Of a stretch of DNA of 33,000 nucleotides, positions 1 to 33,000 are shown in pieces; the first letter of the stretch is position 1, and the number at the start of each line of letters is the position of its first letter. The translations under genes and the position numbers were made by a program. Origin of the DNA: Dicyema japonicum. Its lineage: Eukaryota > Animalia > Dicyemida. The stretch spans positions 113,324-146,323 of the forward strand of contig RDEW01000047.1 of NCBI GenBank assembly GCA_011109175.1, written 5' to 3'. The notes beneath the pieces are model-generated. The model saw only the letters and a list, made by a program, of their open reading frames with translations. It ran no database searches and was not told the DNA's origin.

Positions 1-1020
1 AAAGATATACAACATATCCATAGAAACACAATTCCAATAATGTGAAAGTTGGCCCACATCCGCTCAATACAGAAACCTGGAAAACCAAGAGTCCCCTTTT
101 TTATCGACCAATATCCTTATTAGCCTATTGTCAAAAAATCTTTAAAAAATGGTCTTGGACCATATCTTATCATATTTACCTATAGAATCCTATATAAGAC
201 CTATCTACAAATCAGCACTTGCAAACCCACACCAACTTTATTGTGGCGGAACTTGAGTCAATGTCTAGGCACTTCAAAACTGCAGGGCTTTTGACTCGGT
301 CCCCAAGAAAATCTTAACGAGGAAGATCTACCGCTTAGAAATCCCAAGAATTTTCAAGAGATAGCTCTGGAACGTTTTCTCTGATAGAAGAGGAAAATTC
401 GTAATAAAGCCTGCCAATTCGTCTTAAAAATGTTTCCAAACGGCGTGCCTCAGGGTTCCCCCTTATTACCATCCCTTTTAACTTATTCTTGCAAGATATT
501 CCAATTGATTCGGTGCCAATGACATAATAGATGCTTGCAAGGATGTGTTACGACAGCTACGAAGAAATTGCAAACTACTCTGGACAGACATCATGAATGG
601 TTGAAAAATTCAATTTCAAAGTCCAGGAAAATCTTCGACCTTTTTTTATGTCGAATAGAAGGCAGTCAAGTTATTCGTGTCTTCGTGAAGGTGGTCATCT
701 CAAAATTTAAAGGATCCTCAAAGCGGTAACTATCCACGTTGTACATCCAATTCATCGAATCAACTATGGATGTGCAGGATGGGGAACAAAACTTGCCAGA
801 ACAAACATGGTATAGATCAACTCCGCTCAATCCAGTATAACCAAAACGATCTCTCGAATCACAGGACTACCAATAAGGTCCTTGTGAGAAAATATGTTGG
901 CATATCCACCAAAAATAGAAAACCGCCAGAAGAACGGCGCTATCGAAAATGTGTCGGTTTCCGAGAGCAACACCGGGAAAAGATGAGAATATTGCTGAGA
1001 GAAGCCGGGATCACCTGATG
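1..1020 (+). mobile_element. Decayed APE-type non-LTR retrotransposon (LINE) RT region running to the ORF2 end; starts before the window
   Basis: Frameshifted translations give KPGKP..YRPISLL (~75-125) and NGVPQGSP.LPSLFNLFLQDIP (~440-505). The ORF ends LLREAGIT* at 1018, and the same terminus (GCCGGGATCACCTGA) recurs at ~5266-5280. Confidence 0.8.
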
Positions 1021-1124
1021 GCGTTTTCCTTTTAATTAGTGTTTACCTGGTGATTTTTGGTTTATTAATAATCAAAAAGTCTTAAATTCTAATTTTAAAT
1101 TAAAATTAGTTTCTATAGAAACTA

Positions 1125-1447
1125 ATGACTACATCAAATAGGAGAAATAATATTCCCAGCGATCTACTGATGGAAGTAGTGATTATTGTTACCATTTAGT
1201 TCTTAAATTATATATTTACGAAAGACTGGGAAAATGCTAAAACTCTGTGCAAAAAACGTATTTTATTTTTGAACTGTGGTAGTTTTGGACGAATATCCCG
1301 ACAGCTCTGATTTACTGAATTCCTACCTTCCACTGATTGAGGAAATGATTTCTCTTGGTAAAAGTAAATTTTATTAAAGCTGCCGACGAAAGTGAATCAG
1401 AGTCCATTGACTACTCATCTGAAGAATCGGATGAAAGTTCTACATGA
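1125..1447 (+). CDS. ERICH2: ERICH2-like small protein (83 aa, 4 exons)
   Basis: Removing GT-AG introns 1176-1199 (24 nt), 1258-1282 (25 nt) and 1358-1379 (22 nt) leaves an intact 252-nt ORF: MTTSNRRNNIPSDLLMEFLNYIFTKDWENAKTLCKKLLDEYPDSSDLLNSYLPLIEEMISLAADESESESIDYSSEESDESST*. It resembles the ERICH2 core as recalled (P.ELM.EFL...A.KLC..IL.YEP....LIEE plus an acidic tail). The gene model is more secure than the name. Confidence 0.65.
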
Positions 1448-2175
1448 TTTGTTTATCAAAAATATTTTAATTTGTCATGAAAATTTTAATTAAGGACAAT
1501 TCAAGCTTTCTGAAAACATAAAACTGAAGGACACAGTCATTTCTGACTATTATCCCCTAAAAATTTATTGACCTGACTATGAAGATGAAATTATAAACAA
1601 GAGTTCGCCTAGGAAATGTGATTAGCTGCTCGTATTTATTTAATAACCCCGAATATAGTGTAAAGAGGTTGAGTTAACAAACATCTAACTGGGGTATATC
1701 CAGTTCCCATGGATGGAGTAAGACTCCTTTCTAAACAAGTCTGCAGTCGAGGAGCCTATCCTGCAGCTATCCTCTTTTGATCCCGACCAGGGACTGGGAG
1801 TCTCCTGAGAGACGGAGATCACAGACGCCTCTTAGGATTCAGGCAAAGCGCAAAGCACTGAGAAATCGTTTATCAGTTAAATAGCGATGTGGGAATCAAA
1901 CTCACAACTAATCAGGACCAACCAATATGATACCTGCTCACATTCAGCCATCAAAATCCACATTTTTCTAAAAAACAAAAATATGTCAGCTATCATCAAA
2001 TAAAAGCTACCTAAACTTTTCACTATATGAGGGCATCGCAGTCACTACAAGAATTTTAAGGCTCTTGGCTATGTATGTGTAGTCACCAAGAAAGACCCTG
2101 GTTTTGTCCTTATATCGTTAATCAGTGAAGCAATAACATTAATTTACAAAGTCAGAATCGAACAAAGAACTAACG

Positions 2176-3682
2176 TCAAATTTTACTCACAACATTAACT
2201 CCCATTTCTTCATAATTTTGCCTAGAAATCCACATACTATGAAACGATCCCTAAAATAATAAACAGAGATCCAACCAATGAGGCCAGCACAGATCCCCCA
2301 ACCCAGGGACTGCATTGCACAAATCTCTTCTCGGGAGTATTCATGGGCGTATTCACCTTAATTTTTGTCATCTACAATAAACCCACGTGATATAACAGAA
2401 GATGTTCTTGCCGTCAATTCTCTATACAGTCTGTCTGAGAATCCAGGATAAACACAGTTTCCCCCAGAAATGAGAGTGTTAGCAAAAAGTGCCTAGAATA
2501 AATCCCACAACCAACAGGTCTAATGTCCACATCACTGAACCCAGCACTTGCCATCACCATCCCAACAATCCCAGTCTTTATATTAAGCACACCAAACCTC
2601 AATGAGGATTTCTGCCAATCTGTACCTATCCACCCCAAAAGAACGAATGAGTCCGTTCTGAAACTCATAACTGACTGTTTGCAGTCTTTCTGGGTTGCTG
2701 GGATAACCAAAACACGAACCACTCATAAATAGGATGTTCACAAAACCGTATTACCGAGGAAGCAAAGTCCCTCACAACATTCTACGTAAATTCACGGACA
2801 ACCATGGACATGAATTCTTTGTAGGAATCCGTCAAGTTGGGAACATTGCGTTTTGTAAAACATGGAATTTTCCCTTCGGGGACAGTCGTCTGGAGTAAAC
2901 AAGGCAAAAACCTTAGATTGAATAAGATAACAGTCGTTCAGATCAATCGACATGGAATTCAGAAGCTGTTGGGCTTTCTCAAGCATGGACCTCCCTGCAA
3001 ACGACATTCTGCGGACAGCTGGACATCAGAGAAATTCATACCGTTATTTAGGACATAGCCATCAAATACGGGGTAACTGCTGTGTAGGAATGACCACTTT
3101 CGATCACCAGGGCTGTGGACTTTCCATTGGCAAAACTACAATAACCATCAACCAAACGCTGTGAGAACGGAAGAAGGCCGCGAATAGTAGGCAGGCACAT
3201 GGAAAGTCTCGAACATTATTTGAAGGAGTTTTTCACGTTGAGCTTTGCATGTGTTCTGAAAGTTAGTAGAGAAACTACAGGTTGTTCAGACATGAAGACA
3301 GGATGTTCTGAGGATTCCGTTGAAAGTCCGTAAGAGTAAATATGGGAAACAAAGGTTTCAAAAAAATCCCAGTTTTCGACTATAAATCCATAATTTAATC
3401 ATACTTAGTCCATCACTGTTATGAAACTGTAAAATTTCTCGATTTGAAACGGGAGAAGTAAGAAAATTATTCCCACTATAACATTTTGCAACGGATTCGG
3501 GTCCGTCTGAAGTGAGGAGACTTCGATAGTCAAGCTGCAATTAAAACTGGGAAATACACAAGGCCACTCGTCACCAGCATACCCTATTTTAGTGCTATAG
3601 CTCCCAACGTCTAAAACGATGGCACCAATCTCATCTAATATTTGATGAATTTTGACCAACCTCCACCACAATATTGTCCCAT
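2176..3682 (-). CDS. ACTL6A: Actin-related protein 4 / BAF53 (ACTL6), 14 exons, ~400 aa
   Basis: Starts MGQYCGG|DEIGAIVLDVGSYSTKIGYAGDEWPC|; includes EHPVFMSEQP, EKLLQIMFETFHVPAYY, FANGKSTALVIESG, DVDIRP|ALFANTLISGGN, SPWVGGSVLASL|GSFHSMWISRQNYEEMG. There are 13 GT-AG introns of 26,23,25,23,22,23,22,21,25,22,23,25,25 nt. One base is missing in the G-run at 3070-3073 (the TPVFDGY frame needs one more C). Confidence 0.95.
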
Positions 3683-3784
3683 TTAAAATAATTTAAAATT
3701 ATAAAAATTATGAAATTTAAATTAATTTTTTAAAATAAATTCAGCTTATATACAAAGTGTAAATTCTAATTATTTGTCTCACCG

Positions 3785-3880
3785 GTTTTGACTGATCTAT
3801 AGGAGCGACCGGAATTTGCTGCGTCCTACTTAATACCCGCTGGTCACTTATATGTTAGTGAGTCCGGAGTTATTCAACTG
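3785..3880 (+). mobile_element. Short LINE ORF2 C-terminal fragment
   Basis: Reads LTDL*ERPEFAASYLIPAG. Clear nucleotide similarity to 32412-32500 (ttgacNgatctatNggagNgacc...atttgctgc..tacttaata...gttagt..ccggagtta.tcaact). Confidence 0.6.
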
Positions 3881-4199
3881 AGTCATGCCGATTTAATCGA
3901 CGCGGCTTCGTCTTTCCACCTTCGAATTCTGCGCCACATTTGATGAATCTGACGAATCTTTGGGAACTTCTGCTTTTCGCAGTTACTTTCCCGTTAGCCA
4001 TTTTTTCGTTCACTTGAAGGGACTGTGGGTAAATAAATAAGAAATATGTAGTCTCAATCACAATCATATCAAACACCTTCACACATTCAAAGTGCGAACT
4101 TAGCAATGAGATAAAGGAACATCAGTTATTCCAGAATTTACTTAAATGTGTGTATCCAAGTTCTGTTTACAAAAGACAAAAATCAGAAATCATTTCATT

Positions 4200-5330
4200 A
4201 TGAATATGAGTGAATACGACTTAATGTCTTTGAAGCCTATTCCCCTTACTGTGGACATGGTTTTGACGTGAAAAAGAAGATACGATCAGGTGTGAACACT
4301 ATAGTGGTGTCTGGATTATGTGGACCGAGAATTTCTAAGAGAAGAATACGAGTTACTCAGAAGACTATAGATTTCTTATTAAAAAGTCAATAAAAATGGA
4401 AGACTGAAACAGGAAAGTTGTACACCAAGAACCCAACATTCTGGAAGTCTTATCAGAGGCTTGTAACTCCTGTATCTAAATCTATTAACTTGAAAAGATC
4501 TGATGGGAGTGTTATCACCGAAGCGGATGTGCCTAATGCCTTTCGGGAGCTGCTCGAGAGTATTCAAGGGATTGATCCAATGGATCTAGTGCTCGAAGAA
4601 TCTTTTTAAAGAATGAAAATTCTGGAAGAGCATTTTGGGACATGGCGCATGGAGATAATTACTAAAGATGAAGTGAAACGAACTATTGTGGTGTGCCGAG
4701 ATAAATCTCCTGGAATGGATGGGGTACTCCTTAAACTATTCAGGGAGGGTCCGGATTGGCATTTTGATGTATTCCGTTACCTATTTGGAGCAAATCTCAA
4801 TATGGGATATGTACCTCAAGCTTGGAAAGATTCCATTATTCGGATGATCCAAAAACCAGGAAAATCGATCCCTTGGGATATTAGTCTAATAAACTCAATT
4901 TCAAAAATCATGGAAAGGCTGATTTATAATAATTACACGGCATATCGAATCACGGAATTTTCTCAGCAAGGAACAATGGGGCTTTCGTCCAGGGATCATG
5001 TGGAGATTGTGTTTTATCTTGAACTCTGAGATTGAGAAGGCCAGGAACTTCAAATATCAGCTGAGTGTCGTCTGCCTGGATATATCGAAGGCCTTCGATA
5101 GTGTCTGGCATGACGCACTGTTTTGTCAGCTAGTCGCAGCTGAAATCCCAAAACTTTTACTCGATTGGTTAAGCAATCTTCTGACAGCATTAGAGCGCAC
5201 AATTATGAGGTTTAAAGAAACGTAAAAAATTAATCAATTTTTAAAATAAAATCATATTGAGAGATGCCGGGATCACCTGAATATTAGTGGTTAAAACAGT
5301 GTTTCTTTGGCTTAAATAATAATAATAATG
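4200..5330 (+). mobile_element. 5'-truncated, internally deleted APE-type LINE with (TAA)n tail; same family as 1-1020
   Basis: ORFs 4613-5029 and 4998-5225 carry the RT motifs ITKDEV..DKSPGMDG, WKDSII..IQKPGK, ISLINSISKIMERLI and LDISKAFDSVWHDAL. The sequence jumps to ILRDAGIT* at ~5280 and ends in taataataataat at ~5317-5329. Confidence 0.85.
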
Positions 5331-5789
5331 ATGATCTGGTCTAAAAAAGAAGTGTCTAAAAATACCTACGTTTTTTTAATTAAGTTAACTTTTATCGTAT
5401 ATTTAAGTATAATTTGGTTTTTCCAGGATTTACTATGAAAAAATCCTTAGGAGAATATTATGGATTGTTGTTTTCCTCTAGGTCATGCAAGAATAAAGTA
5501 CGCGTCTCTAACTGGTTCCTTTAACTCGTTTGAATAGTGAAAAATCCTTTTGGGTCTGACCAGTGCCTTGCAGAATTTAGGAAGGGAGAGCCTAGAATGA
5601 CACACTATTTCAAAACATTGGGCTCGTAATCATGAGGGATAACTCCTATTCCATGTTAATGCCTGAAGGCCATAGTGGAGCCACTGTCCTAAAAATAAAC
5701 TTTTAATGAATTAACAATTAAAATTTTTTTGATGATTCAAACAAATCAAAATTGTTTTAAGTAAAGTAGACAGACTAGTAGTGAATGAT

Positions 5790-6290
5790 TTTAGAGTTTC
5801 TTCCGTGTGGTATTTGATCATTTAAGTAAATCCTCTCGAATTGACCATCTAATGCTCCAAAATACATTTTTCTCTAACATAATTTTTGAATCCGCCACAT
5901 TTTCTGTATAATAATAACATGAAATTAGTCCTTAGATCAAGGGTAAAAAGTAATTCCGTGATCCTTATGTGTTCCAGTAGCGACCTCATCCAAGCAAACT
6001 TATCCAGAGGACATTTAGGTCGAAACCAGGACTCGTCGCCCAGGAGCAAAATTATCTCCAGGTGGAATGAAGTGATGGATCCTTTGAATGCCGTCTAGAG
6101 ATTGGATGTCGCCTGAGTAGTGTGGATCCAATGAAGCTATTAAAAAGGGAGAAATCTTGATCAATTAGCCACATTACACCAGAGCTTTGTTCATGAAAAT
6201 CAGTTTAGACCATCAATCCAACTTGCAAATAAGGTAAACGGATGATCATAAGCTTTAAATTAATATGGTTGTTGTTACGAAACATCGAAA
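5790..6290 (-). mobile_element. Tc1/mariner-superfamily transposase fragment (degraded)
   Basis: Minus-strand frames give LPYLQV..TDFHEQ..WLIDQ, then IILLLGDESWF (first catalytic Asp motif), then MVNSRGF. The motif order fits a DDD/E transposase. No terminal inverted repeats (TIRs) seen. Confidence 0.4.
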
Positions 6291-6449
6291 AAACAAACCG
6301 GAATGCTGTGACTTCGGAGCCGAAGGAAATATATAAAATGAAGATTCACCGGCCATCGAGTTGTCCAGCCTCTTTCTGGAATTGATGCTTCTGTGACTTG
6401 CCCACATGGTGACGGCCGAAAATTGTGTGCTCTACGAGCAATAGTACTT

Positions 6450-8130
6450 TCTACAAAGGCGGATGAACAAAAAAATGGGCTAGATCAGTCCGAGACTATA
6501 TCCGAGGTAGACTTGGCCGTATCCCCCGGGAAGGATGGAAAGCTATTTTGGAGACCTTCAAGTTTAAATTCGATGAAGATATAACAGTCCGAATTTAGGA
6601 TGCTTATATAAATTCAAAGAAGCTGACAAGTACCAGTGATCAATTGGCTCAGGATCACGTTGAAAGTTGTGTTATCGGTTTTTAAATTTATTTCACCGTC
6701 TCTGAACTCTAAATTATACGATCGCTGCCGACGCACATTTATGGAGCAATTGATAATTGTCAAGGAAATTGAACAAAGCTCGAGTCCCCGAACCAAAAAG
6801 ATTCCTTATGTCAAGATTGACAATAAATTACTGGAGTGTTTGAACTGTGTCACTAGCCAATGGGTTGAAAAAAACTCTATAACTTCTATGGATCAAATTT
6901 CTACTTTTATTTATGCTGGTCAAGTTACATATCAGATTATTTCAGTGAAAAAAATGAGCCATCAAAATGGAAAGAAAATATAAATAGAAAAATTGAAATC
7001 ATTTCTTTTGATAACTAAAAAGTTTTTTTTTTATAAAGACTTTGCCAACCGAGGAAAACCTATGGCTTGTCACGTATTATCGTAGTGGATATATAAAAAA
7101 AACCATGGTGAAAGAGCGAGGATTACTTCGTACATTTGAGGATAAAATTAAAATTCAAAATGGAGGAAAAACCGTCGATCATTGTGCTACGAGATGTGGC
7201 AAAATGTTGCACGGAAATTACGTCAGAAACCACAATGAAGTCGTCTTCACTTCCATTTTTGCAAAGAATACGGTCTCAAAGACGAAAAAGATTAAAAAAC
7301 CCACTCAGTGCAAAACAATTGTGATGAATGAATCGGTAGAGATAAGAGTTGATACTTTAATCAAACCGATATAAACATTGAACACAACAAACCTGATTTA
7401 TTTATCTACGACAAAAAGAAAAATCAAAATACTGTTGTTGAAGTGAATATAACATCGACCGAAAATCTCCAACAAGTAGAATTAGAAAAATTGAAAAAGT
7501 ATTATCTTTCATCAAATCGATGCACTATGCGAAAGTGAGGATTGTCCCAATAGTACTGACTTGAATGGATTGGCAACCTCACATTCGTGGGAACATTCCA
7601 GATCTCTAAACATAAGTGAAAGAACATATACGTATATTCAATCATTGGTTATACGTAAAACTTCAAACAAAAGATTAAGAAGGAAGACAGTCACCTTGAA
7701 GTTAAACAAGGTCGACATCCCTTTCAACAGATGTCAAAAAATCTTGGGTGTGACATTTGATATGCATCTCTGTCTGACACCACACGTCGCCAGATGATTT
7801 GCGACCAGTCACGTGCATGCCTATATTGTACAAATTACTCACTAAATGTGTGAATTCCAAACTTACTGAATATAAAAGTATTCGATCTCGTCTCTGATAA
7901 TCAGATGAGAGCGAAGAGGAGATGGCACCAAAAAAGCAGACCTTGATCAATCAGTGTATAAACAATGAATATGGGAATAATTTGCAATTTGGATAGACTT
8001 GGGGATCCAAACTGGATAAGAAATTTCGTGAATAGTCTAACTACCAAATGGAGAGAATTGGGACAGTTGAATTGAAACGTGGAATATTGCAAGGAGATTC
8101 TCTGTCTCCCCAAACTTTTTGTTGAGGACA
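6450..8130 (+). mobile_element. Heavily deleted R4/Dong-like non-LTR retrotransposon
   Basis: KIPYVKIDNKLLECLN...STFIYAGQVTY (ORF 6636-6983), KWKENINRKIE, MPILYKLLTKCV (~7816) and KRGILQGDSLSP (~8077-8112) are typical of R4-clade ORFs. Confidence 0.65.
7680..7797 (+). mobile_element. Nested APE-LINE RT C-terminal fragment inside the R4-like relic
   Basis: Reads LKLNKVDIPFNRCQKILGVTFDMHLCLTPHV. Confidence 0.55.
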
Positions 8131-8339
8131 GATCACCTGACGACCACTACTCTCCTATGTTTTGTCGGTGTATTCTTTGTTTCTAAATAAATAAAAATAT
8201 ACTTGGAAAAAATTAAAAAATGGTTGAATTTGGTAAATATCCGACAACGGTGTGTCATCGATATGGACGGTGACAGTTAATATGAAAATAATACTGGATA
8301 TTATAAAATGTGCCAGAAATCGATTAAAACATCCATAAT

Positions 8340-8727
8340 ATTTGCATCCACACAGCGGGTACCCGCTTACAAGATTCACTGGATAACCTGAACTGTTGGC
8401 TTACGAGGAACAACTACACCACAATCCTGAAAAGTCGTGCTCTATGATCTTTACTTCCAATAGAAGATTGACTAACTCGGTCCCTTCATTGACCCTAAAT
8501 GGAATAACAATCCCTCCACAAATTCAACCAAAATACTGGAGGTCACATAGACCCACTAATGACCTTCAGCAAACATGAGAGCAACATAATCTCCTCTTCC
8601 TAGCGAAAATTAAACTTTGTAAAAACGCTACTTGGATACTACAAGAGATGGTCGCACACAACAGTAGATCATATCTACTACCAAATATATACTTCTGTCA
8701 ATCAGTTACTGCTGCGCGGCATGGGGC
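8340..8727 (+). mobile_element. APE-LINE RT C-terminal fragment
   Basis: Reads LQDSLDNLNCWL, NPEKSCSMIFT, LTLNGITIP..PKILEVT*DPLMTFSKH, SYCCAAWG. Confidence 0.7.
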
Positions 8728-9349
8728 TTTTAAATAAATAATATCGCGACATCTTGGTTTTTAAATAAATAATATTTGAAAATCCATTATTTCTACGGTA
8801 AAGAATTTGCGGTTGATAAATTTCAAAATTATCCATGTTAAACAGATTAAAAACATTCAGGTGTCATGAGAGATGTCCCTGAGTAACAGACGGGAAAGAA
8901 AAATCAATGAAAAATTGAATATTTGATATCTTCAGCATGTTTTCTCATAATCTTTGTGTTAATTGGATTACAATGTTGGATGAGGAAATTACATTGAAAG
9001 AGCAAAAATGTGGAAGTGAGTTCATGGCTTGGTTTTGGGCAGCAAATAGTTACAAGGACTAAGTTGTCCGGTTATCCAATCTTGTGTAGTGAAGGATGTT
9101 AAGAAAGAGGTTATAGAGGAATTCCGATATTGTAAAAAATTAAGGATTTTCGAATATTGAATACACTGTAATAAAGTTGACATTCACATAATTTCTTCAG
9201 AATTAAACAATCAACACGACATTGACATTGAGGTCGTCTATTGACAAACTTTTTAAAAAAATTACCCTTGTCAAATTGTTTGAGCTTTTGTACAGTAATA
9301 CAGTAGTTACTACACAAACTCAATATTTATATTAATTACTTCAACATAT

Positions 9350-9563
9350 AATAATAATAACAGCCTTTTTCACGGAGCCGTGGTATTAGCTCCGCATAGG
9401 CAGGACACACACTTTATTTAAGTAAAGAACAGTTAATTTTAACTAATCGTAGAACCAAGGAATGATCTTCACTTCTTTTTTTCTTTTTCTTGTGTGTGGG
9501 TCCTTTCTAGACAATCCAGTTCCGCAGTGAGAGTCCACTGATGACGGCGTCACTCGTCAAGCC
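9350..9563 (-). mobile_element. 214-bp SINE-like retroposon (second copy at 15655-15868)
   Basis: Flanked by a perfect 12-bp direct repeat ACTTCAACATAT (9338-9349 and 9564-9575). On the minus strand it begins GGCTTGACG and ends with a CGGAGC-N10-GCTCCG hairpin followed by a (TTA)n tail. Confidence 0.6.
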
Positions 9564-10289
9564 ACTTCAACATATTTAAAATATAATAACAAGAATAACT
9601 TTGTGGAATTTTTATATAAATTAGTAAATTGTTACCTTAATTTGTATAGTATATATATTCACATAATTATTACATGTATTTAAATAATACATTTAACAAT
9701 AACTGTTGTGTGATCTATACTTGTTTAATATTATTATGGAAGAGAATCGACTTGTTGAGAAAAGGAATATTGACAGTGAATTCCTCTATGAGAGGAGAGA
9801 TCGTCCATCGATTTGGATGAATATAGTGATTAGATCTGAATTTATTTGAATTTTTTTCTGATTTTTAATAATTCGTGATATTATTTATGTCTGAATCGAG
9901 TTAATTCCACGATTCCCTTGCTCGATGAGGTCTGTTCTCGGGACAAATCACAGCTTTTCTAAACTTTATGATTCTGAGATATCTCTAGTTAAACTAATAA
10001 TTTTCTTGTTCTTCATTAGATTTATCCATAGTTATCCAATTTCGTCAAGATTAGCATCCAATGCGTCTTTGTAAATAGCACATTCGGTATCACATGAGTC
10101 CGAGAAGGGGAACGAAAAGTTACATCAATATTTAGGAGATCAAGACATTTATTGTGTTAGAGCTGCGATTTGGTGAACAAGAACTACATCAGTGGTTCAA
10201 CCATTCAACAAATCGGCCACTAGGCTTACTGGTAAGTCACTCCATCAATCTCCAAATTTAACCGAGGAACCAAGCATATGATTACTATG

Positions 10290-10620
10290 GGAGATCAATA
10301 TTGTTTCTATGAAGTTAGGATAAATTTTCCAATTCTCAGCGACTTGGTGTTGTCATTGGGAATTATAACACAAATCTTTTGTTACAAAGCTATTTCAAAT
10401 TAATATTAAAATAAAGAAAATATGGAAACCTCGCTTAGGAAATGTAAGCCTGTAGTGGACTACTGGAGGATGGATTTGGTTGGCACAAACAGACGTTCCT
10501 TCCTTAGATTATATAGTTGTGATTGTTTGCCCGGAGCTTATCAAAGATTATAACCTCACGTGGTTTCCTCCAATTGATGGGGCTTGGGCATCACGTGGTT
10601 TCCTCAAATTGAGAAAAAAA
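10290..10620 (+). other. Possible N-terminal part of the endogenous mononegaviral L gene (also at 17040-17370)
   Basis: LLLQSYFKLILK*RKYGNLA*EM resembles rhabdoviral LLNIY..GD.I..RQGNFSYDL. TGG-G-CAT-CAC-GTG-GTT at ~10583-10600 resembles the conserved WGHPxV motif. The order is colinear with L, but similarity is weak. Confidence 0.35.
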
Positions 10621-10629
10621 TTTGAAAAT

Positions 10630-11490
10630 AATCTGAACGACTTATACATTCTCAATAACCCAAAAAGTCACATCAGAAGCCCGAACAGAGAATCGACTCT
10701 CCTATCTCAAGAAATATCAGTCTCTCCTCATATATCCTCGCCATCATGGAAGGTCATATATGAAATTTTCTCAGACCACAATATGATTTCGATTCAATAC
10801 AAACCTCTTTGACTTCCTCGATTGCCAAGATTAGTCTATAAAAGTCTAAATGTTCCACAAATATTAATATGTTCTCAATAATGTATTGATAAAAACTGGG
10901 AAACTCCATATCCAGCTGGATTAATATCAGATTATCAGCCAAACTTCACAAATAGCATAATATGCTTGATCAAGCAGAGGAAACTACTGAAGCACAAGAA
11001 TATCGACCCTAAAATATTAAGAGTTAATTTCGTGATCACTCAGAAAATAAAAAAAAATAAAAAAAATGAAATGGAAGGAGTTCATATTTTCCACAGACCA
11101 CAGAACCGAAAATAAAAATTATATCCACACCTTATTGACAGAGGCAATTACAAAAAAAGCCGATTGCTAGTATCAGGATCTATAAAATTGTTTTATTAAT
11201 CACTAAAAAATGTTACATACTTTATTAGAATATTGAAAAAAACTAGAATCAAAATCAGATCTTAAGAAAATCAACGCCAACAATGGATCGCTTCAAAATT
11301 AGTTATGAAATAACAATAAACGCCATTTGTCAACCAAAATTAGTTATGCTACTGGGACTGAAACAAATAGCTCGATCTACCACCTAAGAATTTGGAAATA
11401 TTGATACTATATCTTCCTGGACAACATCCTCCTAAACACTATTCTTGGTTGAAGGTTCTGCTAGAACGCGCCAGGATCAAGTAATTAGTT
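10630..11490 (+). mobile_element. LINE ORF2 fragment: APE endonuclease C-terminus, linker and RT start (also at 17380-18240)
   Basis: Reads NDLYILNN...SWKVIYEIFSDHNMISI (APE SDH motif), then IICLIKQRKLL...KWKEF, then ATGTE..SIYHLR. Confidence 0.7.
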
Positions 11491-11529
11491 AGTTGGGTTT
11501 AGTCTTTGGAATAATTTAATTAAGATAGT

Positions 11530-12210
11530 GCTTGGATGTATTCCATAATAAGGACCTAGAGAACACTCTTACATTTTTCTGAATCTCCGAATTTAAAAGA
11601 AATCTGTTAATGGGATTATCGATAATTCAAAATAACGATTACATATGCATCTCACATCGATTATTCAAAATGGTGCAACTATCAGAGGAATCAATTACCA
11701 CACCAATATTTGAACTTTTGGTTGAATAGTGTTTTCAAAACTCATGATATTTTTGAAAAATGTATTTACTATTATGATTGGCATACATTGTGGATGAAGA
11801 TCATGTATACACATAATATGAAAGATTTGTTTTCATTATTGAATGGACAGCTGGGGGGCTCGAAGGTTTAAGGCATAGATGATGGTGTGTGAATTCGATT
11901 CTTACGATCCTTGATAAATCCTGCAATCATAAATCATAAATATGATTGTTTTAGCTCTGGCTAATATCAAAATTACCTGTAGTACTCATCCTCTCTCATC
12001 CCCTGAACATTCTGAATCACAGAGTAGAGAACTCGAGATTTTTGAATAAAATGGTGAGAATAAAATTGGATTGAAAATGAAAAAGACACAGACATCACCT
12101 GCACTTATGGTTTATGGAAAAGTTCCAATGTTTACGGAGATGGCATTACGTGACACCAAAAGAATGAGTAGAAAAGCATCAATTAATAATTAAGAGGCAC
12201 CAAATCTCAG
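11530..12210 (+). other. Endogenous viral element: rhabdovirus-like L (RdRp) core, copy A, pseudogenised
   Basis: ASHIDYSKWCNYQR (11647-11688) matches VSV motif A ANHIDYEKWNNHQR. KTHDIFEKCIYYY matches RTHEFFEKSLIYY. GQLGGLEGLRHR*W (11845, one frameshift) matches GQEGGLEGLRQKGW. VLALANIKITC (11948) is a decayed VLAQGDNQVIC. KIGLKMKK..YGKVPMF..DTKRMSR (12062-12172) matches KLGLLIN..YGKIPIF..ETKRWSR. Confidence 0.9.
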
Positions 12211-12269
12211 GACAAAACAAAGAATAAAAATGAATTGATAATCTAGAAAAATATACCAATTTACAATAA

Positions 12270-14150
12270 CCAGCAGTATTCAAACTACGACTTCAAACAT
12301 CAGGAATCCGTCATATTATGTTTTCCGCCAAGTTAATTGCCTTTGATAAATGTAGAGGAAAAATTCGTCCTATTGCTGTTGGGTTTGTTTTTCGTCGATT
12401 GGCTTCTAAACTTGCTAGCAGAGCAATCCTTCCGATGCTTGTCAAACAACTGCGACCAATCCAAGTAGGGGTCGGTACTCCTGGTGGATGTGAGGCGGCG
12501 GTTCATGCCGTTAGGATGTTTACTGGAAACAGAACGAACATGCCTTGTGTGGTCTTCAAGATTGACATAAAAAACGCCTTCAATACCATACGGCGCGATG
12601 TAATTTTGGAAGATTGTCTTACCCATTACCCGTCTATATATAATTATATTCATTGTTTGTATGGAAAACCGTCCAGTCTTGTACATGGAGAAATACTTCA
12701 TTCCCTCGTCGTGTGGGTTCACAAGGAGACCCACTAGGACCGGCATTGTTCTGCCTCGGTGTCGACCGTGTCATGAGATGCCTTACTACTCCGCTGAACG
12801 TGTGGTATTTGGATGATTGCACCCTGGGAGGTCATCCTAACAATGTATATGACTGTCTACAGAGATTACTAACAATTGGATACGCTTGGTTTAAAGCTAA
12901 ACGCATCCAAATGCGAAATTGTTAATTATGGATTCTCCCGATATGAATGGAATCGGATCCTATTAATGTTTCGGGGGATTATTCCTAAAATATCGGAAAT
13001 CGAGCCGGATCATTTGGAAATACTTGGATGCCCTCTGGCTGAAACTGGAATTAACGACACTCTGTTGGCTAAAGAACAGCAACTAAGAAAAACTTTTTTA
13101 CGCCTTGGGATGCTGGATGCACATACCTCTCTTTTTCTCATGAAAAACGCTTTATCCACGCAGAAATTAAATTACGTCCTTCGAGGAGCTCCATGTTACC
13201 TGAAAATGCAACAACTCGGGGCGATTGACTCCCTATTCCGGTCTACGACCGAACGTATTACTAATGTCGAATTCGACGAACAAGGATGGGAACAAGCAAC
13301 CTTGCCCGTTCGCTTTGGTGGACTCGGAATTCTCTCACCATCTGATTTAGCACACCCGGCATATCAATCCTCATTGGACTCCAATCAGAATTTGATCATG
13401 ATGATTCTCCAGCTCCCATCAGAGTCGTCAAAGATCGAAGATTTGGTACACCCTAAAGTCAAACAACTCGGGCAGAGAGACCTTTATGAGTCTGTTTGCG
13501 AGGATAAATACGAGAGGCTTTTGAAAATATCTAACCAACACCGACGAGCCTGTCTTTTAACTGCAAGATGCGAGTGGAGCGGGGCTTGGATCAATGCCCT
13601 ACCCATTGGAAACGTGGGAACTCACCTAGACGATGAAACGGTCCGCACCGGAGTCTCCATCAGACTTGGATTGAAAGTTTGTCAACCCCATGAGTGCCGA
13701 TGCGGCCGGAAGGTCGACTGCTATGGACATCATGCCCTTTCTTGTCGAAAAAGCGCAGGTCGATTCGCTAGACACAAGGCTATAAATGAAGTGGTGAAGC
13801 GCACCCTCGAGTTGGCGGGATACCCATCCATTCTAGAGCCAACGGGCTTGAGTAGGGATGATGGGAAGCGACCCGATGGAATTACTGTCTTCCCCTTCTC
13901 TCGGGGCAAATGCTTAATTTGGGATGCTGGCTGTACTGACAGCTTTTCCCAGTCGAAACATTTGAGGTCGGCAATGAAAGCGGGAGAGGCCGCCCGTTTA
14001 TATGAAAACTCAAAAATAAAGAAATACAGGAGCCTCCTAAACCGTTTCCATGTACAGCCAGTGGTCGTCGAGACGAGCGGAGTCTTTGGCCCCAAGACGG
14101 TCTCTTTCCTTAGAGCACTTGGGTGTCTATTGACCAAAGCCTCGAGGAGC
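12270..14150 (+). mobile_element. CRE-clade non-LTR retrotransposon (RT plus restriction-like endonuclease), truncated at both ends, 2 frameshifts
   Basis: ORFs 12318-12737, 12653-12925 and 12876-14228 carry RPIAVG..RRL, QVGVGTPGGCEAAVHA, DIKNAFN, QGDPLGPALF, WYLDD, GLKLNASKCE, ATLPVRFGGLG, the C-x-C..H..C knuckle, RHKAINE, PDG and WD. The normal QRGNA terminus is replaced from ~14150. Confidence 0.9.
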
Positions 14151-14520
14151 GTCGGGAAAACTGAGTGGCTTGAGACTCTCGCCTCAAAATTGAAAATGAC
14201 GAAGGTCTCTTATACACCCAGGGCATAAACCATCCAACAACGTGACGTACGCAATCATCAACATATATATTTCTCCTTCAAGTTGCTCAAAAGGATATCA
14301 TTCTGACCTCGCTTGGATCTCGTCCCTTAAGAACATAACCGTGTGCGGAGACTTTAATGAGAGGATATTATCTTGACCTTTCGTCCCGGAAGAACCTGTC
14401 GATGGAAAAATGGATCAACGAGGGGAGTATATCTTGTCACAGACTGAAAGCCTTCAAGTCTTAAATCCTCGTGATCGTCTGATTAAATCTTTCGACAATT
14501 CTTTGTGCTCGTAGATTGTT
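14150..14520 (+). mobile_element. LINE APE endonuclease fragment
   Basis: Reads IINIYISPSSC, ITVCGDFN, DQRGEYI..LQVLN. Confidence 0.7.
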
Positions 14521-15600
14521 AGACTTTCCGTGAATTTGCTTAATGTTAAAATCTTCGCAAAGTTTTGTTATTTCTTGATTTTTAAATTCAGAACCATTGT
14601 CCGACTGAAGAAATTTACATGGCCCATTCAGGCGGAACAAAGATCTTACGTTTTCACATACTTCTTTACCAGACTTATTATAAAGTGGTCGTACAAAAGC
14701 GAATCTATAAATTAAAAAAAAACCCAGCCTACTATATATGTCAATGACCGTTAAAATCCATTTGAAATTTCATTTAATGTTGAAAATTTTTTCAGGTCTA
14801 TTAGATCTACCTGAAAACGTTCATTTGGAGAAGAAGCAAACACATGGTGATTTATATCTCCAATCTACAATTATAAAAATCACGAACTTTTAAAGGACGC
14901 AAAAATTTGCAGACTTCACAATTTCGAATGACTTTTCTAATAATCTCATTCTTTACAGTGAAGTATCTTTGTCGTCATTCATACTCAATTTTATTGACTC
15001 CTCCGTGTGAAAACTCGTGCAACGATTTCGCAACATGCTCCATTTCGGTTTCATTATCCAGGGATATGACTAACTTGTGATCAGTTGATTTAAGATACAG
15101 TCTAAAATTATTGAAAATTTACAATACCTGTCATTGATAATAGAAAAATTCTCTATCTTCTTTACATGCCTATATTTCGGTGCCTCGGAAGATTTTCGGG
15201 AAATTTATCATGCAAAGCATCAATCTTTCACAAAACCCTTGAAAGAAGCCATTGCAACAAAATAATCTTCCATGCTATAAATCACGCTAGAAATCTAGGT
15301 TTACCGCTATAAAAAATAAAATCTTTATAATCATAACATTTATGAATAAAAACTAATTTAACAGGATTAAATCACGATATAAATCGGATATATAAAATTA
15401 AATGTCGGATTATCCAATGAGGGACTCATCCTTACCTTTGTCGGTCTGGGATCACTTAGTTTAGATGAGAACTTTTTATTTCTTTTTTTTTGACCCAGTG
15501 ATCCTGGGGTAATAATAATAATGTCGGATAATCAAAAGACCTTTTCAAGGTCGAAAAAATGTAACAGGCTGCCCATGCGTTACGCGCCGCCCATGTGACA
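14520..15600 (-). mobile_element. Ginger-type (retroviral-like integrase) DNA transposon, 3'-truncated pseudogene with spliceosomal micro-introns
   Basis: The spliced minus strand gives an HHCC zinc domain (HEFSHGG...CEVC), PNERFQVDLID, WILTVIDIYSR|FAFVRPL and FLQSDNGSEFKN..IKQIHG. Introns 15127-15102 (26 nt), 14887-14865 (23 nt) and 14728-14705 (24 nt, GC-AG) restore the frame. Candidate ATG at 15273; candidate TGT terminus at 15600. It carries a premature stop and frameshifts, and the catalytic Glu region is missing. Confidence 0.85.
15418..15519 (+). mobile_element. ~100-bp 5'-truncated LINE 3' end with (TAA)n tail, inserted in the Ginger 5' region
   Basis: Nearly identical to 16315-16420. 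Flanked by AATGTCGGATTATCCAA (15401-15417) and AATGTCGGATAATCAAA (15520-15536), 2 mismatches. Confidence 0.75.
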
Positions 15601-18600
15601 TAATACAGTAGTTACTACACAAACTCAATATTTATATTAATTACTTCAACATATAATAATAATAACAGCCTTTTTCACGGAGCCGTGGTATTAGCTCCGC
15701 ATAGGCAGGACACACACTTTATTTAAGTAAAGAACAGTTAATTTTAACTAATCGTAGAACCAAGGAATGATCTTCACTTTTTTTTTCTTTTTCTTGTGTG
15801 TGGGTCCTTTCTAGACAATCCAGGTTCCGCAGTGAGAGTCCACTGATGACGGCGTCACTCGTCAAGCCACTTCAACATATTTAAAATATAATAACAAGAA
15901 TAACTTTGTGGAATTTTATATAAATTAGTAAATTGTTACCTTAATTTGTATAGTATATATATTCACATAATTATTACATTTATTTAAATAATATACAAAC
16001 CTTTCCACGATATACAAACAATTCATCCGACCAACGATGACGTATGCAAGTCCTTCATGGGCAATGCAAATGTCACGATCTTCCACATTGAAGTTATCTG
16101 CAATCGAGGAGACTGCAATGAGGTTAATTGGACAGACCACAACCATCCAACCTATTGAAAATTTTTAATTGAAATACAACGAAAACTATTAAAGGAGGCT
16201 GTTCTACGAGCTGCCCTCTATTCCAAATACTATCGAATTATCTACAATCATACAGAAATTGTGAGCCGATGCCATGTCCTATGAGAAGAGCTGTTCAGGA
16301 TTCTCGACCCCGCCGGACTCGTCCTCACCTTTGTCGGTCTGGGATCACTTAGTTAGATGAGAACTTTTATTTCTTTCTCTTTGACCCAGTGATCCTGGGG
16401 GTAATAATAATAATAATAATTTATTTAAATAATACATTTAACAATAACTGTTGTGTGATCTATACTTGTTTAATATTATTATGGAAGAGAATCGACTTGT
16501 TGAGAAAAGGAATATTGACAGTGAACTCCTCTATGAGAGGAGAGGTCGTCCATCGATTTGGATGAATATAGTGATTAGATCTGAATTTATTTGAATTTTT
16601 TTCTGATTTTTAATAATTCGTGATATTATTTATGTCTGAATCGAGTTAATTCCACAATTCCCTTGCTCGATGAGGTCTGTTCTCGGGACAAATCACAGCT
16701 TTTCTAAACTTTATGATTCTGAGATATCTCTAGTTAAACTAACTAATAATTTTCTTGTTCTTCATTAGATTTATCCATAGTTATCCAATTTCGTCAAGAT
16801 TAGCATCCAATGCGTCTTTGTAAATAGCACATTCGGTATCACATGAGTCCGAGAAGGGGAACGAAAAGTTACATCAATATTTAGGAGATGAAGACATTTA
16901 TTGTGTTAGAGCTGCGATTTGGTGAACAAGAACTACATCAGTGGTTCAACCATTCAACAAATCGGCCACTAGGCTTACTGGTAAGGTCACTCCATCAATC
17001 TCCAAATTTAACCGAGGAACCAAGCATATGATTACTATGGGAGATCAATATTGTTTCTATGAAGTTAGGATAAATTTTCCAATTCTCAGCGACTTGGTGT
17101 TGTCATTGGGAATTATAACACAAATCTTTTGTTACAAAGCTATTTCAAGTTAATATTAAAATAAAGAAAATATGGAAACCTCGCTTAGGAAATGTAAGCC
17201 TGTAGTGGACTACTGGAGGATGGATTTGGTTGGCACAAACAGACGTTCCTTCCTTAGATTATATAGTTGTGATTGTTTGCCCGGAGCTTATCAAAGATTA
17301 TAACCTCACGTGGTTTCCTCCAATTGATGGGGCTTGGGCATCACGTGGTTTCCTCAAATTGAGAAAAAAATCTGAAAATAATCTGAACGACTTATACATC
17401 CTCAATAACCCAAAAAGTCACATCAGAAGCCCGAACAGAGAATCGACTCTCCTATCTCAAGAAATATCAGTCTCTCCTCATATATCCTCGCCATCATGGA
17501 AGGTCATATATGAAATTTTCTCAGACCACAATATGATTTCGATTCAATACAAACCTCTTTGACTTCCTCGATTGCCAAGATTAGTCTATAAAAGTCTAAA
17601 TGTTCCACAAATATTAATATGTTCTCAATAATGTATTGATAAAAACTGGCAAACTCCACATTCCAGCTGGATTAATATCAGATTATCAGCCAAACTTCAC
17701 AAATAGCATAATATGCTTGATCAAGCAGAGGAAACTACTGAAGCACAAGAATATCGACCCTAAAATATTAAGAGTTAATTTCGTGATCACTCAGAAAAGA
17801 AAAAAAAGAAAAGAAATGAAATGGAAGGAGTTCATATTTTCCACAGACCACAGAACCGAAAATAAAATTTATATCCACACCTTATTGACAGAGGCACTTA
17901 CAAAAAAAGCCGATTGCTAGTATCAGGATCTATAAAATTGTTTTATTAATCACTAAAAAATGTCACATACTTTATTAGAATATTGAAAAAAACTAGAATC
18001 AAAATCAGATCTTAAGAAAATCAACGCCAACAATGGATCGCTTCAAAATTAGTTATGAAATAACAATAAACGCCATTTGTCAACCAAAAATAGTTATGCT
18101 ACTGGGACTGAAACAAATAGCTCGATCTACCACCTAAGAATTTGGAAATATTGATACTATATCTTCCTGGACAACATCCTCCTAAACACTATTCTTGGTT
18201 GAAGGTTCTGCTAGAACGCGCCAGGGTCAAGTAATTAGTTAGTTGGGTTTAGTCTTTGGAATAATTTAATTAAAGATAGTGCTTGGATGTATTCCATAAT
18301 AAGGACCTAGAGAACACTCTTACATTTTTCTGAATCTCCGAATTTAAAAGAAATCTGTTAATGGGATTATCGATAATTCAAAATAACGATTACATATGCA
18401 TCTCACATCGATTATTCAAAATGGTGCAACTATCAGAGGAATCAATTACCACACCAATATTTGAACTTTTGGTTGAATAGTGTTTTCAAAACTCATGATA
18501 TTTTTGAAAAATGTATTTACTATTATGATTGGCATACATTGTGGATGAAGATCATGTATACACATAATATGAAAGATTTGTTTTCATTATTGAATGGACA

Positions 18601-19002
18601 GCTGGGGGCTCGAAGGTTTAAGGCATAGATGATGGTGTGTGAATTCGATTCTTACGATTCTTGATAAATCCTGCAATCATAAATCATAAATATGATTGTT
18701 TTAGCTCTGGCTAATATCAAAATTACCTGTAGTACTCATCCTCTCTCATCCCCTGAACATTCTGAATCACAGAGTAGAGAACTCGAGATTTTTGAATAAA
18801 ATGGTGAGAATAAAATTGGATTGAAAATGAAAAAGACACAGACATCACCTGCACTTATGGTTTATGGAAAAGTTCCAATGTTTACGGAGATGGCATCACG
18901 TGACACCAAAAAAATGAGTAGAAAAGCATCAATTAATAATTAAGAGGCACCAAATCTCAGGACAAAACAAAGAATAAAAATGAATTGATAATCTAGAAAA
19001 AT
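15601..19002 (+). repeat. Segmental duplication, copy B (contains an extra 427-bp LINE insertion)
   Basis: Direct repeat of 9296-12252. The offset changes from 6305 to ~6750 across the insertion. Confidence 0.97.
15994..16420 (+). mobile_element. 427-bp truncated LINE insertion with TSD, present only in copy B
   Basis: Encodes IYKQFIRPTMTYASPSW...KLSAIEETAMRLIG and ends LCRSGIT* plus 3'UTR and (TAA)6. TSD TTATTTAAATAATA at 15980-15993 and 16421-16434; copy A has the empty site at ~9677-9689. Confidence 0.9.
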
Positions 19003-19940
19003 TTTAAAAATTATTATATTTGGCGTTGTGGAAGTTATCGTAATGAAACCGTTTTAGGCTTGCAGATTATTGCACTTCAATAAGATTACGGGTTTTTCTG
19101 TTAGTGTAGCCCGCTTTTATACTTAAATTATCTTATGGGCCCTGGAGCTTTTGAGTTTGACATGCCTGGTGTATATTATCATATATAATCTCTGCAATTT
19201 AAGTAGTTGAAGATCTTCTTGGTTATGATCCAATGTCATATGGTCCAATATAGAATGTATCCAAAATATAGATCTTAACCATGTCTGAAAGAGAAATTGG
19301 AGGAGTATCAAAAAATATACCTAAAATCCAGCAAATCAAATAGACACTCAAATTTTGGACAGAATGTCAAAAATCCCTCAATCGATCAGGGTTATTTGGC
19401 TGAATTGATTCTGCAAGACCTTGGCATAAAAACTTGGTGTTTACAAAAATCCTGCTATTGAAGTGAATTGAAAATACGGTTTTTACGAAAGAATGGCAGA
19501 GTAAATTGTTCTTAACGGTACATCAATATGTCCGGAGACCTAAAATTTTTTTATTGCGGAAGATATTTAACATGAACGTTAAAATTTCTCAATCTCGCGA
19601 AAATGTGGTGAAATCTCTTTAGACAGGACAAAAATGCTTTCATAGAGCAAATATCGATTCAATAAAACATTAGAGGATATTACAAGAAGGGCTGCCAGAT
19701 ATACTGAACCCATCGTCTATATTTTTTGGCAAATTGCACAATTCGAGATCTACAAAGGAATTGTTCTTCATAGCTGGATAAATATCGTAGCAAACTGGAA
19801 GCTAATCAGGGACTTCAACATAATAGAGAAATATGTTAATTCTCAGACCCAAATTCGTTAAGTCATTGAACGCTGTTAAAGATCTCTGGGAGACTGCTTC
19901 ATGCGAATGAGATCGGATTAATCCCTACTTATATGAATCA
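18280..19940 (+). other. Endogenous viral element: rhabdovirus-like L, copy B, running from the RdRp core into the capping (PRNTase) region
   Basis: Carries the same motifs as copy A (motif A at 18398), then colinear DLLGYDPM (19212; VSV LLMMHDPA), EREIGGVS (~19287-19310; DPSIGGVS), TLKFW (19344; SLSFW), NCSS*LDKYRSK/WKLI/GTST (19759-19820; [22 protein letters not shown]) and IGLIPTYM (19912; RGPLPAYL). Many stops and frameshifts. Confidence 0.85.
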
Positions 19941-20338
19941 TTATTTATTAGGATTACTTAGTTAGAGGAAAAAATGGTCCCCAGCTTACTAAATGATCCC
20001 AAAATCACCAGGGGAAAGTTAGGAGACCTGATTTTAGGTTGATCGCCCCCACAAATTTTTGTTTTTGTTCTAATAGGAGTGCTACCACAAATAAAGATTT
20101 GAAGTTGGAGTGACGCCTCTATTGTCAGCTTTTTGGATTTGGATTTTTTTATATGGGAGAACAGGAAATTTCCATTGACCCAACACACTTTTGTAGGTTT
20201 ATGTCGGGTGACATGTTGGTTATATATGGTGGATAAACAAATGCCATATCTCCAAAGCGAAAGGTCTTGGAAAGCAAAGTAGATTAGTAAATAGTTTAAG
20301 AAATTAGTGGACTACTCAATTTTATAGTAAGAAATATA

Positions 20339-21941
20339 TTAATCACTCCATTCATCAGAGGATTCACTATCATCGGAGACAAGTTCTTTATGACGATTTT
20401 CAATTGCCTTTCTTAGACTGGCAGCGAATCCACCCATTTCTTCCTTCACGCCAGCCTTAGTATTTTCCGTAACCTTGATATATAACCGAGGTTTTAAACC
20501 TTTTTTAAATCGACTCCTTTCTGGATACTAGAGAGGAGATCATTGATATTTGATGTAGGGGAATGGTTTACTAAATTTTTTACCAATGGTATATTGTTTT
20601 CAGAAGTTTCAGAAGATTCTAATTTTAAGGGTTTAGGAGGAAGAGGAGCAAATCCATCAACTTTTTCCTTCGCAACAGCCTTAGTATTTTCCGGAACCTT
20701 AAAATATAAAACCGAGTTTAAAACATTTTTTAAACCGACTCCTTTCCGAATGCTAGAAAGGAGATCATTGATATTTGATGTAAGGGGGTGGTTTACTAAA
20801 ATTATTTCCAATAGTATACTGTCTTCAGAAGTTTTAGAAGACGCTAATTTTAAGGGTTGAGGAAGAGAAGCAATCGCTTTATTTGGCTTATCTAAAAATT
20901 ATCCATTCGACAAACCTTGTTTTAAAACACGTGAAGTAGGGGGAGGAAGTGGTGGAGGGACGAGTTTACTTTCTTTCTGTTTTTTCTGTTCCTTCGGTGC
21001 CGTTTTGGTTTCATGTGATTTTGTATTAGTTGCTGGCTTAAATCGGTGTTGTTTGGATGGATTGTTTGAATTGAGAACTTCCGAGGTGGATAGTGGAATA
21101 TCTGGTGGGGGTGGTCTGTTTTCAATTTTGAGGTCGGATTTGAGTTCTAACAAATAATAAAACTTGAAATTTTTTCAGAGACTAATTAGTATACTTTTTC
21201 GATTGGAAGTTGCAGGGCCTTTAGGTTCACTTCTGTTCGTCTCGATGGAATCATACACTGAATTCAAATTATCAGAATTTTTGATTGTAGTTGGTTTGCT
21301 TCCATCATTTTTAATTTTTTCGACCAAACAAGACTCAATTTTGTTTTTTTTATTTTTTTCCTTTACTTTTCTGCTTTTAGGTGTTTCAGTGCCTGTCTTC
21401 GTTGGTTCTGGTGGATGGAGTTTTTCAACTTTGTTATAAAATACCTTTTACCACTTATTTTCGCTCGCTTTTTCATATTTTGGCTAAAGAAGTCAGCTTC
21501 TGCTTGGTGCATGAAGTTGAGACCATAAATAAACTTCTAATCGTTAATTGAAGCGTTACATTGGTTTCGAATGTGTGAAAGGTAGGGTTCAGTGTAGCGT
21601 AGTTGATATTCCTACCCAAAGTTTCCCGCAGCAAAATACGATCCTGTAATATTAAAAAACTGATACCTGGGGGATGGAACATAAATAAATTGAGTAACAA
21701 CGAGTTCTGTGGTCTTTGACGACCAAGGCAACCCCATCATCGTCAAATTCCCAACTGTCAAAATTTGACTTGCTGGCTCTGAAGATGCGAACTACTCCAG
21801 CACACAAAGACTAAGTTTTGGCCATAATAAAACTTGTCTCCCATTTCCAATAATTTTCATTAGACCAAGGTTATCGTCTTCAGACACAAAGGAGGACCCA
21901 CAATTTACAAGCTTGTTCCGGGTATAGACAGGAGGATTCAT
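20339..21941 (-). CDS. WASL: WASP/N-WASP family actin nucleation-promoting factor (WH1, basic, proline-rich, WH2 x2, central, acidic), ~453 aa, 10 exons
   Basis: Spliced WH1 domain: GNGRQ|SLCAGVVRIF..GVALVVKDHRTRCYSIYLCSIPQ|DRILLRETL..FHTFETN|KFIYGLNFMHQAEADFF. Two WH2 motifs (DLLSSIRKGVGLKN, DLLSSIQKGVDLKK). C-terminus FAASLRKAIENRHKELVSDDSESSDEWSD*. Introns of 23,23,23,23,48 (or 36),24,24,27,26 nt leave an intact 1362-nt frame. Confidence 0.92.
20424..20865 (-). repeat. Intragenic tandem duplication (period 225 nt) of the WH2 module of WASP, introns included
   Basis: The marker gagatc lies at 20761-20766 and 20536-20541. Both units share cccttaaaattag..tcttct, tagtaaacca, catcaaatatcaatgatctcct and ggaaaatactaaggctg. 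Confidence 0.9.
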
Positions 21942-22019
21942 TTTAGATCAACATTTAACGGATAATACGTAAAATAAACGACGAATCGTTAAACATGATA
22001 ATATAGAAATAATAATTTC

Positions 22020-22615
22020 TTAATTTGTACCGATAGACACAGAAACTTGCCGAAAAGGGCATCCCTCCAACTTGCTCATACCTCTGGATGCATTCCTACT
22101 AAAGTGACAGCGGAAATTCGTGAGTCGTCCTACCTATAAAATAGCCCCCTCTACAAAATTCTTATCGAATACCTTAAAATTTGAGGAGACTACAAGCCCG
22201 GAGCGTTTGAAGCTACAGTACTTTGGTGGGTATTAAATCTAATTCTGCTGTGTTTCCAATAATGGAGGGAACATTTCGTGTCCATAATTGGAGATAAATA
22301 TTTACGTCTTTTTTGGAATTTAATGACAATTATTTACTCCCGATTAGAATAAGAAATCCTGGAGGGGAATACGAGTAAGTGGCTATTAGATTCACTTCAA
22401 TCAAATTAACCAGATTTTCATTTGAGTCACCTGTTCGTTGTGTAACTGTCTACAATTGCTGTAGCAAACAGACCCAACCTCACTCCTTTATCAAGCAACC
22501 ATGTTATATTTAATTTGGATGTGACTAAAGGACAAGTTATACCTACTGTTCCCATACAACTTAGAACCACTAAGAAAGACTTATTATTTGAACCACCATT
22601 ACCACTGGGCTGCAT
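22020..22615 (-). CDS. Probable intron-containing host gene of unknown function (model unresolved)
   Basis: Higher GC than the flanks, an AT-rich promoter-like tract at 22620-22690, and several 22-34 nt GT-AG candidates that join open segments (e.g. ..NIYLQLWTRNVPSIIGNTAELDLIPTK|SPQILR|GGYFI). Plausible plus-strand introns also exist, so the strand is not certain. Confidence 0.3.
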
Positions 22616-23088
22616 AAGAAATAATGTCCAAATTAATTTTATTTTTCTAATTTTTATTATAATTTATTTCCCAAAATCTTCATGAAAACTACAAATAGGC
22701 AATCATTTTTAAATTCATAAAGAAATGACAAGACCCCTCAATTTTACTAACAGTTTTGCTTTGCACTCTCTCCACACTCTCTCCACACTCTCTCAACAGT
22801 TCGTATGTGAATATTACTGTCATTGGCGTCGATAAAATTTTCACAATGTTAACCCAACCGTTACTTGTAAAATACTCGTTTGTCAACAATTGATAAATAG
22901 CCGTTTTACTATCCACATTCTCTTTTACTTTTTTGCCTTCAAAATATGAAAAAACTAGTTTCAGAAAAACATTAATATCTATCTTACTAGTTTTTCTACC
23001 ATTCGACAGTATCTGAGGATTTTTCTTAAAAAATAATAAAATTTTCACAATTTTGAGTAATAAAATATTTAATAGTATTTCTGTTGTG

Positions 23089-23600
23089 ATGCCGTCAAAT
23101 AGATTATTAAAGGAATTAAGGGATTTAGAGAAAAATAAAGTACCCATAAAATTAAATTGTAGGTCGATGGTATAAAAATAGAAGTAATAGATGACTCAGT
23201 TAATACCCTTCTTGGATACATTCACGGATCTCCAAATTCACCGTTTGCTGGAGGAGCTTTAGAATTTTAATCCAAAAGAACAATTTTTATAGATTCAAAA
23301 AATTCAAAAAATTCAAAAAATCGATATTGCAGGTAGCGCATAGTTGCAAGTAGCGTTCGCGACATATTATGGCTGGCAAACAGCTCAGAAGCGACTATGA
23401 CATGTATGTCAGAACTGCACAATATTGGACTTATTACTACTCCAATGGTGATTTTGGTTGATTAAATGATAAGACCCAAATTGTGACGATACTTTCGCTG
23501 AAAAACACAAAAGTGTGATGGACATGGGATTTACCGCGAAAAAATCCATTCAACAAAGAATGGAACATAGCGGGGACTATTGAATATTTACATAATGATT
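23089..23600 (+). pseudogene. UBE2K: Ubiquitin-conjugating enzyme E2 K (Ubc1/E2-25K) pseudogene lacking the catalytic core
   Basis: MPSNRLLKELRDLEKNK|(23-nt intron)VDGIKIEV..LLGYIHGSPNSPFAGG then a stop at 23268-23270. It resumes as AGKQLRSDYDMYVRTAQYWTYYY|(26-nt intron)..VMDMGF../NKEWNIAGTIEYL (UBA domain, frameshifted). The HPN and active-site Cys region is absent. Confidence 0.8.
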
Positions 23601-23669
23601 ATATAAGCGTTAATTACATTTTTGATTAATATTTTAGGTTACTCAATTTTTTAATGAAAACAAAAATTA

Positions 23670-24640
23670 ATCAAAAGTGGTCCCCGACATAATCGATGTT
23701 GCGTTGCCTCTCACCATTGCAAAGGAGCCACTGTGTCTAACGTGCGTCGTGGCTTTAAATGTAGCCAGACGTTTTATCTTCTGAAGGAAACCGGTCAAAC
23801 AGCACTTTGTATTTTTTTCTTGGTCTTCATAGCTTTTTCAGAGTATACAGAGTGTCCCGCGCTCCCGTCAATATTGGGCGGACAAAGAGGTCGATGCACG
23901 TGGCATTCCGTCAGGTCGTTTTCCGTCTCCTCTGTCCAAGCCAACGGTTCCAGTATGGAAGGGTATACATCAGACTCCAGGGATCGTTTCACAATTCCGT
24001 TTATCGCCTTGTCTTGGGAATCGTACTGCGCTTCGTCGGCAAGAAAGGGAATATGTCCTTAGCAGTCGACGGTACCACTTGTAAGCCTGGAAAATCTCCA
24101 AAGTATGATGGAGATACTGATGCAGACAGTATCGTCGTCAAGGTGGGTCCCGACTCTTCTGATCGGTAGGGCATCTATTCAAGCGTCACTCCATTCATAC
24201 TTTTCAGTGAAATACAGCCCTTAGTCCAATCATCCAAGTATTACAATTTTAAATGAGTAAAACAACATCCCGTAATACGACCCATTCCGAGGCTGAGTCA
24301 AGTGGATCTCTTTGTTTGACTCCTGATGACAAGGGAATGAAATATTGGCCTTGGAGTAGGTTGGACGTGTACTTAATTGTACACTTGAAAACAATCTTTA
24401 AAATTGCATCACGTCCTATTGAATGTCCGAACAGCATGAACTGCTGCTTCAAACCCACCAGGAGTGCCGACCCTTATTTTAGTTGATTGTAGCTGTTTAA
24501 TAAGCGCGGGAAAGATTGCTTTGCATGCGAGTTTTGAGTGATTCTTTTCTTTTCCCTTGAAGAAACTGCTCTTTCAATACATTCGTGTGTGCAGTCCGCA
24601 ACAGATATACGGGTAGCTTTGGGAATCCTGATCAGGAACC
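23670..24640 (-). mobile_element. Degraded, internally deleted CRE copy (same family as 12270-14150), retaining the 3' end
   Basis: Reads SKLACKAIFPALIKQL..VGTPGGFEAAVHAVRTF, SGVKQRDPL, YLDD, DALPIRRVGTHLDDDTV, DKAINGIVKRSLE..YPSILEP, VRGNATSIMSG. Confidence 0.85.
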
Positions 24641-24779
24641 TTTGTCTATATTATCTTTAAATAATAATTTAACTCTCAAATTGATCGAAAATCTATGAAA
24701 ATTCATTTAAATGACATTTATTTAGAAGATCAAACGGTTGACTTATTTGCCTATGAAGGAGACGCGAGAGATTCTATTC

Positions 24780-25600
24780 TCTTGTTCAAAACACCAATCG
24801 AAGACTTGATGAATACCGTCTTGGAATCTCAAAGACCTCATTTCTTTGGACAAGGGCACTTCTGATGTTTCACTCGAGTCATTTATTACAAAACTAATTA
24901 ACAGAATGCTTCCAGGAATTCTCCTATAAACACTACTCCCTTCTCACCAAGGAAGAAGAAATATACCGAGATTTATTTTCTGCGGCTTAGTCTTAAAACT
25001 GGCAGGCAGAGCAATCGTTCCTGGGTTCTTCGAACACCTGTAAGTAGGGATCAGCATTCTCAGAAGCTGTAAAGCAACAGTACACGCTGTGTGGATATTT
25101 AAACAGATCAAAGGGAATATTACCTTTGTAATTTTCAAAATTGATATATTAAAAACGCCTTCATGTATCTCTGGAGGACTGTTTCGTACACTTCCCCAAT
25201 GTACGACTATGCAAATAGCTCACGCGGAAAAACGTAAAACCTGAATAACAATCAATGTATTATTCCCGTTATTTTCAATACTTCAACAGGAGAATCTAGT
25301 GGGCCCAGCTCTGTTCAGTCTATAAATAGGTTTTGTCACGGGATGTTGTCTTACGTCTTTGAACATTGATACTTGAGCAATTGCACTATAGGCCACCAAC
25401 CAAACAATGTGTTGGGGAATCTAAGAAGACTAATATTCCAAGATGAGGAGCCTAGTCCTAACACTGTAGGTAAAAAAATGAGACCATCACTTCGAATTCC
25501 CGTAACCTGAATATGATTCGAATCGACGAAGTCACTCGTCAATCCCAGAAGCATCGTAGATGCGTGGAACCTTCAACCGGAACCACTTAGATTACTTGAT
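24780..25600 (+). mobile_element. Degraded CRE copy
   Basis: Reads VGISILRSCKATVHAVWIF..FVIFKIDI, QQENLVGPALFSL and YLSNCTIGHQPNNV (cf. YLDDCTLGGHPNNV). Confidence 0.75.
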
Positions 25601-25799
25601 TCCCTATTGGGATTTCGAAGCTAGATAGTATTAAAAAGATTTTTAAATTTTTCTTAACGGTGATCTAGTGAATATTGAGGACGTAAAGTAACCACTATGG
25701 ATGATGAAGAGGTTTTTAGGTTTTCTAGCAATCTTAGGACTAACTTCCTCTAGTCACTTTTTAGAATCATTACTACTCTAATAAAAAATCTAAAGTGTC

Positions 25800-26330
25800 T
25801 TAAATTAGCGAGCACTCTTGGGATTGAGAGCACATTCTCTCTTAGGATTTGTATGGAAATACGCTCACTAAGCCATCCCTCTTCTCAGTAGTCCTCCGTT
25901 TGCTATCAACGATCGATGGCACTTAGGAAAAAAAGTAATTTGGATCCGAAATCCTTGAGGTTTCAGCTGAGGTTAGGTTAAATTGAGAGGCGTCCTAGGT
26001 AATTTATTTCCCGCCATTCCATAGGAAAGGAGTCAGGCTTTTTGTTATTGCTGTCCATTCCGAGAGGCTCCAGTTGTACTGGATATCCAACAGCTTCGAA
26101 CCTTCCCACATCGGCAGGAGAGGACCTTATATTTTTAATGTTGACGATTTTCCCACATTTACACCGCTGACTCACAATCATTGAGGCCGAACGGAATAAA
26201 ATTCCTATTCATGTTGATTTGTTATTCAAAAATGTCTTGAGTGATGAATAGGAAAGAACATTGGTCCCACACTGCTCTCAAGTGTAGATGCAGAAGCTAT
26301 GCACGCTTGCCCACGTTGATCTAATTTTGA
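25800..26330 (-). mobile_element. Degraded CRE 3' fragment (endonuclease region)
   Basis: Reads QRGQACIASA, VSQRCKCGKIVN, EAVGYPVQLEPLGM..KKPDS and ISIQILRENVLSI (cf. ISIAIQRGNAASI). Confidence 0.7.
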
Positions 26331-26879
26331 TTTGATATTCTCACTGGTATCTCCACATCAACTTTAGATGCCAATAAGCTAATTATTTATTTATTTAAGC
26401 TAATAAAAAATAAACCAATAAAATTCCAATCATTGTGTTTAATTATTACGCCCTTTTATTATCACATGAATCATAAAAATATTCCTGATGAGTCCAGGCC
26501 CTTCATGACCCATGTTATTTCAGCTCTTCCTCGTCTTCAGTCTAACTTAATTCCTTGATAATAATTTTTCTTCCTTCCTTTTTTGGTAAATGATTAGAAA
26601 GCAAAGAAGAAGTAAATTTCTAGAACCCCTAAATAAAACTCAAAGACATAAACATTTAGCTCGGACCTGAGACTCAATACAAATCTCCAACAAAATTCTC
26701 TAATCCGTTTATGAAATCAACAAACTATGAAAATCTCTAGCGAACTCCAAATCGACTTCTATTAAGAATCTCAATTTTCCAATGTTTTCTGAGTCCATCA
26801 CCTCATCCATAAGCAGGATAAGAAGGAAGGTAAGGACTTTTATCCGTATTGAAGCAAAGTAATCATAGAGGTACGTCGC

Positions 26880-27520
26880 CACACCTACCTCAGGCCAATC
26901 AACCACGTGGCTAACTGATCTTATTTAAAACTGAAAAACTTCATTTATATTAGTTCTCCAATTGGTCAGGAAAAATCCACATATGTAACGGGAAATATTT
27001 CCGAAATCTCACTTTTTCGAAGGATTATTTGTCTGGTCTGATTAGACGGGAAAATAGATCCACCAAGAATATTTGGCTATTATTACAACAACTTTGGTAG
27101 AACTATAACTCTTAAAAATTACCGAAATTTTTAAACACTCCTTAGAATAAGAGGAATAGAGATATTTTCAATGTCCTCACTTGAAAAATGTAGAAGATTG
27201 AAGATCTAATGAGTTAAAAGTTCATAAACTGAATAACTCCAATTTAAGCAACAATTGTATTATGTTTCCTATTTTATCAACAAATTAGCAAACTTCATGA
27301 TTTTGTTATCATTTACCTAACAATTCTGTTGGTTGATGGTTGACACCTCTCTCGCAAAGAGGAACCCTAAGTATGGATAACGAGGGAGTGAATTTAATAA
27401 CACCTAACTATTCACAAAATGAGGACAAAAACTTTAAAAATGGAATCTTATTATTCGCTTTTCTCACAATTTTCCAAAATTGTCTAAACCAATTCCTATC
27501 ACCTCCTCCTTTAAAAGAAG
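26880..27520 (-). other. Probable second endogenous Mononegavirales L fragment (capping/PRNTase region)
   Basis: Colinear, frameshifted matches: WFRQFWKIV..KIPFLKFL, SLPRYPYLG/SSLRER (~27390-27350; cf. the conserved PYLGSxTxE), KIMKFANLL..LNWSY (cf. LIKRATRL..ISWF) and NISRYI..TNINEVFQ (cf. SRY..D.NxxFQ). Confidence 0.5.
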
Positions 27521-28234
27521 TTAACTCCGACTCATCCGTATCCTTCCTCTGCACCCGAAATAGTGGTCTCTTCTCTTATAAAATGTCTCGCAGAACCACA
27601 TGACAATTTTACATGTTGGTTGGAAGAAATGAACTCTTTATTAGTCTTCCCCACTCCAGAAATAATAAAGATGTTTTTCATTAAACTCTCCTCTTGAACT
27701 CGTGGAATTCGTCATATCTACGATTATTTAATTTTCAAAAATTGACTAAAAAACAAACACTGAATTCTTAATGTGGGCCGATATAGACCCCCCTACTTGA
27801 GACCTCTAAAACCGTGGCAATTTAGAAATATAAAACACTACCCATTCTCTAACTCACCCTAAGCCATTTCAGAAATTAACCCCCACATTCTAACACAATT
27901 GTCCGTAGCACGTCAGACGTGTTTTAGGCAAAATTAAAAAAATCGTTTTTCCTTGAAAAGAAAGAACCGAAGTCAATGTCTCCCATTTTTGTCTTATGCT
28001 ACATCGAACATGTTTTGTAAAAAATTAAAAATTTCGTCTCACAGTGATTTATAGTGATCGATTTGACTTGTCATCTGGACGTGATGCTATGCGGCAATAA
28101 ATAACACATACTTCCCTCCTCAAAAAATCAAATACTGGGTATATCTCTGTAAATTTAAATTATGATTAAAATTTAAAAATATTAATCAAACAACAATAAA
28201 GCTAACTCAAAGAAAATTAAAGAAATTAACTAAG

Positions 28235-28513
28235 TCAATCGGCTTCCTCATCAAACTCGGTGGATGAGTGGCAATCAGAATTTCTTTGACCTTCAGACCC
28301 GTCAAAAAATAAATCGGAATCACAATTTTCTAGATTTTTGCATTCTTCAATTTTTGAGGAATTCAAAGAAGAAACATAACTGTTATATCGTTCATAAGCA
28401 GCGATAGCGAAATATAAAGGATTTGGACATTGCCATGAATAGTGATCTTTCGAGTGACATTTTTGGCAATGATTTTTTAAAAGTGTAATTTTTTTAGCTT
28501 TCCGCTCCTCCAT
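28235..28513 (-). CDS. Small intronless CCHC zinc-knuckle protein (ZCCHC10-like), 92 aa
   Basis: MEERKAKK..CQKCHSKDHYSWQC (CX2CX4HX4C) followed by a Ser/acidic tail, with an AT-rich upstream tract. A gag-like origin is not excluded. Confidence 0.5.
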   Translation of the reverse strand: MEERKAKKITLLKNHCQKCHSKDHYSWQCPNPLYFAIAAYERYNSYVSSLNSSKIEECKNLENCDSDLFFDGSEGQRNSDCHSSTEFDEEAD

Positions 28514-28673
28514 TAACAATCCAATAAGCAGGAATATTTTATTAAATTTTTTAAATTTAAATAAATTTATAGTTAATATAATTAACTTTAAAAATAATAA
28601 TAATATTAAAAAATTGTTTTTAAATCAATTTGACTCTATACACTATACATTTAAATTATTATTTTTAAGATAC

Positions 28674-31600
28674 TAATTGGTTGAGCTGGTGACGTGGCTC
28701 TATTGCACACATGTCTTTTTCGTGCTTTTCTTCGGGATCTTTCACTATTAGCTCGTTCAATGTAAGAGGATTAAAGTCGGATACTAAAAGAAGAAATTTA
28801 TGCGTGGATCTTGGATCGTACAAGGTAACCGTGGCGTGCTTACAGGAAACGAAAGTAAAAGGCGGACTAGATGAAATCAACAATGATTTCCGCCTGATTC
28901 TGCACCCTTCAAATTGCCCACACTACGGCATGGGATTTGCAATACAAAAAGAACTGAACAATCGAATCCACAAGACGTGGAGGGTGAGCGATAGAATATG
29001 TGTTTTACAATTAAAATACGGTGAAAGGAACAATTCCATGATCTCCATTATTAATGTATATGCACCAACTTCGGTGAGAGTATCAATCAATGGAGACGAA
29101 CTAGACGACTTCTATTCCTCCCTGTCGCAACTATATGCATTTTTGGAAACATCGTTCATGACATCCATTGCCGGAGATTGGAACGCGAATGCAGGACGTG
29201 GGAGTAGTCACGAAGAATTCATGGGAAGCCATGGAAGGGGATCAGGAACCATTCAGGAGAATCGCTTATCAAATTTTGCAATACATTCAAACTATTTCTA
29301 TGCAACACTGCTTTCAGGCACTCAGCAAGACATAAGACGACATGAAGCTGCTACCGTAAGGACAAATCTGGGACTATCAAGCCTATATATAACCAAATAG
29401 ATTACATTATCTGCAAACAAGCCTACAAGGCACTGCTAACAGATTCTCGGAGCTACAGTGGGACACTAGTAGATAGTCATCACAGATTGGTCGTGGCATG
29501 TTTCTTTTTCAAACGATATTTTGGGGTTTCCAAAGCGGCTGGCATGATGATATCTGAGGGGAGGTTCGCAGTAGAGCAACTCTGCATGGTGGGACCGACT
29601 CGGGAAAGCTATCAAAATACATTGAGAGAAAAGATCAGACAGTGGAATAAAGAAAAAATGCCTGGGGAGCTGTGGCAAGACACCATCGAGGCAATAAAGT
29701 GCGCGGCCCATTCAACAGTCGGAGTAAAACCAAAGCATTTCAACGGGCACTATGACCACGAGCTTGAAGAACTATCCAAATTGCAGAGGAACCTACGTTT
29801 ACAGGTCAAAACCTGCCAGGACCAGGCAAAGGGACACAGTCTAAGAGTCATGCGGAACCAAACCCTGTATAAAATAAAGAAAAAAACGAGGGAAATAAAG
29901 GAAAATAAACTTGCTGGAATGGCTAAAGAAGTAGAAAGACTCAAAAACGGAGCGCAGATGTTCAAGGCTGTTCACCTACTACATAGAGACACGCAGTCAT
30001 CAAAAATCACTATTCATGATCAGTTTGGAAAGACTATGTTAAACAAAAATGAAATTCTATCGGCCATATCCAGCCATTATCAGCACGCCTTCAATCAAAA
30101 CCACGGAGAAAAAATCAAACAATTCGATGGTGAAGCACGAGAACTAAATATTCCGATAACGATTCTGGAAACAAAAAAATCCCTGGACAACCTGAACACA
30201 ATAGAGCTGCTGGCCCTGACAACATAAATGCAGAACTTCTCAAATATGCACCTACCGAGATCTAAAGGCCCCTTAACGAATTTAAGACCCATCGTACTAT
30301 TGACGACTCTACGCAAGACACTATCACTTATAGTGCTGAACAGGATTGGATCTGACATCGAGAACTTTCTCTCTCACGGTCAAAGCAGATTCAGGTCAGG
30401 AGATCTGGGACATCGATGGCTTTGTGCAACACATCAAAAGTACAAGGGGGCTATTGGCATCCTTGGCATGGACATGTCCAAAGCCTTTGACTCTATACAC
30501 AGAGGGAGACTTTTGGATATCTTGGAAAAGTTGGTTGACGAGGACAGTGTCAGAATGATCCGTCTATTACTTGGAACAACGCAGCTAAGTGTACGTTTTG
30601 GAAATTTGGAGTCTGTCCCATTCGAGACAACGTTCGGAGTACCGCAGGGAGATTCCTTGTCACCGGTACTTTTTGTGACATATCTGGAGGCGGCACTCAG
30701 AGACTTCAGACTATTAATTGGCGATCTACCTCAAACTGAAGTGATTTATGCAGATGATATCGACTATATATCCAGCGACGAGAAAACATTAAACTATATA
30801 CGGACAAGGATGCCAGATGTCCTAGAAAAATGGTTCATCAAAATCAATACGGAAAAGACGGAGACAACTACCATACGCCGTGAACTAACCCGAACTGATG
30901 AAAAATGGAGATACTGTAAAAAATTGGGGTCGTTGCTCGGAGACGCTGAGGATATCACTAACAGGAAGATGTTGGCCGTCGCGGCCTTTAGAAAAATGGG
31001 AGTAGTCTGGAATCATCGTAAACAAATTAGCACACAATTACGTGTGAGACTATATAATGCCTTCGTGAAACCAGTCCTAATGTACAACGCTGCAACCTGG
31101 GGTGTCTCAGAAGCGGTAATGGACAAACTAGATGCCTTCCATCGTAAGCAACTCCGACTGTTGCTTGGCATCAACTGGCCGAAAAAAATTACAAACAAGA
31201 ATCTATACAAAGTATGTAATACAAGACCATTGAGTCTGGATATCCTGGAATCAAGATGGCGTCTGTTCGGTCACATCCTTCGAATGAGCCAGATGACGCC
31301 TGCTAAAATAGCAATGGATAACTATTTCTGCCCAAAAGTAAATACCTCGTTCCGTGGAAAACCTCGCATAATTTTGCCAGAGGTTCTACACAAAGACCTG
31401 ACCAATGTAGGACGAAAGCTGAAAACTGGAGATGATCTGGATACGCTCGGAATAACTGCCTGTAACCGCGGAGCATGGAGGAAGTTGGTCAAGAGAATTG
31501 TGGAAAAAAATAACCTGAAGAAAAATACGGCACAAGCGGAACCTTAATTAAATAAATTACATTTTTGGTTCTTCGAAAGTGCTATTAATAATAATAATAA
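28674..31600 (+). mobile_element. Near full-length RTE-clade LINE (APE endonuclease plus RT), with frameshifts, (TAA)n tail and 11-bp TSD
   Basis: Endonuclease: SFNVRGL, ACLQETK, INVYAPT, AGDWNA, QIDYI, SDHRLV. RT: RPIVLLTTLRK, DMSKAFDSI, GVPQGDSLSPVLF, YADDI, KKLGSLL, RLFGHILRM. TSD TTTTAAGATAC at 28663-28673 and 31601-31611. Confidence 0.95.
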
Positions 31601-31639
31601 TTTTAAGATACGTTTCAAAATATCATGAGTCATAGCGTT

Positions 31640-32500
31640 GTAGTGATGTTGAAAAAAATTTGACGAGCTGCTAACTTTCTCGAAACACGTGGACAAACAA
31701 TTCACTAAGGGCTCTCGTAAAATCAACATACTGAAAGGTGTTTCGGTCTATTTTTGGCTAAAGCTATAAGACTTAACCATCATAAATAGTTCATTCGAAC
31801 CACAATTAAGCATGCAAGTCTTTTTTTGTAAACATCTGCTTTCCTCAATTATATCGACGAACTGCAAAAAGTCAAAACAACGCGCTCAAAACAATTACTG
31901 GATGTCTTAAATCAACCCTCATTGATCATCTTCACTGGGAGCATAAAATCTTACCCATTCCAGATCATTTTGAAATGAGAACTCTGTAGTTCCTCTTCCA
32001 AAACCTACAAGTAGACCATACCTGTTACCCTCAAATCCCTAAGCAAAAAAAAATTTATTGACAAAATATGACCTGTCTTGTAATGCTATCCATCATCACT
32101 TTTATCCCAAGACTGGGGTCATTTGAAACAGATACATGATTTTGTTTCCACAGAGCCATCCGATGACTCGATTATAATAAAATATTGCACCGTCCCCCTC
32201 CTCTAATCAACCAATTAGAATCCTCTCTTCTGAGGATATCTGAATAAACCTTGCTCGTCTACGATGTGGAAACCACCTCCCTCTTTACAGACTTATGTAC
32301 GTAAACTAGATGATGTAAAAATGTCCACTGTTCCTTTGCTACTTTTATGGGTTGACAATCGCCTTTTGAATCCACTGAACTAGTACATTGTTCCTCTACC
32401 ATTACGAAGTTGACCGATCTATGGGAGTGACCTGCATTTGCTGCATCTACTTAATAGACACTGGTCTTCTACAGGTTAGTAAAGCCGGAGTTACTCAACT
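31640..32500 (+). mobile_element. Degraded 3' half of an APE-type LINE (I/Jockey-superfamily-like)
   Basis: Reads LLTFSKHV..RKINILKGVS, QNNALKTITGCLKST.IDHLH..KILPIPDHFEM, NLARLRCGNH and LTDLWE*P. Related to the fragments at 3785, 8340 and 15994. Confidence 0.75.
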
Positions 32501-33000
32501 AACTAATTGGAAAGACGTTGAGGTAGTGAAGTTCCTCTTTTCCACGGAATATTCACGTCTTCCTTTTTGTGAGAATTGACGAAGTGACGACCTCAGATGA
32601 TATTTGAAACTATAAGTTTTGAGGCAAAAGAACTGGTGAATGCAATTAGGAATCGGATTTGATTCTCATCTGGCATAGAATCGTAAAAACTTGGAGGATC
32701 ATCCTTGAGCTAAAGGTGTCTTGATATCTATCGCAAAGTGAACAGTTACCTGTACCATGTTTAGTATTCAGAATTTAATGCGTAGATTAAAAGTCTTTGG
32801 CAAAAATGACTTAAGATTAGCATGCATTTTGTGAATGTAATTTAGTTTAATTGTCCTACCATTCCCTTTTTTGTTTAGCTTTTTTGTTTTTTCCTCCACA
32901 AGGGGGTTAACCAGAGGGAATTTCTTATAGAAGAAAGATAGCTATGGTCGTTTGTAGATTGAGATATCCAATAATTGAATTAATCATGGATTTTTAGTTT

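Follow-up and report, generated by a model that had tools for sequence, protein, structure and literature searches.

The window, that is, the whole stretch of 33,000 nucleotides analysed here, carries the broken remains of a polymerase (L) gene of rhabdovirus type. We regard these remains as very probably a dead L fragment in the host's own DNA, likely inserted by a LINE in the germ line and likely left to neutral decay. Rhabdovirus fossils as such are well known; the host lineage is what is new here.

Similarity to rhabdoviral L proteins was found at the level of single frames, of large protein collections and of the DNA itself. When the copy 2 frame at 18377-19000, which takes up two of the three pieces of the fossil, was compared with 177,635 PDB sequences (stops entered as X), the L proteins of rabies virus (residues 611-825, E 7.5e-9) and VSV (residues 598-808, E 4.6e-6) were the only two matches at E<=10. 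The same proteins headed the four PDB matches at E<=10 of an 81-aa frame of copy 1 taken alone (VSV, E 3.4e-4; rabies, E 4.8e-4), and the last piece of copy 1 (11939..12214) on its own matches rabies L (E 0.0028). A search of 1,835,955,588 representative proteins returned 18 matches at E<=0.001 and none at 1e-10; nine of the 18 are named, and all nine are rhabdoviral (European bat lyssavirus, triaenorhabdovirus 2, Dillard's Draw virus, Sclerotinia rhabdovirus 1, perch rhabdovirus, Walkabout Creek virus, Beihai dimarhabdovirus 1, Muscina sigmavirus and Schistorhabdovirus). The best-scoring protein, P0001, is a full-length L nearest triaenorhabdovirus 2 (58% over the core), while P0016, possibly a further endogenous element, is a piece of L of 772 aa from a contig of 61 kb. 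Alignment of the DNA, with frameshifts allowed, to a profile of 60 out of 150 long L proteins scored 96.8 bits, which none of 60 dinucleotide shuffles reached (mean 13.6, maximum 20.3), and the motif A region is almost identical in wording to rabies and VSV L. The decayed rhabdovirus-type L fragment described in the original prediction is thus borne out. The check it proposed with the Pfam model Mononeg_RNA_pol came out partly in its favour: E 5.8e-5 in a single frame, with a score (21.5 bits) that falls short of the curated threshold of 27. Long open frames gave no Pfam match, two word-seeded protein searches with the window frames (the first limited to proteins of up to 2000 aa) gave no match, and a viral-contig scan yielded 19 pattern matches with no relative among them. 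No Pfam trace of N, P, M or G genes was seen in six frames of 9300-12300 or in the three plus-strand frames of 15600-20000; a decayed fragment need not show other viral genes.

The recognisable part of the fossil is shorter at its left end than the predicted span of 11530-12210, and in both copies (Table 1) it corresponds to L residues 610-825, with 193 aligned codons and 3 stops in the frameshift-aware profile alignment. On the plus strand of copy 1, HIDYSKWCNYQR begins at 11653, THDIFEK at 11740, YGKVPMF at 12113 and DTKRMSR at 12152; in copy 2, the first three start at 18404, 18491 and 18863, and the last differs by one residue. Motifs A, B, D and E are retained in order and spacing in the colinear alignment to L 610-825. 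The words of motif B are divided between two frames at ~11850. The place of motif C (~11950-11980) is set only by the residues that flank it; in the aligned frame all five residues of the motif are lost, and GDN is spelled in no frame of either copy. Consequently, of the five motifs claimed at the outset, four are present, motif B not as one string, and the decayed QGDNQ listed as an observed motif has to be given up. Nor do all motifs escape the open reading frames, as had been stated, since the first two sit in the 81-aa stop-to-stop frame mentioned above (11626-11871, plus strand).

Table 1. Features of the fossil, of the repeated block and of their surroundings (window coordinates)
Feature	Position	Strand	Basis or remark
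Rhabdovirus-type L (RdRp core) fossil, copy 1	11635..12214	+	frameshift-aware profile; L residues 610-825 (European bat lyssavirus numbering)
Copy 1 piece with motif A and THDIFEK block	11635..11849	+	profile alignment
Copy 1 piece with most of motif B, other frame, one stop	11850..11936	+	profile alignment
Copy 1 piece with lost motif C position, motif D region and YGK..KR block; two stops	11939..12214	+	
Fossil copy 2, stops and breaks same as copy 1; likely other haplotype	18386..18964	+	
Repeated block, first copy, 2.6 kb; L similarity shown only in 580-bp core	9674..12252	.	
Repeated block, second copy	16419..19002	.	
Very high-copy short repeat, left end of block	9296..9689, again 15601..15993	.	
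High-copy non-LTR retrotransposon, reverse transcriptase, starts where copy 1 ends	12270..14228	+	RVT_1 E 2.1e-6
LINE-like 3' end, (TAA)n tail, 13-bp target-site duplication, copy 2 only	15994..16418	+	by eye; no Pfam match
WASP-like gene, 3' part: two WH2 stretches, acidic tail; 24-27-nt introns	20339..21447	-	WH2 E 3.7e-9
ACTL6/ARP4-like gene, 22-26-nt introns	2176..3682	-	human ACTL6A E 1.1e-20

The decay of the fragment is evident in several of its properties. Copy 1 has two frameshifts, near 11850 and 11937; a lower frameshift cost is needed for two others, near 11688 and 11725, to emerge. Of 39 strongly conserved columns the fossil keeps 28, as against 95-100% in 60 natural L proteins, a figure that is partly circular since the same 60 proteins built the profile. 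If the residues of the source are assumed to have been intact, this amounts to an estimated ~0.12-0.15 substitutions per site (with 2.3 non-synonymous sites per codon), which predicts ~3 stops in 193 codons, the number seen. The 193 codons stand against ~2100 in L, a coverage of about one tenth. The fragment cannot make a polymerase, as it lacks GDN, spans a tenth of L and is interrupted by stops and frameshifts.

Only the 580 bp of the core are claimed as viral, since nothing outside it surpassed the negative control. Three tests for an L match beyond the core gave nothing above that control. Local profile scores upstream and downstream fell within those of shuffles, being reached by 49, 25 and 17 of 60 (36, 8 and 3 of 60 in the banded version). 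Downstream of copy 2, between 5 and 17 of 100 shuffles equalled or exceeded the chain scores and 27 of 100 the block scores, while for upstream blocks 1 and 5 of 100 did so; the negative control, a retrotransposon right of copy 1, did equally well or better (0-3 of 100), which indicates that the chain and block tests are too lax for open frames. L-like words had been picked out by eye right of copy 2; that frame has no PDB match, a second frame there has only F-BAR matches at E ~1, and none matches Pfam. No Rfam match was obtained in 8600-20400 and no tRNA within the whole window, while five gene-junction patterns gave only one A-run per copy.

Depth and contigs were taken from four runs (X1-X4) that hold 79-82% of words, all of one sample of one study and none recorded as RNA; they are possibly the source of the window itself and hence not independent support. 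A small run of a second sample (X5) does not cover the fossil and proves nothing. Contigs of X1-X4 cover both fossil copies, and an 843-base contig of X3, which differs by 2 letters and 1 gap from copy 1 and by 4 letters and 1 gap from copy 2, carries the stops and most of the breaks, so that these are not assembly errors.

The fossil was originally described as duplicated, and the assembly does repeat the block around it, with 98.84% identity, 21 substitutions (14 transitions and 7 transversions) and 6 gap openings between the copies. The two copies are nevertheless probably haplotypes of one locus that the assembly has set in tandem, because the depth of the block is about 1x and not 2x, copy-specific letters occur at half depth and the difference of 1.2% is at the level of haplotypes. 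Although contig depth is no copy number, as the tool itself warns, the block stands at 27-34 against 27-32 in the right flank in X1, at 19-27 against 23 in X3 (leaving out one piece at 12.1 with 25 differences) and at 312-438 against 303-338 in X2. A true tandem duplication, in which a segment of 2.6-3 kb was copied and a nest of retroelements came to lie between the copies, appears somewhat unlikely. Such a duplication, if fixed, should give an estimated ~1.7x the right flank, whereas X1 and X3 show ~1.0-1.2x; the excess in X2, up to ~1.4x, goes some way towards it, as does the left flank, where depth is lower (X1 23.9, X2 271.5, X3 15.6, X4 10.8), so that the block is at 1.2-1.9x. At position 10909 the letter of one copy accounts for 15.3 of 27.5 in X1, 8.3 of 17.4 in X3 and 10.6 of 22.5 in X4, about half in three of the four runs, X2 having a single contig there. 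Among the matches listed for the 21 substituted sites, all covering runs read the copy 2 letter at 8 and the copy 1 letter at 2, a mix is read at 6 and nothing at 5, a split unlike that of two equal paralogues; at three further sites most or all runs, among those listed, read a letter absent from both copies. In the assembly itself the flanks of the two copies differ and no N separates the copies, and the sequence right of copy 2 has no match between the copies, as a duplication would have it; the intervening DNA, on the other hand, is almost all high-copy repeat. In X3 one contig stops at 19002 and another takes up at 19005, which is the pattern of an insertion allele that X1 and X2, whose contigs bridge 19002, do not share (contigs of X1, X2 and X4 break 31 bases earlier). 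That the differences look biological, with twice as many transitions as transversions and a LINE insertion with its target-site duplication in one copy only, also speaks for duplication. If the haplotype reading is followed, the repeat is a feature of the assembly, and the duplication cannot serve as an argument against mis-assembly, as had been proposed, since contig depth shows no two genomic copies.

Judged from its sequence, the fossil is of rhabdovirus type, with no one genus favoured by AU tests. Its identity to the 60 references is 28-36%, and the best references reach 36-38% over 170-188 columns. In an LG+G tree of 40 rows without outgroup (39 references, 171 fossil residues) its neighbours are Beihai dimarhabdovirus 1, triaenorhabdovirus 2 and P0001, its branch measures 2.6 changes per column and sister support is 60/38. 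A quick mixture-model tree of 39 rows, without Schistorhabdovirus and likewise without outgroup, gave the same place and a branch of 4.5 changes per column. In the AU tests, grouping with three lyssa-like rows had a p-AU of 0.50 and grouping with the other 25 rows a p-AU of 0.56, the constrained tree being slightly better in the latter case, so that neither grouping is rejected. The reference set includes neither a named beta-, gamma- or delta-rhabdovirus nor any other member of the Mononegavirales. Such low identity, the very long branch and the lack of an outgroup would fit a source among mononegaviruses outside Rhabdoviridae, or outside all sampled rhabdovirus groups, with rhabdoviruses scoring best through their abundance in databases. 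We find this improbable: the PDB contains non-rhabdovirus mononegaviral L proteins, and yet none appeared at E<=10 there or among the nine named of the 18 matches, the motif A wording is nearly that of rabies and VSV, and the length of the branch is largely explained by decay. A rhabdovirus-type source thus stays the preferred reading.

The genes on both sides of the block are those of an animal with micro-introns, as originally predicted. The nearest, 1.4 kb from copy 2, is the WASP-like gene with introns of 24, 26 and 27 nt; it contains two 225-bp repeats, each with a WH2 stretch and a 26-27-nt intron. In the ACTL6-like gene, removal of introns of 26, 23, 25, 23 and 22 nt yields 171 open codons; further candidates measure 23 and 22 nt, and the median of this set, chosen by hand and frame-tested except for the candidates, is 23. 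Past the five introns, near 3070, the reading frame of the ACTL6-like gene is lost and the match resumes in a different one, pointing to a single-base error in the assembly, which is probably not free of mistakes. All host introns read in the window in these two genes are shorter than 30 nt. Such introns are reported, among 51 animal genomes, only for myxobolids (medians 22-27 bp, with 22 nt for two of them) and Dicyema japonicum in the available text of a recent survey, which also gives a GC content of 29.1% for Henneguya (Hadjez et al. 2026, PMC13644364). A length of 26.2 nt is given for 16 Dicyema introns (Aruga et al. 2007, PMC2222250), so that the ACTL6 median of the window falls between the 22 nt of two myxobolids and the 26 nt of Dicyema genes. 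The GC content of the window (36.8%), its repeat load and the 1.2% difference between the copies resemble values published for a dicyemid, i.e., GC 36.7%, 49% repeats with many LINEs, and 1.24% heterozygosity (Lu et al. 2019, PMC6736024). On these grounds the host is probably a dicyemid, with a myxobolid myxozoan as the main alternative.

The fossil is an endogenous viral element in host DNA, since runs that look like DNA hold it at the depth of its flank and contigs tile from it into a host gene. The way from the fossil to 20400 is covered by overlapping contigs of comparable depth. From 19640 an X3 contig, 2973 bases long, continues into the WASP-like gene; no single contig spans the distance from fossil to gene. 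The presence in genomic DNA near host genes that had been anticipated is thereby supported, within one sample. Three traits by which a non-retroviral endogenous element is recognised were found: similarity to viral proteins, host genes and repeats around it, and marks of decay. Could the fossil instead be foreign sequence that the assembler attached by mistake, either from a co-sampled animal (the parasite's host) or from a live virus? Admixed host tissue is usual in parasite samples, and the gap in single-contig coverage leaves the passage into the gene to overlaps. This is very improbable all the same, as a sequence with stops and frameshifts and without motif C cannot be that of a live virus, the depth equals that of a flank with a micro-intron gene into which overlapping contigs tile, and the GC content of the core (33.8%) is that of the surrounding bins (31-36%). 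That the fragment is a domesticated viral gene, its seeming stops and frameshifts being introns of 22-27 nt that are spliced out to give a working protein, is hardly credible: the genome has introns of this size, which mimic frame breaks, but the 580 nt for 216 residues needing 648 are 68 nt short and leave no room for introns, which rules these out as the cause of the breaks, while the frame no longer contains motif C and 11 of the 39 conserved columns are changed.

Rhabdoviruses make no DNA, and a reverse transcriptase of the host was therefore needed. Insertion was likely mediated by a LINE, whose reverse transcriptase would have copied part of the viral RNA in a germ-line cell of the host; the cDNA fragment would then have inserted into host DNA, presumably been inherited through the germ line, and decayed neutrally. 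The window is rich in LINE pieces, with reverse transcriptase domains (RVT_1) at 12270-12734 (E 2.1e-6) and 30228-31544 (E 1.3e-25), and the LINE-like insertion with its 13-bp target-site duplication is recent activity of this kind at this very locus. Reading of the flanks identified no tail or target-site duplication for the viral part, the ends of which cannot be fixed. LINE retrotransposition is described as the route in mammals, and insect insertions without tails or duplications are described as well, in the available text of Katzourakis and Gifford (2010, PMC2987831). The insertion would have been decaying for roughly 10-15 times as long as the two copies have been apart, given their 0.8% of substitutions and the stops and breaks common to both.

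The retroelements around the block are varied. The truncated insertion at 15994-16418 is probably polymorphic, an X3 contig (9535-9997) bridging the empty site; the 3' end of the insertion recurs at 15422-15522. The short repeat at the left end of the block has a summed contig depth thousands of times that of the flank and no Rfam or tRNA match. The non-LTR family that begins where copy 1 ends, which may be CRE/R2-like, recurs as decayed copies at 23765-24537, 24972-25203 and 26020-26262 and shows a C-terminal Cys/His motif and restriction-like nuclease words. A nearly intact LINE occupies three consecutive frames at 28693-31547 (plus strand; endonuclease E 6e-4, reverse transcriptase E 1.3e-25), and an integrase core fragment (rve, E 2.1e-8) lies at 14461-14769 on the minus strand, in the repeat nest between the copies. 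Within the block, a 118-aa frame at 10456-10812 (plus strand) and 17206-17562 looks by eye like the end of a LINE endonuclease, with no Pfam match at E 0.05. Finally, a single-exon zinc-knuckle frame of 92 aa at 28235-28513 (minus strand; zf-CCHC_3, E 2.5e-4) is absent from the protein collection, in which none of nine proteins of the window occurs.

The fossil points to a negative-strand RNA virus having entered the germ line of such an animal at some time in the past. An endogenous element links a virus to its host better than a virome of mixed tissue can. The meaning of this one is bounded by its being a short, decayed fragment with no sign of function. The view that no virus had been described from such a host needs correction for myxobolids, as a CRESS-DNA element is listed for Thelohanellus kitauei, as intact, in the available text of Dennis et al. 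(2018, PMC6069186). It holds for RNA viruses, none of which was found for dicyemids or myxozoans among the records listed in a literature search judged by titles and the beginnings of abstracts, most subscription journals lying outside its scope. A virome of 31 phyla sampled Dicyemida, and its supplements may list a virus for that phylum (PMC11097642). Literature on rhabdoviruses together with cephalopods and octopus offered nothing relevant.

That dicyemids have a rhabdovirus lineage of their own, neighbouring the betaplatrhaviruses of flatworms and the stem of the lyssaviruses, is unlikely on present data and is put forward only tentatively. If this were so, the grade of parasite-borne rhabdoviruses would reach past flatworms into another phylum, and some rhabdoviruses of cephalopod tissue could belong to kidney parasites. 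A published cephalopod virome is reportedly rich in rhabdoviruses, and the fossil makes it testable whether those associated with cephalopods belong to dicyemids. Rhabdoviruses of parasites have been argued to be basal to those of vertebrates, including lyssaviruses, and several 'fish' viruses to be those of the worms in the fish (Dheilly et al. 2022, PMC9241645).

Among known systems, the fossil is comparable to the genus Betaplatrhavirus, in which triaenorhabdovirus 2 and Beihai dimarhabdovirus 1 are species according to the ICTV summary of 2025 (PMC12451637). These two, viruses of parasitic worms, gave the highest identity and the nearest rows in both trees; the host of the fossil, however, is unlikely to be a flatworm, and the AU tests leave the placement not significant. 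The L proteins of lyssaviruses are similar in another way, as the best PDB match and the third of 18 in the large search, colinear over 610-825, but identity is ~33%, and the fossil, without motif C and with no N, P, M or G detected, is a genomic relic and not a virus. The endogenous element of Thelohanellus kitauei shares with it a parasitic animal host with short introns; that element goes back to a single-stranded DNA virus and is recorded as intact, whereas here the source was a negative-strand RNA virus and the copy is broken. Further counterparts are the rhabdovirus elements of arthropods (Aedes, Ixodes, Drosophila; PMC2987831), which are likewise L fragments in host DNA with weak tree placement, L insertions there grouping weakly with lyssaviruses and, in the available text, having no evident poly-A tail or target-site duplication, as here. 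The present element differs from them in its host, an animal with introns of 22-27 nt, and in being recognisable over no more than 580 bp and heavily decayed.

Follow-up and report, generated by a model that had tools for sequence, protein, structure and literature searches.

The window, a stretch of 33,000 nucleotides, contains a genuine fossil of a rhabdovirus L gene. The remnant at 18386-19395 (+) is very probably a non-functional endogenous viral element, comprising about 1 kb of L (RdRp core and thumb, VSV 597-932) in sense orientation within host DNA. At least 336 codons of L from the donor are represented, in the same order as in VSV. The first-pass annotation had proposed that L runs past the end of copy B of a duplication at 19002, in the expected order, and a thumb segment at 19173-19395 bears this out.

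Frameshift-aware alignment recovered L homology with stops and frameshifts, in two parts separated by a host repeat (Table 1). The remnant is surrounded by transposon debris, the window being rich in reverse-transcriptase and integrase remnants. It is embedded in host DNA, as contigs from sequencing runs of unrecorded library type cover 18942-19706 and 19640-21500 at flank depth.

VSV numbering follows P0108, in which G1154, T1157, H1227, and R1228 are at their literature positions. Results against shuffled sequences and host windows are given as the number of controls scoring as well out of those run, zero meaning that no control did so. All p-values are uncorrected, and many parameter sets were tried. 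The frameshift-aware forward model was calibrated on the core only, and its general profile includes 82 L proteins.

Table 1. Features located in the window (positions in the window; strand; basis or remark).
Feature	Position	Strand	Basis or remark
Actin-related host gene, GT-AG introns 22-25 nt	2237..3700	-	Actin profile
Copy A of RdRp core	11635..12208	+	no thumb segment; repeat ends at 12252, at start of non-LTR retroelement
High-copy non-LTR retrotransposon (RVT_1) adjoining copy A	12253..14300	+	
Insertion private to copy B, 425 bp, retroposon 3' end	15994..16418	+	(TAA)n tail, ~16-bp target-site duplication
Copy B of repeated stretch	16419..19002	+	98.8% to 9674-12252; L homology undetected upstream of 18386
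L remnant, RdRp core, motif A-E region (VSV L 597-808)	18386..18958	+	frameshift-aware alignment
Linker	18959..19054	.	L homology undetected, 245/500 shuffles
Dispersed host repeat, ~120 bp, inside L remnant	19055..19175	.	depth and loose contig ends
L continuation, thumb subdomain / block IV (VSV L 833-932), with DLLGYDPM, IGGVS, LKFW	19173..19395	+	profile tests
DLLGYDPM	19212-19235	+	
IGGVS	19296-19310	+	
LKFW	19347-19358	+	
Possible further L remnant (bridge, perhaps PRNTase start)	19396..19940	+	two mutually exclusive readings
CSS*LDKYRS	19762-19791	+	
GLIPTYM	19915-19935	+	

RdRp core

The core aligns as nine pieces spread over three frames and is interrupted by in-frame stops, frameshifts, and short deletions; the catalytic GDN of motif C is absent. 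Its score of 130.9 bits was equalled by 0/100 shuffles and 0/290 host windows. Mononeg_RNA_pol (PF00946) matched one of the nine frames scanned, in 18014-19003, with an E-value of 5.6e-5, a match that falls short of the curated cut-off. The core matched rabies L 610-825 (E 1.6e-8) and VSV L 598-808 (E 1.5e-5). Among 1.84 billion representatives searched, 19 proteins reached E<=1e-3; all are L-like, and the eight of these that were domain-scanned are full rhabdovirus-type L. A word-index search with the core frame gave no match in a search set lacking full-length L, and the IMG/VR scans yielded nothing closer to the query proteins than 36%.

The metagenome scan gave one match, a VSV-like L fragment unrelated to the remnant described here (contig L145, 1323-2990). 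This frameshifted fragment is 52-65% identical to VSV L 349-855 and has non-viral flanks; it is another endogenous rhabdovirus element, distant from the one at 18386-19395.

Candidate L sequence upstream of 18386 was tried and rejected. Anchored alignments were matched by 161/500, 322/500, and 210/500 shuffles; unanchored ones were matched by 27/400 and 16/400 shuffles, but by 55/187 and 52/187 host windows. Pfam gave no match to other viral genes in 16402-18012, and the look of a LINE endonuclease at 17380-17560, noticed by eye, was not confirmed.

Repeated stretch and neighbouring retroelements

The core lies in a repeated stretch in which 9674-12252 corresponds to 16419-19002 at 98.8%, with a further correspondence between 9296-9689 and 15601-15993. 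Run contigs spanning the site of the 425-bp insertion lack it. It is evenly poised whether copies A and B form a true duplication or represent one locus whose two haplotypes were placed in tandem by the assembly. Depth data came from four runs (X1-X4) of one sample in one study. The depth of the repeated stretch (X1 400.7, X2 34.1, X3 21.8, X4 18.1) is near that of the unique part, which for major plus minor contigs is 303+76 and 304+100 in X1, 27-31 in X2, 23 in X3, and 19-20 in X4, as expected of haplotypes, although contig depth is not copy number. The contigs combine letters from A and B, their insertion site is empty, and one A/B site is split about half and half at a single-copy total depth. 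Nevertheless, only 0.83-0.86 of the sampled words occur in the runs, whose sequence matches neither copy exactly; the material may therefore stem from other individuals, and the assembled individual may carry a duplication of its own. The junction between copy A and the retroelement was settled neither way by the run contigs.

The first-pass annotation regarded copy B as the more complete record. Copy B does carry about 100 more L codons than copy A, but it is possibly an allele, and if A and B are haplotypes, its greater completeness means merely that haplotype A was cut by the retroelement.

The C-terminus of the retrotransposon at 12253-14300 is presumably CRE-like. A related high-copy non-LTR retroelement lies at 23905-24537 (-), and we take its look to be CRE-like as well. 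For both, the nearest Atlas clusters are eukaryotic, and the few recorded members come most often from sponges. The window also harbours a LINE ORF2 that is close to complete, encodes endonuclease and reverse transcriptase, and is divided into three open pieces at 28693-31547 (+), beside a zinc-knuckle ORF at 28235-28624 (-), and a second short retroposon 3' end with a (TAA)n tail at 15422-15522. The Atlas search found no usable match for 22692-23195.

Linker and host repeat

An exact 30-mer at 18942-18971, at the end of the core, is common to a second locus with unlike flanks and is possibly filler DNA or a captured piece. A gapped partial match of 18954-19032 was found at another locus. The dispersed host repeat that follows, which the first-pass annotation had missed, has a depth 6-7x that of its flank, with loose ends at 19055, 19099, 19117, and 19175 when contigs are compared at 80% likeness. 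The repeat length equals the offset of about 40 codons seen in the downstream L matches.

In X3 and X4, about one quarter of the depth belongs to a minor haplotype without 19024-19560 (537 bp). In X1 the major and minor contigs stand at about 3:1, which suggests pooled or polyploid material. At three sites the runs and the window disagree by one base, and thus some frame breaks could reflect alleles or mistakes in the assembly.

Continuation of L into the thumb

At the level of sequence, 19173-19395 was shown to correspond to VSV L 833-932, continuing L past copy B. In unanchored tests, two relative-weighted profiles scored above every control (0/500 shuffles and 0/282 host windows for the first, 0/400 and 0/187 for the second). 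Anchored, the general 82-protein profile gave 0/1000 shuffles, and each of three profiles, one of them built without the nearest relatives, gave 0/500 shuffles and 0/198 host windows. When 58 L positions were scanned as anchors just past the host repeat, VSV 832 ranked top (z 4.1; next independent peak 2.1). This predicted anchor was equalled by 4/1000 shuffles and 3/144 host windows, its position having been chosen after the offset of about 40 codons had already been observed in the motif chain. The signal is confined to 19176-19420 (0/1000 shuffles), with 726/1000 for 19421-19700. The score rose from 10.2 to 16.3 bits with relatives picked from the core tree.

Other settings gave lower values. 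The general profile, unanchored on the downstream stretch, was matched by 22/300 and 55/300 shuffles (-3.1 bits for the latter), relaxed settings of the frameshift-aware model by 4-15/100, and the unanchored thumb block with the clade held out of the profile by 28/500. The hhalign probability of the thumb is 8%, and its score is below the 53-79 bits expected at decay equal to that of the core.

It is very improbable that nothing viral lies past 19002 and that the motifs seen there arose by chance in AT-rich sequence. Such an explanation would fit the blank results of standard single-frame searches: tblastn of 19 L proteins against 19003-19960 gave no match at E<=1, the best hmmsearch piece downstream of 19002 had an E-value of 16, Pfam gave no match in the three + frames past 19002, and PDB none in two of the three. 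It would also fit the one false chain of like score that arose, in which 19003-19960 appeared as a permuted N-terminal piece of L (284-571). At first this chain gave 0/100 shuffles and 8/114 host windows, and it disappeared with better profiles (173/300 and 233/400 shuffles). That it had scored equally well shows that chains assembled by eye can mislead at this strength; order-only motif chains were likewise unstable with parameters (0/200 to 111/200). Against chance, the thumb exceeded all shuffles and host windows, unanchored, with two relative-weighted profiles, and it stands at the position predicted from the host repeat.

The first-pass annotation had proposed HMMER profiles as the check. 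Plain HMMER on single frames found Mononeg_RNA_pol on the core, but no Mononeg_mRNAcap and nothing downstream of 19002, where the continuation is visible only by frameshift-aware alignment.

The motifs that it named are all present on the + strand, at 19212-19935, in three frames full of stops. At the L columns implied by that annotation, among about 940 sites, four motifs ranked first, GLIPTYM second, and LDKYRS fourteenth. Taken singly, the motifs were matched in 1000 shuffles by 39 (DLLGYDPM), 12 (IGGVS), 179 (LKFW), 134 (CSS), 181 (GLIPTYM), and 1000 (LDKYRS). The idea of colinear L motifs thus stands for the first three, which jointly mark L 833-932, but the last two are within chance.

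Capping domain and the stretch 19396-19940

In the VSV cryo-EM structure the Cap domain is drawn as residues 866-1334, the GG motif of block IV belongs to the thumb, and PRNTase follows a poorly conserved bridge at 939-1070 (PMC6636387). The claim that L reaches the mRNA-capping domain therefore depends on the boundary used. Residues 866-932, which fall inside this broad structural Cap, are aligned within 19173-19395, but a match to PRNTase proper is not demonstrated, its scores being at chance level in these sequence comparisons. PF14318 gave no match in the three + frames of 19003-19994 and shorter pieces, searched as single frames. Unanchored PRNTase columns were equalled by 245/300, 52/300, 83/500, 176/400, and 349/400 shuffles, the first of these values belonging to VSV 1069-1334 by the general profile, at -3.7 bits; VSV 1154-1334 against 19003-20300 gave 275/300.

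The individual PRNTase motifs gave a similar picture. The blocks for motif A, motifs B-C, and HR were matched by 152, 389, and 318 of 500 shuffles, where 19-48 bits had been expected. The words [YW]xGSxT and PHP and the motif A pattern are absent from every + frame of 19003-20400. For motif A, Rx(3)Wx(3-8)PhixGxzetax(P/A), the value of 152/500 came from a frameshift-tolerant block, and a post hoc hard anchor gave 7-13/1000 shuffles. No word of the form (Y/W)PhiGSxT, motif B, was found, and a tentative ungapped match retains its Y and G only. Motifs C (W), D (HR), and E were not found in order, a positioned HR being absent and the HR block standing at 318/500.

The first-pass annotation also read W..I.GT as the GxxT motif. 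These letters correspond to PRNTase motif A, which contains G1100, and GxxT is motif B, G1154-T1157 (PMC4705655). Neither CSS..KYRS.W..I.GT nor GLIPTYM rises above chance as L. The bases of CSS..KYRS..GT are also used by a competing reading of motifs B-C, and GLIPTYM is VSV-like, but the nearest relatives read PYLGS there.

L sequence likely extends further, to about 19770-19900, in a form too eroded to place. Two mutually exclusive readings of 19396-19940 were obtained, and both are only suggestive. The first keeps the diagonal, placing VSV ~1019-1043 at 19713-19766 and ending near 1088 at ~19911. For it, 19701-19800 against VSV 1019-1043 gave 3/500 shuffles, and 19701-19940 gave 8/1000. The second allows long deletions, with ~965-1059 at 19396-19696 followed by the motif B-C region, 1152-1192, at 19751-19873. 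It includes an ungapped match of 40 codons to Triaenorhabdovirus 2 L (P0006), with 13/40 identities and an E-value of 0.011 for a single pairing chosen post hoc, inside a stop-free stretch of 71 codons. This segment gave 6/500 shuffles with a clade-only profile and 6/500 to 43/500 over two clade-containing profiles; it gave no match when the profile lacked the clade, and 10/198 to 40/198 host windows scored as well. At best, the whole stretch was matched by 12/400 (Viterbi) and 31/400 shuffles and by 25/193 and 57/193 host windows, and 19396-19696 is without signal (726/1000 and 370/500 shuffles). Because the bridge is described as having no highly conserved residues, a blank would be expected even if bridge sequence is present (PMC6636387).

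That further L sequence in 19396-19940 includes PRNTase motifs, as in the full claim of an integration running through the bridge into PRNTase with motifs surviving at 19750-19940, we consider rather doubtful. The claim would be favoured by the 13/40 match to the motif B-C region, by the values for 19701-19800, 19701-19940, and the whole-stretch Viterbi, and by hard anchors at 19762 or 19884, which gave 5-13/1000 shuffles. However, each reading assigns the same bases to another part of L, and at least one of the two must therefore be chance; the chain to L 284-571 had also beaten 100/100 shuffles before it was lost with better profiles. The null-level motif A, B-C, and HR blocks, an hhalign probability below 1%, and the host windows that equalled the ungapped segment argue against the claim as well.

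That L stops at about 19395 (VSV 932) and that 19396-19940 is unrelated host DNA is possible, if somewhat on the unlikely side. Under most settings the forward scores stay within the null range (151/500, 178/500, and 253/500; 75/400 and 36/400), as would be expected of host DNA. Yet several clade-like words occur in order within the stretch, most tests put its scores on the high side of the null, and it is single-copy at 80% likeness, unlike transposon debris.

Donor lineage

In the core tree, based on 212 columns, the element groups with P0001, Triaenorhabdovirus 2 (P0006), and Beihai dimarhabdovirus 1 (P0011). Support for this four-member group is 100/99 with 33 rows and 98/99 with 29 rows, both sets being subsets of the 91-row tree, and the element has a branch length of 2.5. 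The best tree suggests that the donor was close to Beihai dimarhabdovirus 1 and Triaenorhabdovirus 2, although placements with lyssaviruses, P0003, the trematode group, and Schistorhabdovirus were unrejected by AU tests (p 0.36-0.45).

Triaenorhabdovirus 2 and Beihai dimarhabdovirus 1 are Betaplatrhavirus species in Table 17 of PMC12451637, while PMC12282299 treats the earlier genus only. The element clusters with these two members at 98-100/99 on a long branch, and the genus itself is split in the 33-row tree. Together with P0001, the pair gave the best single-sequence scores on the core, and the loop before GG in the thumb is short in the element, like that of P0006 and P0011 and unlike that of VSV. 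In contrast, core identity to the pair is only 37-39%, and its members are exogenous viruses whose assigned hosts are flatworms or animals infested with worms, whereas here there is only an endogenous L fragment. Beihai dimarhabdovirus 1 came from pooled fish gills, and its host is open because the flatworm reads in the pool were too few to assemble (PMC9241645).

Host lineage

The host gene at 2237-3700 (-), presumably ARP4-like, contains four candidate GT-AG introns of 25, 23, 22, and 23 nt, two of which separate successive positions of the Actin profile (103/104 and ~139/140). An automatic intron-finding script was too permissive and was not used as evidence. Among 51 animal genomes, such introns are described only in myxobolid myxozoans and a dicyemid, and ciliates and microsporidia are the non-animal cases given (PMC13644364). 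Tiny introns in this one gene suggest that the host is a myxozoan (myxobolid) or a dicyemid, the gene being tied to the L element through the assembly alone. A broken proline-rich gene at 20423-21450 (-) contains a 225-bp tandem repeat that harbours two actin-binding WH2 motifs (PF02205, E 3.7e-9).

Origin and comparison with known elements

The element would have arisen when viral RNA was copied into DNA by a host retroelement reverse transcriptase and then integrated, and PMC6379468 offers a precedent for retroelement-mediated reverse transcription of viral RNA in such elements. A single integration would later have been split by the host repeat of about 120 bp, and neutral decay would have brought stops, frameshifts, and deletions. 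Retroelements lie near the element, but no integration trace (poly(A), target-site duplication, or retroelement-virus junction) was identified for it, its ends being undefined; for the same reason an mRNA and a genome template cannot be told apart. Erosion by deletions, as the first-pass annotation described, is seen, and stops contribute too. Its "long stretch of L" is overstated, as the viral span shown is about 1.0 kb, or 1.5-1.8 kb if either tentative downstream reading holds. This is an ordinary length for such elements, inside the 151-3206 bp of mosquito integrations (PMC6379468).

Similar to the Rhabdoviridae L nrEVEs, or NIRVS, of Aedes (PMC6379468), the element is a partial L with a broken frame in a transposon-rich setting and within the same size range. 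The L-like host proteins of Lepidoptera (P0153, P0163, and P0176) are likewise nrEVEs derived from Rhabdoviridae L. Unlike these arthropod elements, the one described here likely resides in a tiny-intron animal parasite, not an arthropod. It is also far more decayed (39% best core identity, end branch 2.5), and in the best tree its donor lies outside the insect dimarhabdoviruses. With the Cap (PRNTase) of VSV and rabies L (PMC6636387, PMC4705655, PF14318) it shares the broad-Cap residues 866-932, but PRNTase motifs A-E are not demonstrable and the catalytic HR is absent. The bornavirus-like eEBLL-1 of bats (PMC4865735) is also a Mononegavirales L in a host genome; however, it is reported to retain an intact frame of 1,718 codons, whereas the element described here is dead.

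In the open literature, including PMC11097642, no report of a rhabdovirus fossil in a myxozoan or dicyemid was found, though supplements of EVE surveys may list the locus. There is slightly less than an even chance that the element is the first rhabdovirus fossil from the genome of a myxozoan (or dicyemid) and that it descends from the Beihai dimarhabdovirus 1 and Triaenorhabdovirus 2 lineage. The extension of L past the duplication has no function and merely brings the fossil from about 0.6 kb to some 1.0 kb. The weight of the finding lies in the likely host and the donor lineage, not in the capping claim. Endogenous fragments link a virus lineage to the germ line of a host, which metagenomic pools cannot. 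If the assignment is true, a "flatworm" virus lineage also entered the germ line of a non-flatworm parasite, and viruses detected in fish-gill pools might have gill myxozoans as their true hosts. If the genome is that of a myxozoan, the proposition that myxozoans host rhabdoviruses would be directly testable through myxozoan RNA data.
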